From Candidatus Eiseniibacteriota bacterium (GTDB lineage Bacteria > Orphanbacterota > Orphanbacteria > Orphanbacterales > Orphanbacteraceae): a stretch of DNA of 64,000 nt. Made by a program: the position numbers and the translations under genes. The stretch spans positions 24,173 to 88,172 of the forward strand of contig JAJRWB010000012.1 of NCBI GenBank assembly GCA_024276995.1. The letters are read 5' to 3'. Shown here in pieces: positions 1 to 64,000 of this stretch; the stretch's first letter is position 1, and each line of letters begins with the position of its first letter. The notes under the pieces were generated by a model. That model saw nothing but the letters and a program-made list of their open reading frames with translations, was not told the origin of the DNA and did not search any database.

Positions 1-815
1 GCGGGCTTCAGGACGAACACGCGGCACGCCTTGACGAGAGAGAGTCGCTCCGCCGCGCCGGGAAACTGGAGCGTCTCGTCGGCCGCCACGGTGACGGGAA
101 GATCGCCGGCGTTCGACAGCTTGAGAAGAAGATAGGGAACGGTGGGCTGCTCGATGAATTCGGGCCGTATCTCGGCGAGGCGCGCCGATTTCTCCGCCAC
201 TTCCGGCAGCTTCCATGCGCCGTTGAGATCAACCCGGATACGCAGTTCGTCGCCGAACGCATCGCGCAGCGCGTGGAGAAGCTCGAGTTCGTCGTCGAAG
301 GCGCCTTCTCGGCCCGCCTTCACCTTCACCGTGCGGATCCCCCGGTCCCAGGCGCGCCGCGTCTCGGAGATCGCATCCCCGGGCGTGGCCGATCGGACGA
401 GGGCGGAGAGGGGAACCGGATCTTCTCTTACCGAACGGTTCAGGAGACATGCCGGCCTCGTGCCGAGCCGTCGCGACGCGAGATCGAGAAGAGCGGTCTC
501 CACGGCGAAGAGCGCACCCGGATTGTTCGGGTCGATCCGCGAAGCGCATCGGTCGATCTGTTCCGTCCAGTTCCCGCCGGGATCGAATTCGGGAAAGTCG
601 CCGACCGTCAGTTTCCTCAGGGCCCGCTCGCATGATTCGAACGTGTCGAGCGTATACCCGTCGAGGGGCGATGCTTCGCCGATGCCGACGGCGCCCTTTT
701 CATCGGTGAGAACGACGATCACGCCACGGCGTACCGGCCACTCCCGCCGCGCATTCCCCACGGCGCGAGCGGGTCGTCCCTCGTGAACGGCCACATCGAT
801 GGCGTCGATTCGCAT
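1..815 (-). CDS. menC: o-succinylbenzoate synthase (partial, C-terminus runs off window start)
   Basis: Manually translated, not in ORF track: MRIDAIDVAV...GIGEASPLDGY...FAVETALLDL...TVKVKAG...IRVDLNGAW...FIEQP...AADETL...VLKP. Enolase-superfamily KxK and metal-ligand motifs; directly downstream of menA. Confidence 0.88.
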   Translation of the reverse strand, partial: MRIDAIDVAVHEGRPARAVGNARREWPVRRGVIVVLTDEKGAVGIGEASPLDGYTLDTFESCERALRKLTVGDFPEFDPGGNWTEQIDRCASRIDPNNPGALFAVETALLDLASRRLGTRPACLLNRSVREDPVPLSALVRSATPGDAISETRRAWDRGIRTVKVKAGREGAFDDELELLHALRDAFGDELRIRVDLNGAWKLPEVAEKSARLAEIRPEFIEQPTVPYLLLKLSNAGDLPVTVAADETLQFPGAAERLSLVKACRVFVLKP

Positions 816-819
816 GACC

Positions 820-1737
820 CTAGGAGTTCCCCGCCGCGAGGCCCGTCGCCAGGAGGACGGAATAGAAGAGGAGAAGTCGCGCCGTGCCGGCGAGCGCCCT
901 GTTGAGCGCCGCACCTTCGGTCGAAGTGGAAACGGCGCGTATTAGTCGAAAAGCCGGAAGCGTCGTGAGAAGGGGAAGGAAGATCCACGGCGACGCGAGC
1001 CCGGCAGCGAGAAACGCCGCCGGGGCGAGCAGGGCCACGATCACGAGGGCGGCATACTCCGCCCGCCCCGCGTCTCTTCCGAAGCGGACCGGGATCGTCT
1101 TCTTGCCGGCGCGGCGGTCGCCGGCGCAGTCGCGCACATTGTTCACCACGAGAATCGACGTGGCGAGCGCGCCGACCGGAACGGAGGCGAACATCGCCTC
1201 GAGGGGAACGCGGCCGGCTTGCACGTATGCCGTGCCGCACACGGCGACGAAGCCGAAGAAGATGAAGACGAAAAGATCGCCGAGACCATTGTAGCCGAGC
1301 GGGAAGGGGCCGGCGGTATACGCCACTCCCGCGAGGATCGACGCGATCCCCACAGCGACGATCGCCCAGCCGGCCACCGCGGCGAGGTAGACACCCGCGG
1401 CGGCGGCGAGAAGAAAGCTCACCGTCATGCCGAGGCGCACCTCGGTAGGCCTGAGAAGTCCCGCCGCGGTGACCCGGACCGGTCCGAGGCGGTCTTCCCG
1501 GTCGGCGCCCTTCTCGAAATCGCCGAGATCGTTCGCGAAGTTCGTGCCGATCTGAATGAAGAAGGCGCCGATCAGCGCCGCCGCCGCGGGGCCGGCGCGG
1601 AAGAGGTCGATCGCCCAGGCGCACGCCGTTCCCGCGATCACCGGCGCCGCCGCCGCCGTGAGCGTGGCGGGCCTCGCCGCGAGTATCCACGCCCGCGCCG
1701 AGCCGGGCGTCACGCCGATCGTGTCGGCGCGGCTCAT
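820..1737 (-). CDS. menA: 1,4-dihydroxy-2-naphthoate polyprenyltransferase
   Basis: [34 protein letters not shown]...GKKT UbiA-family motifs; hydrophobic. ATG at 1737 overlaps the menB stop. Confidence 0.95.
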
Positions 1738-2558
1738 GGGTAGCGCTTGAACCGGCCGAAGTCGGGAGGACGTTTTTCGTTGAAAGCGTTCCGTCCCTCC
1801 TGTCCCTCCTCGGTCATGTAGAAGAGAAGCGTCGCGTTTCCGGCGAGTTCCTGCAACCCCGCCTGGCCGTCGCAGTCGGCGTTGAGCGCCGCCTTGAGAC
1901 AGCGAAGAGCCATCGGGCTTTGGGCGAGAATCTCGCGGCACCAGGAGATCGTCTCCTCCTCGAGCCGCTCCAGCGGAACGACGCGGTTCACCAGCCCCAT
2001 GTCGAGCGCTTCGGCCGCATCGTATTGCCGGCAGAGGAACCAGATCTCCCTCGCCTTTTTCTGGCCGACGATACGCGCCATGTACGAAGCGCCGTAGCCT
2101 CCGTCGAAGCTCCCGACCTTTGGCCCGGTCTGTCCGAAGCGGGCGTTCTCCGCGGCGATCGTGAGATCGCACACCAGGTGGAGAACATGTCCGCCGCCGA
2201 TGGCGTAGCCCGCCACCATGGCGATCACCGGCTTGGGAAGCGTGCGGATCCGGCGCTGGAGATCGAGCACATTCAGCCGGGGAACGCCGTCTTCGCCCAC
2301 GTACCCGGCGTCACCCCGGATTCGCTGATCCCCCCCCGAACAGAACGCCCTTTCTCCTTCGCCCGTGAGGATCACCACCCCCACCGAACCATCGTCCCTG
2401 GCGTCGGCGAAAGCACGAAGCATTTCTTCAACCGTAAGAGGTCGGAACGCGTTCCTCACCTCCGGTCGGCAGATCGTGATTTTCGCAATACCGTCGGGCG
2501 ATTTCTCGTAACGGATATCTTCGAATCCGGACACGGCGGTCCATGCCGCGCTCTTCAT
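1734..2558 (-). CDS. menB: 1,4-dihydroxy-2-naphthoyl-CoA synthase
   Basis: [56 protein letters not shown]. Confidence 0.98.
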
Positions 2559-2562
2559 GGAA

Positions 2563-3372
2563 TCACCTCTTCCTTTTCTTGTCGTCGCAATGTTCGAGAA
2601 TCGCCTTCGCCAGAAGACCGGGCGCCTCGAGAACCACGTTGTGTCCCGCCCCGGGGATCATCGTCACGTGTGCCTGCTTCAACCGGCCCGCCATCATCGT
2701 GGCCACGGCGGCATACTTCTTGTCTTTCGCGCCGGCGACGAGGTGGACCGGCAACTCGATCGTGTCGAGGACGGGCCAGTAGTTCGGCATCACCGCCTGG
2801 CCGAGAGCGCGCAGCGAGGCGGCGAGCGCCGCGGGAGAGTGGGCCAGTCTCGTGGCACGTTGCGCCTCAAGCACGGCGGGGTCGAGTTTCTTTTGTGTGG
2901 AAAACACCGGGAGCTCTTCCCAGCGGCGGACGAACTCTTCGATTCCCTCGTTCTCGAGTACTTCGATCCACTTCGCGTCGAAAGCGGCTCGTTCCTTTCG
3001 CTCGGCTTTTGTTCGAAGGCCGGCGCCCGCACCGATCAGTGTTCCCCCCCGCACGAGATCGGGATGGCGGACGATCAGTCCGAGGGCGACGCGGCCGCCG
3101 AGGGAGTAGCCGGCGACGTGGCACCCCCGGAGCCTCGCCTTCCGGATCGCCCGCGCCAGGCGGTCGACCGCCCCCTCGAAACCGCCCTGTTCATCGGAGT
3201 GGGGCGTGGCTCCGTCGTGCCCGGGAAGGTCGACCGACACCACCTTGCGCCCCGTGCCGATCCGCCCCGCCACCTCGCGCCAGCTTGCGCCGTTCCCGGT
3301 GAAGCCGTGAATCAGGACGATCGTCGTGCCTCCCGCTTCGTTCGACCAGTATCGGAATGAGTATGCGCCCAT
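2563..3372 (-). CDS. menH: SHCHC synthase (alpha/beta hydrolase)
   Basis: HGFTG, DLPGH, GYSLGGR nucleophile elbow, GAGHNVVLE; lies between menD and menB. Confidence 0.92.
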
Positions 3373-3376
3373 CGAG

Positions 3377-5176
3377 TCACGCCCCCCGGTTCTCGAGTGA
3401 TTCGAAAACCGTCTCCCTCAATCTCGCCTGTTCCGGCACGACGGTCGCCGGGTCGATCCGTGCTTCGATTATAGTGCAACCGTCCTTCTCATGGGCGTCG
3501 CGGATCGCCGCCCCGAGTCGGGCGGCGTCGCCGACCGCCGTGTGACCGGCGCCGTAGAGCCGTGCGGCGTGACGTGGTTCGAATTCGTGCGGCGTGGTCC
3601 ACCATTCGAGATCCTCGCGGCTCACCCCGGATGTTTCGGCGATCGGGAGCTGCTCGAAAATCCTCCCTCCCCGGTTGTTCGCCACCACGACGACGAAAGG
3701 TCCCTTCGCCGCGCCGGCGAGGGCGAGTCCCCCGATGTCATGGAAAAACGCGATATCTCCGGTGTAGACTGTCGCGGGACCGTCGAAGACGGAAGCCGCG
3801 CCGGCGCCGCTCGAGACGATCCCGTCGATACCGCTTACGGGTCGCCGGCTCACGACGACGAGATCGGCGTCCATGCCGGCGGTGAACATGTCGATGTCGC
3901 GCACCGGGAGGCTGTTCGAAAGGATGAGAAGCGATTTCGCCGGGAGCGCAGATACGACGGCGCGCGCGAGCGCTCCGCCGGTCACCGGACCTTCGCCGCG
4001 GTACGAGGCGGCGAGCGTCTCCTTCACGACGAGCGAAGCGTCGCGAAAGAACTCCTCCGTTTCCGAAAGATTTCGCCGCCGGCCCTTCGCCCGCGCGAAA
4101 CGCTTCGACAGTCGCTCGAGGAATCGCTCCGCCGTGGAGCGGGCGAAGAAGGCGTTCGAGTTGAACGGATCGTTCCGATCGTACGGCGAGACGACGAACC
4201 GGGGGACGTCGAGCTGTTTCGAGTAGATCTCCCAGCCCTTCGATGTGAGCGGCCCGCCGAGACGGATCACCGCCGCCGGGGGGGGGAGCTTCGCGAGGAG
4301 AGGCGAGCGGAGGAACGTATCGAAGCCGTCATGGAAGGAGATCCCGTCCCGGGGGCCGCAGAACCGGCAGGGGGAGGCGGCCTCGGCGAAGATGGGAAAG
4401 CCGCTCGTCGCGAGGTTTTGCGCGGCGGCGTATTTCCGGTCTCCGGAAAGACCGGTCTCGGGGCCCCACGCGATCACCGGCGCGCCGCCGCGCCGCATCG
4501 CCCTTTCCAATTCATCGAGGGCGTCCTCCACGCCCTCCTCGTCCACCGGAATAGGCCGCTCCATCCGGACGGGACGTGCCCGCAGCGCGGCGACCTTCCG
4601 TCCGAGAAGCCGCTCGTCGTCCGTCGAAGGTGCCGCCGGTTCGAGCGGCTTTCGGAAGGGAACATTCAGATGCACCGCGCCCGGCGCCGGGTGAAGCGTG
4701 GCGTTCACTGCGCGGATGACCCTCTCCCGGAGACCCCGCAGCGCTTCGCCATGACCATCGGGCATCGCAACGTCGACAAAGAGATTCACATGTGTACCAT
4801 ATAGGCGCGCTTGGTCGATCGTCTGGGATGCGCCGTTTCCTTGAAGCTCGGGCGGTCTGTCCGCACTGAGGACGAGAAGGGGCGTGCGGGAGAGGGAGGC
4901 TTCGATCACCGCCGGGAAGTAGTGGGCGGGGGCGCTCCCCGACGTACAGATCAGCGCCGAGGGCTTCCCCGACGTTTTCGCTTGGCCGAGGGCGAAAAAG
5001 GCGGCGCATCTTTCGTCGATCACGCGGTGAAGGCGGAGTCCCTCGGTGTTGAGCGCCGCGTGAACGAGGGGGGCCGACCGGGAACCGGGACTGATCACCA
5101 CGTCGGTCACCCCGGCATCGGCGAGGGTGCCCACCAGGAGGGAAGCCCATTGGGAAGTGAGAACGGCGCCGGTCAC
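3377..5176 (-). CDS. menD: SEPHCHC synthase (ThDP-dependent)
   Basis: VISPGSRSAPL, IDERCAAFFALG, CTSGSA, ADRP, NSLPVRDID, SGIDG, GDIAFFHD...NNRGGRIF. Confidence 0.96.
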   Translation of the reverse strand: MTGAVLTSQWASLLVGTLADAGVTDVVISPGSRSAPLVHAALNTEGLRLHRVIDERCAAFFALGQAKTSGKPSALICTSGSAPAHYFPAVIEASLSRTPLLVLSADRPPELQGNGASQTIDQARLYGTHVNLFVDVAMPDGHGEALRGLRERVIRAVNATLHPAPGAVHLNVPFRKPLEPAAPSTDDERLLGRKVAALRARPVRMERPIPVDEEGVEDALDELERAMRRGGAPVIAWGPETGLSGDRKYAAAQNLATSGFPIFAEAASPCRFCGPRDGISFHDGFDTFLRSPLLAKLPPPAAVIRLGGPLTSKGWEIYSKQLDVPRFVVSPYDRNDPFNSNAFFARSTAERFLERLSKRFARAKGRRRNLSETEEFFRDASLVVKETLAASYRGEGPVTGGALARAVVSALPAKSLLILSNSLPVRDIDMFTAGMDADLVVVSRRPVSGIDGIVSSGAGAASVFDGPATVYTGDIAFFHDIGGLALAGAAKGPFVVVVANNRGGRIFEQLPIAETSGVSREDLEWWTTPHEFEPRHAARLYGAGHTAVGDAARLGAAIRDAHEKDGCTIIEARIDPATVVPEQARLRETVFESLENRGA

Positions 5177-6594
5177 ACGCGGATTCCCAGGGCGCGGAGG
5201 AAGGCCTGCTGCTTGATGTCCGTCTCGGCGAACTCCATCGACGGGTCGGAATCATGGACGATTCCCGCCCCGGCGTAGAGCCAGGTACTCTTGCCTCGAA
5301 CGAGACCGCACCGGAGGGCGACGGCGAACTCCCCGTCGCCCGCACCGTCGAACCATCCCACCGGCCCGGCGTACCACCCACGCGGGTCGGGTTCGTTCCG
5401 GACGATCCACTCGATCGCTTTTTCGGTGGGCACGCCCCCCACCGAAGGGGTCGGGTGGAGCACCGAGAGAAGATCGAGCACGTGCCGTCGTTCGCTTAGC
5501 TCGGCGGCGATCGGCGTGTGCAGGTGCATCACGTGGCGGAGTTTCACCACGCGCGGCCGGTCGGGGATCTCGAGAGCGGCGGAGAGCGGTGTGAGGCGAC
5601 GGCGGATCGAGTCGACCACGATGGCATGCTCGGCGCGATCCTTGGCGCTCCCCATAAGAACGTCGGCCGGTTCCCGGCGTCCCGGTTTGCCGATGTCGTT
5701 CTTCACCCCGATCGACCCGGCGAGAGCTTCGGTGCGTACGATCCGTCCCTCTTTCCGGACGAGCCGTTCCGGCGTGGCGCCGAGAAACGTCGATCGCCCC
5801 GGCCTAAAGGCGAAGCGGTAGCACTCGGGATAGGCGCCGGCGAGGCGGGAGAGGAGCGTGGGGATGTCGATGGGGAAATCGAGCTTCGCCTCGGTGAGCC
5901 GGGCAGCCACGATTTTCGTGAACTCTCCCGATGCGATGGCGTCGCGAATCGTTTCGACCATCTCGATCCATCGCGTCTCTTCCATCTGGCGAAGCGCCGC
6001 GTCGCCCGAATCGATTCGTACCGGCGCGCCGACGCCGCCGGCGCACAGGCGGCAGATCCGTTCGTACTCGGCGAGGAGCCGGGCCCTCGCGTCCCGGTCG
6101 TTGCCGTGAAAGGCGCAGCTGAGCGTCGCGCCCGCGCCGTCTTCGCGGTAGATCCATCGGGGAAGATAGAAGGCGCAATCGCCGAACTCGGTCCATGGCT
6201 CGCGCCGCGCGTTCCCCCCGGCGAAGGCGAGCCCCCCGAAGAGGGCGGGCGAAACCGGCGCCGTACCGGGGAAACAGAACGTTTCGATCGAGCCAAAGAG
6301 CCGATCCGCCCGGCGGCGGAGTTCTTCGACGCGGTTCTTTCCCGACGTGCGGATCGTCTCCACCGCGCCGTATCCGGCCGCGGTCCCCCCTTCCGGCGGA
6401 GTCCAGAAGAATGCAGGCTCCGCCCCCTCGAGAAGGGCGATGCCGCCGTCCGTTCCCCCTTCCGCCGGAACGGTGATCATCTCGACGCCCCGTCCGGACG
6501 TTTCTCCCCGGAGGTGCTCGGCGAGGTACCGGGCGACACGGCGGCGTCGATCGCCCCGGGCGGGGGCGGTGCTTGTCGATTCAACACGGCTCAA
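5173..6594 (-). CDS. menF: isochorismate synthase
   Basis: KIVAAR, FLGATPERL, EALAGS, KDRAEH, LHPTPSVGG, RGWYAGPVGW, YAGAGIV. TTG start at 6594 chosen for its GGGGAG SD; the ORF stays open to 6648. Confidence 0.93.
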   Translation of the reverse strand: MSRVESTSTAPARGDRRRRVARYLAEHLRGETSGRGVEMITVPAEGGTDGGIALLEGAEPAFFWTPPEGGTAAGYGAVETIRTSGKNRVEELRRRADRLFGSIETFCFPGTAPVSPALFGGLAFAGGNARREPWTEFGDCAFYLPRWIYREDGAGATLSCAFHGNDRDARARLLAEYERICRLCAGGVGAPVRIDSGDAALRQMEETRWIEMVETIRDAIASGEFTKIVAARLTEAKLDFPIDIPTLLSRLAGAYPECYRFAFRPGRSTFLGATPERLVRKEGRIVRTEALAGSIGVKNDIGKPGRREPADVLMGSAKDRAEHAIVVDSIRRRLTPLSAALEIPDRPRVVKLRHVMHLHTPIAAELSERRHVLDLLSVLHPTPSVGGVPTEKAIEWIVRNEPDPRGWYAGPVGWFDGAGDGEFAVALRCGLVRGKSTWLYAGAGIVHDSDPSMEFAETDIKQQAFLRALGIRV

Positions 6595-6660
6595 CTGAGG
6601 ACTCCCCTGGCGACTCCCGGTCGGTCGCACGGCGTAACATACTGTCAACGGCGCGGTTGC

Positions 6661-6690
6661 AGTATATCAAGGCGTCCTTCCCACTGTCTA
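6661..6690 (-). promoter_or_regulatory. sigma70-type promoter of the men operon
   Basis: TAGACA-N18-TATACT with TGn extended -10 on the minus strand. Confidence 0.6.
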
Positions 6691-6840
6691 CGGCCGGGAG
6701 AAGTCTATCACTTCGCCGCCGCGCATCCCGGGCGATTTTCCGACGCCGATCGGTTATAATCGTGATCTGAATTCGCCGTTGGAGGAACGATTCCGGGACC
6801 CCCCGCGCGGTCCCGCCAGCCAGGAAGGTATGGAGGAGAG

Positions 6841-7461
6841 ATGATTTCGTTTTTCAAGAAGCTGTTCGGCGGCGGCTACGGCATGCCGATCTATGTGATT
6901 TCGGGCCTCCCGCGGTCGGGCACGTCGATGGCGATGAAAATGCTGGATGCCGGAGGTCTCGGTACCGTCGTCGACGGGCGGCGCACCGCCGACGACGACA
7001 ACCCGAAGGGGTATTTCGAAGATGAGCGGGTGAAACATCTCCACGAAGACAAGGACAAGTCGTGGGTGAAAGAGGCGCGGGGGAAGGTGATCAAGGTGAT
7101 CAGTTTTCTTCTCAAGGAACTGCCCGACGAAAACTTCTACAAGGTGGTATTTCTCCGGCGCGATCTCGACGAGGTTCTCGCGTCGCAGAACAAGATGCTC
7201 GTGAACCGCGGGGAGAAATCGGAAACCCCCGACGAACGGATGAAAGAGTTATACGCCACCCACCTCCAGCAGGTGGAGAACCTTCTTTCGGTGAGGCCGA
7301 ACTACGAGGTTCTCTATCTTCACTATACTTCCATCCTGAAGGATCCTCTCGAAAACGCGAAGAAGATGAAGGCCTTTCTCGGGCTCGATCTCGACGTGAA
7401 CGCCATGGCCGGCGTCGTGGATCCCGATCTGTACAGGAACAGGAAAGAAGCGAAGGCCTGA
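6841..7461 (+). CDS. sulfotransferase-family (P-loop-like) protein
   Basis: VISGLPRSGTSMAM (PAPS 5'-PSB-like loop), DNPKGYFE, FLRRDLDEVLASQ; GGAGG SD; TATAAT at 6755-6760. Confidence 0.75.
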   Translation: MISFFKKLFGGGYGMPIYVISGLPRSGTSMAMKMLDAGGLGTVVDGRRTADDDNPKGYFEDERVKHLHEDKDKSWVKEARGKVIKVISFLLKELPDENFYKVVFLRRDLDEVLASQNKMLVNRGEKSETPDERMKELYATHLQQVENLLSVRPNYEVLYLHYTSILKDPLENAKKMKAFLGLDLDVNAMAGVVDPDLYRNRKEAKA

Positions 7462-7513
7462 GCCGCGCCCGGCGGGGAGTCGCCGTTCCCGGCGGGTGCG
7501 GCCTTTCCCCTTT
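7462..7513 (+). terminator. probable intrinsic terminator
   Basis: GC-rich stem GCCGCGCCCG...CGGGTGCGGC right after the stop, followed by CTTTCCCCTTT (weak U-tract). Confidence 0.5.
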
Positions 7514-7594
7514 CCGGTCGGCGCGGCGATCTTCGTTCGTCGGGATTTTGCCGGCACCGGCGACCCCGCAAGCGAGGAGACCATACAGGTGCCG

Positions 7595-9091
7595 ATGACC
7601 CGATCGGATTCCCTATGGATACGCAGGAAGACCGCCGAGGGAACGGCGTGGATCGTGCTTTCCAGCGGGAGCCGCAAGGCGGTCGGGTTTCTCTCGAGCA
7701 TCGTGCTCGCCCGGGTTCTCTACCCATCCGACTTCGGCCTGATCGCCATGGCGAACGTCGTGATCGCCCTTTTGGGCGTGTTCGACGGCTTCGGCGTCGC
7801 CGCGTTCCTTGTCTACAAGGGGGACGAAGGACGGGCGCACCACAACACGGCTTTCTGGATGAGCATCGCCCTCGGCACGTTTCTCACGGCGATCACCTGG
7901 TTCGCGGCGCCCCTCGCCGCGGCGGCATACGGCAACGCGGAGATCGGACCGATCCTGAGGGCGCTCAGTTTCGTCTTCCTCTTCGGTTCGTTCAGCCCGG
8001 TGCACCGTGCGCAGCTGCGCCGCGAAATGCGCTTCGCCGAGCTTTCCCGGAGGAATGTCGGCCTCGCCCTCGCCTCGTCGCTCATCACCGTGGCGCTCGC
8101 CCTTTCCGGGTTCGGCGTCTGGAGTTTCGTCGTCCCCGCCCTCATCCGTCCGCTGGCGGGAACGGTGATCTTCTGGAAGCTCTCCCCCTGGCGACCCCGC
8201 CTGCGTTTCCACGATCCCCACCTCCGGGAAATCATCTCGTACGGTCGGTTCGTCGTGGGAACCGACTTGGTCGAAATGGCGCTCCGCTACGCCGATTTCC
8301 TGCTCATCGGGCATCTGCTCGGGGCGGCGGCGCTCGGCGTGTACAGCTTCGCCTACTTCTCCGCCGTGGCGCTCTCCGGTTACGTCGAAGAACTGTGCCG
8401 CTTCGTCGCCTTCCCGGTGGTGGCGAGTCTCCGCGCGGACCGGGAAGAGCTCGAAAACTGGGGGCGCCAGTTCCTCCGCGCCCTTTCGCTTCTCGTCTTC
8501 CCGGTACTCGCCGGGCAGTTGGTCGTAGCGAGAGACTACATTCTCGTTCTCTACGGCGAACGCTGGGCGGAGGCGATCGGCCCGTTCCGTATTCTCCTCC
8601 TTCTCGGGCTGTTCACCGCTTTCGCCCGCCCGGCGGTGCCGATGCTCCGCGCGGCGGGAAGGCCGGAACTTCCTTTCCGGATCACCCTGGTCACCCTTCC
8701 TCTTCTCGTCGCCCTCCTCTGGTTCACGGTGCCGGGCGGCGTCGAGGCGGCGGCGCTCACCGTGGGCCTCGTTCTCGGCGCATCCCGTGTGGGGATGTTG
8801 CTCCTGGCGATGAAGACACTCGGGCTGTCGCTTCGCCGGGTTCTTCGCGAAGGCCTCCCGTCGGCGACGGCGGCCGCCGTCTTCTGCGTGATCCTGGTCG
8901 CGGCCGATCGGTCGATCGTGCGCGTGGCGGCATCCCCGCTCCTTCGACTGCTCTTCGAGGTTCCCGTCGGCGCGGCGATCTATTTCGCGGTGCTGGCGCT
9001 CTTCTTCCCCGCGACGCTGCGTTGGGGTGCGGAGAGGGTCGCTTCCCTCCTGCCCGGAAGATCCGCCGCCGCGGGAGGGTCGCTCCGATGA
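7595..9091 (+). CDS. wzx: Wzx-type polysaccharide flippase (PST/MOP family)
   Basis: IVLARVLYPSDFGLIA, GFGVWSFV, DFLLIGHLLGAAALGVYSFA, LYGERWAEA; many TM segments. Confidence 0.88.
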   Translation: MTRSDSLWIRRKTAEGTAWIVLSSGSRKAVGFLSSIVLARVLYPSDFGLIAMANVVIALLGVFDGFGVAAFLVYKGDEGRAHHNTAFWMSIALGTFLTAITWFAAPLAAAAYGNAEIGPILRALSFVFLFGSFSPVHRAQLRREMRFAELSRRNVGLALASSLITVALALSGFGVWSFVVPALIRPLAGTVIFWKLSPWRPRLRFHDPHLREIISYGRFVVGTDLVEMALRYADFLLIGHLLGAAALGVYSFAYFSAVALSGYVEELCRFVAFPVVASLRADREELENWGRQFLRALSLLVFPVLAGQLVVARDYILVLYGERWAEAIGPFRILLLLGLFTAFARPAVPMLRAAGRPELPFRITLVTLPLLVALLWFTVPGGVEAAALTVGLVLGASRVGMLLLAMKTLGLSLRRVLREGLPSATAAAVFCVILVAADRSIVRVAASPLLRLLFEVPVGAAIYFAVLALFFPATLRWGAERVASLLPGRSAAAGGSLR

Positions 9092-10113
9092 TCGGTTTCA
9101 TAAGGGACTTGCTCGCATGGCGGTGCGTGGCGCGGGCGTATCGGAAAGGGAGGGTGAACCTTCCCTACCCGCCGCTGGAGCTGTGGATCGAGCCGACGAA
9201 CCGGTGCAACCTGCGGTGCGGAAAATGTCCCCACGCGGCGGGGCTCCGCCGGGAGGCGGGAATCATGGAGATCGACCTTTACAGGAAGGTGATCGACGAG
9301 ATCGCCGGCCGTACGAGGCTCGTCAGTTTTCATCTCGGCGGCGAATCGCTTCTCGTGAACGATCTACCCGACCGGATCGCCTACGCGGTCCGGCGGGGCT
9401 TGAAAACGGTGCTTCACACCAACGCTCTTTTGCTGAAGGGGGAGCGCGTCGAGGGGGTGATCGATTCGGGGCTTCACCGGCTTTCGATCAGCGTGGACGG
9501 CGAAGATGAGGTCTCGTATCGCGACGCCATGGGAGGGGGGGATTTCAATGCGCTCAAAGCCAATGTGGACCGTTTTCTCGCGGCCCGCGGGAAGAGGAGA
9601 GATCCGGTCGTTACCCTGCGCGTGACCCGTCCCTCGCCCGATCGGTTCGATCGTCCCGGGGAAACGCCGCTGGCGCGGTGGGGAGCCGACTTTCTCCAGG
9701 TGGTGGATCCCCACGTGTGGAGCGGGACCGACGCGGCGCGCCGGCGCGGCCTCGGTCTTGGCCTGGGAGGGCCGCTCTCCGCGTGCGCACGGATCTGGTA
9801 CGGCATGGGAATCCTGTGGGATGGAACGGCGGTGCCCTGCTGCATGGACATGGAAGGGGAGAAGCCGGTGGGAGACGTGAGGGAGGAGCGTGTGGAGGAG
9901 GTTTGGAACAGCGCCGCCATGGTAGAACTGAGAAGGCGTCACGTCGAGGGGCGTTTCGACGGCATCGGCATCTGTTCCGGTTGCGACGAGCTTCGTCTTC
10001 CCGGCCCGCACGGGGTGGTGGTGGAGGCGAAGAACCGGGCCAAGGAAAAGGCACGGCGGTTCGCGCCCCGTCTCTTTTCGCGACACGGCGACGTCCGGGG
10101 AGGAGGCGATTGA
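9088..10113 (+). CDS. radical SAM protein with SPASM/Twitch C-terminal domain
   Basis: IEPTNRCNLRCGKC (CxxxCxxC), GGESL, CARIW...ILWDGTAVPCC...CSGC; ATGA overlap with wzx. Confidence 0.9.
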   Translation: MIGFIRDLLAWRCVARAYRKGRVNLPYPPLELWIEPTNRCNLRCGKCPHAAGLRREAGIMEIDLYRKVIDEIAGRTRLVSFHLGGESLLVNDLPDRIAYAVRRGLKTVLHTNALLLKGERVEGVIDSGLHRLSISVDGEDEVSYRDAMGGGDFNALKANVDRFLAARGKRRDPVVTLRVTRPSPDRFDRPGETPLARWGADFLQVVDPHVWSGTDAARRRGLGLGLGGPLSACARIWYGMGILWDGTAVPCCMDMEGEKPVGDVREERVEEVWNSAAMVELRRRHVEGRFDGIGICSGCDELRLPGPHGVVVEAKNRAKEKARRFAPRLFSRHGDVRGGGD

Positions 10114-11036
10114 ACTCGGGCCGGCAAGAAGGGACGCGGCCGTTCATCGCCGTGCTGATCACCACGAGAAACCGGCGGTCGATCCTGGAAAGGACGCTCT
10201 CCCGTCTCTTTCGGAACGAGCCCCCCCCGGGGGGATTCGAGGTGGTGGTGACCGACGACGGGTCGGAGGACGGGACGGCACCGTTCCTCGCGAAGGTTCA
10301 CCCGCCGGGCCATGTTCGATACCGGTTCGTATCGATCCCTCGCGCCGGCACCGGAACGGGGTTCAACACGGCGGCCGCCGCGGCCGAGGCCGACCATTTC
10401 CTCTTTCTCGGCGACGACGCATTCGTCCCCCGCGATCTCGTGGCGGCGCACGCGCAAAGGTTGCGCGAACTCGACGACCGACGCACCGCGGTCTCGGGGA
10501 GGGTGGAGTGGAGCCGCGACCTTCCGCCGTCCCGCTTCCGCGATTGGCTCGGGAAGGGGATCATTCACCGCCACCCGCCCGGGAGGCGCGCCCGGTTCGC
10601 GCCGGCGCGACATTTCTTCACCCTCAACGCCTCGATCCACCGGTGGTTGTGGGAGAGGGCCGGCGGATTCCCGGAAGATGTGCCGTCGTGGATCGATACG
10701 CTCTTCGCTTTTCGCGCGTCGTCGCACGGCATGAGGCTATTCTACGACCCCGCCGTGGTGGTCGAACACCACCACGCCTGGACGAAGGAGGCGTTTTGCG
10801 CGCGGCGCTACGAGAAGGGGAGGATCGCCGCGCGCCTTCTCGATTCGTCGCCCCGGTTCGCCGACTTCGTCGAAATCCCCCGGCCCGGGAGGTGGAGAAC
10901 CGTCATGAGAACAATGAGCCGGTTCGTCGCGGGACCGGCGGGCGCGCTCGGCGTTCGGGCGGTGGAGGATTGGTGTTTCGCCCATGAAATCAACGGGGCG
11001 TTCGTGAAGGGCTATCTCGAGGCGGGCGGGAAATAG
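10110..11036 (+). CDS. glycosyltransferase family 2
   Basis: VLITTRNR, EVVVTDDGSEDGT, LFLGDD; TTG start after GGAGG. Confidence 0.88.
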   Translation: MNSGRQEGTRPFIAVLITTRNRRSILERTLSRLFRNEPPPGGFEVVVTDDGSEDGTAPFLAKVHPPGHVRYRFVSIPRAGTGTGFNTAAAAAEADHFLFLGDDAFVPRDLVAAHAQRLRELDDRRTAVSGRVEWSRDLPPSRFRDWLGKGIIHRHPPGRRARFAPARHFFTLNASIHRWLWERAGGFPEDVPSWIDTLFAFRASSHGMRLFYDPAVVVEHHHAWTKEAFCARRYEKGRIAARLLDSSPRFADFVEIPRPGRWRTVMRTMSRFVAGPAGALGVRAVEDWCFAHEINGAFVKGYLEAGGK

Positions 11037-12172
11037 TGCGAAAGCGTATCATCATTCTCAGCGACCAGGAAGAGATCACCGGTGGGATGGAAACGGGCCT
11101 GCTCGAGCTCGCCGGGATGATCGACACGGACCGCTTCGACTTGACGGTCGCCGCGCCCGCCGGGGCATTCCTTGAGGAGGCCTCCGCCGTGGCCCGGACC
11201 GTCCGCATTTCCGCGGCGCCCTTCGAGTCGAAAGGCGCCGTCCGGGCACTGCTCCGGCTTCTCCGGGATGGACGGCGAATCGGTCGCGAATTGGCCTCCT
11301 CGCTCGGCGATCCCCCGGTCGACCTCGTGCACACCGGGTCGTTCGGCGCCCACCTTCTCGGCGCCGTCGCCGTCCGCGACCTTCGCGCTTCCCTCGTGTG
11401 GGACGTGGAGGACTTCTACGACCATCCCTTCGAGCGGTTCCTCTTCTCGGCGCTGTCGCGAACGACGAGGGTGAGCGCCTTCTTCCTCGGCCCGGAGACG
11501 GAGGCGCGGTTTCCGGCGGCGAGACTCCTCCGAAGACGCACCGTGCCCGGCGGCGTCGACGCGGAGCGCTTTTCCCCGGGCGGCGAGGGTTCCACCGTGC
11601 GCGCCGAGCTGGAGATCCCCCCCGGCGCGGAGGTGGTCGGGTTTCTCGGACAGCTGATTCCGAGGAAGCGCCCCGCCGAGCTGATCGAAGCCGCGGCGGA
11701 CCTGCGCCGGCTTCGCCCGTCGCTCCACCTGGTCATCGCGGGGGGCGACTCTCCCCGGTTCGTGCGGTACGCCGCCGACCTGCGGACCCTCGCGGAGCGG
11801 GCGGGGCGGTGGGTGCACCTGGCGGGACGGCGAGGGGACATGGAGAGGGTGCTGCGCGCCATGGACGTTCTCGTCTTTCCCAGCCGGATCGAGCCTTTCG
11901 GGCGCGTGATGCTCGAAGCGCTCGCCGCCGGCGTCCCGGTGGTCGCGCCTCCCTCGTCGGGCGCCGCGCTCTCCGTGGGAAGGGGGCTGTTCGTGAGCGC
12001 CGGCGACCGATCCGTCGCGGGGCTCGTGGAGGCGATCGCGTCGCTCCTTGCCGATGCCGACAGGCGCCGTCGTCTCGCCGAAGCGGGGCGACGGGTGGTA
12101 AGGGAGAAGTTCTCCGCCGTCGCGAGGGCCCGCAATGTGGAATTGTTTTATGAGGAAGTCATCGATGGCTGA
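11036..12172 (+). CDS. glycosyltransferase family 4
   Basis: GQLIPRKR, DVLVFPSRIEPFGRVMLEALAAGVPVV (E-x7-E). Confidence 0.9.
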   Translation: MRKRIIILSDQEEITGGMETGLLELAGMIDTDRFDLTVAAPAGAFLEEASAVARTVRISAAPFESKGAVRALLRLLRDGRRIGRELASSLGDPPVDLVHTGSFGAHLLGAVAVRDLRASLVWDVEDFYDHPFERFLFSALSRTTRVSAFFLGPETEARFPAARLLRRRTVPGGVDAERFSPGGEGSTVRAELEIPPGAEVVGFLGQLIPRKRPAELIEAAADLRRLRPSLHLVIAGGDSPRFVRYAADLRTLAERAGRWVHLAGRRGDMERVLRAMDVLVFPSRIEPFGRVMLEALAAGVPVVAPPSSGAALSVGRGLFVSAGDRSVAGLVEAIASLLADADRRRRLAEAGRRVVREKFSAVARARNVELFYEEVIDG

Positions 12173-13349
12173 TTCTCTTCGAATCGCGGTGCACCACAAT
12201 CTCGCCGAGGGAGGCGCCCTTCGGGCGCTCCGGCAATTCGTCTCCGCGCTGGAGGCCCGGCACTACGTGACGTGGGCGCTCCTCGACGGGAGGGGGAAGA
12301 GGGTTGGGATTCATTCGGATGCGAAGTTTCTTTCGCTTCCCGGAGACGGCACGCTCCACTACCTTCACAAGGTCGCCGACCTGTGGAATCTCCGCGAGGC
12401 GGACCGGGCGGCGCGGCGTCTCGCGCAGGCGATCGACGCCGGCGGCTTCGACATCGTGTTTCTCCACCCCTGCCGCTTCGGCCAGGCGCCCTCCCTGCTC
12501 CGGTACGTGAGAACGCCGTCGATCTACTACTGTAATGAACCGCTCCGGCTCTACCGGGAGGCGATTCCCTTCGAGGATGGTGCTTCGCGCGCCCTCGCTT
12601 TCCGTGCGGGACGGGCCATCTTCGCGCCCGTGGGCAGGATGTTGAACCGCCGGGACCGCTTCCTCGCCCGCCGGGCGTCGCTCCTGTTGACGAACAGCAC
12701 TTTCTCGGCACGTGCCGTCGAGGATGCGTATCGCCGCGAAGCGGTGGTGGTCTCCCCGGGCGTCGACACAGACTCCTTTCATCCCGGCGGGAAAACCGAT
12801 CGGCCCCCTTACCTGCTTTCCGTCGGAAAACTCGTCGAGAGGAAGGGACACTACCTGGCCGTCCGGTTCGTCGCCGCTCTTCCACCGGCGAGGCGCCTTC
12901 CGCTCGTGGTGGCCGGCTTCCCCGCGGGGCGGCCGTTTCGAAAGCGTCTCGCGGCGCTCGCCGCGGATAGGGGCGTCGATTTGAGGATCCGGACGAACGT
13001 TGACGACGGGGAGCTGGCCGACCTTTACAGGAACGCGCGGCTTACGTTTTCTCTCTCCCGCGGCGAACCGCTCGGCCTGGCGGCGCTCGAATCGCAGGCG
13101 TGCGGCACACCCGTCGTCGCCCTCGACGAAGGAGGACACCGCGAGACGGTGGCCGCCGGCGTCACGGGGGTTCTCGTCGATGCCGACCCGGCGCGGTCCG
13201 CCGGCGAAATCGGCGCGCTACTCGGCGACCGTTCCCGCCTTTTCGCCATGGGAAAGGCGGGGAGGAGGATGATGGAAGAGAAGTGGAGTGTCGCCGCGGC
13301 CGGAAGTCGGCTGCTGGCGGAAGTGGAGAGGTTCGTCGATGAGAACTGA
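12165..13349 (+). CDS. glycosyltransferase family 4
   Basis: VGKLVERKGH, EPLGLAALESQACGTPVV. Confidence 0.9.
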   Translation: MADSLRIAVHHNLAEGGALRALRQFVSALEARHYVTWALLDGRGKRVGIHSDAKFLSLPGDGTLHYLHKVADLWNLREADRAARRLAQAIDAGGFDIVFLHPCRFGQAPSLLRYVRTPSIYYCNEPLRLYREAIPFEDGASRALAFRAGRAIFAPVGRMLNRRDRFLARRASLLLTNSTFSARAVEDAYRREAVVVSPGVDTDSFHPGGKTDRPPYLLSVGKLVERKGHYLAVRFVAALPPARRLPLVVAGFPAGRPFRKRLAALAADRGVDLRIRTNVDDGELADLYRNARLTFSLSRGEPLGLAALESQACGTPVVALDEGGHRETVAAGVTGVLVDADPARSAGEIGALLGDRSRLFAMGKAGRRMMEEKWSVAAAGSRLLAEVERFVDEN

Positions 13350-14307
13350 CCCTCGTGTCGAAGTGGTGGTGGTCAATCGGAACGGCCGCCCTCACCTGGC
13401 GAAATGCCTGCGCTCTCTCCGGGACCAGGAGTACGGTCGTTTCGGCGTGGTCGTGGTGGACAACGATTCGAGCGACGGGTCGAGGGAAGAGGTGGCCCGC
13501 GACTTTCCCGAATTCAGGCGGATCCACCTCGGGCGCAACCGCGGTTTCGGTGCGGCGGTGAACGCCGGTTTCGCATCGGTCGACGCGGATTACTACGCCC
13601 TCCTCAACAGCGACGCCGAGGCGCCGAGGAACTGGATCCGTGCGCTGGTCGAAGAAGCGGCGAAGAGGCGCGGCATCGGCATGGTGGCGTGCGACATCGT
13701 CGAGGGAGGCGCCGGTGGGGGGCGCGTCTCATCGGGGCTCACGGTGAGCCGCGACGGCTTCGCCCTTCTTCGGTGGAACGATCTCGAAGACGCGCCCCTC
13801 CTCGGGCCGAGCGGCGCGGCGGCCCTCTACGCGGCGCCCCTCATCGACGGCACCGGCGGGTTCGAAGAGAACTACTTCCTGTACTACGAAGACGCCGACC
13901 TCGCTATGCGCGCCCGTCTTCTCGGCTGGGAGTGCGCCCACGCCGCGTCCGCGCCCGTTCGCCACGTCCATTCCGCCTCGGCCGGAAAGGATCGACGCGG
14001 GAAGAGAAGGCTTCTCCACCGGAATCGTCTCGAGTTCATCGCCCGATGCTGGCCGCGCCCCCTTCTTCTCGCCCACGCGCACTGGATCGTCCTGGGCGAG
14101 GCGGGGGCCCTCGCCTACTCTCTCCTGCGCGCTCGCCCGGTTGAGTTCGCCCGGAACCTCGCCGATCTCGCCGCCGTCGCGATCCGGCTTCCGGCGCTTC
14201 GCCGCCGCGCCGCTTCGATCCCCGTCCGTGCCGCGCCGCCGCGACTCTGGCCGCGGAGCGGCGGGATTTCCATCCTTCGCCGACGACTCCCGGGGAGGAA
14301 ACCGTGA
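13339..14307 (+). CDS. glycosyltransferase family 2 (WbbL/rhamnosyltransferase-like)
   Basis: VVVDNDSSDGS, NRGFGAAVN, LLNSDA, GFEENYFLYYEDADL. Confidence 0.88.
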   Translation: MRTDPRVEVVVVNRNGRPHLAKCLRSLRDQEYGRFGVVVVDNDSSDGSREEVARDFPEFRRIHLGRNRGFGAAVNAGFASVDADYYALLNSDAEAPRNWIRALVEEAAKRRGIGMVACDIVEGGAGGGRVSSGLTVSRDGFALLRWNDLEDAPLLGPSGAAALYAAPLIDGTGGFEENYFLYYEDADLAMRARLLGWECAHAASAPVRHVHSASAGKDRRGKRRLLHRNRLEFIARCWPRPLLLAHAHWIVLGEAGALAYSLLRARPVEFARNLADLAAVAIRLPALRRRAASIPVRAAPPRLWPRSGGISILRRRLPGRKP

Positions 14308-15272
14308 GGATCCTTTTCGTAACCGCAAAGGGCCGGCCGATCACCGGGGCATCGATCTATGCGCGACTCGTGATCGAGCATGTCCTTCCCGCGGTGGACG
14401 GCGCCGTCTATGCGAAGCCCCGCGACCTCGACGACAGGTGGGACGCGATCCATGTTCTCGACGGGAAGCGGATCCCCCGCCCGGTTTGGAAAAGAGGCGG
14501 GGACAATCTGATCCTCGACGTCCACGATCATTACTGGTGCTCCCCACCGGATTTCCCAGCCCCCGACCGGGCGCTCCGGCTCCTCGCGCAGAAGATCCGC
14601 AAGCGGCATTTCGAGAAGGTTCTCGGCAGGGCCGGCCGGGTGATCGTACATTCCGACGCCGTGGCGGCCGCCCTCTCCCATCGGTCGGTGCTGAAGGTGA
14701 ATCTCGGTGTTCCCATCCCCTCCGGGCGTCGCGCGGAAGAGAAGAAAAGGCACGCGATCCTGCTCGCCGGGAGAGACCTCTTTCGAAAAGGGGTGGTCCC
14801 TCTCTTCGACGCGCTTCGGATCGCCCTCGACGCGGTTCCCTCGCTCGAACTGCTCCTCGCGGGGAAGGAGTACCCCCACGCTCTCGCCGGGGCGAAGCTC
14901 CTTTCGGCGCACCTTCCGGTGCGTTTTCTCGGCGAACGGACGCCCGAGGAGATGGATACGCTCTACGAAGAGGTGGCCGGCGTGGTTCTCCCATCCTGGA
15001 TCGAGGCGTTCGGCATGACGATCCTCGAGGCGATGGCTCGGCGTGTCCCGGTGATCGCCACCGACTGCGGGGGGCCGGCGGAAGTCGTCCGGCACCGCGT
15101 GACGGGACAGCTCGTTCCCCCGGGCGATTCCCGCGCACTGGCGGAGGCGATGGTCACCCTCTTTCGCGAGAAACGGCTCGTTGCCTCCTGGGCGGAAGCG
15201 GGTCGCGATCTTGTCGCCCGCCGCCATTCGATCGACGCTATGGTCTCCGGCATGATCGAAGCGTATTGCTGA
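14304..15272 (+). CDS. glycosyltransferase family 4
   Basis: FRKGV, VLPSWIEAFGMTILEAMARRVPVIATDCGG. Confidence 0.88.
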   Translation: MRILFVTAKGRPITGASIYARLVIEHVLPAVDGAVYAKPRDLDDRWDAIHVLDGKRIPRPVWKRGGDNLILDVHDHYWCSPPDFPAPDRALRLLAQKIRKRHFEKVLGRAGRVIVHSDAVAAALSHRSVLKVNLGVPIPSGRRAEEKKRHAILLAGRDLFRKGVVPLFDALRIALDAVPSLELLLAGKEYPHALAGAKLLSAHLPVRFLGERTPEEMDTLYEEVAGVVLPSWIEAFGMTILEAMARRVPVIATDCGGPAEVVRHRVTGQLVPPGDSRALAEAMVTLFREKRLVASWAEAGRDLVARRHSIDAMVSGMIEAYC

Positions 15273-15308
15273 CCGCCCGTCGGGATCGGAACGGCGGGAA
15301 GAGCGGAA

Positions 15309-15337
15309 GTGCAATGCGGGGGCTCGTCGGGTATAAT
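15309..15337 (+). promoter_or_regulatory. possible internal sigma70 promoter
   Basis: GTGCAA-N17-TATAAT in the 100-nt gap before the next GT4. Confidence 0.45.
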
Positions 15338-15372
15338 CCGTCATCCGACCGACCGGCCGGCCCGGAGGGGTT

Positions 15373-16584
15373 ATGAAGATACTCATGGTGGCGCCGACTC
15401 CGTTCTTCGCGAACAGGGGGTGCCATATCCGCATCTTGAGCGAGATCCGCGCCCTCCAGGGGCTCGGGCATGCCGTGTCGGTGGTGACCTACCATATCGG
15501 CGAAACGCCCGACGGCGTCGACGCCTACAGGATTCCACCTGTTCCCTGGTACGGGAAGCTCGAAGCGGGGCCCTCCTGGCGAAAGCCCTTTCTCGATATC
15601 CTGTTGATTCTCCGAACATGGGCGGTGGCGCGAAAACTCCGCCCCGACATTCTTTACGGCCATCTCCACGAGGGCGCATTCGTGGCGGACATGGCGCGTC
15701 TCCTTCTGCGCCGGCCGATACCGCTCCTTTTCGATGTGCAAGACAGCCTCACCGCGGAGCTGAGGTCGTACCGGTTCGTCCGGACCGGTTCCTTCGCGGA
15801 GCGGATCTTCCTGAAACTCGAGCGGTGGATCTGCAGCCGGGCGGATCACCTCGTTTGCAGCTCCCCCTCGAGCGCGGAGCTGATCCGAAACGAATTCAAC
15901 GCGGACAGATCCCGGGTGGAAACGATGGAAGACGGCGTCGACCGGAAACATTTCGCCGTGGCGAAAAGGAACGGTCTCCGGAAGAAACTCCGGATTCCGG
16001 AAGGCAAGAAGGTGGTGATCTACTCGGGGGCCCTGCTCAAGGTGAAGGGCGTCGACTTTCTTTTCGATGCCATCGAGCGGGTGTCCGCCAAGCGGGAGGA
16101 TGTCCACTTCCTGCTCGTCGGTTACCCGGTGGAAGAGTCGAAGGAGAGGATCGCCGCCCTCGGCCTGCTCGATAAGGTCACCTTCACCGGCGTCGTGCCC
16201 TACGGGGATCTTCCGGATTACCTCGCGCTCGGCGATTTGGCGGTAGACCCGAAGATCGATCTCGCCTCGGAGTCGAGCGCCAAGATCGTCTTCTACATGG
16301 CGTCCGGCCTGCCGGTGGTCGGCTTCGATACTCCGGTTACACGGTCGTATCTGGGCGATGCCGGCGTCTACGCGCTCTCCGGTTCGCCCGAGGACCTGGC
16401 GGCGAAGATTCTCTCCGTCATCGACTCCCCGCGCCTCGCGGATTCGATGCGGCGTGAAGCGAAAAGAAGGGTGTGGGAGCGCTTCGACTGGGAGCGGAAC
16501 ATCCGGATCGTCGAGAGATCGCTCCGCCGTCTCGTCGAAGTTCCCGGATCGGCGGAGGGCGATCTTGCGCCGCCCGAGCCTTAA
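15373..16584 (+). CDS. glycosyltransferase family 4
   Basis: MKILMVAPTPFF, YSGALLKVKGVD, KIVFYMASGLPVV. Confidence 0.88.
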   Translation: MKILMVAPTPFFANRGCHIRILSEIRALQGLGHAVSVVTYHIGETPDGVDAYRIPPVPWYGKLEAGPSWRKPFLDILLILRTWAVARKLRPDILYGHLHEGAFVADMARLLLRRPIPLLFDVQDSLTAELRSYRFVRTGSFAERIFLKLERWICSRADHLVCSSPSSAELIRNEFNADRSRVETMEDGVDRKHFAVAKRNGLRKKLRIPEGKKVVIYSGALLKVKGVDFLFDAIERVSAKREDVHFLLVGYPVEESKERIAALGLLDKVTFTGVVPYGDLPDYLALGDLAVDPKIDLASESSAKIVFYMASGLPVVGFDTPVTRSYLGDAGVYALSGSPEDLAAKILSVIDSPRLADSMRREAKRRVWERFDWERNIRIVERSLRRLVEVPGSAEGDLAPPEP

Positions 16585-18502
16585 CCGGCGGTTCGCGTTG
16601 CCCCTTCTGGTCGTCGCCGCGGTCTTCGCGGCTCATGGCGTGTCCCTCCGAAACGGTTTCGTCTACGACGATGTCGATCTCGTGGTTCACCGGACGTCCG
16701 GTTCCGGGGAGCCGGGCCTGCGCACATTCGATCCCGACGAACGACCGGTGCGACGGATCACGCTCATCGTCGACAAGGCACTCTGGGGGATGCGCCCGGC
16801 GGGATACCACCTGACGAACGTGATTCTCCATGCGGTGTGCTCCCTTCTCGTATTCCTCGTGGGCGCCCGGATCTCGTCCCGGAGCGCGGGAGCGGTCGGT
16901 GCACTGCTCTTCGCCGTGCACCCGATCGCAACGGAGTCGGTGGCCTGCATCACCCATAGGAAAGAGATGCTCGCCGCCGGGTTTCTCATGGGAGGATATC
17001 TCGTATTCTTTCGGAAGCCGGAGCGGTGGGCGAATCGTGTCGGCGCGGCGGCGCTCTATGCGCTCGGCCTGTTTTCGAAGGCGTCCGCGGGAACGCTGCC
17101 TCTCCTCGCGGCCGTCACGGAATGGATTCGTGGCGAGTGGGATCTGCGACGCCTTATGAAATATGCGCCCCTGCTCCTGCCGGCGGTTCTCTTCCTGGCG
17201 GTGAAATCGAGCGCGCTGCACGACTACAGCCGCTCCCGTGTCGGAGGAAGGTCGTATTACCAGAGATTCAACCCGGAGTTGGGGGGAGAGGCTTCGTACG
17301 ACGCCGTGCTGGTGAACGCCGCGGCGGCGCAGGGGATGGCGTTCCGCTACTTCCTTTGGCCGATCCCTCTTTGCGCGGAGCACACGATTCCAGAAAGCCC
17401 CGCCGTGCGCGCGGCATGGGCCGTGACGGCGCTCGCCGGAATCACGTTTCTCCTCTTCCTGGTCGCAAGGTTCCGGCGCCGCCGGCCGGGCGCGGCGATC
17501 GCCGCCGCCTGGATGCTGATCACGCCCCTTCCGACGTCGAACCTCGTCCCGGTGACATTCTTCTTCGCCGAACGATACCTTTATATTCCCCTCGCCGGCT
17601 TCTGCTGGCTCGTGGGAATCGGCGTCGCGGCGGCGGCGGCGCTTCCCATGCCGGAGGGGACGCGCCGCGCCGGCCGGTTCGCGCTTATCTTGCTCCTGCT
17701 CGCCGCGACCCTTCTCTCCGCCTCGAGAACCGTCCGCTGGAAGGACAATGAAACGCTTCTCGCCGCGACTCTCGAGACGAACCGCGGGGCGCCGAACGCC
17801 GGCTATTATATGGCGGGTATCCTCGCCGAAGAGGGGAGGAGGGACGAAGCGGTTCGTCTTCTCCGTTCCGTGATGAAGCGATGCCCCGAAAGTCCGGTGA
17901 TCCATGCGAAAATGGGATCGATCTTCTGGGATGCGGGGGAGCTCGACTCTTCCCTCGTTCATCTCGAGCGGGCGGCGTTGCTCCGCCCCGGATGGGGAAG
18001 GGTGCTCGGCGATATCGGAACGCTCTACTGCAGGAAAGGGGATTTCCAAACCGGTGTGGCGAAGCTGAAAGAGGCGCTCGCCGCGAAAAACGACCTGACC
18101 TCGGCGCGCTATAATTTAGGCTTGGCCTATCTTCGCACCGGCAGGGAGGATGAGGCGCGCGAGGAACTTCGCACCGCCTGGAACTCGAAACCGGACGACC
18201 CTTCGATCGCCCAGGCATTGGCGGAGGCGTCTCTTCTTTCGGGACGGCCCGACGCGGCGGCGGTGGTGTTGGACGATCTTCTTCGGCACTCGCCGGACGA
18301 TAATTCGGCCCTGTGGGGCGCCGCGCGGGCGCGGCTCGCCATGGGGGACACCGCGGCATGCCAGGAAAGGCTTGGCGCCATGCTTTCCTCCTCCGCCCCC
18401 GATACCCTCCTCGCCCGCGAAGCGAGAAAGCTTCTCACCGCTCTTCGCGAGGCGTCGCCGGCGTCCGGCGGCGCGGGGGCCGAAAGGGAGGTGATGAGAT
18501 GA
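16565..18502 (+). CDS. TMTC-like GT-C membrane glycosyltransferase with C-terminal TPRs
   Basis: NGFVYDD, RPV, YHLTNVILH, LLFAVHPIATESVA, FAERYLYIP, WKDNETL, then TPRs; TTG start with GGAGG SD. Confidence 0.85.
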   Translation: MRRPSLNRRFALPLLVVAAVFAAHGVSLRNGFVYDDVDLVVHRTSGSGEPGLRTFDPDERPVRRITLIVDKALWGMRPAGYHLTNVILHAVCSLLVFLVGARISSRSAGAVGALLFAVHPIATESVACITHRKEMLAAGFLMGGYLVFFRKPERWANRVGAAALYALGLFSKASAGTLPLLAAVTEWIRGEWDLRRLMKYAPLLLPAVLFLAVKSSALHDYSRSRVGGRSYYQRFNPELGGEASYDAVLVNAAAAQGMAFRYFLWPIPLCAEHTIPESPAVRAAWAVTALAGITFLLFLVARFRRRRPGAAIAAAWMLITPLPTSNLVPVTFFFAERYLYIPLAGFCWLVGIGVAAAAALPMPEGTRRAGRFALILLLLAATLLSASRTVRWKDNETLLAATLETNRGAPNAGYYMAGILAEEGRRDEAVRLLRSVMKRCPESPVIHAKMGSIFWDAGELDSSLVHLERAALLRPGWGRVLGDIGTLYCRKGDFQTGVAKLKEALAAKNDLTSARYNLGLAYLRTGREDEAREELRTAWNSKPDDPSIAQALAEASLLSGRPDAAAVVLDDLLRHSPDDNSALWGAARARLAMGDTAACQERLGAMLSSSAPDTLLAREARKLLTALREASPASGGAGAEREVMR

Positions 18503-20610
18503 ACCTTCCCGTCTCCGAAGAGAGGGGGGGGTGCCGGAAGAGTTCGGTGCTCCTTTCCGGGGCGTATCTCGGATTCTGCTGGGGACTTTTTTCATGGGCG
18601 GCGGTGTCCGCGGTTCAATGTCCGCCCGTTTTCATGGGAGTGCTCGAAACCCTTCTCACCGTCATCCTCTGGGCGGGCATCGCGCATATTGTCGCGTGCA
18701 TCGTGGAGGCGATCCGTCTTCCCGGAGATCGCGAGACGCTCTCGCTGGCCGCGACGGCGGGGGTCTTCGTTTTCGCCTACACCAACTATCTGCTACATCC
18801 ATATCTGATCGCCGGCGTCTATCTCCTCTCTCGCCCCGGTTTTCTGATCAGCGCGGCGATGCTCGTTCTGTTCTTGCCGCCCGCCCTTCTTCTTCGCGGC
18901 GGACGGCTGGGGCGCGCGGAGGAGCTTCGGAAAAGACTCTTCTTTCCGCCCGTCGCCATGGGTTTCCTCTTCGTTTTCGGCCGGTGCATCCTCGCCTCGA
19001 TGCTTCCCGGGAGCGGGCGGCTGCCGATCGCCTTCGCATCGGCGTTCCTCCTCTTCTTTCTCACGGCGATCGTGTTTCGGAAGGGGATGGGGGGCGCGCC
19101 GTGGAGCGTCTTGCGCGTCCTCGTTCCGGCGGTGCTGATCGCCGTCATCATGGGAGGAAGCGTGATCCACGGCTTCGACCGTTTCCTCCGGCGGTCGATG
19201 GAGTCGGCGGGGCGTTATCCCGCTTCGCCGTCCCCGCCGGTGATCTTGATCTCCCTCGACACGGTCCGGCCGGACCATCTCTCCTTGTACGGGTACCGTT
19301 TCGACACCACCCCGAGGCTCGTCGAATTCGCCTCGTCCGCCGTGACGTACGACCAAGCGTACTCCGTTTCGAGCTGGACCCTTCCCGCACACGCGTCGAT
19401 CTATACGGGTGTCTACCCGCGGGAGCACGGGGCCCACTATCCGCCGGGAGCGCGGCCCGGTGTGGTGCCCGGTGAAATCGACCGTACGCTTCCGACTCTT
19501 GCGCAGGTGATGAGCGCGCAGGGCTACCACACCGCCGCGATCGCCGCGAACCGGCTCGCCGTGTCGCCGGAGTACGGCCTTGAGAGGGGATTCGACGATC
19601 TCCTCGTCGCGAGACGGCTGACCGATAAGCCGATGCCCTTCACCACGCTCAAGGCGCTCGGAAGGCTCGTCCGTATTCCCTCGATCCGCCGCATCATGAG
19701 AGAGCACGACGACGCGGCGACCATCACCGACCGTGCGCTCGCGTGGGTCGAGAGGTGCGGCGGAAAGGACCGGCCTTTTTTCCTCTTCCTGAACTATATC
19801 GATCCCCATACTCCATACGCCGCTCCGGCGCGATACGATGTGTGGGGGGCGAGAAGATCGTGGCGGGAGCGGTTTCGCGAGATCGTGCTTCTCGGGTACG
19901 AAACGAAATCGAGCGGTATCGATCTCGATGAAACCGATCGGGCGATTCTCGATCGGCACTATGACCGGGAGATTTCGTATCTCGACCATGAACTCGGGAG
20001 ACTTTTCGCCGGCTTCGAAGAATCGGGCCTCCTCGACAGGGCGTGGATCGTGATCGTTTCCGATCATGGGGAATTCCTGGGGGAACATCATCGCCGGAAT
20101 CACGGAAAGGCGTTGTACGAAGAAGTGACCCGCGCGGTTCTCATCGTCCGCCCCCCGGGCGGTGTCGAGGGAGGGGGGAGGAGAGAGGTGCGGCTCGCGT
20201 CCACGCTCGAAATCCCGAGACTCATCGCCGAGGCGGTCGGCTTCGCTCCGCCGCGCGGCATGGTCCGGCACCGTCCCGATCAGAGCGGCTTCGTGATCTG
20301 CGAGAAGTACCTCACCCATCGATATCGCCGCTACCTGGACCGCGACGACGTCGGTCGCCTCCGGGCGGTGTTGATGGGAGGGTGGAAGTGGATCGTCGCC
20401 GACCCTGGGGGAACGGAAGAACTCTATCATCTCGTCGATGACGGCGACGAGTCGGTGAACCGGGCCGAAGGCGAGAGCGGAATCCGGAACGCCATGAGAG
20501 CCCGCTATGCCGCGTGGCTCGAGGGAACGGTTTCGCCGTTCCCGGACGGCGGCGTAGGAAGAGACCAAGAGAAGAAGGACGCGCTGCGCGCTCTCGGCTA
20601 TCTCGACTGA
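18499..20610 (+). CDS. membrane-anchored sulfatase-like (alkaline phosphatase superfamily) enzyme
   Basis: Several N-terminal TM helices; ISLDTVRPDHL, SWTLPAHASIYTG, DPHTPY, SDHGE, C-terminal LRALGYLD. Confidence 0.85.
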   Translation: MNLPVSEERGGCRKSSVLLSGAYLGFCWGLFSWAAVSAVQCPPVFMGVLETLLTVILWAGIAHIVACIVEAIRLPGDRETLSLAATAGVFVFAYTNYLLHPYLIAGVYLLSRPGFLISAAMLVLFLPPALLLRGGRLGRAEELRKRLFFPPVAMGFLFVFGRCILASMLPGSGRLPIAFASAFLLFFLTAIVFRKGMGGAPWSVLRVLVPAVLIAVIMGGSVIHGFDRFLRRSMESAGRYPASPSPPVILISLDTVRPDHLSLYGYRFDTTPRLVEFASSAVTYDQAYSVSSWTLPAHASIYTGVYPREHGAHYPPGARPGVVPGEIDRTLPTLAQVMSAQGYHTAAIAANRLAVSPEYGLERGFDDLLVARRLTDKPMPFTTLKALGRLVRIPSIRRIMREHDDAATITDRALAWVERCGGKDRPFFLFLNYIDPHTPYAAPARYDVWGARRSWRERFREIVLLGYETKSSGIDLDETDRAILDRHYDREISYLDHELGRLFAGFEESGLLDRAWIVIVSDHGEFLGEHHRRNHGKALYEEVTRAVLIVRPPGGVEGGGRREVRLASTLEIPRLIAEAVGFAPPRGMVRHRPDQSGFVICEKYLTHRYRRYLDRDDVGRLRAVLMGGWKWIVADPGGTEELYHLVDDGDESVNRAEGESGIRNAMRARYAAWLEGTVSPFPDGGVGRDQEKKDALRALGYLD

Positions 20611-20642
20611 AGGCGCGCACCCGTTCGGAGGATTCGGCCGGG

Positions 20643-21623
20643 ATGGATATCGCCTATTTCTCAACCGTGCTCTCCCTTCTCGCCGACCGGACGATCGACG
20701 TGACGGCGTTGGAGGCGATTCCCGGGGGATACGGCTCTCCCCGGGTCGATCGAATCCGCCTCGCGCGACCGTTTTGCGGGCACTCGTCGGTGGTGGCGAA
20801 GTATGTGCCCGCGGGGGCGGGGGGGGAAGTGAGCGCGTACCGGTGGTTCGTCTCTCCTTTCGTCGGCGAGGAGTTCGGGCCGCTGGCCATGGTGCACGCC
20901 GAGGAAGGGGGGTGGTGGATCTTCCTCCCCGATTTCGGCGACGAGACGCTCGATACGACGAGCGCCCCGGCCGCCTGGCGCGAGGCGGCGCGGTGGATCG
21001 CTCGTTTCCAGGCCGCCCCTCTCCCCTCCCTCCCGGCGCGGCTTCCGCGCGGAGAGCGGTTTCTGTCGTGGAGCCGCCGGGGCATTGTCCGCCGCCTTCG
21101 CGAGGGAGGACGGCGCCTCGAGCGCTTCGAGAAGATCGTCGATCTTCCCGGCGGCGAGACGATGGTGAGGAGATGGGGGAATCGCGCCGCCTTCTTGAGG
21201 ACGGTCCTCCCCCGCGTGCCGGGGGGGTTCGAGCGTCCGCTCCATGGAGACTACAAGGGGAAGAACCTCCTCGTCGACCGCTCGGCCGGCGATGTCCGGA
21301 TCCACCCCGTGGATTGGGCGAATGCCGGGTTCGGCCCGCTCTTTCTGGATATTCACACCCTTGCCCGCGACCTTCCGCCCGGCGAAAGGGAGGACGTGGT
21401 GGGCGCCTTTTTCGACGAAAGGACGGACGTGGGGTCGACGCTCCTCTCCCGCGACGAAGTCTCCCTCGGAATGGCGATCGTCGCCTTGATGAATAGTCTT
21501 CTCAGCATTGTCGTACTCGCCGACTACCTGGAGCGGGGCGTGGATGAGACGGGTACGCCGTTCACGCTGGCGCGAAGGTTCGAGGAGATGGAGGGCGCCT
21601 TTGCGGCGGCTGCGGCCTTATGA
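20643..21623 (+). CDS. APH/choline kinase-like phosphotransferase
   Basis: VVAK, HGDYKGKNLL (Brenner-like motif), VDWANAG. Confidence 0.75.
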   Translation: MDIAYFSTVLSLLADRTIDVTALEAIPGGYGSPRVDRIRLARPFCGHSSVVAKYVPAGAGGEVSAYRWFVSPFVGEEFGPLAMVHAEEGGWWIFLPDFGDETLDTTSAPAAWREAARWIARFQAAPLPSLPARLPRGERFLSWSRRGIVRRLREGGRRLERFEKIVDLPGGETMVRRWGNRAAFLRTVLPRVPGGFERPLHGDYKGKNLLVDRSAGDVRIHPVDWANAGFGPLFLDIHTLARDLPPGEREDVVGAFFDERTDVGSTLLSRDEVSLGMAIVALMNSLLSIVVLADYLERGVDETGTPFTLARRFEEMEGAFAAAAAL

Positions 21624-22813
21624 AGATCGGTTTCGTGAAGATGACCCCCCTCGACGACGACGGTGCGCCGATCTCCGGTGTCGGATCGGTGGTTCGCGAC
21701 TGGATCGAAGCGCTCCGCCGCCGGGGTCACGACGCGGAAGTTTTTGCCTTCAAGGATCATCTTACCACCGGCGAGAACGCGACGGCGGTCTATCGGAAAA
21801 GCCTTTTCGGCGACCGTCGTCTCGGTGCGACGCTTCGCCGGTGGTCGGAGGATTCGGGCGTGGAGATTCTTCATTTCCATACGTCCCTCCGCCAGACTTT
21901 CCGCGCGCTTCGCCGCCCGCTTCCCCGCCCGGCGATCGCGTCGCTCCACACCTTCGAGGCGGTTTGTCCGCTCTGCACGAAACGTCTCCCGGGCGGGGAG
22001 GCGTGCCGCTTTTCCCCGGGGCCGGTCTGCGTCCGGCAGGGGTGCCGTTCGGTGCGGCGCTATTGCATGCACGATCTTCCCGCTCGTGCGCTCAGGCGTC
22101 GTTCGTGGAGGTTTCTCTCCCGCGTGCTGGTTCATAATCGCGCCCTCGGCGAGGCCCTCGGGGGAATGCTGTCGACGACGGCGGTGACCCGGGTTCCTCT
22201 CGGTGTGGATGTCGCGAGGTTCGCCGCGACCCGCCGCCCGGGAGACGGGAGAACGGTCGTGTATGCGGGAAGATTCCGGCGGGAGAAAGGGGTTCACCAT
22301 CTCATCGCGGCGTTCGCGCGGGTGCGAAGGAAGATCCCCGCCGCGAAACTTCTTCTGATCGGCGCTGGCGAGGAGGAGGCGCCTCTGCTGAATCTATGTG
22401 ATCGTCTCGGCGTGAGCGGGTCGGTCCGGTTTACGGGCGCCGCGGCGCGCCGGGAGATTCCGCGACGTCTTTCGGGTGCCTCGGTGGCGGTGCTTCCGTC
22501 GATCTGGGAAGAGAACTTCGGTCTCGCCGGTCTCGAGGCGATGGCCGCCGGGCTCCCCGTCGTGGGATCGGACATGGCCGGGATCCGCGAATGGCTCGAG
22601 AACGGACGGAACGGTTATCTCGTTCCTCCCGGCGATGAAATCGCCCTGGCGTCCGCCGTCGAGAAAATTCTGCGGGACAACGGACGTCGGCGGGAAATGG
22701 GACGGGCGGCGCGGATAACCGCGGAGGCGTTCGATATTCACGCGGTGACGGGCGCATTGGAAAAGGTGTACGAACAGGTCATCGCGGAAGCGGGAAACGA
22801 GGTGGGTGGTTGA
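21620..22813 (+). CDS. glycosyltransferase family 4 with Cys-rich insert
   Basis: GRFRREKG, LPSIWEENFGLAGLEAMAAGLPVV; CPLC...C...C...C insert. Confidence 0.9.
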   Translation: MKIGFVKMTPLDDDGAPISGVGSVVRDWIEALRRRGHDAEVFAFKDHLTTGENATAVYRKSLFGDRRLGATLRRWSEDSGVEILHFHTSLRQTFRALRRPLPRPAIASLHTFEAVCPLCTKRLPGGEACRFSPGPVCVRQGCRSVRRYCMHDLPARALRRRSWRFLSRVLVHNRALGEALGGMLSTTAVTRVPLGVDVARFAATRRPGDGRTVVYAGRFRREKGVHHLIAAFARVRRKIPAAKLLLIGAGEEEAPLLNLCDRLGVSGSVRFTGAAARREIPRRLSGASVAVLPSIWEENFGLAGLEAMAAGLPVVGSDMAGIREWLENGRNGYLVPPGDEIALASAVEKILRDNGRRREMGRAARITAEAFDIHAVTGALEKVYEQVIAEAGNEVGG

Positions 22814-23802
22814 ACGGGAGAATCGTTCCGCGGAAAGTGCGGCTCGAAGCGACGAGCGTCTGCCAGCTTCGTTGTCCCGCGTGTCCGACCGCGACGCGGG
22901 TGATCGCCCCGGTGATCGGCCCCGGTTATCTCGCAAAGGAGGATTTCGACCGCTTCATCGACGGCCATCGCTTCGTTCGCCATGTCGAGCTGTCCAATTT
23001 CGGGGAGCTGTTCCTGAACCCCGACCTGGCGGACATCCTGGAAATCGCCTACCGCCGCGGCGTGGCCTTGTCGGCGGACAACGGCGCGAACATGAACCGC
23101 GCGCCCGACGAACTTCTCGAAGCACTGGTCCGTTTTCGTTTCCGAAGTATGGCCGTTTCCATCGACGGGGCGAGCCGGGAAGTGTACACCCGGTATCGCG
23201 TCGGGGGCGATTTCGACCGGGTCATCCGGAATATTCGAACCGTGAACCGGTTCAAGGAGAAGTACCGGTCCCCGTTCCCCCGCCTGGCGTGGCAGTTCAT
23301 CGTGTTCGATCACAACGCCCACGAGTTCGAGAGGGCCCGCGCTCTGGCGTCCGGATTGGGCATGGAATTCCGGCCGAAACTCCCATGGAACGAATCGAAA
23401 GTTTCCGCATCGATGGAACCTCTTCGCTCTTCCCTTCCCGGAGGATTCCTTTCGAGAACGGAGTTCGCCTCGGGGAGGGGAAGGCATTATTCCGGGGCGC
23501 TCTGTCACCATCTGTGGCACGAACCTCAAGTGAACTGGGACGGTTCGGTTCTGGGCTGTTGCGTGAATTACTGGGGCGATTTCGGGGGAAACGTCTTCGA
23601 GGACGGTCTTCTCGCCTGTGTGAATGGCGAGGGAATGAAGCACGCCCGCGCCATGCTTCGGGGGAAAGCGCCCGCGAGGAAGGATATTCCGTGCAGCGCC
23701 TGCGACGTCTATCGTTTTATGGCGGAAAGAAAGAGCTGGATCGGTCCCTGCGAAATCCTCCGGGCGCGTTTCGCGGCGCTTTGGGCGGGAAGGAACCCCT
23801 GA
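22810..23802 (+). CDS. radical SAM protein with SPASM/Twitch domain
   Basis: CQLRCPAC, NFGELFLN, SIDG, CHHLW...NWDGSVLGCC...CSAC; TTG overlapping the upstream stop. Confidence 0.88.
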   Translation: MNGRIVPRKVRLEATSVCQLRCPACPTATRVIAPVIGPGYLAKEDFDRFIDGHRFVRHVELSNFGELFLNPDLADILEIAYRRGVALSADNGANMNRAPDELLEALVRFRFRSMAVSIDGASREVYTRYRVGGDFDRVIRNIRTVNRFKEKYRSPFPRLAWQFIVFDHNAHEFERARALASGLGMEFRPKLPWNESKVSASMEPLRSSLPGGFLSRTEFASGRGRHYSGALCHHLWHEPQVNWDGSVLGCCVNYWGDFGGNVFEDGLLACVNGEGMKHARAMLRGKAPARKDIPCSACDVYRFMAERKSWIGPCEILRARFAALWAGRNP

Positions 23803-23821
23803 AAAGGGCCGTCCATCCGTG

Positions 23822-24283
23822 TCATTCCCCTTTCCTTTCTTTCTCGAGGAAGAGAACTTTCTTCTGAAGCTCCTCGATCTTCTCCGACATCATGCGGATA
23901 CTGCCGGCGAGTCCCCGGATGAACGCGTTGGCGAAGGCGGGGTAGTCGGCGACCGCCTCGAGAAACGCCTCCTGGTGGAGCGAGAGGGCGTGCGTATCTC
24001 TCGTGATCCTGACTTCGTCGAAGACCGCTTCTTCGACGCCAAGAAGGCGCAGCAGCCCGAAGGCATATCCCTTCAGCGCCCGCCGAACCACCACGCCCCC
24101 GCGGAGCTGCTCGACTTCACCGTCTAGAATGAAGAAGAAACTCGTCGCCGACTCGCCGGTGGACGGGATGACTTCCCCCGCTTCGAAGCGAACCTCTTCC
24201 GTTCTTGCCGCGATGAGGGCGACTTCATCGGTGGGGATCGTCTTGAAGAGATCCTCCTCCATCAGGGCGATCGCCTTTTCCAT
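23822..24283 (-). CDS. cyclic-nucleotide-binding (cNMP/Crp N-terminal-like) domain protein; start uncertain
   Basis: EKAIALMEEDLF, FEAGEVI, FFILDGEVE, FGLL; see frameshift finding. Confidence 0.75.
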   Translation of the reverse strand: MEKAIALMEEDLFKTIPTDEVALIAARTEEVRFEAGEVIPSTGESATSFFFILDGEVEQLRGGVVVRRALKGYAFGLLRLLGVEEAVFDEVRITRDTHALSLHQEAFLEAVADYPAFANAFIRGLAGSIRMMSEKIEELQKKVLFLEKERKGE

Positions 24284-24288
24284 GATGC

Positions 24289-26892
24289 TCAGTTCATTAA
24301 TGCGTTGCGTGACGATCCCTCCCCCCCGGCGACGGTGAGCTTCTCCATGGCCCACCGGGCAGTGTCGCGAATGATCGGATCCGACGATTTCATGTGATCA
24401 TAGACCAGGTCGAGATGGATATCGAGTTTCGTCGATCCCACGACGAATAGACCGATCGCTCTCAACCATGCCTCGCGGCTCTCCAGAAGTTCCATGATCG
24501 TTCCGTATACCGAAGGAGAACCGCGGTGCAGCACGAAGCCGGCGCGTCTTACTTTTCCATTGAAGGAAGATTCCTCGAGCACGGGGAGAAGCGTTTTCTT
24601 GTGATCCTTTTCGAGGATCGAATCGAGATACTCGATCGATTGCGCCCGCAGCCGCCTGTTTCGGCCGAGGTAACCTCGGTGGGCGAGGAGCGTGTCCCGG
24701 GTGGGATAAACGAGGGCGAGCCTTCTGAAGATCCGCTCGAGAGACTGGGCGGTTCGTTCGTTGATCACCCGGCCAAGGAGTCTGCGAACGTCTTCATTTT
24801 CGATGGAGAGCACCGCGCGCTGCTGGACGAGCCGTTGGCAATAGCGAAGGATCTCGCCGTCCAGCCTTTCACGGACGATTTTCCACGGCAGCGAGACCGC
24901 CGGGTTTTTCAGGCGGATCTGGTTGAGCGATCGGAGCACCTGGTTCATCACGATCCGGTTGGTTCCGAGGTGGCCTGCCCGGAAAAGTGAATATGCCGCA
25001 TCCTGGCTCCCGATGGCGGCGAGTACCCGCGCGATCTCTACGCGGGTGGCTGGACTCACCGAGTCGTCGACGAGCCTGTCGCCGAGGAGGCCGACGATAC
25101 GGTCGCCGTAGAGGGTGAGACTCTCCCTGGCGTCCTTGCGGTCCTCCCCTTTTTCGAGTCGGTCGATCAGCGCCGGAACGAACCGGCCGTCGCGGGTCAA
25201 CCCGGCGCTCCTCATCGCGGTGACGCGCACATCTCTTTCCGGATCGTCGATCAGTTCGCGGAGCCTGTTTCTCGGTATAGGCGATCCGAGTTCTCTTCCG
25301 GCGGCGGCGGCCACCGCCACCCGGTCGGCGGTCGTCTCCTCGAGGCTCATGTCCGCCATCGCCTCGCCGGATGCACCGTCCCGCTGGAAACCGGTTTCCC
25401 ACTCGAGTCCCTCCACGTTGGCGCCGCCCGCGATCAACATGGCAAGTGCTCTCGCCCGCACCGTCGGGGACGGATGGTGGAGGAGGAGCGAGCTTTTCTC
25501 CCGAACCGCTCCCATGTTGCCGTTTCGGAGAACCTCGAGAGCGTAGAGTACGCGACTTTCGTCTTCGCTTTCGAGGAGTGCCACCCAGTCGGTGGAAGGG
25601 TCCCACGTGGTGACGGGCGACGGCGCCTGCGTGCGTATCGACACCGACCGGTGGAGTGGGCGGGAAGCCTGCAGACGATACGATCGACTCACGGCGAACT
25701 CGAGGGCGAGCCAGCCGGCGGTGAGGACGGTCACCGCCAACGTGATCTCCTTCATCCCGCCGTTTCCCGTCGTGTTGAGGAGGAGGATGAGAAGCCCCGC
25801 CCCGGCGTCGGCGCTCCTCGCGACGGCCACATCGATCAACCGCTTCGCCAGCCGTCTCGTATGATCGCTCAATGGGAAGTAGAGGAATTCCCACGCCGTC
25901 CTGGAAATCGACACACGGAGGGTCGCGTCGTAGAGACGGGTGGAAAGAACGAGGAGGAAGAAGGGGGAGAAAAGCGTGGCCACCGATCCGGCGAGTATCC
26001 CCACGGGGAGCGCCAGTGCGGCGCTTCGCGGACCGAAACGGGAGAGGACGAAACCGGCGAGACCGAGCTGCGCCGCGAGGGCGATCACATTTTGGGCGCC
26101 GTAGAACCCCCCCAGAAGCGAGGTGATCCGCCCCGATTCGGCGAAGTGTTTCTGGAGAAAAAACTTGAACTCATAATCGAGTACGGTGGAGCAGATGCCG
26201 CCCACGAGAAAAAGGGCCACAAGCAGCCGCACATACGGCTTCGACAGCGCTTCGCGAAAACCTCCGCGCGCCGCTTTCCGGCGATCGGCGAGGAGCGGGG
26301 CTTTCTCGCTCTCCTTCACACCGCTCCGGTTCGACAGGATCGCCGCCGCGGCGTGGAGGGCCGCGGCGATGACTAGAATCCAATCGGTTCCCACCGAACC
26401 GCCCAGAAAAGTGGCGGCGCCGCCGCCGGTGAGACCGCCCGTGATACCGGCGGCGCCGATCATGGCGAAAAGTCGCTTCGCCTCTCTCGGGTTGACCCTC
26501 TCGTTCACCAGGATCCAGAACTGAGAAATCAGGATGAGGCCGTACGCGCCGCTCCAGAGGTAGAAGGCCACCGCCGCGACGCGCGGCGCCGCCGGGAACC
26601 AGAGGGCGAAGAGGATGAGCGAAAAACCGGTGGAACACAGGGCGAAGGAGAGCGTGTTGTGTGCGGCTCTTTTCGCCGTGAACTTTCCGAAGCCGTAGAC
26701 CGCGAGTGCCGTCCACCCGGCGACGCCGAGGTAGACGTAAGGGAGGTTGCTCGCGGGAAGCTCGGCGAGGAAGAGACCGTCCCTCGCGATCCTTGCCAGG
26801 GTGAATGAGAGAATGATCAAGAAGTGAAGCGATCCGAGAGAGACGAGCAGAGGGATTTCCGTTTTTCTGAAATGAAACAGACCGCCGCTCAT
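24289..26892 (-). CDS. NTT/TLC-like (ADP/ATP carrier family) transporter fused to HEAT repeats
   Basis: RIARDGLFL, SQFW...NPREAKRLF, LDYEFK, LYFPL...K..ID..RSAD; C-terminal HEAT repeats (DPERDVRVTA, RLRAQSIEYLD, DPIIRDTARWA). Confidence 0.85.
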   Translation of the reverse strand: MSGGLFHFRKTEIPLLVSLGSLHFLIILSFTLARIARDGLFLAELPASNLPYVYLGVAGWTALAVYGFGKFTAKRAAHNTLSFALCSTGFSLILFALWFPAAPRVAAVAFYLWSGAYGLILISQFWILVNERVNPREAKRLFAMIGAAGITGGLTGGGAATFLGGSVGTDWILVIAAALHAAAAILSNRSGVKESEKAPLLADRRKAARGGFREALSKPYVRLLVALFLVGGICSTVLDYEFKFFLQKHFAESGRITSLLGGFYGAQNVIALAAQLGLAGFVLSRFGPRSAALALPVGILAGSVATLFSPFFLLVLSTRLYDATLRVSISRTAWEFLYFPLSDHTRRLAKRLIDVAVARSADAGAGLLILLLNTTGNGGMKEITLAVTVLTAGWLALEFAVSRSYRLQASRPLHRSVSIRTQAPSPVTTWDPSTDWVALLESEDESRVLYALEVLRNGNMGAVREKSSLLLHHPSPTVRARALAMLIAGGANVEGLEWETGFQRDGASGEAMADMSLEETTADRVAVAAAAGRELGSPIPRNRLRELIDDPERDVRVTAMRSAGLTRDGRFVPALIDRLEKGEDRKDARESLTLYGDRIVGLLGDRLVDDSVSPATRVEIARVLAAIGSQDAAYSLFRAGHLGTNRIVMNQVLRSLNQIRLKNPAVSLPWKIVRERLDGEILRYCQRLVQQRAVLSIENEDVRRLLGRVINERTAQSLERIFRRLALVYPTRDTLLAHRGYLGRNRRLRAQSIEYLDSILEKDHKKTLLPVLEESSFNGKVRRAGFVLHRGSPSVYGTIMELLESREAWLRAIGLFVVGSTKLDIHLDLVYDHMKSSDPIIRDTARWAMEKLTVAGGEGSSRNALMN

Positions 26893-26953
26893 GGCAACTC
26901 CCGGAAGAAACACGCGCGGGCGGCGGCTGAAGTGCACGGCGCCCGGAAGAGCG

Positions 26954-26962
26954 ATTGTAACA
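26954..26962 (-). promoter_or_regulatory. extended -10 element for the NTT-HEAT gene
   Basis: TGtTACAAT about 60 nt upstream of the ATG. Confidence 0.4.
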
Positions 26963-27029
26963 GACGAAGCGCGCGCACACATCAGAGGCGGCCTTGCCGC
27001 GGGGGGCGGTGCTCTGGTAAACCTCTTCC

Positions 27030-28541
27030 ATGCCAGGGAACCAGACCGGACAGATCGAACCACCCGTTTTCGCCGCCATCGATCTGGGGTCGAACAGTTT
27101 TCACATGGTGATCGCCCGGCTCGACGGGAGAGATCTTTTTGTGATCGACAGGCTTCGCGAACCGGTGCGCCTCGCCGATGGCCTCGACGCCGGAGGGAAC
27201 CTGGGTTCGGCGGCGGTTCGCCGGGCGATACTCTGTCTCGAACGGTTCGGCCAGCGGACCGCCGGCATATCGCCCGGGCGGCTTCGCGCCGTGGGAACGA
27301 ACGCCTTGAGGCGGGCGGAAAGCCTGACCGCCTTCCGCCGTCGCGCCGTGGAGGCGCTCGGCCATGATGTCGAAGTGATTTCGGGCCACGAAGAAGCGCG
27401 CCTGATCTACCAGGGTGTGGCGCATACCCATTCGTACGACGGGAGGAAACGGCTCGTGGTCGACATCGGCGGCGGGAGCACGGAGCTGATTGTCGGCCGC
27501 GCCTTTGAAGTGCTTCGCGCCGACAGTCGGGGCATGGGATGTGTCGACTTTACGAGGAAGTTCTTTCCCGGGGGATCGCTGGCGAGGGAGAACTTCGCCG
27601 CAGCCGCCCTGGCGGCGGCGCTCAAGATGCGTCCCGACAGGAAGGAGATCCGGAGTGTCGGATGGGAGGCGGTGGTGGGATCTTCGGGCACGATCAACGC
27701 GGTGTCGTCGGTGCTCGCGTCGAGCGGCTACAGCGATGGACGGATCACCCTCGCGGGTATCGAGTGGCTCGTCGAGGAACTGGTCCGCGCCGGCACCGCC
27801 GGCGCGATCGACCTTCCCGGGTTGAGCGAGGAGAGAAAGCCGGTGTTCGCCGCCGGCGTGGCGATCCTCTCGGCCGTCTTCCGGTCGCTCCGCTTCGATT
27901 CGATGAGCGTCTCGTCCGGGGCGCTTCGCGAAGGCGTGCTTTACGATCTCGTTGGCCGGTCCCGCCGTGACGATGTGCGAAGCCGGACGATCCGGCGGCT
28001 GATGCGACAGTACAATGTCGACGGAGAACAGGCTGTTCGCGTGGAGAAAGCGGCGAGGTTGCTCCTCAAGAAAGCGGCGCCCCGGTGGGCGACCGACGAG
28101 CCGCGCGCGGGAACACTTCTCACCCGGGCCGCCTCGCTCCACGAAATCGGGCTCGCCGTCTCCCACTCGGAGTACAACCGGCACAGCGAGTATCTTCTGG
28201 TCCACTCCGACATGCCCGGTTTTTCCCGGGACGAGCAGGCGCTTCTCGCGATCCTCGTCAGGAGCCACCGCAAGAGGCTCGTCCCCGGCATGTTCGAAGG
28301 ATTCACCGGCGCCGCGAGAGAGGAGGTGATCCGGCTGTGCATCCTCTTTCGGCTCGCCGTTCTTCTTCACAGGAGCCGCCAGGGCGAAGAGCCGCCCCCG
28401 GTGGATGTACGCGCCGAAGACCGCTCGCTCGCCGTTTCCTTCCGCGGAGGATGGCTCGACGGACACCCCCTCACACGGGCGGATCTGGAAAAGGAATCGG
28501 CCCGTCTGAAGGCGATCGGCTATCGCCTCGATCTCGCCTGA
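27030..28541 (+). CDS. ppx: exopolyphosphatase Ppx/GppA
   Basis: AAIDLGSNSFH, ISGHEEARLIY, DIGGGSTE, ALREGVL, LHEIG. Confidence 0.95.
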   Translation: MPGNQTGQIEPPVFAAIDLGSNSFHMVIARLDGRDLFVIDRLREPVRLADGLDAGGNLGSAAVRRAILCLERFGQRTAGISPGRLRAVGTNALRRAESLTAFRRRAVEALGHDVEVISGHEEARLIYQGVAHTHSYDGRKRLVVDIGGGSTELIVGRAFEVLRADSRGMGCVDFTRKFFPGGSLARENFAAAALAAALKMRPDRKEIRSVGWEAVVGSSGTINAVSSVLASSGYSDGRITLAGIEWLVEELVRAGTAGAIDLPGLSEERKPVFAAGVAILSAVFRSLRFDSMSVSSGALREGVLYDLVGRSRRDDVRSRTIRRLMRQYNVDGEQAVRVEKAARLLLKKAAPRWATDEPRAGTLLTRAASLHEIGLAVSHSEYNRHSEYLLVHSDMPGFSRDEQALLAILVRSHRKRLVPGMFEGFTGAAREEVIRLCILFRLAVLLHRSRQGEEPPPVDVRAEDRSLAVSFRGGWLDGHPLTRADLEKESARLKAIGYRLDLA

Positions 28542-28577
28542 TCCGCTCCCGGCGATGCCGCTCTTCCAGCGGGCGGG

Positions 28578-29387
28578 TCAATAGATTTCCGGTATGAACG
28601 TCTGATCGGTGATCGGGGGACGGATATACCCTTTCCCCTTCTTGCGGGGACGCAGATCGAAGGGGGGGGGCGTGAGATCTTCGTACGGGAAGAGGCTGAG
28701 AAGGTGGTGGATGCAGTTGAGCCTCGCCTTTCGTTTCACGTCGGCGTCCACCACGTACCACGGCGCCTGTTTGATATCGGTGTGGGAGAACATCACGTCC
28801 TTCGCCTTCGAGTACTCCACCCACTTGTCCCGCGATTCCATGTCCATGGGACTCAGTTTCCAGCGCTTCACAGGATCGAGATTTCGCGCCTGGAACCGGC
28901 GCTCCTGCTCTTCGTCGCTGATGGAGAACCAGTACTTGATCAGCGTGATGCCGGAACGAACGAGCATCCTTTCGAACTGCGGGCACGAGCGGAGAAACTC
29001 GAGGTACTGCTCCTCCGTGGCGAACCCCATCACCCTCTCCACGCCCGCCCTGTTGTACCAGCTTCTGTCGAAGAGCACCATCTCGCCGCCCGCCGGAAGA
29101 TGCTGCACGTAGCGCTGGAAGTACCACTGCGTCTTCTCGCGTTCCGTCGGGATGCCGAGCGCCACGACGCGGCAGATCCTCGGATTGAGACGCTGGGTGA
29201 TCCGGGTGATCACCCCTCCCTTGCCGGCGGCGTCCCGACCCTCGAAGATCACCACCACCCTCTTGCCGCGCTGCTTGATCCATTCCTGAAGTTTTACCAG
29301 CTCGACCTGGAGCTTGCGCAGCTCCGCCTCGTAGACCTTGCCGGTGAGGCGCCTCTTCTCTTTTTCATTCTTGTGGCGGCCGGACAC
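28578..29387 (-). CDS. ppk2: polyphosphate kinase 2
   Basis: FEGRDAAGKGG, WYFQRY, FDRSWYNRAGVERVMGF, WKLSPMD; GTG start with SD. Confidence 0.96.
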   Translation of the reverse strand: MSGRHKNEKEKRRLTGKVYEAELRKLQVELVKLQEWIKQRGKRVVVIFEGRDAAGKGGVITRITQRLNPRICRVVALGIPTEREKTQWYFQRYVQHLPAGGEMVLFDRSWYNRAGVERVMGFATEEQYLEFLRSCPQFERMLVRSGITLIKYWFSISDEEQERRFQARNLDPVKRWKLSPMDMESRDKWVEYSKAKDVMFSHTDIKQAPWYVVDADVKRKARLNCIHHLLSLFPYEDLTPPPFDLRPRKKGKGYIRPPITDQTFIPEIY

Positions 29388-29416
29388 GGTCTTTTCCCTC
29401 CCTCTCGCGAGTGATG

Positions 29417-31087
29417 TCAGCAGAGCGATACCGGTTCGTCGCCGAGACGCTTCGGTTCGACTTCCTCCCGCCGCGGCGGGGGACGACGGAAGGCGAGCGC
29501 CGCCTGGATGACGAGGACCAGGGCAAGCACGAAGAGCACCGCCGATGTCATCCGGACCACGCCGGTGGCACTTTCGGAAAAGATCAGAATCACGAGCGCC
29601 CAGAGCGTCATGGCGATCATGAAGACCATCGGCACGAAGGTGAAGATTACGGAGCGCCCTTTCTGTCTCAGCCAGAGGGTGATCACCAACAACGCGAGGC
29701 CGGCGAGGAGCTGGTTCGTCGCGCCGAACACCGGCCAGATGGCACGCCAGGCGGGAACGACATTCCCCTGGGCATCGGTGAGGGTGACGAAAGCGAAAAC
29801 CGCCGGGAGGGCGAGGGACGCCACGGTTCCGGCGATGCGCCCCCGGTTCCCCTCGAACCCGAAGATTTCCTGGAAGATGTAACGGGCGAGGCGCGTGCAT
29901 GTGTCGAGCGTGGTGAGGAGGAACGTCGATACCGCCAGGAGCCCGAAGTGCCTGCCCGCTCCGGGAGGAAGCCCGAGCACCGAGAGGAACCGGCCCATGC
30001 CGTCGGCGAAGACGAGCGTCGGATGGATCCCGGCGAGACTCGTACCGGGCGCGAGCACCATAACCGTGGCGAGGGCGATCACGGCGAGCACCCCCTCGAT
30101 GAGCATCGACCCATACCCGATCGGTGTGGCGTCTCGTTCGCACCGGAGCTGTTTCGACGACGTACCGGAAGCGACGATCGAATGGAATCCGGAGCATGCG
30201 CCGCACGCCACGGTGATGAAGAGGATCGGGAAAAGGGGGCCGATCTTCGCGTGAAGCGACGTGAAGGCGGGATACTCCACGGGGAGTCCGCCCAGGAGAA
30301 TGCCCGCGAATCCGCCCACGATGGAAGCGTAAAGGAGAAACGAGGAGAGGAAATCGCGGGGCTGGAGAAGCGCCCATACCGGTACGATCGACGCGAGCAG
30401 GCAATAGAGGAGGAGAACGATATCCCAGAACCGCTTCACCTCCCCGGCGACCGGCGGCGGAGAAAGGGGCATCTTCGGTCCCGCCCAGAGGGCGGCGGCG
30501 AGGAGGGGAATGAAGACGAGAGTGGTGCGGCCGAGGGGCGCCCCTCCTCGGTAGAGAAGGAGACCGAGAACGATGGCGAGGAGGATGAAGAGCATCGAGG
30601 AGGAGGCGACGCCGCCGTCGGCGGTGAACGTACCCGACGTGAGGTCGAGGAAGACGATAAGCACGTAGATCATGGCGAGCCATATGAAAAGGAGGAAGAG
30701 GATGTACCCGGTACGGGACATGTGAATGTTCACCAGTTCCGCCACCGACCGTGCCTTGTGGCGGATCGACGCCACGAGGGAGCCGAAGTCGTGGACGCCG
30801 CCGATGAAGATCGAGCCGATCACCACCCAGATGATCGCCGGCAGCCATCCGAATGCGATGCCGGCGATGATCGGCCCCACGATCGGCCCGGCGCCGGCGA
30901 TCGACGAGAAATGGTGGCCGAGAAGCAACGGCGTCTTCGTGGGCACGTAGTCGACGCCGTCGTACATCGTTTCCGATGGAACCTTATTCCGGTTGTCGAG
31001 TTCGAACCTGCGACCGAGGAAGGCTCCATAGAAGCGGTAGGCGATAATGAAACAGAGAAGACAGAATGTGAAAATCCCCGCGAGCAT
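29417..31087 (-). CDS. cstA: carbon starvation protein A family transporter
   Basis: DGVDYVPT, GHHFSSIAGAGPIVGP, GGVHDF, ACGACSGFH, IWPVFGATNQLLA. Confidence 0.95.
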   Translation of the reverse strand: MLAGIFTFCLLCFIIAYRFYGAFLGRRFELDNRNKVPSETMYDGVDYVPTKTPLLLGHHFSSIAGAGPIVGPIIAGIAFGWLPAIIWVVIGSIFIGGVHDFGSLVASIRHKARSVAELVNIHMSRTGYILFLLFIWLAMIYVLIVFLDLTSGTFTADGGVASSSMLFILLAIVLGLLLYRGGAPLGRTTLVFIPLLAAALWAGPKMPLSPPPVAGEVKRFWDIVLLLYCLLASIVPVWALLQPRDFLSSFLLYASIVGGFAGILLGGLPVEYPAFTSLHAKIGPLFPILFITVACGACSGFHSIVASGTSSKQLRCERDATPIGYGSMLIEGVLAVIALATVMVLAPGTSLAGIHPTLVFADGMGRFLSVLGLPPGAGRHFGLLAVSTFLLTTLDTCTRLARYIFQEIFGFEGNRGRIAGTVASLALPAVFAFVTLTDAQGNVVPAWRAIWPVFGATNQLLAGLALLVITLWLRQKGRSVIFTFVPMVFMIAMTLWALVILIFSESATGVVRMTSAVLFVLALVLVIQAALAFRRPPPRREEVEPKRLGDEPVSLC

Positions 31088-31163
31088 GGTACGGCTCTCC
31101 CGCCGGAAGCAAAAAGAACGACCGCGCGCCTTCAGGTAGAGGGAATACCGGGAGGCGTTTTCC

Positions 31164-31192
31164 AGTATACTGGCGACAGCGGCGACGGTCAA
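31164..31192 (-). promoter_or_regulatory. sigma70 promoter of cstA
   Basis: TTGACC-N17-TATACT on the minus strand; the -10 sits inside palindrome CCAGTATACTGG. Confidence 0.65.
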
Positions 31193-31219
31193 AGGGGGAG
31201 ATGCCGGGAGGGTTCGACG

Positions 31220-32506
31220 ATGGAAAACACGGAACGGATCATCGGCCGGGTGGCCACCGTCATTCTCGGCGGCGGGCGGGGGACGAGACTCTTCCCACTC
31301 ACCCGGGAGCGCGCCAAGCCGGCGATCAGTTTCGGCGGCAAGTACCGGCTCATCGATATCCCGATCTCGAACAGCATCAACTCGGGGATCCGGAAGATCT
31401 TCGTGCTCACCCAGTTCCTTTCCGCCGGACTGCACAGGCATATCACGCGGACATACAGGCTCGACAGTTTCTCCGACGGTTTCGTCGAGATTCTCGCCGC
31501 CGAGCAGAGCCATACGCATCTCGAGTGGTTCCAGGGGACGGCCGACGCGGTACGACAGAACCTCCGGTACCTCCTGCGGGGGAGCGCCGAGAACTTCATC
31601 ATTCTCGCCGGGGACCAGCTCTACAGGATGAGTTTCCGGAATATGCTCGCCTCCCACCTCTATCACGACGCGGATGTCACCATCGCGGCGACGCTCATCC
31701 CGGAAGAGGACGTTACGAGGATGGGAATCCTGCGATGCGACCCCGACGGCAGGGTGCTCGAGGCGGTGGAGAAACCGGACGACTCGGAGCGCATCGAAGA
31801 GCTGAGAATCCCCGAAGGGGTAAGGGTGCGGTACATGACGGGCACCGACGGGCGGAATCACGTCGGCTCGATGGGTATCTACATCTTCCGGCGCCGGGCG
31901 CTCGTCGATCTCCTTTCCGACCTCGAGATACAGAGCTTCGCCCACGATCTGCTCCCACGGGCGGTGGAAAAGTACAGAGTGTTCTCCCACCCCTTCGGCG
32001 ACTACTGGGTCGACGTGGGAACGATCCGGAGCTACTTCGACGCCAACCTCGATCTCACCGACCCGGTGCCGCGGTTCAACCTCTACCAGTGGCAGTACCC
32101 GATCTTCTCGCGGCACCGGAATCTCCCCGCCGCCCGGATCGTCGGGGGCGACCTGAGGCGGGTGATCGTCGGCGAGGGATCGATTGTCGAGGATGCGCGA
32201 ATCGAACGGTCGATCGTGGGGCTGCGCTCGATGATCCGGTCGGGCGCGGTGTTGAAAAACGCGATCGTCCTGGGGAACGATCACATGCCCGGCGAGGAGG
32301 ATGGGAAGCGGATCCCGGAGATCTGCGGGAGTGTGTATGTCGAAAACGCGATTATCGACAAGAACGTAACCATCGGCGAGGGAAGTCGTATCGTCTCGTC
32401 CGGGGGAGCGGCCGAAAAGGACGAAGAGCTCTACTGCGTGCGGGACGGGCTCGTGGTGGTGCCTCAGGGTGTGACGATCCCCCCGGGAACGACGATCGAA
32501 ATCTAA
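31220..32506 (+). CDS. glgC: glucose-1-phosphate adenylyltransferase
   Basis: ILGGGRGTRLFPLT..RAKPA..FGGKYRLIDIP, WFQGTADAVRQ, GDQLYRM, EKP, SMGIY. Confidence 0.96.
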   Translation: MENTERIIGRVATVILGGGRGTRLFPLTRERAKPAISFGGKYRLIDIPISNSINSGIRKIFVLTQFLSAGLHRHITRTYRLDSFSDGFVEILAAEQSHTHLEWFQGTADAVRQNLRYLLRGSAENFIILAGDQLYRMSFRNMLASHLYHDADVTIAATLIPEEDVTRMGILRCDPDGRVLEAVEKPDDSERIEELRIPEGVRVRYMTGTDGRNHVGSMGIYIFRRRALVDLLSDLEIQSFAHDLLPRAVEKYRVFSHPFGDYWVDVGTIRSYFDANLDLTDPVPRFNLYQWQYPIFSRHRNLPAARIVGGDLRRVIVGEGSIVEDARIERSIVGLRSMIRSGAVLKNAIVLGNDHMPGEEDGKRIPEICGSVYVENAIIDKNVTIGEGSRIVSSGGAAEKDEELYCVRDGLVVVPQGVTIPPGTTIEI

Positions 32507-32530
32507 AGAAAAAAGGAGAGGGACACAGCC

Positions 32531-33274
32531 TTGGGATTCACGGGATCACTTCTGGGCGGAGTTATCGGGTGGGCGGTCGCCGGGCCCCTCGGGGGGATCG
32601 TCGGCTCCCTCATCGGCGGCGGCGTGTCGTCGTCGATCGGTTCGCGGACGGAGGGAGCGCCCGGCGCGTCGCGCCCCCGGGCGGTTCGTCGCGGCGGCGA
32701 AGGCGCTTCGGCGGCGATCGCCCTCGTGGTGCTCATGGCGGCGGTGACCCGGGCGGACAAGAAGGTGAGCAAGGGGGAAGTTGCGTATGTAAAGGAGTTT
32801 CTCCTGCGATCTTTCGGCAGGGAGAACGCCGCCGACATGATGAAGGTGTACAAGGAAGCGCTCGACCGCGAACTCGATCTCGCGCCGATCTGCGAGCAGA
32901 TGCGCGCCGCGCTGCCACGCGCCGCGCTAAGCCAGTTGATTCATACACTCATCGGTCTCGTGCAGGCGGACAGCGAGGCGGCCGAATCCGAGATCCGCAT
33001 GGTGCGGGAGATCGCCCGCCGGCTCGGTCTTCCCGACGAGGAGCTTTCCCGTATCGAGGCGATGTACTGGAACGACACCGACTCCGCCTACAAGGTGCTC
33101 GGCGCGACGTCGACCGACTCGATGACCGACATCAAGAAGAAGTACAGGGAACTGGCCAAGAAGTACCATCCCGATAAGGTCTCCCATCTCGGCGAGGAGT
33201 TTCGGGAGCTGGCGAGAAAGAAGTTCGTTCAGATCCAAGAAGCGTACGAGACGATCGAAAAGAGCCGCGCTTGA
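32531..33274 (+). CDS. djlA: DjlA-like co-chaperone (TM, TerB-like, C-terminal J domain)
   Basis: Gly-rich N-terminal TM, AAVTRADKKV, YKVLG...KKYHPDK. Confidence 0.8.
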   Translation: MGFTGSLLGGVIGWAVAGPLGGIVGSLIGGGVSSSIGSRTEGAPGASRPRAVRRGGEGASAAIALVVLMAAVTRADKKVSKGEVAYVKEFLLRSFGRENAADMMKVYKEALDRELDLAPICEQMRAALPRAALSQLIHTLIGLVQADSEAAESEIRMVREIARRLGLPDEELSRIEAMYWNDTDSAYKVLGATSTDSMTDIKKKYRELAKKYHPDKVSHLGEEFRELARKKFVQIQEAYETIEKSRA

Positions 33275-33313
33275 TTCTCCGCCCCGCCGCGCGACGGCGT
33301 GCGGACCGTCGCC

Positions 33314-35321
33314 TCAATCAACCGTTTGCCCCGCCGCGCGGGCACGCGCCTCCAATCTCCGGATCATCTTCTCAGTTTCGTCCACGTCCATGCCGATCCG
33401 TTTCCCCCGGGAGTTCTCCCGGATCCAGGTAAGGTGGCGGATGGCGGCGGCATACGCTTCTTCGGCGCGGCGTGGTCTTCCCGCGGACATGGCGTCGTCG
33501 CCGGACCGCCGGTAGAGATCCACCAGGGTTTCATGCACCGGTCCTGCGCCGCGTTCTTCGATTCCCGACAGCAACGCTTTCTCGCACGGCGCGATCACTT
33601 CTTCCGGCGAAGCGCCGGAACGGTGGCGCAGCTCGGCGAGCCTGAGAAGAAGGGGCACCTTCGCCGGACCGGAGGCGACGAGCCGCTCGAGTGCTTCCAG
33701 GGCGGCGTCCGTTCCCTTCTCTCTCACCAGCCGGTCCGTCTCGGCAAGCCGATCTTTCCACGGTGCGCGCTCCGTGCGGGAATAGATAGTGATCGTGGGA
33801 CGGAAGTAACCATAGTCGCTCGGGAGAAGTTTCCACGTAAACGGGATCGGGCCGAAGCGGATCGGGCGCTCGAAGGTTAAGGTTTTCTTGTAAGACCCGC
33901 CCGGGCCGATCTGTTCGAGAAACCGGCTCCGGGCGATGCGGTCGCCGATCGAATAGTCGGGAATGGCGATTTCCACGTCCGCGATCATCAGTATTTCCGG
34001 GTCGTACGCGGCGAGCCGGACCGGTTCGAATCCGGTGACCACGGTGGGATGGATTTTCGTGTCGATCGGCGGCGTATAGTACGCCCTTCCGTTTCTCGGG
34101 CTCGGAACGGCGATCATCGCACCGGCGGGGACGTTGTCGCGGATCCACCGGGCCGCCTCGTCCCTTACGTCGGTGGTGGAGAAGATCGACGCAATGGTGA
34201 TCGCGTGAAGGAGGGCGAATGCGCCCAGGAAGAGCACCGCGGCGACAGCGACCTTTCGCCCGCACCGGACGAGGCGACCGAGGGCGAGTCCCCCGAATAG
34301 GGAGGCGAGCACCGACAGCGGCAAGAAGTGGCGATAGAAGAGCAAAGGGCTTACGACGAAAAGAACGGTGAAGGCCGCCGCCACGGCGAAGAGCACCCAT
34401 TTCCCCTTCTCCTTACGTTCGGGCGAGGAGGAAGACACCGAAGGGAAAGAGAATCGCCAGTGGAAAACCGAGGGAGTTGACGATCATGGGAAGAAGCGTC
34501 CCCCCCCGGAAGAGGGGGGAGTAGTAGAAAAGGCCGCCGAGACCGGTGGGGCCGAGGAAGGAGCGGAGATCGACGATGGCGGGAAACCCGACAAGGAGTC
34601 CGGCGATGAAACAGGTCGCCGCGCTCCATCGTTTCCATGAGCGTCACGATTCGGCGTCCGCGAGGATCGCGTAGAGCGGCGCCGCGATGACGACGATGGA
34701 GATATACTTCGTCGCCGTGGCGAGGCCGGCAAAACCCCATGCGAGGGCAAGTGCCGCCGTGCTTTTCCGCGAGGCGAACCGCAGGGCGAAGTAAACCGCC
34801 GCGAGAGACACCGTGCTCGCGGTAAGATCCACCGCGGCATAATGGCTCTGGATCACGTGGTTCGGATTGACGGCGAGGAGGAAAGCCGCGCCGTAGCCGG
34901 CGCCTCGCCCGAGAGACAATGCGATCAACCCGGCGAGGAGCACCGCCACGGCCCCCGCAAGGGCCGAAACGATCCTGCCGCGCAATGTCCACGCGGCATG
35001 CAGGGCGGCGGGGGCTTCCCGCCACTCATCGAAGGTGAGTCCGAACGGCGCCGGAACCGTGGGATCGGCGGCGATCAACGCGCCGACAAGGCAATAGTAG
35101 AACGGCGGGTTGATCATCCAGCCCGGGTGGAGGTCGAGCCGCCGGGGCTCCATGGGGGAAAGGGCCGAGCTGACCTGCCTTTCGTCGGGGTGAAACGACC
35201 GCGCTCTGTCCGCGCCATGGAGCGCCCAGTCGATTCCCGCCAGGCGAAGGGAGAGAGCGAGGAGGAAGACGGCGACCCACGGAGCCGCGCGGCGGAAATG
35301 CCCCCTCCCGTCCCCTGTCAC
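33314..35321 (-). pseudogene. GT-C (ArnT/PMT-like) membrane glycosyltransferase with TPR-like tail, interrupted by an in-frame TGA and a frameshift
   Basis: SFHPDE, NPPFYY, ATATKY. TGA at 34644-34646; the frame continues as a hydrophobic protein to about 34407, then shifts into the 33314..34438 ORF (YRHFLPL, AARWIRDNVPAGA). Confidence 0.7.
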
Positions 35322-35845
35322 TCGCACTCCTTCCGAAAGGCGCACGTCTCGCAGAACGAAGCCTCCCACGCCTCGTCGAAAACCGCTTCCACCGCCCGGA
35401 TCGCCTTCCGGTCGGTGGTGATGAGGCCGAGCTCGAGATTACGCCGGCTCGCCCCCCGTGCGCCGAGGCCTGCACCGGTGAGATTCGCGCTTCCCGTGTA
35501 AAGAAACCGCCCGTCCACTGCGACGATCTTCATGTGCGATCGCCGGCAGAACATCATTTCGAATCTCTCGGAGCGCGCGAGGGTCGGCCGCGCCGCGAGC
35601 GATTCCCTGAACGGTCCCGATGGCCTGCCGCCGTGAAGGATCGAAATCTTCACGTCCCGCTCGACGAGCTTTTCGAACTCCCCCACGATCGAGCGGTACC
35701 ACCGCCGCTTTCGCACGTAAATATCCTTCACGTTCGCCGTGGCGATCTTGACGTATTCCTTCGCCTTCAAGATCCCGTCCCGGAAGACGACGGTGTGGTG
35801 TTCCTCGTGGCGGACAATGCGGAAAGGGCTGACCGGGTCGCTCAG
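35318..35845 (-). CDS. single-domain phospholipase D/nuclease family protein
   Basis: HMKIVAVD (HxKxxxxD)...GSANLTGAG...N.ELG; CTG start inferred from AGGAGG 5 nt upstream. Confidence 0.8.
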   Translation of the reverse strand: MSDPVSPFRIVRHEEHHTVVFRDGILKAKEYVKIATANVKDIYVRKRRWYRSIVGEFEKLVERDVKISILHGGRPSGPFRESLAARPTLARSERFEMMFCRRSHMKIVAVDGRFLYTGSANLTGAGLGARGASRRNLELGLITTDRKAIRAVEAVFDEAWEASFCETCAFRKECE

Positions 35846-37047
35846 GGGAGCCTCCTGATAACGAGGATCGTGGCGTCGTCGTCCCATTTGCCGCCGCCGA
35901 AGTTCTTCGCGGCTTCGAAGATCGCCTCGAGCAGTTCCTGGGCGGAGGCATTCTTGTGCTTCTCCATCAGTTCGGAAACGGGATCATCCCCGAAGTCTTC
36001 ACTCGCGGCGTCGTGCCGTTCTAGGATACCGTCGGTGAGGATCACCAGCACGCCTCCCCTGTCGAGGTGGACGAAGCCCCGCTTGAAACGGATATGCGGA
36101 AGGGGACCGAGAATCGAACCTCCCACGTCGAGCCGGAAGAATCCACGGTCCATCAGGAGGAACGGGGGGACATGTCCGGCGTTGACGTACATCAAGTTGC
36201 CGTTCGCCTCGAGCTCGCCGTAGAAGAGGGAGACGAACTTCGTGGAGACCGTGCTTCGATGAATCACACGGTTCAGCTTCTCGATGGTAGGGGAGATTTT
36301 CGTTTCCTTCTCCACGCCCATGCGAAGCCCCGTCACCACGTCGCGTACGAGAAGGGCGGCGGGGAGGCCGTGGCCGCTCGCGTCGCCGAGGGCGATACCG
36401 AGAATATCCTCGCTCAGCTCGAGGAGGTCGTAGAAATCGCCCCCCACGTCCTCGGCGGACACCGACCGCGCGGCGATTTCGTAGCCCGGAAAGACGGGGT
36501 TCCTCTTCGGAAAGAGGCTTCGCTGGATAAGACGAGTCTCCTTCATGTCCGCGCGGATTCCCTCGGTCTCGAACCTATGGTTCAGCGCGTGGCGAATCGT
36601 GTTGAGGCATAGTTCGATCTCCTCACGCTGCCAACCGGGCGCGAGGCCGAAGGCGAGCACCGCGAGCCGCTCCCGCCCGACGAGAATCGCGGCCGAATCG
36701 GTGAAGCCGCCGATGACGTTCTCCTCGAATTCCTTGTCGATGCCGGGGGTGGTTGAATCGAAGATGTAGCACCTGTTCTTCATCAGGAGCCGGACGGGGG
36801 GATAGTCGAGGGGGATCCGCTTGCCCGCTTCGTCCCGGTTCGCGCTCTTCAGGTTGAGCCGGAGCTTCAGCTCGTCTCCCACCACCTCGTAGAGGCGGCC
36901 GTTGGCGATGGAAAGGCTTTCGCCGAACTGATCGACCACCTCGTGAATAACATCGGAAAGAAGCTTCGTTCTCTCGCCGGACATCTCGATCCGCGAGAGG
37001 AGCGTGTCGAGTTGTCGATAGAATCTTTTCCCGTCATGCAGCGGCAT
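35842..37047 (-). CDS. PP2C/SpoIIE (RsbU-like) phosphatase with N-terminal GAF-like region
   Basis: VGGDFYD, GDASGHGLPAAL, NAGH, TDGI, DDAT. Confidence 0.9.
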   Translation of the reverse strand: MPLHDGKRFYRQLDTLLSRIEMSGERTKLLSDVIHEVVDQFGESLSIANGRLYEVVGDELKLRLNLKSANRDEAGKRIPLDYPPVRLLMKNRCYIFDSTTPGIDKEFEENVIGGFTDSAAILVGRERLAVLAFGLAPGWQREEIELCLNTIRHALNHRFETEGIRADMKETRLIQRSLFPKRNPVFPGYEIAARSVSAEDVGGDFYDLLELSEDILGIALGDASGHGLPAALLVRDVVTGLRMGVEKETKISPTIEKLNRVIHRSTVSTKFVSLFYGELEANGNLMYVNAGHVPPFLLMDRGFFRLDVGGSILGPLPHIRFKRGFVHLDRGGVLVILTDGILERHDAASEDFGDDPVSELMEKHKNASAQELLEAIFEAAKNFGGGKWDDDATILVIRRLP

Positions 37048-37190
37048 AAACTTCCTCTTTCTCCCCGCGAACGGCCCCACAGATGTTCCGTGACGGGCGG
37101 TGTGTTGGCAAGGAGAAATCGGCCCGCCCGCGCCTCGCCGGTGCTCGGTCGTCCCGGAGTTTCGGAGCTCTTCCGAAAGACGATTTCTTG

Positions 37191-37219
37191 TTGCCAAACA
37201 GGCAGGAGGCGAATATAAT
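37191..37219 (+). promoter_or_regulatory. sigma70 promoter of the atp operon
   Basis: TTGCCA-N17-TATAAT. Confidence 0.75.
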
Positions 37220-37228
37220 ATAAATCTT

Positions 37229-37522
37229 TTGAGCAGCGAAAACCGGAAAAAGGAGAAAAACGGTCCCGATCCGGTGCGGAGCGGGTTCGACAAGATCAGG
37301 CGGGCGGGGCGAGCCGAGTCGCTTGTGGGGCGCTATCTCCACCTGGGGCTTACGTTTACGCTCTCCATCCTCCTTTTTCTCTACGTGGGGTATCGGCTCG
37401 ACGGCCGTCTCGGGACGCTCCCCCTGTTCACCCTGATCGGGACGTTTCTCGGAGCCGGCGGGGGCTTCCTGTACATCTACAGGGAGCTGATCACCGGGCG
37501 GGGACGGAACGGGTCGGAGTGA
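37229..37522 (+). CDS. AtpZ/AtpI-family small membrane protein; start uncertain
   Basis: GYRLDGRLGTLPLFTLIGTFLG; first gene of the atp operon. Confidence 0.8.
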   Translation: MSSENRKKEKNGPDPVRSGFDKIRRAGRAESLVGRYLHLGLTFTLSILLFLYVGYRLDGRLGTLPLFTLIGTFLGAGGGFLYIYRELITGRGRNGSE

Positions 37523-37526
37523 CCGA

Positions 37527-37970
37527 ATGAGAGCGGGATCGGTTCGGCTTTTCGGGGCAGGCTGCCTGGTTGTGGTGGCGCTGCTCTTCTTCGGCCTCAG
37601 ACCGCTTTACATGGCGCGGTTCCGGGAAGAGGGGGTTCTCTCTCTCGCGCTGGGCCTCGCTGCGTGTCTCGGAGTGGTGGGGGCGAGTTTTTTCTTGCTG
37701 AGGTGGGCGATCGGGGCGTCGAACGCCGCATTCCACCTCGCCTTCGCCGGCGGGATCGCCGGGCGCCTGCTTATTCTCGGGGCGCTCGTGGGCATCTCCC
37801 GCCTGGCGCCGGGCGTGAACGGGACGGGTGTCGCGTTCGCGGTGATAACGGCTTTCTTTCCGCTTACCATCCTGGAGCTTTTCTGCGTGCTCCGGGGGAA
37901 GAGCGGATCAAATGAGCGGGACCGGCGGGACGACACTCCGGGGCGGTCTCGAGCGGGACGAATAGAATGA
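37527..37970 (+). CDS. ATP synthase protein I-like 4-TM protein
   Basis: Four hydrophobic segments, GGIAGRLL; position immediately before atpB. Confidence 0.6.
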   Translation: MRAGSVRLFGAGCLVVVALLFFGLRPLYMARFREEGVLSLALGLAACLGVVGASFFLLRWAIGASNAAFHLAFAGGIAGRLLILGALVGISRLAPGVNGTGVAFAVITAFFPLTILELFCVLRGKSGSNERDRRDDTPGRSRAGRIE

Positions 37971-38845
37971 CGGAGACAACAGTCGGGGAGTTCCTGCTCG
38001 CGCAGGTGGGCGGGCACGGTGGCGAAGAAGCGGTCGGGGGCGCGGTCCACGGAGCGGAGCACGCCGCCGGATCGTTCGAATTCACCGAGATGTTTCACCA
38101 CATCCAGGACCACGCGCTCATCGCCATTCCCCCGGTGCATATCGGCGGTGTGACCTTCGATTTCTCGATCACCAAGTTCATCCTCATGATGTGGATCTCC
38201 GGGCTTCTCTCCCTTCTCGTCTTTGGTGCGGTGGGGAGGAGGATCCGGGACGGGCGCGCGCCCCGCGGCGCCTTCGCGAACCTGTTCGAATCTCTCTTCC
38301 TCTTCGTCCGGGATGAGATGGTTTACAACATGATGGGGAAGGAAGCGGGGCGGCGTTACGCGCCGTATTTTTCGTCCCTTTTCTTCTTCATCCTGTTCTG
38401 CAATCTCTTCGGGCTCATCCCATTCATGAATACGGCCACGGGAAACCTGGCGGTTACCGGCGGGCTCGCCGTGCTGACCTTCCTCATGACCCAGGCGGGG
38501 GGGATGCGCGCCATCGGTGTCGTACCCTAGCTGAAGAACATCGTTCCACCGGGGCTTCCCGTTTTTCTCTTTCCCATCATGTTGCCCATCGAAATCATGG
38601 GGCACTTCACGAAGCCCTTCGCCCTCACCGTGCGACTCTTCGCCAACATGGTCGGCGGCCACGTGATCATCTTGTCGCTCATCGGCATGATTTTCATGTT
38701 TCGCGCACTCTGGGTCGCCCCAATAGCGATCGGGTTCATATTGTTCATCGATTTTCTCGAAGTGCTTGTGGCGTTTCTGCAGGCGTATGTTTTCGTTCTT
38801 CTGTCGATCCTCTTCGTCAATTCGGCGATTCATCCGGAGCATTAG
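37967..38845 (+). CDS. atpB: ATP synthase Fo subunit a, with in-frame TAG at 38528-38530
   Basis: FSITK, NLFGLIPF..TATGNL, then PIE...KPFALTVRLFANMVGGH, LQAYVF in the same frame across the TAG. Confidence 0.9.
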
Positions 38846-38924
38846 ACGGAGGATCAACATTCATGACCGTCCGCGCGGGTGAAAGGAAACCGCCGGAGGG
38901 GAGTCATCAAGGAGGAAACAGGAA

Positions 38925-39146
38925 ATGGATTTCGGATTTCTCGGTGCTGGTATCGGAGCCGGTCTTGCTGTGATCGGCGCTGGTCTCGGAATCGGCCGGC
39001 TCGCCGGCTCCGCACTGGAGAGCATGGGCCGCCAGCCGGAGGCGATGGGCGATCTCCGGGCGAACATGGTGATCGCCGCCGCCCTCGTCGAGGGGGTCGC
39101 GCTGTTCGCGCTCGTTATCTGTATTCTTCTGGCCACGAAGGCTTGA
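38925..39146 (+). CDS. atpE: ATP synthase Fo subunit c
   Basis: GAGLGIG, RQPEA, AALVEGVALF. Confidence 0.97.
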   Translation: MDFGFLGAGIGAGLAVIGAGLGIGRLAGSALESMGRQPEAMGDLRANMVIAAALVEGVALFALVICILLATKA

Positions 39147-39176
39147 TCACCGGCGACGCCGAAGGCGGGGGTTTGA

Positions 39177-39680
39177 ATGGATAATCTGTTAGCCATAAAC
39201 CCGGGGCTCATGATCTGGACCATCGTGAGCTTCCTGATATTCGTCTTCCTTCTCCGGAAGCTGGCATGGGGACCGATCATGAGCGGTCTCGACATGCGGG
39301 AGAAGGGTATCCGCGACTCGATCGAGCAGGCGGAGCGGAATCGGGAGGAGTCGGAGAAGATTCTCGATGAGCAGAAAGAGGCGCTTCGCCGCACGCACGA
39401 GGAAGCGAAGGAAATGATCGCCCGATCGCGAGATTCCGCGGAGAAAGAGGGGAACCGGATCATCGAAAAGGCCCGGAAAGAGGGCGACGATCTCATCGAA
39501 AGGGCGAGGGCGGAGATTCGGTCGGAAGAGCGGCGTGCCGTGGAGGAAGTTCGTCGCCAAGCGGTCGACATCGCCCTCGACGCGGCGGGCAGACTGATAC
39601 GGAAATCACTCGAAACCGAGGATCACCGGCGGATCGTGGAAGATTTCATCGCCCGGCTCGGCTCGGAGCGCGATTCGTGA
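39177..39680 (+). CDS. atpF: ATP synthase Fo subunit b
   Basis: INPGLMIWT, LAWGPI...RE..I, coiled coil. Confidence 0.95.
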   Translation: MDNLLAINPGLMIWTIVSFLIFVFLLRKLAWGPIMSGLDMREKGIRDSIEQAERNREESEKILDEQKEALRRTHEEAKEMIARSRDSAEKEGNRIIEKARKEGDDLIERARAEIRSEERRAVEEVRRQAVDIALDAAGRLIRKSLETEDHRRIVEDFIARLGSERDS

Positions 39681-40240
39681 GCACTTTCGGCGGAGCGATA
39701 GGGCGTGTCTACGCCGCGGCGCTTTACGAACTGGCCCGCGACGGTGGTGCCCTCGAGGAGCGACTCGAGGAAGTGCGCGCCCTGGCGGGGGTGATCGACC
39801 GGGAAAAGGGTCTTCGAGAAATCCTCACCTCGCCGCGGATCTCTGTGGCGGAAAAGGAGAGGCTGGTCTCCGATGTGATGGGGCCGGGCGTCTCGACGGA
39901 ACTTAAGAACCTCGTGAATCTGCTGATCGGGCGAAACAGGCACTTCTTCCTGCGCGAAATCCTCGAGACGTTCGTGGAGATCTACCGGGAAGAGAAGGGG
40001 CAGATCAAGGCGAAGGTCACCACCGCCTTGCCTCTCGACGACGAAACGGCCGGCCGCCTCGCGGCGGCGCTCGGTTCGCGCACCGGGAGGGAGGTTTTGT
40101 TCGACAGGAGTGTCGATGCCGGCCTGGTGGGCGGTGTCGTCATACGCTACGGCGATTACATCGTGGACGGCAGTTTGAAAACACGGATACGCAAGATGAA
40201 GGAAAGCCTCCTCGAAACCACAGATCAACAAGGGAGCTAG
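39677..40240 (+). CDS. atpH: ATP synthase F1 delta
   Basis: [35 protein letters not shown]. Confidence 0.95.
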
Positions 40241-40248
40241 GCGTTCAG

Positions 40249-41769
<1,521 letters not shown>

Positions 41770-41778
41770 CACCAGACC

Positions 41779-44095
<2,317 letters not shown>

Positions 44096-44359
44096 ATGGA
44101 AAGAGAGCTGCACTGCGAAATCCTCTCTCCCGACGGGAGCGTTTGGTCGGGAGAGGCCGTCATGGTGGTGGCCACTGCCGTCGACGGGCAGCTGGGTATC
44201 CTCTTCAACCACGCCCCCCTCGTTACCGCCCTCGGCGACGGCCCGCTCCGGCTCAAGTCGGCCGACGGGTCGGAGAGAAAGTACGTCGCCCATGGCGGCT
44301 TTCTCGAAGTGTTCCGCAACCGGGTGACCGTGCTGACCGACAAGATCGAGGAAGGATAG
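44096..44359 (+). CDS. atpC: ATP synthase F1 epsilon (short, N-terminal beta domain only)
   Basis: ILSPDG, GQLGILFNHAPL, GGFLEV..N.VTVL; 87 aa. Confidence 0.92.
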   Translation: MERELHCEILSPDGSVWSGEAVMVVATAVDGQLGILFNHAPLVTALGDGPLRLKSADGSERKYVAHGGFLEVFRNRVTVLTDKIEEG

Positions 44360-44386
44360 CCCCGCCGCGGTGCTCGTATCCGCGAT

Positions 44387-45790
44387 CTACCTGACGAGCA
44401 CGACCCGTCCGCCGGCCGGCGACCGATCGGAACGGACGGGCCGATAGAAATAGACTCCCGCTCCCGCGTCGTCCCCACCGTCGGTACGCCCGTCCCACAC
44501 GAACGAATCATTTCCTTCCAGGCGCCTGACGAGCCTTCCCGCCGGGTCATAGATATCGATTTCCCGCACCTCGTCGCCCGGTCGGCGGAAGAAGAGTTCC
44601 GTGCTCGAGCGAAAGGGATTCGGCTGCGCCCACGAGGCGCGATTCGCGGGGAATGAACCGGCCTCCCCGGAGCCGGCGATTCCCACGTCGATCGGGCTTA
44701 CTACTACGAGATCGAACGGCGGAAGGCCGGTCGAAATCGGGCTCGTCGTCAGTTCGGTTTCGGAAACGGTGTTCACCACCCGAACGCCGGGGGAAACGGC
44801 GTCCCTGTCGGCGAGAAAGAGAAGAGACGACGAATCGTCGTATTCGAGGTCCGAAACGAATCCGGTGGTGGAGAGAATCGTGCCGAGCTTCGCTCCGGTG
44901 GCGACGGAGACGGTGACAAGCTGGTTGGTATAGAAGAAATCGGACGACACGATCGCATACGCCGTGTTTCCCGCCATGGCGAACGGTCCGACGTCGCCGC
45001 CGAGATCGGTTTCGGTGGTGACCCATCCTTCCGATGCGAGGCTGTTCGTATTCACCTTTTCAATCCCCCCGTCATTCACGCCGTATGCGCCGAGGAGCGA
45101 GACATAGAGCGCCGCGCCCGCCGAGTCGAGCGTCATCTGGCCGTTCGGGTTCCCCGCGGAAAGAGAGATCGCCTGGGTGCCTGGAAGAGAACCGTCGGCG
45201 TCGACGGTGAGATTCGTGGTGATATCGATCACGGCGATCATCCCGGGAACGACGGGAGTCCAGAAGTTATTCCTGTCGAGCCGTTGAAGCTGGACGAAGA
45301 GCAGGTCGCCGCGTCGCGCCATGCGGCTCATCTCGGGAAGGCCATCGGTGTCGGCGAAAGGGGACAGATCGATCGAATCGATCACCGCTCCGGTGGCGGG
45401 ATTCATTTCGTAGAGCCACGCCGACTCGTAGCGCGATACGTACGAGCGCGACGGGTCGATCACCACGATATCCTGGGGGTTGCTTCCCGGTCCGGTCGAC
45501 ACCTCCGACTGCGTGGCGAACGAGAGCGCTGGGTCGAGAATCTGGATGTTGTCCGCCAAGGAACGGTTGAGAACGTACAGCTTTTCCCCGGCGTAGCGGA
45601 CAACGGGATCGGAGCCGACCGCCTGGAGACCGGTGGCGGTGGTGAACGCCGAGTCGATCTGAATGGTCGCGCAGTTGCCGCTCGTCTCGTACGCGGTGGT
45701 CACCGAAAAGAGAAAGGGCTGCGTGGCGGCGACGCTCGGCGTGGCGGCAAAAAGGAGCGCCGCGGCGAGAATCGTTTTGTTTCGGGTCAT
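44387..45790 (-). CDS. exported YncE/BtuG-like beta-propeller protein with FlgD/T9SS-type C-terminal domain
   Basis: Signal peptide; LYVLNR, GSNPQDI, YVSRY repeats; C-terminal PNPF...IYDPAGRLVRRL...WDG...GVYF; follows the TonB receptor. Confidence 0.7.
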   Translation of the reverse strand: MTRNKTILAAALLFAATPSVAATQPFLFSVTTAYETSGNCATIQIDSAFTTATGLQAVGSDPVVRYAGEKLYVLNRSLADNIQILDPALSFATQSEVSTGPGSNPQDIVVIDPSRSYVSRYESAWLYEMNPATGAVIDSIDLSPFADTDGLPEMSRMARRGDLLFVQLQRLDRNNFWTPVVPGMIAVIDITTNLTVDADGSLPGTQAISLSAGNPNGQMTLDSAGAALYVSLLGAYGVNDGGIEKVNTNSLASEGWVTTETDLGGDVGPFAMAGNTAYAIVSSDFFYTNQLVTVSVATGAKLGTILSTTGFVSDLEYDDSSSLLFLADRDAVSPGVRVVNTVSETELTTSPISTGLPPFDLVVVSPIDVGIAGSGEAGSFPANRASWAQPNPFRSSTELFFRRPGDEVREIDIYDPAGRLVRRLEGNDSFVWDGRTDGGDDAGAGVYFYRPVRSDRSPAGGRVVLVR

Positions 45791-45795
45791 GTGAA

Positions 45796-47862
45796 TCATC
45801 CTTTCGTGTTCTTCTGCCGGCGAAACTGAGTGGTCATGTAGACCGTCCTGCCGGGCATGGGATAGCCGAAGGCGTCGTCGGAACGGACGTCGCCGATATT
45901 CTGCACATCGATGTCGACGATGAATCGGGATTGGTGGAAGCGGCACTCGATGCCGGCGCCGTGGTACGCTCTTGCCTCGGCGCGATCGATGTCGGTGTTC
46001 GCCCTGTCCCGGAACCATCCGTCGTGATAATCGTATTCGTAACGCGCGCTGAACCGCCCCACGTCCCAGGAGAGCCGCCCGTAGAACTCGCGGGGGGATA
46101 CGTACGGGAGCCACTTTCCTTCCCAGAGGGAGACGGTGCCGGTATGGCGGGCATCCTGGGTGGTGAACGATCCGCTCGCCCGGAACCGTCTTCCCACGCG
46201 CAGGTTCGCTTCGACCTCCACGCCGCGCACCACGGCGTCTTCGAGATTCCGGGCGACGAAGTTTCTCTGCGAGTTCTGGACGAAGTAGATGAGCGAATCC
46301 CGGGTCGATCGATAGGCGCTCAACTCGAGCCGGCCCGTGATCCTTCCCGGCGCACTCTTTTCGATGATCAGTCCGCCGTCCCACGTGACCCCCTCTTCGG
46401 GAACGAGCATCGTGTTGCTCCTCACCTCGCCGTCGGTTCCGAAAATCTCGAAGAGCGTGGGGAAGCGGGCATACTCGGTGCGCGCCGCCCGCACGGTGAG
46501 GAGCGAAGAAAGGCGTCCGGTCATGCCGAAGCTGAAACCATGGAACCGTGTCGTATGGGCGTCGTCGTTCTCGATCGGCGGGCGGCCGAACGGCGGGGGA
46601 CCGAAGTAGTTGTCCTTTCCCGTCATGCTCCGCCATGAGGCGAATAGCTTCAACCGGTCCGACAGGTATGCGGCCTGGTCTTCCACCGACAGATCGACCC
46701 TGTCGCGTCGGCGTTCGAACGATCGGGCCGCGGCGGTCGCCTCCTCGGGAAGGAAGCTCTCGGCGCGCCCCTCGAGAACTACGGTCCACTGCTGGTTCGC
46801 CTCGAACCAGAATCCGGTGGCCACCGCCCGAGCGCCCAGGGTTTTCGAGTTCTGGACCACGTCGTTCCGGTTGAGACCGCTCTCGTTCGCCGGGTTGTAG
46901 TACCTGTCCCGGCGGGAGATCGAGTAGCCGGTGAAATCGAGCTGAAGCCTGTGGGCGACCAGCTCCGGCGACTCGATAGTGGCGGATGTCATGTGGCGCC
47001 TATGATCGGCCGAGGCTTCTTTGTATATCAAATTCCCGTGTCCGGGGATGCCGTTCTCCTTCAGGAGCCAGTCGTCGTGTAGCCGGACTTGCCAGCCCGA
47101 CACGGGGGCGAAGCTGATCCGGGTCATCATGTTGTTCTCGGTGAAGCGGTTGTTTCCTCTCGCCATGACCGTGTCGTCCGTGCCGTTGAGGAATCGCGTG
47201 CCCGGGTCGTAGAGGAAGAGGAAGTCGCCGTCCGACCGGAGCCGTCTGAGAGAGACGATATACTCCGTCTCTCCGACACGGCCCGACTGCATCGCCGTTG
47301 TCTTCCATGTGTTGTAGCTTCCCGCCGTGACGGAAAGGGCCGTCGAACCGTCTCCGGCGGACCGGCTTCTCAGATCGATCACCCCGCCGATGCCCGAGGT
47401 GCCGAGAAACGCGGGCGCGCCGCTTCGATACACCGTGGCGGTGGAGAGATGATCGAGGGGGAGTTCCGACAGATCGGTGGTGCCCCATTGGGCGGAGTTG
47501 AGTGGAACGCCGTCGAGATAGATCTCCACCTGTCCCGGAGAGCTCGCCCGTATCGATGCGGTGGTAAACGAGCCGAGGGAACCGTAGCGGCGAACGTGGA
47601 TCCCGGCGGCCCTCTCGATCACGTCGGCCACCGAGAGCATTCGGCGGCTTTCTTCCTCGATATCGAGCACGGTAGCGAAATACGGCGAATCGCCGGCGCC
47701 TTCACCGGTGATCGGCCTGCCCGGTACGCGGATCGTATCGGTCACCACGGGCGGAGCTTCGCCGCCGCCGTCGGGAGAGACGGCACCCGCGGGGAAAGCG
47801 AAAAGGATGATCGCGCACGGCGGAATCCACGCCGCCGTGCGGGCGAACCGGAAAAGCGTCAT
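45796..47862 (-). CDS. TonB-dependent receptor, probably for cobalamin (BtuB-like)
   Basis: Signal peptide, TonB box-like DTIRV, plug SIRAS...IYLDGVPLN...GGVIDL, C-terminal GYPMPGRT; downstream of a cobalamin riboswitch. Confidence 0.88.
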   Translation of the reverse strand: MTLFRFARTAAWIPPCAIILFAFPAGAVSPDGGGEAPPVVTDTIRVPGRPITGEGAGDSPYFATVLDIEEESRRMLSVADVIERAAGIHVRRYGSLGSFTTASIRASSPGQVEIYLDGVPLNSAQWGTTDLSELPLDHLSTATVYRSGAPAFLGTSGIGGVIDLRSRSAGDGSTALSVTAGSYNTWKTTAMQSGRVGETEYIVSLRRLRSDGDFLFLYDPGTRFLNGTDDTVMARGNNRFTENNMMTRISFAPVSGWQVRLHDDWLLKENGIPGHGNLIYKEASADHRRHMTSATIESPELVAHRLQLDFTGYSISRRDRYYNPANESGLNRNDVVQNSKTLGARAVATGFWFEANQQWTVVLEGRAESFLPEEATAAARSFERRRDRVDLSVEDQAAYLSDRLKLFASWRSMTGKDNYFGPPPFGRPPIENDDAHTTRFHGFSFGMTGRLSSLLTVRAARTEYARFPTLFEIFGTDGEVRSNTMLVPEEGVTWDGGLIIEKSAPGRITGRLELSAYRSTRDSLIYFVQNSQRNFVARNLEDAVVRGVEVEANLRVGRRFRASGSFTTQDARHTGTVSLWEGKWLPYVSPREFYGRLSWDVGRFSARYEYDYHDGWFRDRANTDIDRAEARAYHGAGIECRFHQSRFIVDIDVQNIGDVRSDDAFGYPMPGRTVYMTTQFRRQKNTKG

Positions 47863-47909
47863 GAGAACGCTCGATGCAGCCGGGACGGGAACGCCCGCGC
47901 GGGAGTTCC

Positions 47910-47939
47910 AAGAGAAAACCGAGGGGGATGGCGCCTCGG
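47910..47939 (-). terminator. candidate riboswitch-controlled terminator
   Basis: CCGAGG-N9-CCTCGG followed by TTTTCTCTT, between the aptamer and the ATG. Confidence 0.5.
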
Positions 47940-47991
47940 GGATCGTCGACCCCGCGGCGGCCTTTCCACGAGCCGGCTGCGGTTCCCGATC

Positions 47992-48137
47992 CTCCGAGAA
48001 GGTCTTCTGACTTCCGGTTCACCCTACTTTCCGCGCCTTCCCGCGAATACTCTTCGCAGTGGCCTACAGCGGATTTCGTCACCGGTTACAGCGGCGGGCC
48101 CGCAACGGATTCGCACCGTTTTCCCTGAGCCCGGAGA
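47992..48137 (-). ncRNA. cobalamin riboswitch
   Basis: Minus strand AGGGAA-AACGGTGCGAATCCGTT-GCGGGCCCGCCGCTGTAA...GCCACTG...CGGGAAGG...AAGTCAGAAGACC (B12 box). Confidence 0.95.
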
Positions 48138-48158
48138 ATCGTATGTATTGCGAGGAAG

Positions 48159-48188
48159 AGCTTAGGACGGTGCGCAGCCGCGTGTCAA
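48159..48188 (-). promoter_or_regulatory. sigma70 promoter for the riboswitch/TonB receptor transcript
   Basis: TTGACA-N18-TAAGCT directly upstream of the aptamer. Confidence 0.6.
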
Positions 48189-48268
48189 GAACGATTCGCC
48201 ACCCCGGACGGAAGCCGGCCGATACCGGTGACGGCGCGGGCGGGGCGCCCGCGCTGCGCCATCGCCGG

Positions 48269-48526
48269 CTACGATTCCGAATCGATCTCGAAGAGGTCGA
48301 GCAGCTTCTTGAGAAACGCGCCGTCCGGCTCGCGGATCGGGACGCGGTAGATTACGGCATCCGCAACGCCCGGCGCCTTTCCTCCGCCCTGCTCGTTCCT
48401 CCACGCGGCGGAGATGCCGGCCACCGACCATTCGCCGATCCAGGCGGTCGCCCTCTCGGGGATATCGACGATGCCGGTGCGCAGCAGCGCGAAGATGATG
48501 AGTGCGAGAGAGAGAATGCGCTTCAT
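48269..48526 (-). CDS. small hypothetical protein with N-terminal signal/anchor (85 aa)
   Basis: MKRILSLALIIFALL; GGAGG SD 8 nt upstream. Confidence 0.6.
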   Translation of the reverse strand: MKRILSLALIIFALLRTGIVDIPERATAWIGEWSVAGISAAWRNEQGGGKAPGVADAVIYRVPIREPDGAFLKKLLDLFEIDSES

Positions 48527-48555
48527 GATGAAAACCTCCGTTGCCCCACCCGGTT

Positions 48556-48571
48556 TGCAACCGGTGTGCCG
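48556..48571 (-). promoter_or_regulatory. sigma54 (-24/-12) promoter
   Basis: CGGCACACCGGTTGCA = GG-N10-GC with GGCAC and TTGCA consensus halves. Confidence 0.65.
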
Positions 48572-48882
48572 CCGGGCATTCATCACGATTGACCGCGATC
48601 GATCCGTTTTGCCCACCGGAGACGACACGGATGGACCATATGGAACGACGCCCCGCGGGGACCGGACGAAACGGTTGGCGCCGGCCACGGCCGATGCCGC
48701 CCACACATATCCTCGATCCCCATGGACGGAAGAGCGATTCGAGACTATGATCGAGTAACGCGAGGAAGGGAGCGCCTCCGGCAGATCGGAGCGCATCGCC
48801 GCCGATCCGGGGGACGGATTCACCCTCGCCGCATGAGTCGATTCCATGCCCCTGCAAGAAACGAAAGAGACGTTCGCGCATA

Positions 48883-49437
48883 TTGCCGTTTCTCGCGAGG
48901 TCGTACCGGACAGCCGCCGCGGCGGCGATCGTCCTCGCACTTTCCATGTCCGCCGCACTCGCCGACCCGGCGCAGATCGGAACACGGGCGCCCCTTTTCA
49001 CGGAGGTTACCCTGACGGGCGACACGCTCTCCCTCGGCGATCTTCGGGGAAAAGTCGTGCTCCTCGATTTCTGGGCGAGCTGGTGCGCGCCGTGCCGCAA
49101 GGAGATGCCCTTCCTCGTCAAGCTCCGAAACTCGCACAGCGATGTTCCGTTCGAAATCGTCGCGGTGAACGTCGATAAAAAGGTGAAGAATGCGAAGAGA
49201 TTCCTCGCCCGTCTCGATCGAAAGCCGCGTTTCCCGATCGTCCTCGATGCGGCGATGAAGCTTCCACCCCTCTACCGGTTGAAGGCGATGCCGACGACGC
49301 TCTTCATCGACCGCGCGGGCGTGATCCGGTTCCGGCACAAGGGATTCGCCGAATCGGAGGAGGAAGAATTCGGAAAGGAACTCGAAGAGCTTCTCGCCGA
49401 ACGGGCGACGATGCCCGGGGAGGAAGAAGCGCGCTGA
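48883..49437 (+). CDS. TlpA/ResA-family thiol-disulfide oxidoreductase, exported
   Basis: GKVVLLDFWASWCAPCRKEMP, MPTTLFID; signal peptide; start approximate. Confidence 0.9.
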   Translation: MPFLARSYRTAAAAAIVLALSMSAALADPAQIGTRAPLFTEVTLTGDTLSLGDLRGKVVLLDFWASWCAPCRKEMPFLVKLRNSHSDVPFEIVAVNVDKKVKNAKRFLARLDRKPRFPIVLDAAMKLPPLYRLKAMPTTLFIDRAGVIRFRHKGFAESEEEEFGKELEELLAERATMPGEEEAR

Positions 49438-49481
49438 CGGCGACATTCCGCCGCCTGAAAAGTCGGTTATGGTTCGGCCGA

Positions 49482-52367
49482 GTGACGCGCCGGACCCGAT
49501 ACGTATTCCCTGCACTCATCGCGGCGCTCCTCGTGTTTCCCGCCTCGCCCGCGGCGCTCACCCCGCTCCCTTCCGGCGATGGGAGGTACGACGACGCGGG
49601 AAGAACGCTCTTCGCCGGCGGCGAAATCCTCTTTGTAGAAATCACCATCGATTCGGCGGACCTTGCCGACCTGCTCGCCGATCCCCACGCGAACGAATAC
49701 AAGAAATGCTCCGCCCGGTTCCACAACTCCTTCTTCGACGAGACCATCGGGAATGTCGGGATCCGTGTGCGCGGGAACACATCGCGCGACGGGCGGAAGA
49801 AATCGTGGAAGATCCGGTTCAACGCATTCGAAAAGGGAAGGAGGTTTCACGGCGTCGAGAAGATGAACCTCAACGGCGACAGGAACGATCCTTCCCTCGT
49901 CCGCTCGAAGCTCGCGTGGGACCTGATGCGCGCCGCGCGCATCCCTTCGTCGAGGACGAACCATGTTTATCTGACGATCAACTACGGCGCCGATGTCCGT
50001 GGTGTGTTCCTCAACGTGGAGCAGGTCGACGATCTTATGATGAAATCGTGGTTCGGTAACGACGGCGGTTCGCTCTACAAGTGCGCCTACAAAACCGACC
50101 GCGCCGATTTGCGCTATCGTGCGCCGGGAGACGGTGGTGCGTACAGGAACCTCGGCGGCGGGAAGACGTACGACGAGAAGAACCTCGACGATCCCGACTA
50201 CGAGGATCTCGCGGCGTTCATCGGCTTCATCGACGGCGCGACGGATGAAGAATTCGCCGCCCGGCTCGGCGAATGGATTCATCTCGACACGTTCCTGCGC
50301 GCCATGGCGGCGGACATCGTTCTCGGGAGTTGGGACGACTACTGGTTCGGCGCGAACAACTACTATCTCTATCACAACGAAGAGACAGGCCTGTTCGAAT
50401 ACATCCCGTACGATCTCGACAACACGTACGGCGTCGACTTCTTCGGCATCGACTGGTCCCGCCGGCTCTTCAGCGGCTGGGGGACGGGAGGGTTCGGCAG
50501 CATTGGCGACAGCGCGCCTCCTTTGATGACGAGGGTGATGTCGATCGGCGCGTTCCGGGACGAGATCCGCTGGTACGCGAGGGAAATCGCGGCCCATTCG
50601 TTCATCGTCCCGCTGAGAAGGGGAAAGATCGATGAACTCCGAAGCATGCTGGAGCCGTATGCCTTCCGGGGGGCCTTTTCCGGATCGACGATGGACAACG
50701 GCTACACGAACGAGGTCTTTCGCGCCGCCTTCGATCTCCCCGCCTCGTTCGCCGACAGCCCGACGCCGTGGGACTACGGTATCAAACCGTTCATCGAGAA
50801 TCGGTCGACTTTCGTCACCACGGCGTATTCGCCCCCCGTTCGGCCGCGCGTGAGAATCAGCGAACTGCTCGCACGGAACCGTTCGGGCGATCGGGACGAA
50901 GCGGGCGAGCGGGAAGACTGGGTGGAGCTTCAGAATTTCGGCGCGTCGCGCGTCGAGCTGGGGGGGATGTATCTCACCGACGATCCCGCCAGGCCGAAGA
51001 TGTGGCGCGTTCCCGACGGCACATCGATCCCGTCGTCCGGGTATCTCCGTTTCTGGTGCGACGGGGAGGAAGAGGATGGGCCGCTCCACACGTCGTTCCG
51101 GCTCGACGCGGACGGAGACGGCGTCGCCCTCTTCTTCGACGACGCAAGGCTCAACCTCCTCGTCGACTACATCGACTACGAGCGTCTCGGTCCGGACATC
51201 TCGTGGGGACGAAACCCGGAAGGAGACGGTTTGTCGCCCGTCTACATGGCCCGCCCGACGCCGGGCGCGGCAAACGTCTATTCGGGAAACATCGCGCCTT
51301 TCATCGAGGAGGTTCGCGTCGATCCCCCGTCGCCCCGGGAAAACGAAGCGCCGGTGATCACGGCGCGGATCACCGATCTCGATGGATCGGTGGTTTCGGC
51401 GCGCGTCTTCTTTCGCCCCGGCGGAGACGAGGGAAGCGCGCCCCTCGCCGATGACGGTGCCGGCGCCGACGGCGTGGCGGGCGACGGCGTCTTCACCAGC
51501 CGTGCCGGCGCGTATGGAGAAGGAACGTTCGTGGGCTACTGGATCGAGGCGACCGACGACAGCGCCGCCGTCGCCTTCTCCCCGCGAGACGCTCCATCCG
51601 ATAGGCACGGTTACCAGGTCGATTACATCCGCCCGGCGTTATTCATCAATGAAGTGTTCGCCGCGGGCGACACCACACCCGGCACCGGCGACTGGGTCGA
51701 GCTTTTCAACGGCGGCGCTTCGTTGATTTCGCTGGCCGGGTTGACGCTCAGTGATCGCCTCGACGAACCGGATCGTTTCGTCTTGCCCGATCTCCTTCTC
51801 GAGCCGGGGGGATTCCTCCTCGTCCGGTGCGAGGGCCGGCCTGAACGGGGCGAACTGCATGCGCCGTTCCGTCTCGCATCGGCGGGGGGCGGCGTCGGAC
51901 TCTTCGCGCCGGCCGCGGCGGGAAGAGTCGTGGTGGATACGGTCACCTACGCGGGGCATGGGGCGGGCGAATCGTACCGGCGGCGACAGGACGGTGGGGC
52001 CGACTGGCTGAAAGGAACGGGTGCGACGCCCGGCGCGACGAACGGCGGCGACTCGATCTTCCCCGAGCCGTGGCGCGACGGTTCGCGGCCTTTCACCGTC
52101 TGGCCGAACCCAGCGCCGCCGGCGTTTTCCGACGTGATCCTCGCCTTCCGCCTCCCCGCGACCGGGCGTGTGAGGGTGCGGCTCTACGACGTGGCGGGCC
52201 GCGAGAAAGTCGTCGCCCTCGACGGCGTCTTCGGCCCGGGCGACCATCGCGTGCGGTGGGAAGCGGCGGCGGGCATGGACGGGATCGGCGTGGCGCCCGG
52301 CGTCTATCTCCTCAGGCTCGAGGCGAACGGAAAGCACGAATCGACGCGCATCACGATTCTCCCGTGA
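49482..52367 (+). CDS. exported CotH-family kinase with two lamin-tail domains and a FlgD/T9SS-type CTD
   Basis: GIRVRGNTSR..KKSWKI.FN, NVEQVD, NNYYLY, IPYDLDNTYG; ISELLA...DWVEL twice; DDG...D..AGDGVF; PNP...LYDVAGR...PGVYLLRL. Confidence 0.88.
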   Translation: MTRRTRYVFPALIAALLVFPASPAALTPLPSGDGRYDDAGRTLFAGGEILFVEITIDSADLADLLADPHANEYKKCSARFHNSFFDETIGNVGIRVRGNTSRDGRKKSWKIRFNAFEKGRRFHGVEKMNLNGDRNDPSLVRSKLAWDLMRAARIPSSRTNHVYLTINYGADVRGVFLNVEQVDDLMMKSWFGNDGGSLYKCAYKTDRADLRYRAPGDGGAYRNLGGGKTYDEKNLDDPDYEDLAAFIGFIDGATDEEFAARLGEWIHLDTFLRAMAADIVLGSWDDYWFGANNYYLYHNEETGLFEYIPYDLDNTYGVDFFGIDWSRRLFSGWGTGGFGSIGDSAPPLMTRVMSIGAFRDEIRWYAREIAAHSFIVPLRRGKIDELRSMLEPYAFRGAFSGSTMDNGYTNEVFRAAFDLPASFADSPTPWDYGIKPFIENRSTFVTTAYSPPVRPRVRISELLARNRSGDRDEAGEREDWVELQNFGASRVELGGMYLTDDPARPKMWRVPDGTSIPSSGYLRFWCDGEEEDGPLHTSFRLDADGDGVALFFDDARLNLLVDYIDYERLGPDISWGRNPEGDGLSPVYMARPTPGAANVYSGNIAPFIEEVRVDPPSPRENEAPVITARITDLDGSVVSARVFFRPGGDEGSAPLADDGAGADGVAGDGVFTSRAGAYGEGTFVGYWIEATDDSAAVAFSPRDAPSDRHGYQVDYIRPALFINEVFAAGDTTPGTGDWVELFNGGASLISLAGLTLSDRLDEPDRFVLPDLLLEPGGFLLVRCEGRPERGELHAPFRLASAGGGVGLFAPAAAGRVVVDTVTYAGHGAGESYRRRQDGGADWLKGTGATPGATNGGDSIFPEPWRDGSRPFTVWPNPAPPAFSDVILAFRLPATGRVRVRLYDVAGREKVVALDGVFGPGDHRVRWEAAAGMDGIGVAPGVYLLRLEANGKHESTRITILP

Positions 52368-52385
52368 CGCGGCGGCGCTCACCGC

Positions 52386-54041
52386 CTATCGGAGGAGGGT
52401 GAGGCGCTTCACGGCTCTGGCGCCCGCATGATCCTCGAGAATGCCGTAGTACGTCCCCGTCGAAGCGGGATAGCCGTTCTGCGTGTAGCCATCCCAGGTG
52501 ATGCCCCCCCGGTCGGCGGCGGCCGGCGAGAGGGGTAGGAGACGCACCTGCCGCCCCGTGATGTCGACGATACGAATTCGAGCGTCACGCGAAAGGGGCT
52601 CGGACCGTTTCCCCTGAACAGAAACATGAAATGTGAATGACCGACCCGGGTTCGGCGCGACGAGGAAGAACTCCTCTTCCACCCGGCCGGATCCCGATCC
52701 CGATTCGACCGAAACGACGGCGCCGGCCCCGTAGACATACGACCGACCGGCGACGCCGTTCGACCACGCCCCCACGGCGAAGTCGGGGTTCGTGTCGCCG
52801 CTGAAGGAAAGCGCCGGCGAAGAAGGACTCCCCGCGACGGCATACCCGAACTGGTCGCCGATCGCCTCTCCCTGGATGGAGATCAGGTCTCCCGTCAGTG
52901 GAGGGGCTCCGCCCGGCGAGAGGAAAGCGAAGCCCGTATCGGCGCCTCCCTGGTTCGACCCCGGAACCCCGATGACCAGGTGATCGAAGCCACTGCCGGT
53001 CACGTCCCCGCAACCCGCCACGCTCCGGCCGAGCCAGTCATCTTCCGCCGACCCCCGGACGGTGAAATCGGCGGTCCCGTCGAGGAGGGATCCGCCGTAG
53101 AAGACGTATGCCGCGCCGGCGTCGAGAACGGCGCCAGTATTCGCGTACGGCGCGCCGACGGCGATGTCGAGTTCGCCGTCACCGTTGATGTCTCCGGCGG
53201 CCGCCACGGAGAGGCCGAACTGGTCTCCCGCCGCCGCTCCGGCGACGGTCCAGTCGGCGAGGGTGTCGAGCGACGGCCCGCCGGAATAGACGTAGGCCGC
53301 CCCCTCCCACGTGTGGAGCGCGCTCGAGCGTGGAGCCCCGATGAGCAGGTCGTCCCCCGCGATGCCGTCGACATTGCCCGGCCCGGCGATCGCACCGCCG
53401 AACTGATCGCCCGCCGCCGCGCCGTGAAGGACGAGATCGGCCGTGCCGTCCGGCACAACTCCCCCGAAGAAGACATAGACCGTTCCATTGACCGTGCGCG
53501 GCGCCCCGACGGCGAAATCCATGTAGCCGTCGCCGTTGAGGTCACCCGCGGCGCCGACCGCCCTGCCGAGATAGTCGCCGGCCGCCGTGCCGGTGATGAT
53601 CACGTCGGCGACGGCGTCCATCGGGTTGCCGCCGAGAAAGAGATATGCCCTGCCGGCGCTCGCCCCCGCGGTGCTGTCCAGGAACGCGCCGACCAAGAGG
53701 TCATCGTAATGATCGCCGTTCACGTCGCCCACCCATGCCACGGCGGCGCCGAAAAAGCTTCCCGGATCGCCGGTGATCTCGAGGTCGGCGACTCCGGCCG
53801 GAACCGCCCGGCCGAAGAAGATGGAAACCTTGCCCGCGTTCTGTCCCGCTTCGTCGCTCGTGCTCGAGCCGACGGCGAGATCGGCCCTCCCGTCGCCGTT
53901 CGCGTCTCCACCGAGAGTGAGCGCGATGCCGAACTGTTCACCGGCGACATTGCCGTCCCAGGAAGCGAGAAGATCGACCTGTGAAAAGGCGGGCGGGACG
54001 GAGGCGGAAACCAGGATCAGGATGACAGCCGGAAGCTTCAT
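52386..54041 (-). CDS. FG-GAP (integrin-alpha-like) beta-propeller protein with FlgD/T9SS-type CTD
   Basis: Signal peptide; seven GDxNGDGxxDxxVG-type repeats; C-terminal PNP...DITGRQVR...WDG...GTYY. Confidence 0.9.
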   Translation of the reverse strand: MKLPAVILILVSASVPPAFSQVDLLASWDGNVAGEQFGIALTLGGDANGDGRADLAVGSSTSDEAGQNAGKVSIFFGRAVPAGVADLEITGDPGSFFGAAVAWVGDVNGDHYDDLLVGAFLDSTAGASAGRAYLFLGGNPMDAVADVIITGTAAGDYLGRAVGAAGDLNGDGYMDFAVGAPRTVNGTVYVFFGGVVPDGTADLVLHGAAAGDQFGGAIAGPGNVDGIAGDDLLIGAPRSSALHTWEGAAYVYSGGPSLDTLADWTVAGAAAGDQFGLSVAAAGDINGDGELDIAVGAPYANTGAVLDAGAAYVFYGGSLLDGTADFTVRGSAEDDWLGRSVAGCGDVTGSGFDHLVIGVPGSNQGGADTGFAFLSPGGAPPLTGDLISIQGEAIGDQFGYAVAGSPSSPALSFSGDTNPDFAVGAWSNGVAGRSYVYGAGAVVSVESGSGSGRVEEEFFLVAPNPGRSFTFHVSVQGKRSEPLSRDARIRIVDITGRQVRLLPLSPAAADRGGITWDGYTQNGYPASTGTYYGILEDHAGARAVKRLTLLR

Positions 54042-54068
54042 GTTGTAACCTCCCTCCCGAACGGGACG

Positions 54069-54101
54069 AAAAAGGGGAGGCCGGGCGCGACGCCCGGCCT
54101 C
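54069..54101 (-). terminator. intrinsic terminator
   Basis: Perfect 11-bp stem GAGGCCGGGCG-TCG-CGCCCGGCCTC then CCCTTTTT. Confidence 0.8.
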
Positions 54102-54115
54102 TGTTGAAGCGCGGC

Positions 54116-54598
54116 CTAGAACCGCTCTTTCTGGACGTGGCCCATCGCTTTCCGAACCGCGAAGGCGACGCGCGCGGCAAGGCCGACGGTCTGCGTTCCG
54201 GACCCGCCGCAATCGTTGATTGTCAGCGAAGCGGTGTCGTTCACGCTCCCGCCCGAATCGGTGGCGGTGGCGTCGATGGTCAGCGCTCCGGGTGCCGTCA
54301 ACGGCGGAACGACGAGCGCCACTTCATCGGAAACGACTTCACCCGCGGCCAGCTCGAGCGTGCCGACAACGGGGCCGAAGGACGTGCCGTTGAAATCGAT
54401 CATCACGCTGAGTTCGACCTGCTCGGCATCCGCGCCGACATTCTCCAGAGAGAAGAAGAAACTCACATCGTCGCCCGGGCACGCCTGGGCCGGGTCGAAG
54501 GCGATGTTCAGCGCGACGTCGGCGAACGATGTCGCGGGAACGAGAATCAATGCGAAGAGAGCGACGGCCAGGCCTGCGGTGGTCATGATGTTCTTCAA
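54116..54598 (-). CDS. small secreted Ig-like protein (160 aa)
   Basis: TTG start 7 nt after GGAGG; signal peptide ending TSFA-D; PGDDVSFFFSLENVG beta-sandwich pattern; two Cys; basic C-terminal tail. Confidence 0.75.
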   Translation of the reverse strand: MKNIMTTAGLAVALFALILVPATSFADVALNIAFDPAQACPGDDVSFFFSLENVGADAEQVELSVMIDFNGTSFGPVVGTLELAAGEVVSDEVALVVPPLTAPGALTIDATATDSGGSVNDTASLTINDCGGSGTQTVGLAARVAFAVRKAMGHVQKERF

Positions 54599-54870
54599 CT
54601 TTTTTCCTCCTGTGGAATCCCTCCTTAACATCGGGATCGGGATTCCGATTCGTGTTAACGCCACGGGTAGGAATTGCGGACATCGAATCTCGAGGGGGCG
54701 GGACATTGCGAACGGAGGAAGGCGGCCTCCGTGGAGACAACTCCTACCCCGTATTGCCATACCCGCGACGGCCGGCTGTCCGCCCGTCCCGGGGACCACG
54801 GGGCCGCCCCCCGACCCCCGTACAACCCCGGTTGCAGGCGGTTTACGAAGGCGGTCGCCCCTCGAGGACA

Positions 54871-54904
54871 GACACTTCATTCCCTGTTACACCTGTACGG
54901 AAAA
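54871..54904 (-). promoter_or_regulatory. candidate ECF promoter, copy 2
   Basis: TTTTCCGTACAGG-TGTAACAGG-GAATGAAG-TGTC; 22/34 ungapped identity to 56763-56796. Confidence 0.55.
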
Positions 54905-54969
54905 AGCGCGGGGATTTCCCAAGGATTCCTCTTCAGATCCTGGATTTCCCCGGCCGCGCCGCCCCCCTT

Positions 54970-55815
54970 CTACTCGCCCCGGCCGGACGTGTCCGACCCG
55001 GCCTCGAGGCGGAATCGGACCAGCTCGGTCCGATACTCCCGCCCGTCTTCGAGGACGACTTCGAGCCACCACGAGTACTCCCCGCGGTCGAGAAGACCGT
55101 CTCGACGGGTCAGCGTCACTGTCGTCGCGGCGGTTTCGATCGTGGCCACGGGAGAACCGTCGCTTCCGACCACGCGGAGGCGATAGAGAACGGCGCCGGG
55201 CACGGAACGCCATTCGAAGGAGATCTCTCCGGCGGGCCCCCGCCGGATTTCTCCCGTGGGGAAGAGGAGCGTCTCTTTCTCGAGACCGGACGAGAGGCCG
55301 CGGTGATCGCGTTTGATATCGGTCTCCCGCTGCGAGTACCAGATTCCCGTCGCGAGGAGGACGAGGACCGAGGCGGCCGCCAGGCCCGACCGGAAGAGGG
55401 GGCCCTTTCGCAACCTTCCGCCGACCGCCGGGCCGCGCCGGCGCCTGTGCCCATCACGGCCGCCGATCGCGACGGCGTCGCGGATCATCGACTCGGTCGC
55501 TTCCACCTCCTCGGCCCGGTCCGCCGCCGTCGATTCCACGGCGGACCGGCAGATCACGCAGCGTTCCAGGTGAGATTCCGTCAGTTCCAACACGGCGCCG
55601 TCGAGGTTGCCTTCGGAATAGGCTCCCAGAACGAGGGCGCCGGGATGATCGTCGCTGTTCCAGCCCGATCCCTCCTTCAGGAACTCGAATGCGGAAGCAC
55701 ACTTCCCGCAGTACCTCATGTGTGCCCGGGCCGACTCGAGAGAGGAACCGGCAAGTTCACCGTCGAAGAGCATCTCCAATGCTTCGGCATCGATACATTC
55801 CCGTTCAGTTTTCAT
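54970..55815 (-). CDS. membrane anti-sigma factor with two zf-HC2 motifs
   Basis: HMRYCGKC and HLERCVIC; TM GLAAASVLVLLATGIWY; C-terminal FN3-like FEWRSVPGA..YRL...GEYSWWLEV; overlaps the sigma stop. Confidence 0.82.
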   Translation of the reverse strand: MKTERECIDAEALEMLFDGELAGSSLESARAHMRYCGKCASAFEFLKEGSGWNSDDHPGALVLGAYSEGNLDGAVLELTESHLERCVICRSAVESTAADRAEEVEATESMIRDAVAIGGRDGHRRRRGPAVGGRLRKGPLFRSGLAAASVLVLLATGIWYSQRETDIKRDHRGLSSGLEKETLLFPTGEIRRGPAGEISFEWRSVPGAVLYRLRVVGSDGSPVATIETAATTVTLTRRDGLLDRGEYSWWLEVVLEDGREYRTELVRFRLEAGSDTSGRGE

Positions 55816-56617
55816 AGTTCATCTCTTTTCGCAGCAGTTTCGTGATCCGTGCGATCCTCGGGTACACGCTCTTGTAATGTTCCATTCCAATTTCTCCGGC
55901 GATCTCACGTGCGGTCTTTCCATCTTCGAAGCGGAGCCGGGCGATTTTCCTCTCTTCGGGGGCGAGTCTTTCCAGCGCCGCGAGGTATCTCTCCCGGATC
56001 TGTGCGAGTTCCACCCAGCGATCGGGCGATGCGGGGGTGAAACCGATCGGCACCCGGCTTTCGATGATGTCCCGCATCTCGTCTTCGTCGAATGAAAGGG
56101 GGGCCTGCCTTCGAAAGTGGTAGTCGTGGGCGAGATTGGTTCTGTAGACGCTCGTCAGGCTTTCCTCGATCGACCGGATATGGGGCGCGAAATCTCTCAT
56201 TCGCATCTGGATGCCGTACCGGCTGTTGAGCGTCTCGATCACTTCCGCATAAGAAAGGCCGTCCCAGTAGACGAGAACGAAAATCTTGCGACTGAGCGGC
56301 GGCAGTGCTCCGATCGCCCGAGGCATCGTCCGGCGCCCCAGCCTCGAACGGATCGAGTCGATCGTCAGGTTCCGCGTAATCAGCTTCAACCACGTCGGGA
56401 AGCTGCAGAGCTTGTCGCCATCCCCGTCGCCATAGGCGAGAAGGCGCCTGCCGTTCTCCTCCGCCAGCTTCTGCAGCACATAGAGATAAACGTCCATCCG
56501 CTCATCGTCGTCGTCGATCAGCAGGGCGATCGATCGAAGGATGACAGGTGTGTAATCCCGGACGAAGCGTTCCCAACCCGCCACGGGATCGGTTCGAAGC
56601 AGGTGAATCAGATCCAT
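55805..56617 (-). CDS. ECF-type sigma-70 family factor with a large internal insertion
   Basis: sigma2: WERFVRDY...SFPTWLKLITRNLTID; sigma4: ALERLAPEERKIARLRFEDGKTAREIA; start uncertain. Confidence 0.85.
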   Translation of the reverse strand: MDLIHLLRTDPVAGWERFVRDYTPVILRSIALLIDDDDERMDVYLYVLQKLAEENGRRLLAYGDGDGDKLCSFPTWLKLITRNLTIDSIRSRLGRRTMPRAIGALPPLSRKIFVLVYWDGLSYAEVIETLNSRYGIQMRMRDFAPHIRSIEESLTSVYRTNLAHDYHFRRQAPLSFDEDEMRDIIESRVPIGFTPASPDRWVELAQIRERYLAALERLAPEERKIARLRFEDGKTAREIAGEIGMEHYKSVYPRIARITKLLRKEMNYEN

Positions 56618-56762
56618 CTCGGAGCCGTCCCCCTTTACCGGCGCGGGCGGCTCCCGGTGATGGGGCCGGCGAATCGTTTCTCGAGAAGTGCCCGGTATAA
56701 TGAACATATCGGTCGTGAATCTCCCTGTCCCGCGATTTCGACAATCACGCGGGAGACCGGTC

Positions 56763-56796
56763 GACGAACCACCTCCTGGTCTTCCTTTACGGAAAA
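56763..56796 (-). promoter_or_regulatory. candidate ECF promoter, copy 1 (autoregulatory)
   Basis: TTTTCCGTAAAGG-AAGACCAGG-AGGTGGTT-CGTC upstream of the sigma gene. Confidence 0.55.
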
Positions 56797-56835
56797 TCAC
56801 GCGGCGATTCGAAGAGAATCATGCGGGGATTCGAA
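56792..56835. repeat. 22-bp tandem direct repeat (2 copies, 19/22 identical)
   Basis: Minus strand TTCGAATCCCCGCATGATTCTC / TTCGAATCGCCGCGTGATTTTC. Confidence 0.75.
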
Positions 56836-56866
56836 AAAAGATCCGCAATCTAACTCTCTATAATAC

Positions 56867-56895
56867 TTGACGTTAGGCGTTCCGCGTGATATCAT
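56867..56895 (+). promoter_or_regulatory. sigma70 promoter
   Basis: TTGACG-N17-TATCAT with TGn extension. Confidence 0.7.
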
Positions 56896-56907
56896 GATCG
56901 TGTCATC

Positions 56908-57741
56908 ATGAAGAATCGAAACTATCTTCTTCTCCTGCCGGCGCTGCTGGCCGCCGTCTCGTTTTCCTTCGCGGGGAAGCCTGCGGTCTTCTCGAGCGGC
57001 CAGTGCAAAACGGTCTGGGAGAATTCGTCGCCCAGGCTCTATTCCATCGTCCGGAACAACCTCTTCGTTCCGGTACACGTTTCGTACACTTTCGACGGTC
57101 CCGGCGTTTCGCAAAGCGGCTTCCTTTCCATCCAGGCGAGAGACCAAGATTCGCTCTACGTGCAGGTGCCGTCTCTTCCCCTTGGAAGTCACGACTTTGT
57201 TCTCGCCCTGTGGGATACTTCCGCCGTTCCCGACACCCTCTTCTGGACGAGCACGTCATCCGTTCTGGTCGTCGATTCGACGCTCTTCCTTTCGGTGGAG
57301 CCCGATTTCTTCCCCGCGGTGATCGATGGAGATTCGCCTCTCACCTATCCGGCGACACCGAAGAAGACAGTGGTCAAGGTTCCCAAGAACGCTTCCTTCT
57401 CTGATCCCCGTTCGTCGAGCATCTCCTGGAGCTTCTACATCACGAATGCCGACCCGAACGACCCCGGAAACTTGCTTGTCGTTTCGCCCGACTCGGGGAG
57501 CGTCGTGGCGATTCCCGGAGAAGAGTTTTCGGTCTTGACTTTCCTCGACGCCGAGTCACCGGTCGCGCCGGGAACCATCAATACTCTCAACATGCTCGTT
57601 TCTATCCAGGGCACGACGATGCTTCACGTCTGCACCCCGGTGGTCACCGATCAGCTGGGTGCTCTTCCGATAGCGACGGGTGTGCCGGATGCCGAACAGG
57701 AACGTTCTTCCTGGGGCGGGATCAAGACGATTTTTCGGTAA
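56908..57741 (+). CDS. secreted hypothetical protein, beta-rich, ending in SWGGIKTIFR
   Basis: MKNRNYLLLLPALLAAVSFSFA signal peptide; two Cys. Confidence 0.75.
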   Translation: MKNRNYLLLLPALLAAVSFSFAGKPAVFSSGQCKTVWENSSPRLYSIVRNNLFVPVHVSYTFDGPGVSQSGFLSIQARDQDSLYVQVPSLPLGSHDFVLALWDTSAVPDTLFWTSTSSVLVVDSTLFLSVEPDFFPAVIDGDSPLTYPATPKKTVVKVPKNASFSDPRSSSISWSFYITNADPNDPGNLLVVSPDSGSVVAIPGEEFSVLTFLDAESPVAPGTINTLNMLVSIQGTTMLHVCTPVVTDQLGALPIATGVPDAEQERSSWGGIKTIFR

Positions 57742-57753
57742 ACGCCGTCCGTT

Positions 57754-60700
57754 CTAGTTCCGGAGAAGGACGAATCCCGCCCAGTAGTACGGGTTCCGGT
57801 AGTCTTTTCGCTTCCACGGACCGGTTCGAATTCGATCCTTTCTCAGTTCCCGCTGTGCTTCGCTCAGCGCGGAGCGGTTGCTCCGCCCGTCGACGATCCG
57901 GCGGTAGAACCGGACGGCGAACTCCGATGTGGCCCGGTCGTCCACGGGCCAAAGCGTGGCGACCACAGCGTCCGTGCCGGCGTGAAGGAACGCTCCCGTG
58001 AGCCCGATGGGGGCGTATCCCTCCGGGGAGTCCGATCGGTACCCGGCGCCGAGTGCCGTCTCGCAGGCGCCGAGAAAGACGAGCGGAGCGTCGAGACGCA
58101 TCTGGATAATCTCGTACACCGAAAGGCGTCCGTCCTCCCCGCCGCCCCCGGCGAGTTCGACATATGAATAGAGAGGATGAACCGGATCGACGACCCCGTG
58201 CGACGCGATGTGGATGTAGTCGCCCGGTTCGCCCGCCTTTCCGAAAAGTGCTTCCCCGGCATCCTTTCCCACAAGGATGGTGCGCCGGTTTCGTGGAAAG
58301 AGTTTGCCGATCTTTCGCGCCTCCTCGCCGACGTGGGGAAGCTTCTCCTCCCGCTCACCGGGATATGCGAAGATCGTCACTCCCTTTGCGGGACGGCTCT
58401 TCTTCCGCAAGAACGGAGCGAACGACCCGCGCCGCCGGCACAATTCGAATCGATCGCCGAGCCAGGCGATCGGGCCCGCGTCGACGGCGTCCGGGGGCGC
58501 ATCGGCGACCAGCGCGGCGAACGGGAGCGACCGAAGAGGGCCGCCGGGAATGACGGTCACTCTTCGCGCACCGTCGAGAAAAGTGGAGACGGGGTTGATT
58601 AGGATATTGTAAAGGCCTCGAAGGACCGGGACGGTTTCTTCGATCGGGTTTCGCGGATCGGAAAGGAGGCTCCGGGCGAGCCGAACGCGCCCGTCGAGGT
58701 CATCCGAGGCGCAGGAGGTCGTTACGGCGAAGAGCGTTTCGGCGGTGAGCACGAAAATGACCATCGAATCGGCGGTGTTGAAGTATTCCAGGAGGATTTC
58801 GCCGTCATCGAGGCTCTCCTGCATTTCCCGTCGCCCGTTGTTCCCGCTCCACGGCGGCGAAGAATCGCCCCTCCTTCCGTCCGGCAGACGACCGAGGCTC
58901 TCTTCGTGTCTCCGGTACGCCTCTTCCAGTTCACGCCTCAAGTTGTCGGCGCGATCCGGGTCCCCCTGTTCGAGGGCGCTCCTCATCTCCTCGCGGAGCC
59001 GGTCGATGGCGGCACGCCTTTCCCGCTCCTCTCTGGCGGCGGTGTTCTCCGACTCGCTCCTTCCCGCAAGAGGCGAAGCGGCTACGTTGTCGAGGAAAGA
59101 TCGCATCCTCGACCGCCCGGCGGCCAGGAAGGCCTTGTCTACGTCGCCGCGGCGCAGATAGAGAAGAACGAGCGCTTCGTAGGGGCTTCGCTTGGTCTCG
59201 AAGAAACCGGCGCGCCCTCTCGGCGTCACGAACTCGGAGCGGAGGCGCTCGATCTTCTCGATCGCCGACTCGAAAGAGCCGGCGGCCTCCTCGTCCATGG
59301 CGAGATGCCGTTCGACTTTCCCCTTCACGTAATCGAACCGCCAAGCGAGTTCGGGAAGCTGCTCGAGGATCGGTGAGGACGTCGCGCTGTCGAGAACCGA
59401 CAACGCGTCGGCGAACTCTTTCCTTTTTACGTCGATCCGGGAACGAAGGAGGGCGTAATTGAGCTTCCCGATGATTAGATCGGTCCGAACGGCCAGGTCG
59501 TTGTACTCGTCGGCGATCTTCGAGGCCTCTTCGATACGGTTTTCGGAGAAGAGGAGGTCGGCGTATTCCGCGAGGGCGTTGACGACGGCGCCCGCGTCGC
59601 CGAGCAGGCGATACCGCTCGCACGCCTGCTTCATCGATTCGCGGGCCCGCTCCTTCTCTCCAATGGTGTAGCGCGTCCGGGCGATCGCCAGAAGGGCGCC
59701 CGCCTCGGCCTCGACGTCCTCCATGTCGCGGGCGATGGAGCGTGCCGCCTCGAAATTCTCCAGCGCTTTTCCCAAATCCCCTTCGGCGAGGGCGAGACGC
59801 CCGATCATTTCATAGGTGTACCGCCGGATCGTCGGGAGGGAGAGCGAATCGGCCGCTTCGATAAGGCGCTTCGCCATGGTTCGGGCGAGGCGGTACTCCC
59901 CCGTCTCGACGAGCGACGCCGTCTGGTTGAGCCGCGCCAGGAGGAAGCCGGGGGCGTTTCCGGCGACGCTGTCGATCCGGGCGGCCTCCTCGTAGCGCAC
60001 CGCGGCGAGACGGTGATCTCCCACCGTTCCGGCAAGCACCCCCCTGGCGTTCAACAGATCGCTTCGAAGGGGGGCGAGGTTATTCTTTTCGATGACCGTT
60101 TCCGCCGTCGCGAAGGAAGCCCGGGCACCGAAAAAATCGCCGAATCGCCGCGCGAGATTCCCCAGGGCGATCGCCGTTTGCGAAATGCCGACGGGGTTTT
60201 CCATTTCCCGGTGAATCCGAAGCGCTTCCTCCAGGTGGTCGCGCGCATGCGGATAGTCCCCGCGGAGCGCCTCGATCCAGGCGATCGACTGGAGCGTTTC
60301 CGCGATATCCTGCGACGCATTGAGACGGCGGAAGAGCGCGAGCGCCTCGACATACTGGCTCAGTGCTTTGTGATAGTCGCCCGAACTCCAGTCGATCTGT
60401 GCCAGGTAACCGAGCGTCGCCGTCCGGTTGTAGAGATCGCCCTCTTCCTCCTGGAGTTTCGAAGCCGCCTTCAGCAGGCGGGACGCCCTTTCGAGATCGC
60501 CCCGGTTGAGCGCGGAAAGACCGACATAGCTGCTCGCCAACCCTTCGCGGTAGCGGTCTCCGGTTTCCCGAAAGAGTGTGACCGCGGAGTCGAGCATCGC
60601 CTCCGCGGGCACGTATTCGAGGCGCTGAAGGAGACCGATCCCCTTCAGGTAGTATCTCTCGCCCCGGCGCCACTTTGTCTTCTCCTCATCATCGAAGGCG

Positions 60701-61068
60701 CGAAAACGCGATTCGATCCTTGCCGGAAGCGTATCCCCGGCGGCGAGTGATCGCCTTGCCCAGACGGCCGCACCGCGCCGGAACGCCTCCGCCTCGTCTC
60801 CGCTTGTGTCGAAAGCGAGGCGATGGAGAAGAACGGTCACGTCGGAGCGATACGATGGATAGGCGGCCAAGAGGGAATCGATGATACCAATATCGGTCGC
60901 CCCAGCCGCCGATGCCGCGGCGCGGGCGATGTCGGTCTTGCTCGGCTCGCCGGCGGGGAGAAGGCAAGGCGTCAGGACAAGCGCGATCGCCGGGACGAGG
61001 ACGAAGCATCGAGCGGAGAAACGGAGCGACGGCGTGCGGTGATCGCTCGGCGGGAACCGGGAAATCAG
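57754..61068 (-). CDS. TPR-CHAT (caspase-like) protease with N-terminal signal-like segment; start uncertain
   Basis: Long TPR array; IERLR; LLEYF; LYNILINPV; IPGGPLRSLPFAAL; HIASHG (His); LVFLGACET (Cys); TLWPVDD; NPYYWAGF. Confidence 0.9.
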   Translation of the reverse strand: MISRFPPSDHRTPSLRFSARCFVLVPAIALVLTPCLLPAGEPSKTDIARAAASAAGATDIGIIDSLLAAYPSYRSDVTVLLHRLAFDTSGDEAEAFRRGAAVWARRSLAAGDTLPARIESRFRAFDDEEKTKWRRGERYYLKGIGLLQRLEYVPAEAMLDSAVTLFRETGDRYREGLASSYVGLSALNRGDLERASRLLKAASKLQEEEGDLYNRTATLGYLAQIDWSSGDYHKALSQYVEALALFRRLNASQDIAETLQSIAWIEALRGDYPHARDHLEEALRIHREMENPVGISQTAIALGNLARRFGDFFGARASFATAETVIEKNNLAPLRSDLLNARGVLAGTVGDHRLAAVRYEEAARIDSVAGNAPGFLLARLNQTASLVETGEYRLARTMAKRLIEAADSLSLPTIRRYTYEMIGRLALAEGDLGKALENFEAARSIARDMEDVEAEAGALLAIARTRYTIGEKERARESMKQACERYRLLGDAGAVVNALAEYADLLFSENRIEEASKIADEYNDLAVRTDLIIGKLNYALLRSRIDVKRKEFADALSVLDSATSSPILEQLPELAWRFDYVKGKVERHLAMDEEAAGSFESAIEKIERLRSEFVTPRGRAGFFETKRSPYEALVLLYLRRGDVDKAFLAAGRSRMRSFLDNVAASPLAGRSESENTAAREERERRAAIDRLREEMRSALEQGDPDRADNLRRELEEAYRRHEESLGRLPDGRRGDSSPPWSGNNGRREMQESLDDGEILLEYFNTADSMVIFVLTAETLFAVTTSCASDDLDGRVRLARSLLSDPRNPIEETVPVLRGLYNILINPVSTFLDGARRVTVIPGGPLRSLPFAALVADAPPDAVDAGPIAWLGDRFELCRRRGSFAPFLRKKSRPAKGVTIFAYPGEREEKLPHVGEEARKIGKLFPRNRRTILVGKDAGEALFGKAGEPGDYIHIASHGVVDPVHPLYSYVELAGGGGEDGRLSVYEIIQMRLDAPLVFLGACETALGAGYRSDSPEGYAPIGLTGAFLHAGTDAVVATLWPVDDRATSEFAVRFYRRIVDGRSNRSALSEAQRELRKDRIRTGPWKRKDYRNPYYWAGFVLLRN

Positions 61069-62339
61069 GTGTCGTATCCCCCTTTCTCCTGTTCTTTGTC
61101 CACCCCCTCTTCCCCCTCCGATCGCGCAATGATCGCCGCGCCGCACGAGTCGCTGAACACGTTCACCGATGTGCGGAACATGTCGAGCGGCCGGTCGATG
61201 GCGAGCATGATCCCGACGACGGCGTCCACTTCGGGGCCGCGCAGGTTCACCGATTCGAGGACGAGGAAGATGATCACCAGCCCCGCGCTCGGCACCGCAG
61301 CCGCGCCGATCGAGGCGAGAAGCGCCGTGATCACCACGACGAGCTGCTGGCCGAGGGAAAGATCGATGCCGAGAACCTGGGCGATGAAGAGGACGCCGGC
61401 GCACTCATACAGCGCCGTGCCGTCCATGTTCACGGTGGCCCCCATGGGGAGGACGAACGACGAGACACGGTTCGATACGCCGACTTTCTTCTCCACCGCG
61501 CGGAGCGTTACCGGCAGCGTGGCGCCCGACGAGCTGGTGGAGAACGCGAGGGTGAGCGGTTCGAGCATGTTCCGGAAGTGGATTCGCGGGCGGATCCTGC
61601 CGAGGACGATCAGGAGAAGCGGGAGGGTGATGAAAAGGTGCACCGCGAGGCCGGAAGCGATGGTCAGCATGTAAAGCGCCATCGCCCGAAATGAATCGAA
61701 ACCGGTGAGACCGACGACCCGTGCGATCAGTCCGAACACGCCGATCGGGGCGAGCCGGATGATCCAGCCGGTCATCTTCATCATGGCACCGAACCCGGCG
61801 TTGAAGAAACGGGAAAGCGTTTCACGCGGTCCTTCCGGGAGAGAGGCGACCGCCGCGCCGAAGAGAATGCAGAAGAAAATGAGGGCGAGCATGTCCGGTT
61901 TCGCCGCGGCATGAACGACGTTTTCGGGGACCATGCGCATGAGAAGATCGGCGGGCGTCCCCGGTTCGGCGAGTTCGGGGATCGTCGCGCCGCCGGCGCC
62001 GGCGATGTTCGCCCCCGCCCCGGGGCGGATCACGTTGACCAGCACGAGACCGACCAGTATGGCGAGAAGGCTGGAGAGGATGTAATAGCCGAGGGTCTTG
62101 GAGAACATCCGGCCGAGGTTCCGCCCGCCCCCCACCGACGCGACGCCGGAGATGATCGAAAAAAGGACGAGCGGGACGATCACCATCTTGAGGAGGCGGA
62201 CGAAGAGGAGGCCGATCCAGCCGACGCGCGGAACGATGTCCGCCCCGCCCGCCGCCCCGGCGGCGATGCCGAGCGCCATGGCGATGAACACCTGCCAGTG
62301 GAGACGACCGTACCAGCGCTGCGCCGCGACGGCGCTCAT
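61065..62339 (-). CDS. dicarboxylate/amino acid:cation symporter (DAACS, GltP-like)
   Basis: FVRLLKMVIVPLV, AFSTSSSGATLP, GATVNMDGTALY, DRPLDMFRTSVNV..D. Confidence 0.95.
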   Translation of the reverse strand: MSAVAAQRWYGRLHWQVFIAMALGIAAGAAGGADIVPRVGWIGLLFVRLLKMVIVPLVLFSIISGVASVGGGRNLGRMFSKTLGYYILSSLLAILVGLVLVNVIRPGAGANIAGAGGATIPELAEPGTPADLLMRMVPENVVHAAAKPDMLALIFFCILFGAAVASLPEGPRETLSRFFNAGFGAMMKMTGWIIRLAPIGVFGLIARVVGLTGFDSFRAMALYMLTIASGLAVHLFITLPLLLIVLGRIRPRIHFRNMLEPLTLAFSTSSSGATLPVTLRAVEKKVGVSNRVSSFVLPMGATVNMDGTALYECAGVLFIAQVLGIDLSLGQQLVVVITALLASIGAAAVPSAGLVIIFLVLESVNLRGPEVDAVVGIMLAIDRPLDMFRTSVNVFSDSCGAAIIARSEGEEGVDKEQEKGGYDT

Positions 62340-63001
62340 TCGAACTGCGCCCGGAACCTGGCGAACTCTTCTTTCAGCGCGGCGAGTTCATCGCGAAGCT
62401 CTTTGAGTTCGCCGCAGGTGCGGTCGAGTCGCTCGGCGAGAAGGGCGACGCCGTCGTCCCGCGCGGCCACGTGAAACGTGTCGTGCCCCTCCTCGGCGAC
62501 CTCCACCTCCCCGGCGAGAAGGTGCATGTAGCGATTCTCTTTCCTCCCGGGAAGCCGGGGGAGTCTCACCACCCACGGCTCGCCGGCGGCGGCGAGGGCG
62601 TCGAGAATGTCGCCCACTTCGTCGAGACTCTCGAAGCGGTGCATTCTCCCCGACCGCCCGCGGATCTCGCCCACCGTCTGGGCGCCGCGGAGCATCAGCA
62701 CGGCGAGGACGACCATCTCGCGTTTCTCAAGACCGCTCTTTTCCAGGAACGAGTGGCGATACTTACGCGTCCGGCTTCCCGCGCCGTCCACCACCACGAC
62801 CCATCCCTTGTCGCGAAGCGCCTCGAGAGAGCACTCCACGTCCGATTCGGGAAAGATCACCACCGGGTTCCGGTTCGACTTCTGATTGCACGCCGCGGTG
62901 AGCGAATTCAGGGTGAGGGGATAGTAATCGGGGGTGGTCAACTCTTTTTCGATGAGACATCCGAGGATACGCACTTCTCGATGATCCAACTCTTCCCGCA
63001 T
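62336..63001 (-). CDS. YceH/DUF480 family protein
   Basis: RILGCLIEKELTTPDYYPLTLNSL..ACNQKSNRNPV, LMLRGAQTVGE, RYMHLL. Confidence 0.92.
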   Translation of the reverse strand: MREELDHREVRILGCLIEKELTTPDYYPLTLNSLTAACNQKSNRNPVVIFPESDVECSLEALRDKGWVVVVDGAGSRTRKYRHSFLEKSGLEKREMVVLAVLMLRGAQTVGEIRGRSGRMHRFESLDEVGDILDALAAAGEPWVVRLPRLPGRKENRYMHLLAGEVEVAEEGHDTFHVAARDDGVALLAERLDRTCGELKELRDELAALKEEFARFRAQFE

Positions 63002-63054
63002 GGTTTTCCCTTCACTCCCTTCGCCGTCCTGTAGGTTCCGCGGGCAGGCGTCGC

Positions 63055-64000
63055 CTATTCGAGGATCGCGCGCACCGCATTCGTGAGTGCCACCGTGCGT
63101 GGCTCTTCCCCCTCGGCGACGCGGCGAACCGCAGCGCGGACGAGACTCGATTCGCGCAGCTCGATCGCGACCGGTTCGTTCGGTGCGATCACTTTATCGC
63201 GAAGATTGTACCTGACATCGTCCGGACTTTCGATCTCCTGATTCAGGGGGAGCACGGTGAGAGTCACCTCCAATTCCTCCTCCTCCGGGAAGAGGTGGAC
63301 GGTCACGTGGTGTGTTCCTTTGCGCAGCGACACGGTACCGCCCATCCTTGTGTTATCGAGCGACAAGTCGAGTGTGCCGTCCCAGCGGGCCATGTCCCCG
63401 AAATAGCACCGGCCCGCACGCAGAGAGTCGATCATGGAGGCGGGGTCGGGGGGGCCGTCGATCCACGTGGCCCACGTGTTCGTGGTTGTCGTGCCGTGTG
63501 TCCATGTTGACCCGTGGGAATCGGTTACGCCGATTCCGACCATCGGATGGCCCGCCGCTGCGAGGGCATCCCAGAGGAGGAGATAGTCCTCAAGCAATCC
63601 GGCACCCCGGCTCCAATAGCCCACCTCGAAGAGGTCGGCGCCGAAAACGCTTTTTTCCACGAGCCTGTGGAACGCCTGTTTTCGGGCCGTCGCGCGTTTT
63701 CGCGGCGTGGGCGTCCTTCCGTGGCTGGTCGAAATGGTGCCGAGGGAATGGGCGAGCGAGTAGATTCCCCGGCGGGCATGAATGGACGCGAGAAGAGAGT
63801 CCCTCTGTTCCACGGCGAGCACCCCGAGCCACGCCGTCGGCACCGGCTCGGGCATATAGACGCAGAAGTGCTCCTTCCTTCCGGGGAACCGGATTTCGGC
63901 GCCCATGATCTCCCCCACACCGTACTTTTCGCCTACCTCGGCATAGACCTCCCGCGCGATCTCGGAGAAGCGTTTCACGCCGAGGGGGGGGATTTCGACT
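63055..64000 (-). CDS. partial protein with PHP-like metallohydrolase features (N-terminus beyond window)
   Basis: AH, FEV, WDAL...GIGVTDSHG, TWI...IDSLRAGRCYFG; frame open to the window edge. Confidence 0.55.
   Translation of the reverse strand, partial: VEIPPLGVKRFSEIAREVYAEVGEKYGVGEIMGAEIRFPGRKEHFCVYMPEPVPTAWLGVLAVEQRDSLLASIHARRGIYSLAHSLGTISTSHGRTPTPRKRATARKQAFHRLVEKSVFGADLFEVGYWSRGAGLLEDYLLLWDALAAAGHPMVGIGVTDSHGSTWTHGTTTTNTWATWIDGPPDPASMIDSLRAGRCYFGDMARWDGTLDLSLDNTRMGGTVSLRKGTHHVTVHLFPEEEELEVTLTVLPLNQEIESPDDVRYNLRDKVIAPNEPVAIELRESSLVRAAVRRVAEGEEPRTVALTNAVRAILE

What the first reader, a model, noticed from the sequence alone, without database searches (positions are those of the whole stretch)
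52386..61068. CRISPR-free TPR-CHAT protease / ECF sigma / membrane anti-sigma module with secreted putative targets
Seen: a ~1100-aa TPR-CHAT protein with an intact His (HIASHG) and Cys (GACET) dyad and a hydrophobic signal-like N-terminus, 1.1 kb from an ECF-type sigma translationally coupled to a zinc-finger/TM/FN3-like anti-sigma, flanked by three secreted proteins. Established: in type III-E CRISPR systems the TPR-CHAT protease Csx29 cleaves Csx30 to release a sigma factor. Inference: the same logic may work here across the envelope without cas genes. TPRs would sense a ligand, CHAT would cut the outer domain of the anti-sigma (the DHRG segment after the TM is one candidate site), and sigma would induce adjacent surface proteins. 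CHAT-sigma-antisigma neighbourhoods may exist in other genomes, but I know of no characterised mechanism for an exported version.
Basis: partly seen in the sequence, partly recalled or inferred. Interest (0 to 1): 0.85.

Follow-up and report, generated by a model that had tools for sequence, protein, structure and literature searches.

The report
Exported caspase-like protease with sigma/anti-sigma pair
A secreted caspase-like (TPR-CHAT) protease is encoded next to a sigma factor and its membrane anti-sigma in two soil bacterial phyla, and probably releases the sigma factor by acting on the outer part of the anti-sigma, a split form of the Myxococcus DdvA-DdvS system.

Summary
The window encodes a 1104-aa TPR-CHAT protein with an intact His/Cys dyad and a signal-like N-terminus. 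It also encodes a sigma factor overlapping a zinc-finger/one-TM/FN3 anti-sigma, plus three secreted proteins.

The sigma, anti-sigma and CHAT genes form a conserved trio. CHAT lies beside this sigma family in 32 of 38 loci from Eisenbacteria and Acidobacteriota; 2 contigs were too short and 4 lack CHAT. All 30 linked CHATs carry an N-terminal hydrophobic segment. The dyad is invariant in 12 of 12.

A complex model places the FN3 ectodomain between the TPR and CHAT domains. The score is 0.71 and the best of 3 controls is 0.00. The disordered TM-FN3 linker carries a conserved hydrophobic-Arg motif in 24 of 25 orthologues. An RseP-type protease is present and no Cas1 or RAMP gene was found.

The best reading is that the exported CHAT acts as sensor and site-1 protease of the anti-sigma. 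No cleavage has been shown.

This is not unprecedented. Myxococcus DdvA fuses a periplasmic TPR-CHAT to a zinc anti-sigma (PMC11506125). I rate the locus a new split variant of a known kind. The sigma also has two sigma4-like domains.

The parts
57754..61068 (-). Exported TPR-CHAT protease, 1104 aa counted from CTG 61068. Signal-like hydrophobic core at residues 21-39 (nt 61008-60952). TPR region roughly residues 130-700. CHAT domain at residues 814-1103. Catalytic His957 (nt 58200-58198) and Cys1002 (nt 58065-58063).
   Evidence: Pfam CHAT 1.8e-53 and TPR families. Dyad invariant in 12 of 12. Hydropathy. Non-canonical start context. Orthologues have canonical starts and signal peptides. The CHAT-domain profile best matches PDB 8rot_B (E 3.2e-11), then type III-E TPR-CHAT chains.
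55805..56617 (-). Sigma factor, 270 aa. Sigma2 domain at residues 1-93, a sigma4-like HTH domain at about 96-155, a disordered linker at 167-197, and a canonical sigma4 at 198-265.
   Evidence: Pfam gives two Sigma70_r4 stretches plus weak r2. TIGR02937 scores 64.3 bits against a 42.9 cut-off. Model pLDDT 74.9. hhalign of the middle against the C-terminal domain gives 91.4% probability, E 9e-7; the control against sigma2 gives 0.1%. The library holds 554 cluster representatives at E<=1e-30.
54970..55815 (-). Single-pass anti-sigma, 281 aa. Two cytoplasmic helical units each carry an HxxxCxxC motif (H32/C36/C39 and H82/C86/C89). The TM helix lies near residues 143-160. The disordered periplasmic linker at 161-186 contains the conserved K-R169-D (R169 at nt 55311-55309). 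The FN3-like ectodomain spans residues 190-270 (nt 55248-55006). The start overlaps the sigma stop by 11 nt.
   Evidence: zf-HC2 in 12 of 12 orthologues. Hydropathy. Model. FN3 fold matches. Linker motif in 24 of 25. Predicted contact with CHAT.
56908..57741 (+). 277-aa secreted protein of no known family, lying between CHAT and sigma. It is convergent with CHAT (12-nt gap) and divergent from sigma (290-nt gap). It ends in the C-terminal tag SWGGIKTIFR. It is an Eisenbacteria-specific accessory of the module.
   Evidence: No Pfam or NCBIfam match. Orthologues occupy the same position in 6 Eisenbacteria loci. Absent from the G009 locus and from acidobacterial loci. Atlas leads to Ig-like families scored only 0.75-0.78.
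54116..54586 (-). 156-aa secreted protein with a weak CARDB-like match, downstream of the anti-sigma.
   Evidence: Signal-like N-terminus. Pfam CARDB E 0.0041, below the cut-off. An orthologue was seen only in G007.
52386..54041 (-). 551-aa secreted FG-GAP repeat protein with a FlgD_ig/T9SS-like C-terminal domain. It is a possible regulon member.
   Evidence: Pfam FG-GAP 3.2e-34; FlgD_ig 4.1e-5, 23.9 bits, below its 27-bit cut-off. A 56%-identical orthologue lies in the same position in G007. FG-GAP-like ORFs lie downstream of CHAT in 4 acidobacterial loci. None in 20 further loci.
61065..62339 (-). Sodium:dicarboxylate symporter gene, not part of the module. Its stop codon overlaps the presumed CTG start of CHAT as CTGA.
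   Evidence: Pfam SDF 1.5e-120. Sequence. No match to it in any of the 11 relatives' loci fetched, including the five orthologous CHAT loci.

Best explanation
The sigma factor, the zinc-finger single-pass anti-sigma and the exported TPR-CHAT protein form one envelope-spanning signalling module.

At rest the anti-sigma holds the sigma factor in the cytoplasm through its zinc-finger helices. Its periplasmic FN3 domain docks on the TPR-CHAT protein, between the TPR superhelix and the caspase-like domain.

On a periplasmic signal sensed by the TPR part, the His957/Cys1002 site would cut the disordered linker between the membrane helix and the FN3 domain. The likely site is at or near the conserved hydrophobic-Arg motif (R169). 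This is a site-1 cut made in trans. An RseP-type site-2 protease would then cut within the membrane, and the sigma factor would be freed.

Shown here: the domain content, the co-conservation, and the N-terminal hydrophobic segments that point to export. Predicted by a model only: the FN3-CHAT contact. Inferred: the cut, its position, the signal and the regulon.
For: 1. CHAT lies beside this sigma family in 32 of 38 loci from two phyla. Two contigs were too short to judge and 4 loci lack CHAT.
2. In most acidobacterial loci the order is sigma, anti-sigma, CHAT on one strand. Gaps between anti-sigma and CHAT are often under 10 nt.
3. An all-against-all comparison of the flanks of 32 loci found only three widely recurring families: sigma in 32, CHAT in 30, and anti-sigma in 18 plus 6.
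4. All 30 linked CHATs have an N-terminal hydrophobic segment.
5. The His and Cys are invariant in 12 of 12, which argues for catalysis rather than a pure scaffold.
6. The complex model of CHAT 230-1104 with anti-sigma 160-281 scored 0.50, 0.71 and 0.71 in three runs, median 0.71. The best of 3 controls scored 0.00. That mark was reached by 58 of 80 solved complexes and 2 of 110 mismatched pairs. Partner pLDDT was at least 67 and the runs shared at least 39% of contacts. Contacts include CHAT residues 962-963, five residues after His957.
7. The TM-FN3 linker is predicted disordered. A [VFWYTIML]-R-[DGKNQRS] motif lies at a fixed distance from the FN3 domain in 24 of 25 orthologues. Control windows gave 2-8 of 25. 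In 500 shuffles the mean was 2.8 and the maximum 8.
8. The genome has an RseP-like Peptidase_M50 gene with a 448-aa frame.
9. Precedent: in DdvA a periplasmic TPR-CHAT blocks RseP, and the TM linker lies near the active site of the partner monomer (PMC11506125, passages read).
Against: - No cleavage has been observed anywhere, including in DdvA. There the catalytic mutants behaved like wild type and no signal is known.
- The window CHAT has no canonical start codon before its signal-like segment.
- In the window CHAT is not in the sigma operon. The opposite-strand 277-aa gene lies between them.
- Three loci of a sister branch of the same sigma family have an anti-sigma with a weak match reaching the ectodomain region (E 0.005) but no CHAT within about 10 kb. 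One acidobacterial locus also lacks CHAT.
- Predicted interface residues are no better conserved than the rest: 0.47 against 0.51 for CHAT, and 0.51 against 0.50 for FN3.
- The linker motif was defined after looking at the sequences, and the sequences are related.
- The complex tool's calibration holds only roughly, because my own alignments were used.
- No shared promoter motif was found.
Confidence: 0.5

Rival explanations
1. TPR-CHAT is a non-cutting co-receptor or shield. It binds the FN3 ectodomain and sterically protects the anti-sigma from another site-1 protease or from RseP, much as RseB protects RseA. The signal makes it let go, or makes it cut itself. The dyad would then serve self-processing or other substrates.
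For: The complex model supports binding but says nothing about cutting. In DdvA the bulky TPR-CHAT blocks RseP, and catalytic mutants showed no phenotype (passages read). The docked part is the folded FN3 domain; the linker was not placed with confidence.
Against: The His and Cys are invariant in 12 of 12 orthologues from two phyla. A conserved Arg motif sits in the disordered linker. No other protease gene recurs in the flanks of 32 loci.
Confidence: 0.2
2. CHAT is an output of the sigma factor rather than its regulator. It would be a secreted protease of the regulon that acts on other envelope, surface or foreign proteins, such as the 277-aa tagged protein or the FG-GAP protein. The gene linkage would reflect co-regulation only.
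For: In the window CHAT is transcribed separately and lies next to secreted proteins. The ECF classification paper notes that neighbourhood alone cannot separate regulators from targets (PMC7826278, passage read). Four sigma loci lack CHAT.
Against: The anti-sigma ectodomain scored 0.71 against CHAT, while unrelated partners scored 0.00. Many acidobacterial loci show tight sigma, anti-sigma, CHAT order. The candidate substrates are not co-conserved outside close relatives.
Confidence: 0.15
3. It is a cytoplasmic, CRISPR-less craspase-like switch. CHAT would cut a cytoplasmic inhibitor of the sigma factor, as Csx29 cuts Csx30.
For: If translation began at the first canonical downstream start (a TTG near 60870), the window protein would lack the hydrophobic segment. 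Relatives do hold sigma / anti-sigma-like / CHAT operons whose CHAT shows no N-terminal hydrophobic segment (L028 and L030).
Against: The peptide upstream of that TTG is conserved, and orthologues start before their signal peptides with canonical codons. The Csx29 model scores 40.3 bits against a 300 cut-off. No RAMP or Cas1 gene is in the genome. The predicted contact is with the extracytoplasmic FN3 domain.
Confidence: 0.05

Closest known systems
[quoted passage not shown]
   Same: - A cytoplasmic HxxxCxxC anti-sigma domain, one TM helix and a flexible periplasmic linker.
- A periplasmic TPR-CHAT with a His-Cys dyad and a co-encoded sigma.
- The same proposed logic: CHAT as site-1 protease, followed by RseP.
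- The CHAT-domain profile finds the 991-aa PDB chain 8rot_B as best match (E 3.2e-11). I take 8rot_B to be DdvA from its length and the positions of the aligned His and Cys; no tool named it.
   Different: - Here the protease and the anti-sigma are separate genes, so any cut would be in trans between two proteins.
- The anti-sigma has its own FN3 ectodomain, which DdvA lacks.
- The sigma has an extra sigma4-like domain.
- No CBASS, CRISPR or other defence neighbours were found.
- The hosts are Eisenbacteria and Acidobacteriota. The paper reports fused DdvA-like proteins only in Myxococcota and one Comamonas.
E. coli sigmaE pathway, DegS / RseA / RseP (regulated intramembrane proteolysis; recalled textbook knowledge)
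   Same: A periplasmic protease with a peptide-binding sensor domain cuts the outer part of a single-pass anti-sigma. A site-2 metalloprotease follows and sigma is released. An RseP-like gene is present here.
   Different: The candidate site-1 enzyme is a caspase-fold cysteine protease with TPRs, not a PDZ serine protease. It is encoded with the sigma pair. The signal is unknown.
Type III-E CRISPR craspase: Cas7-11 (gRAMP), Csx29 TPR-CHAT, Csx30, Csx31 and RpoE (PMC10028731; search listing and abstract only)
   Same: A TPR-CHAT protease is genetically tied to a sigma factor and its inhibitor, and proteolysis serves as the release step.
   Different: That system is cytoplasmic, RNA-guided and Cas7-11 dependent. 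Here CHAT carries an export signal. No RAMP or Cas1 gene is in the genome. The Csx29 model scores far below its cut-off. PDB Csx29 chains match at E 1.6e-9 to 1.2e-6, weaker than 8rot_B.
ECF54 (Actinobacteria), for which CHAT, carboxypeptidase and subtilase genes were noted in the genetic context (PMC8999054, passage read; PMC7826278, passages read)
   Same: It is a published note that CHAT genes sit near some ECF sigma genes and might control them by proteolysis.
   Different: ECF54 is described as lacking an anti-sigma and belongs to another phylum. No exported CHAT and no anti-sigma target were proposed. Group descriptions are in supplements that I could not open, so I cannot say whether this sigma family has an ECF group number.

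Membership tests
DdvA-type TPR-CHAT anti-sigma | N-terminal cytoplasmic zinc anti-sigma domain (HxxxCxxC) | tested here: met
   Two HxxxCxxC motifs are present. Pfam zf-HC2 matches 12 of 12 orthologues.
DdvA-type TPR-CHAT anti-sigma | Single TM helix followed by a flexible periplasmic linker | tested here: met
   One hydrophobic segment near residues 140-160. The model shows a helix at 143-172 and low confidence over 161-186. No dedicated topology predictor was available.
DdvA-type TPR-CHAT anti-sigma | TPR-CHAT domain fused to the anti-sigma in one polypeptide | tested here: not met
   CHAT is a separate gene in the window and in all 32 linked loci. So this is not a member, though it may work alike.
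DdvA-type TPR-CHAT anti-sigma | Conserved His-Cys dyad in the periplasmic CHAT | tested here: met
   His957 and Cys1002 are invariant in 12 of 12. N-terminal hydrophobic segments occur in 30 of 30.
DdvA-type TPR-CHAT anti-sigma | Controls a CBASS/CRISPR defence island | tested here: not met
   No Cas1 or RAMP gene in the 96%-complete genome. PADLOC gave only weak TPR and BovA matches on CHAT and nothing on the neighbours.
Type III-E craspase (Csx29) | Csx29 equivalog score, and association with Cas7-11 (gRAMP) | tested here: not met
   NF041237 scores 40.3 bits against a 300 cut-off. No RAMP family match in the genome.
Type III-E craspase (Csx29) | Cytoplasmic location | tested here: not met
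   A signal-like N-terminus is conserved in the orthologues. This rests on hydropathy only.
ECF (group 4) sigma factors | Sigma2 and sigma4 domains only, with no sigma3 or sigma1.1 | tested here: inconclusive
   TIGR02937 passes its cut-off. However, there is an extra HTH domain between sigma2 and sigma4. It is sigma4-like by profile comparison. Whole-model fold matches are best to three-domain sigmas, but weakly (E 3.7e-4, TM-score 0.3).
Regulated intramembrane proteolysis of anti-sigma factors | Site-2 protease present in the genome | tested here: met
   Peptidase_M50 match at E 4.7e-68 in a 448-aa frame at G000:C75.
Regulated intramembrane proteolysis of anti-sigma factors | Signal-dependent site-1 cut of the anti-sigma ectodomain | not testable with these tools
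   This needs biochemistry. Only a predicted contact and a conserved linker motif are available.

The most novel reading that the evidence does not exclude
The trio is a widespread, CRISPR-independent, caspase-fold route of regulated intramembrane proteolysis. A stand-alone periplasmic TPR-CHAT docks on the FN3 ectodomain of a zinc anti-sigma and cuts its linker in trans after a conserved Arg, freeing a sigma factor of a distinct class that carries two sigma4-like domains. In Eisenbacteria the co-encoded 277-aa protein, which bears the lineage's C-terminal SWGxVKxLFR tag, could be the ligand or a securin-like pseudosubstrate read by the TPRs. That would resemble the way DegS reads the C-termini of outer membrane proteins. 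The 277-aa part of this reading is far less likely than the rest.
Probability: 0.35. Interest if true: 0.75.

Novelty: new variant of a known kind. Interest (0 to 1): 0.6.

Why it matters
The idea that a periplasmic caspase-like domain starts anti-sigma proteolysis was put forward for DdvA. It could not be tested there, because protease and substrate are one chain and the signal is unknown.

In this module the two are separate proteins. Binding and cutting can therefore be tested by mixing two purified parts, and the cut site can be mapped.

The module is not rare. The sigma family has 554 cluster representatives at E<=1e-30. It occurs in 21 of 301 sampled Acidobacteriota genomes, a major soil phylum.

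The locus also shows a sigma architecture with two sigma4-like domains that I did not find described.

Tried and rejected
Promoter motif. I tallied 5-mer/4-mer pairs with 14-19 nt spacers in the 330 nt around 32 sigma starts. The best pair occurred in 7 of 32. The reverse-strand control reached 8, and shuffles reached 5-7. No shared promoter was found. Reading the upstream regions by eye gave nothing firm.

Single-sequence PDB search with CHAT found only TPR proteins. The full-length profile was also swamped by TPRs. Only the CHAT-domain profile was informative.

Homologue search for the 277-aa protein found only the protein itself. The Atlas gave leads below 0.8.

Two zinc fingers matched to two sigma4 domains. 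I rejected this as a rule. Acidobacterial anti-sigmas have one HxxxCxxC motif while their sigmas keep both HTH domains.

Interface conservation gave no signal.

Tag as the general CHAT ligand. I rejected this as a general rule. The WGx[VI]Kxx[FY]R-stop pattern occurs 21, 27 and 31 times in three Eisenbacteria genomes, but 1 and 0 times in two acidobacterial genomes that hold the trio.

PADLOC gave no defence-system call.

Sequencing runs: none was listed and no RNA holder was listed. The start codon could therefore not be checked in reads, and read laying was not used.

Literature. Searches found no paper describing a separate exported CHAT with a sigma/anti-sigma pair. Supplements were closed, including the ECF group descriptions and DdvA table S7, and they may bear on this claim.


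Full report
WHAT IS THERE

The region has about 64% G+C. The genes, read, are as follows:
- CotH/LTD protein with a T9SS sorting tail, 49482-52367 (+).
- FG-GAP protein, 52386-54041 (-).
- 156-aa secreted protein, 54116-54586 (-).
- Anti-sigma, 54970-55815 (-).
- Sigma, 55805-56617 (-).
- 277-aa secreted protein, 56908-57741 (+).
- TPR-CHAT, 57754-61068 (-).
- Sodium:dicarboxylate symporter, 61065-62339 (-).
- DUF480 protein, 62336-63001 (-).

Pfam and NCBIfam confirm these calls. The window is G000:C73 of a 3.76-Mb, 96%-complete assembly. Titles of related records name Candidatus Eisenbacteria; some are labelled Gemmatimonadetes.

THE CHAT PROTEIN

The CHAT domain (E 1.8e-53) follows a long TPR region. 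His957 in HIASHG and Cys1002 in GACET are invariant in 12 of 12 orthologues.

The start is unusual. No ATG, GTG or TTG lies between the symporter stop and the hydrophobic segment. The frame's only upstream canonical start, GTG 61404, is 340 nt inside the symporter gene. The next canonical start, a TTG near 60870, lies after the hydrophobic segment. CTG 61068 overlaps the symporter stop as CTGA and sits 8 nt after AGGAGAAAGGGGGA.

The peptide encoded between the CTG and that TTG aligns with orthologues. Those orthologues begin with canonical codons and classical signal peptides, for example MRALALLLATTAVVAQGFA/AD in G006. I therefore take CTG 61068, or ATT 61065, as the start. I could not check reads, because no run was listed.

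THE SIGMA AND ANTI-SIGMA

The sigma passes the sigma70-ECF superfamily model. It has two regions that Pfam reads as sigma4. The model shows sigma2, an HTH domain, a disordered stretch at 167-197, and a second HTH domain.

Profile comparison of the middle and C-terminal domains gives 91.4% probability (E 9e-7). The control against the sigma2 part gives 0.1%. Whole-model fold matches are weak and best to three-domain sigmas. The architecture is kept in all 13 aligned members.

The anti-sigma starts 11 nt before the sigma stop. Its model has two helical units, each with HxxxCxxC, then a TM helix, a low-confidence linker and a beta sandwich. The best PDB matches of the sandwich are FN3 domains. 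Acidobacterial members have one zinc motif.

CO-CONSERVATION

Eisenbacteria loci with the module:
- G007 keeps the whole set: CHAT, 277-aa protein, sigma, anti-sigma, 156-aa protein and FG-GAP.
- G002 has two copies of anti-sigma, sigma, 277-aa protein and CHAT.
- G006 has two partial copies on short contigs.
- G009 has sigma, anti-sigma and CHAT on one strand.

A pattern scan of species genomes added 7 loci from Acidobacteria-labelled MAGs and one Verrucomicrobia-labelled MAG. All 7 show sigma, anti-sigma and CHAT on one strand.

In an even sample of 301 Acidobacteriota genomes, 21 hold the sigma family at E<=1e-30. Only 8 candidates per genome were scored, so this is a lower bound. I fetched 20 new loci. 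Of these, 18 have CHAT adjacent, one contig ends too early, and one has none.

Of the 10 genomes held for the window's own phylum, 6 have the sigma family. Three of their loci belong to a sister branch with a shorter anti-sigma and no CHAT within about 10 kb.

Overall, 38 loci were examined: 32 with CHAT, 2 not assessable and 4 without. Comparing all flanking ORFs of 32 of these loci, only sigma (32), CHAT (30) and anti-sigma (18 plus 6) recur widely. All 18 newly found CHATs, and the 12 aligned ones, have an N-terminal hydrophobic segment.

CONTACT AND CANDIDATE SITE

The complex model used CHAT 230-1104 and anti-sigma 160-281, each supplied with its alignment.
- Scores were 0.50, 0.71 and 0.71, median 0.71. 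The best of 3 controls scored 0.00.
- That mark was reached by 58 of 80 solved complexes and 2 of 110 mismatched pairs.
- Partner pLDDT was at least 67, and the runs shared at least 39% of contacts.
- The tool warns that the calibration counts hold only roughly with my own alignments.

FN3 residues 209-267 touch CHAT residues 432-471, 789-818 and 962-963. The interface is not better conserved than the rest of either protein, although CHAT R794 (11 of 12) and anti-sigma G220 (12 of 12) are conserved.

The linker N-terminal to the FN3 domain is variable and rich in Pro, Ser and Ala. A hydrophobic-Arg-[DGKNQRS] motif lies 20-34 residues before the anchor Trp in 24 of 25 orthologues. Control windows gave 2-8 of 25, and 500 shuffles reached at most 8. 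I defined the motif after seeing the data.

CONTEXT

- An RseP-like gene is present.
- No Cas1 or RAMP gene was found, and there are no tandem repeats in 40000-64000.
- No defence-system model matched the neighbours.

COMPARISON WITH WHAT IS KNOWN

The CHAT-domain profile best matches PDB 8rot_B (991 aa, E 3.2e-11), then type III-E TPR-CHAT chains. I take 8rot_B to be DdvA from its length and the residue numbers of the aligned His and Cys; no tool named it.

The DdvA paper (PMC11506125, passages read) reports the following:
- A zinc anti-sigma whose periplasmic part is a dimeric TPR-CHAT.
- A proposal that CHAT clips the TM linker in trans before RseP acts.
- RseP degrades DdvA once the TPR-CHAT is removed.
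- No phenotype for the catalytic mutants, and no known signal.
- Fused forms only in Myxococcota and one Comamonas.

A review notes CHAT genes near ECF54 sigmas, which lack an anti-sigma. I found no paper on a separate exported CHAT with a sigma/anti-sigma pair. Supplements were closed.

VERDICT

Export and co-conservation hold, and binding is supported by a model. Cutting is untested, and the claim that no exported version exists is out of date.

I read the locus as a split form of the DdvA-type system, hence a new variant of a known kind. It is useful because it makes the site-1 hypothesis directly testable. Interest 0.6.

Noticed in passing
window 57712-57741 (C-terminus of the 277-aa protein) and 21 other ORFs across G000: A C-terminal tag...[ST]E-x-[ST]-SWG-x-[VI]-K-x-L-F-R followed by stop, ends 22 ORFs of 110-470 aa in this genome, and 19 of them have signal-like N-termini. 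SWGx[ILVM]Kxx[FY]R occurs 18 times and is always followed by a stop, with 0 internal occurrences. The DNA pattern occurs 21, 27 and 31 times in three Eisenbacteria genomes, against 1 and 0 in two acidobacterial genomes, and 0 for the reversed control. It looks like a lineage-specific protein-sorting or recognition signal. No Pfam or NCBIfam model matched the tagged 277-aa protein. One literature search found nothing on it.
   Followed up: partly
G000:C39:26737-32356 (locus L069): The same genome holds a second CHAT/sigma locus. It has an ordinary 195-aa ECF-like sigma, divergent from a TPR-CHAT with a lipoprotein-like N-terminus (LLSSGC). A 258-aa lipoprotein-like protein follows, then an anti-sigma with one zinc motif, a TM helix and an FN3-like segment. 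Both CHAT genes of this genome therefore sit with sigma/anti-sigma pairs.
   Followed up: partly
L028:6387-10696 (G009) and L030:9174-13240 (G005): This is a third flavour of the association. An ECF-like sigma is followed by a roughly 200-aa protein with an anti-sigma-like N-terminus and a CarboxypepD_reg beta sandwich. A TPR-CHAT follows with no N-terminal hydrophobic segment in its printed N-terminus, so it may be cytoplasmic. It recalls the published ECF54 context of CHAT and carboxypeptidase genes.
   Followed up: partly
window 55805-56617 and alignment A5: The sigma family has a sigma4-like domain inserted between sigma2 and the C-terminal sigma4. There are 554 cluster representatives at E<=1e-30 in a library of 1.84 billion proteins. 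A sister branch (L046-L048) pairs with a shorter anti-sigma and no CHAT. Which HTH domain reads the -35 element is unknown.
   Followed up: partly
window 61065-61068: The symporter stop and the presumed CHAT start overlap as CTGA, which suggests translational coupling on a CTG start. At the position where the G007 orthologue has its TTG start, the window has CTC.
   Followed up: partly
window 56618-56907: The 290-nt divergent region between the sigma and the 277-aa gene holds three copies of CCGC[AG]TGATT, and two of them sit within a longer TTCGAATCNCCGCNTGATT repeat. I saw this by eye in the sequence. It was not tested against chance or against orthologues.
   Followed up: no
window 49482-52367: A 961-aa CotH kinase-like protein carries two lamin-tail domains, a choice-of-anchor X domain and a T9SS type A sorting tail. 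It lies convergent with the FG-GAP gene. In the other sigma/CHAT loci, matches to it covered only its C-terminal tail.
   Followed up: no

Follow-up and report, generated by a model that had tools for sequence, protein, structure and literature searches.

Many ECF promoters have GTC-type −10 elements. For ECF promoters in general an AAc/cGT pattern with a 14–17 bp spacer has been described (PMC6061681), and ECF sigma factors are reported to be usually autoregulated (PMC7826278). The autoregulatory promoter of sigW in Bacillus subtilis reads tgaAAC ... CGTA, with CGTA as the −10 element (PMC5758882), and the PddvSA-type promoters of DdvS in Myxococcus xanthus read GTAA-N16-CGT (PMC6061681). In the window, the 64,000-nucleotide stretch of Eisenbacteria DNA that was analyzed, a 34-nt motif is present on the minus strand before a sigma/anti-sigma operon and again before a gene for a small secreted protein. 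Judged from sequence and conservation, it most likely marks an ECF-type promoter of that operon and of the gene starting at 54598.

The sigma factor gene (55805..56707, minus strand) has its probable start at ATG 56707, and the conserved core begins at ATG 56617. The protein has 270–300 residues in three domains: sigma2, then a sigma4-like domain in the middle, and a sigma4 at the C-terminus. It passed only TIGR02937 (sigma70-ECF superfamily; 63.7 bits, cut-off 42.9), and among proteins of solved structure the sigma family profile had its best sequence match in SigW (5wuq, E 5.9e-9). The NCBIfam models for the SigW equivalog, NF007223 and TIGR02948, gave 31.4 and 28.2 bits, below their cut-offs (209 and 243.1), and this assignment was rejected. 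The sigma2 domain and the terminal sigma4 were clear, and between them lies an extra four-helix domain (aa 100–171), whose best solved matches were sigma region 4 domains at Z 5–7, below the trustworthy level. The anti-sigma gene (54970..55815, minus strand), with an 11-nt overlap at the sigma stop codon, encodes a zf-HC2 domain, one membrane helix and an extracytoplasmic domain. The sigma gene is part of a conserved module that also contains, upstream, a TPR-CHAT protease gene of its own (57754..61404). The literature on duplicated sigma region 4 yielded nothing relevant by title or abstract, that on Eisenbacteria sigma factors nothing relevant, and the main text of PMC7826278 does not mention Gemmatimonadetes, CHAT, a long linker or an insertion.

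The first copy of the motif, TTTTCCGTAAAGGAAGACCAGGAGGTGGTTCGTC (minus strand 56796-56763), stands before the sigma operon, and the second, TTTTCCGTACAGGTGTAACAGGGAATGAAGTGTC (minus strand 54904-54871), before the secreted-protein gene. Both sequences and their coordinates were exact in the initial annotation, and its ungapped identity of 22/34 was reproduced. The distance of 17 nt from mAGG to YGTC was likewise found at both copies, as was AATC(G/C)CCGCG upstream of each. As this upstream word is separated from the T run by 3 bases in one copy and 2 in the other, a 1-nt gap is needed to align the upstream part. When the regions upstream of the two genes (290 and 371 nt) were aligned locally, exactly AATC..CCGTAmAGG was selected, with a score of 26, a value reached by 11/500 dinucleotide shuffles, so that the pairwise significance is moderate. 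An unbiased 9-mer footprint test on five upstream regions was not significant (181/300 shuffles reached or exceeded the observed maximum). The exact 13-mer TTTTCCGTAMAGG (TTTTCCGTAmAGG) occurred twice in the whole 3,758,509-base genome, where base composition predicts 0.079 occurrences; both matches are the window copies, intergenic, on the minus strand and upstream of genes. Allowing one mismatch gave 16 further matches in the genome versus 3 for the reversed control; the flanks were absent from all 16, most of which appeared by eye to be coding. The strong evidence is the uniqueness of the motif in the genome together with its recurrence at orthologous sigma genes, rather than the 34-nt similarity.

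Recurrence was assessed non-circularly with the core CCGTAMAGG, derived from the window copies alone. Genome-wide, this core occurs at background frequency (65 matches versus 64 for the control in this genome, G000; 83 versus 86 in G002; 60 versus 77 in G006), which puts the chance of finding it in the 150 nt ahead of any one gene at ∼1.2–1.4e-3. It was present upstream of three of the five orthologous sigma genes (G002:C4:485468, G006:C346:1739 and G006:C232:1346). The fourth, L031, has it with one mismatch (CCGTATAGG), and the fifth, L026, carries CCGTTTGGA, in which CGTA is replaced by CGTT and the AGG register is missing. The initial annotation had staked its proposal on the motif being present at orthologous loci, and a CCGT(A/T)yAGG-type core, from which L026 deviates, indeed precedes 5/5 of the other sigma genes of this clade (clade A), in three related Eisenbacteria genomes. 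Including the window, the motif has the same orientation before 6/6 clade-A sigma genes. The clade-A sigma proteins are 37–49% identical and the intergenic sequence around the sites has wholly diverged, and support for the motif comes from only four independent lineages and one duplicate within the same genome. The five motif-bearing sigma proteins in the tree formed one clade (support 97/96), so a single gain of the motif is enough; L012, L017, L019, L059, L062, L063 and L073 were left out of this tree because they were incomplete or duplicates, failed the length filter or were unpublished. The phylum was sampled with only 10 species genomes. A single-protein scan of the genome contigs detected no additional orthologue, an alignment-based scan of contigs gave 18 loci, and a metagenome scan for orthologues added two distant relatives (32–33% identical).

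For the assignment of the boxes, seven sites (the two window copies, L022, L025, L024, L031 and L026) were aligned with MAFFT. The invariant columns were AA in an upstream box, CCGT and two G. The upstream box was A-rich at all seven sites and had no fixed word (GAATC, GAAATC, AAAATC, AAAAC); the canonical AAC occurred at 2/7 sites, as AAAAC, and the remaining sites had AAT(C). The arrangement was AA-N16-CGT at six sites and AA-N17-CGT at one, and CGTA was found in 6/7, with CGTT in L026 alone. Because AA and CCGT are invariant and AA stands 16 (once 17) nt from CGT, we infer that the GAAwTC box is the −35 element and CCGTA, inside the core, the −10. At the sigma operon, the proposed −35, GAATC (56806..56810), has its AA at 56809-56808, 16 nt upstream of CGT, and the conserved core CCGTAAAGG (56784..56792) contains the proposed −10, CGTA, at 56791-56788. 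At the second promoter, the proposed −35, GGAAATC (54913..54919), has AA at 54917-54916, again 16 nt upstream of CGT, and the T run and core TTTTTCCGTACAGG (54892..54905) contain the proposed −10, CGTA, at 54899-54896; these four features are on the minus strand. Additional boxes, GAAATCC and GGAATCC, occur 10 and 30 nt upstream of the second −35. The window sigma gene also has two tandem 22-nt copies of TTCGAATCsCCGCrTGATTyTC upstream (56792..56835, minus strand; 56835-56814 and 56813-56792; repeat family D6, 86% identity), of which the distal one repeats the −35 box and spacer with no CGTA behind it.

This assignment replaces the one made initially, in which mAGG served as the −35 and YGTC as the −10: the conserved boxes lie further upstream, the "AATC" treated there as a flank would be the −35, and the first block of the motif holds the −10. 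The predicted starts accordingly shift from near 56755 and 54863 to ∼56780 and ∼54888. The remainders of the 34-nt motif (56763..56783, with CCAGG at 56779-56775 and CGTC at 56766-56763; 54871..54891, with CAGG at 54886-54883 and TGTC at 54874-54871; both minus strand) then coincide with the predicted starts or lie beyond them, and the first of them is unconserved in L022, L025, L024 and L031. The CAGG that had been placed in the spacer and offered to the extra HTH lies at ∼+1 to +6, outside the spacer, and is not conserved across the seven sites. Nor does the promoter appear novel, as had been suggested, AA-N16-CGT(A) being a common ECF architecture in published descriptions (PMC6061681, PMC5758882). 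AA in the −35 and CGT in the −10 were both found in 7/7 sites, and the N16–N17 spacers are inside the 14–17 bp range.

If mAGG were nevertheless the −35, with a GTC-type −10 in the YGTC 17 nt downstream, CAGG read by the extra HTH and starts at ∼56755 and ∼54863, the exact 17-nt distance of CGTC and TGTC from mAGG at the window sites would be explained, as would the CGTC 19 nt past the core in L026, and GTC-type −10 elements are established as frequent among ECF promoters. GGAA also stands ahead of CGTC, by 15 nt at the window sigma site and by 17–18 nt in L026, and a softer form of this reading adds an ECF-like promoter in tandem, GGAAG-N14-CGTC, restricted to the sigma genes of the window and of L026. 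YGTC was, however, found in only 3/7 sites (both window sites, and L026 with a 2-nt shift); it is missing from L022, L025, L024 and L031, and the alignment of the seven sites has no conserved column in this region. At the second window site the core offers no AA-type −35 in the correct register. In L022 and L025, GGAGG-N5/6-ATG, a ribosome-binding site with its start codon, begins 21 nt past the core, at the place of YGTC and its expected start, and the −10 must therefore be within the core and not downstream of it. The identity of the downstream 21 nt of the motif (10/21, binomial P = 0.034, marginal alone) fits a residue of duplication. We regard the mAGG/YGTC assignment as very unlikely, although the CGTC/TGTC 17–19 nt downstream at the window sites and L026 is left unexplained by the AA-N16-CGT model.

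The promoter could also be read by another sigma, either a different ECF or the housekeeping sigma, the latter with TAyAGG as a weak −10 and an activator at the GAATC boxes. A first look at the genome gave 17 sigma-70 family candidates, and ahead of both window sites GAATC-like boxes recur with helical phasing, as activator sites often do. At the equivalent position before the homologous sigma genes of the sister clades (Eisenbacteria clade B: L028, L027, L029, L014; and 22 Gemmatimonadota loci) we found TTGnnn-N16/17-(gc)TATAxx boxes or nothing similar, and inspection of these 4 and 22 upstream regions by eye did not reveal the clade-A motif. The −10 words of the two groups overlap in form (TATAGG or TATAGT versus CGTATAGG): L066 has TATAGG as L031 does, and L077 has TTGACA-N17-TAGGTT with CCG directly ahead. 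One further copy of the TTGnnn-TATAxx type precedes a hisG-like gene. The sister-clade promoters are nonetheless of the housekeeping type, with a TTG-type −35 and TATA, whereas clade A has CCGT and no TTG. A TTG-type −35 and a T at the last −10 position are absent from all clade-A sites; TCGAAT or GGGAAA at the −35 and TAyAGG at the −10 do not match TTGACA/TATAAT, and a scan of the minus strand from 53900 to 57100 found no sigma70-type promoter. A sigma70-like promoter, TTGACG-17-TATCAT with TG, is present on the plus strand (56867..56895) for the divergent secreted-protein gene 56908..57741. If another ECF read the motif, its own gene should bear it, but the full motif is found in this genome at this locus only; the upstream repeats, for their part, are not kept between L022 and L025. 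Reading by another sigma is thus unlikely, though it retains some weight.

If the motif were not a promoter core but the operator of a DNA-binding regulator, or a DNA or RNA element of another kind, this would account for inverted repeats at the sigma site, where TTTTCC-N5-GGAAGA pairs at 5/6 positions and AATC-N7-GATT forms another, and for the threefold repetition of CCGCGTGATT around it. These inverted repeats are lost at the second window site and in the orthologues, and the conserved columns are confined to two short blocks, as is typical of a bipartite promoter. Rfam gave no match at E <= 1 within 54400-57000, and the predicted folding of the sigma leader was unremarkable (z = −0.27), and an operator or RNA element is to us highly improbable. 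Between the two conserved blocks of the preferred ECF-type promoter, a −10-proximal block GATTTT (56793..56798, minus strand) may have a function of its own: GATTww is found at 4/7 sites, that is, in three of the four sigma-gene lineages, and the second window site has CTTTTT instead. Conceivably, the sigma represents a three-domain family not described before, whose middle sigma4-like helix-turn-helix, located where larger sigma factors have sigma3, reads GATTww/T run (∼−18 to −13) in a tripartite promoter, an extension that we consider doubtful. We know of no ordinary ECF sigma capable of reading such an extended −10-like third element.

The spacer bases CCGCG and the T run are common to the two window copies and missing in the orthologues, so that the similarity of the copies is partly recent duplication and not selection. 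Taken further, this could mean that there is no common function at all, the second copy being the decaying product of a local duplication upstream of the sigma gene and the matches at orthologues being chance, which would agree with the modest pairwise significance (11/500 shuffles) and the failed k-mer test. Against chance stand the core at 3/5 orthologous genes, with a probability of ∼1e-3 each, and the AA–CGT distance, fixed at 16 nt despite complete intergenic divergence. Absence of function is the least probable of the explanations considered.

The second promoter would serve a small secreted Ig-like (CARDB-like) gene (54116..54598, minus strand) with a TTG start behind AGGAGG; its protein scored 17.2 bits against CARDB, under the cut-off. 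The predicted transcript would have a long GC-rich 5′ leader (54599..54888, minus strand), with an MFE z of −2.07, equally good folding in 5/200 shuffles and no Rfam match. In the closest relative, L026, whose sigma is 49% identical to that of the window, the anti-sigma gene is followed by orthologues of both 54598 and 54041 (51% and 56% identity, respectively), and the 97-nt gap after that gene has no motif. From this gene order, the second copy in the window precedes genes that were already in the operon of the sigma, and it appears to be lineage-specific. The proposed ECF-type promoter is thereby tied both to the sigma operon, by its presence before all six clade sigma genes, and to 54598, by the L026 operon. 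The regulon initially proposed also included 54041, the gene for an FG-GAP repeat protein with a FlgD_ig-like C-terminus (52386..54041, minus strand). Its first two members are supported by their tie to the motif; 54041 is doubtful because a strong terminator-like hairpin (54101-54077, with its T run 54067..54101, minus strand; 11-bp stem, 10 G-C pairs) parts it from 54598, and its membership in the Ig-like transcript is uncertain.

Pattern searches for further sites in this genome yielded nothing convincing beyond the window locus. AAWC-N12-15-CCGTAHAGG gave three further matches, all within long ORFs; among 98 looser matches, of which the AT-richest were inspected, one lay in the 23S rRNA and none had the full core. 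The low-information pattern AA-N16-CGTAHAGG matched 12 times versus 7 for the control. Across the 10 genomes, a pattern search returned 18 matches, six of them known sites and the other 12 seemingly coding or unrelated. The regulon of the sigma that reads the motif would thus not extend beyond this locus, a point in favor of the sigma encoded there.

With the core and the A-rich box before all five other sigma genes of a monophyletic clade, the motif is most likely the sigma's own ECF-type promoter. That such a promoter is present twice, before the sigma/anti-sigma operon and before the Ig-like gene, and is read by the sigma of the locus has, in our estimate, a probability of roughly two in three; promoter identity, boxes, start sites and reading by this sigma are deduced from DNA comparisons. 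In the proposed mechanism, the membrane anti-sigma (55815..54970) would release the sigma (56707..55805), and RNA polymerase with the released sigma would bind both promoters. Transcription would begin ∼8–9 nt past CGTA, near 56780 and 54888. The outcome would be positive autoregulation together with induction of the Ig-like protein, and the FG-GAP protein would be induced solely through read-through of the terminator.

If confirmed, this would be the first promoter and minimal regulon, comprising the sigma's own operon and a secreted Ig-like protein, for a sigma factor from the Eisenbacteria, an uncultured phylum. It would also be a clean example of regulon growth through within-locus duplication of an autoregulatory promoter. 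The corrected boxes indicate where start sites should be sought and which bases are predicted to matter. The promoter type is ordinary; the sigma with its extra sigma4-like domain is less so. Like the sigmaW promoter, the proposed promoter is bipartite: its −35 is A-rich and ends in C, its −10 is CGTA, and it precedes the operon of its own sigma and anti-sigma factors. It differs in that the −35 is GAAwTC or AAAAC, not TGAAAC, and in that the conserved block extends beyond CGTA (yAGG); the sigma itself, with its extra middle domain, is no SigW equivalog. T runs in the spacer are reported to matter for sigmaW (PMC5758882), and the T run here adjoins the −10, not the −35. That the sigma shares its conserved module with a TPR-CHAT protease, encoded separately, recalls DdvS/DdvA. 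Shared with that system, as it has been described (PMC6061681, PMC11506125), are the AA-N16-CGT spacing, the autoregulated operon with few extra promoter copies nearby in the locus, and the association with a TPR-CHAT protease module. In DdvA, TPR-CHAT is the anti-sigma's own extracytoplasmic part (PMC11506125), whereas here it is encoded by the separate gene 57754..61404. Compared by description, DdvS has 182 residues and two domains (PMC11506125), against 270–300 residues and three domains in the window sigma, and the proposed targets here are cell-surface-type proteins, not CRISPR-Cas/CBASS as for DdvS.

The two 34-mers on the minus strand (56796-56763 and 54904-54871) were exact as quoted in the initial annotation, with 22/34 positions identical. 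Exact matches to the 13-nt core TTTTCCGTAmAGG in the 3.76-Mb genome were confined to these two sites, where 0.079 were expected from composition. When the two upstream regions were aligned locally, AATC..CCGTAmAGG emerged with a 1-nt gap (score 26, reached in 11 of 500 shuffles). The downstream two thirds of the motif as originally drawn were weak (10/21 identical, P = 0.034), and a 9-mer footprint test did not reach significance.

Full-length relatives of the sigma factor were present in five of the nine other Eisenbacteria genomes, the phylum being represented in the collection by 10 species genomes, and in 17 of the 301 Gemmatimonadota genomes that were sampled, a tally that includes the unpublished genome G225, which entered this count only. 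In a maximum-likelihood tree of 28 proteins, the window sigma factor and four others (37-49% identical) formed one clade with support of 97/96; a sixth clade gene, partial and near-identical to L011, was not in the tree. Conservation at orthologous loci had been named beforehand as a check on the motif, and CCGT(A/T)yAGG behind an A-rich box was found in the same orientation upstream of all six clade genes as well as at the second site in the window. The MAFFT alignment of these seven sites had AA, CCGT and two G as invariant columns, and six of the sites had a spacing of 16 nt from AA to CGT, the seventh one of 17 nt. The 9-mer core was matched exactly upstream of three of five orthologous sigma genes and with one mismatch at a fourth, where the probability of a chance match in the 150 nt before any one gene is ∼1.2-1.4e-3. 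This test is not circular, since the core was derived from the window alone and occurs at background frequency in these genomes. By these comparisons, in which four independent lineages support it, the motif is real and conserved.

Most probably the motif is an autoregulatory promoter of the ordinary ECF type that has been duplicated once. An AA...CGT pattern with a 14-17 bp spacer is described as the hallmark of ECF promoters, and a GTAA-N16-CGT pattern served to find the DdvS promoters, which 5'-RACE then confirmed (PMC6061681); CGTA is described as the -10 sequence giving sigmaW selectivity (PMC5758882). Because of this hallmark spacing and the sigmaW CGTA, and because the sigma protein passes the ECF superfamily model only and SigW is the best solved relative of its family profile, we place the putative -35 boxes at GAATC (56810-56806) and GGAAATC (54919-54913) and the -10 boxes at CGTA (56791-56788 and 54899-54896), all on the minus strand. 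By analogy with the usual ECF geometry, transcription would start near 56780 and 54888. The initial annotation was thus right about the kind of promoter, ECF-type and autoregulatory, but had misplaced its boxes. Its -10 element, YGTC, was limited to the window's own two sites and, with a 2-nt shift, the closest relative's locus, L026; the four sites of the other two lineages lacked it. Moreover, at two orthologous loci (L022 and L025) the GGAGG and ATG of the sigma gene begin 21 nt past the core, so a -10 box downstream of the core would strip the transcript of its ribosome-binding site. The CAGG assigned to the spacer would lie at about +1 to +6 and was unconserved in the alignment. A 22-nt tandem duplication, TTCGAATCsCCGCrTGATTyTC, covers the -35 box and spacer (56792-56835, minus strand), and the predicted sigma leader holds a third CCGCGTGATTGTC (56740-56752, minus strand), which is part of a small CCCGCG-N13-CGCGGG hairpin. 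The second site has a GAAATCC box 30 nt and a GGAATCC box 10 nt ahead of its proposed -35 box.

On the minus strand, the sigma gene (probable start ATG 56707, stop 55805, conserved core from ATG 56617) shares 11 nt with a zf-HC2 anti-sigma gene (55815..54970). A gap of 370 nt, which holds the second promoter copy, separates the latter from the gene of a 160-aa secreted Ig-like/CARDB-like protein (TTG 54598..54116), and an FG-GAP repeat protein gene with a FlgD_ig-like C-terminus (54041..52386) follows. In L026 the orthologues of these two genes (51 and 56% identical, respectively) come after the anti-sigma gene across a 97-nt gap without the motif; in that genome they just belong to the operon of the sigma factor. 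The CCGCG and T run of the spacer are common to both window copies and absent from the orthologues, which points to local duplication of the autoregulatory promoter as the origin of the second copy. Of the regulon proposed earlier, the Ig-like gene is thus supported by the second copy and the L026 operon, and the FG-GAP gene is doubtful: a strong terminator-like hairpin (54101-54077, region 54067-54101, minus strand) with an L026 counterpart at the same place (8290-8335) makes its co-transcription with the Ig-like gene uncertain. Searches of the window's genome found no further convincing motif sites. The predicted leader of the Ig-like gene (54599-54888, minus strand) is unusually long, ∼290 nt against the 97-nt L026 gap, and GC-rich; its MFE z was -2.07 and it had no match in Rfam. 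An ATG at 54880, inside the 34-nt motif, starts a 254-aa frame running into the Ig-like gene (54116-54880, minus strand). This extension is probably not translated, as it is Gly/Arg/Pro-rich and the L026 orthologue begins at the signal peptide.

The extra helix-turn-helix ascribed to the sigma factor was borne out by two region-4 stretches in Pfam and by the AlphaFold model (pLDDT 83, 28-row alignment), in which the 270-aa form is predicted to fold as sigma2 (residues 1-94), a middle domain of four helices (residues 100-171) and, at the C-terminus, a canonical sigma4 (residues 199-270). That sigma4 matched sigmaE region 4 on -35 DNA (Z 10.0, rmsd 1.8, 68 residues). Folded alone (pLDDT 85), the middle domain matched mostly sigma region 4 domains, at Z 5-7, an uncertain range. 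A GATTww or T-run block immediately before CCGT, present in four of seven sites and three of four sigma-gene lineages, is the sole conserved promoter feature otherwise without a role; for this reason one might suppose that the middle domain reads it as a third element, giving a tripartite promoter of an undescribed three-domain family, which we consider unlikely. Both Eisenbacteria and Gemmatimonadota have homologues of 250-280 aa, with look-alike clusters listed under Acidobacteriota. A literature search on duplicated sigma region 4 found no description of such a three-domain sigma factor.

Upstream of the sister-clade sigma genes the clade motif was not found. In its place stand TTGnnn-N16/17-(gc)TATAxx boxes, in the forms TATATCC, TATAGG or TATAGT (Eisenbacteria loci L027, L028 and L029; L064, L071, L072, L075, L082 and other Gemmatimonadota). 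They are probably housekeeping-type promoters, as one more copy of the word precedes a hisG-like gene. An 8-mer form is rare across the genomes, with 10 matches against 8 for the control in five of them, and five of those 10 matches lay in front of these sigma genes. The cross-genus conservation of the boxes exceeds what we would expect of a plain housekeeping promoter.

Upstream of the window sigma gene, a divergent gene (56908..57741, plus strand) encodes a 277-aa secreted protein and has its own sigma70-like promoter, a TTGACG-17-TATCAT preceded by TG (56867-56895, plus strand). Only 13 nt separate this promoter from the ATG, so that either the leader is very short or translation starts at a later codon. 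Past the divergent gene, the minus strand encodes a TPR-CHAT protein (57754..61404; CHAT E 2.3e-53). The TPR-CHAT, secreted protein, sigma and anti-sigma genes form a four-gene module (54970-61404) that recurs in L026, L022 and L031, with two copies in one relative; its secreted protein is ∼280 aa long, lacks a Pfam family and ends in W..(L/I)K.(L/I)FR. The module recalls M. xanthus DdvA, in which the TPR-CHAT part is fused to the anti-sigma factor. Here the CHAT protease is encoded by a gene of its own and may cleave the anti-sigma factor.
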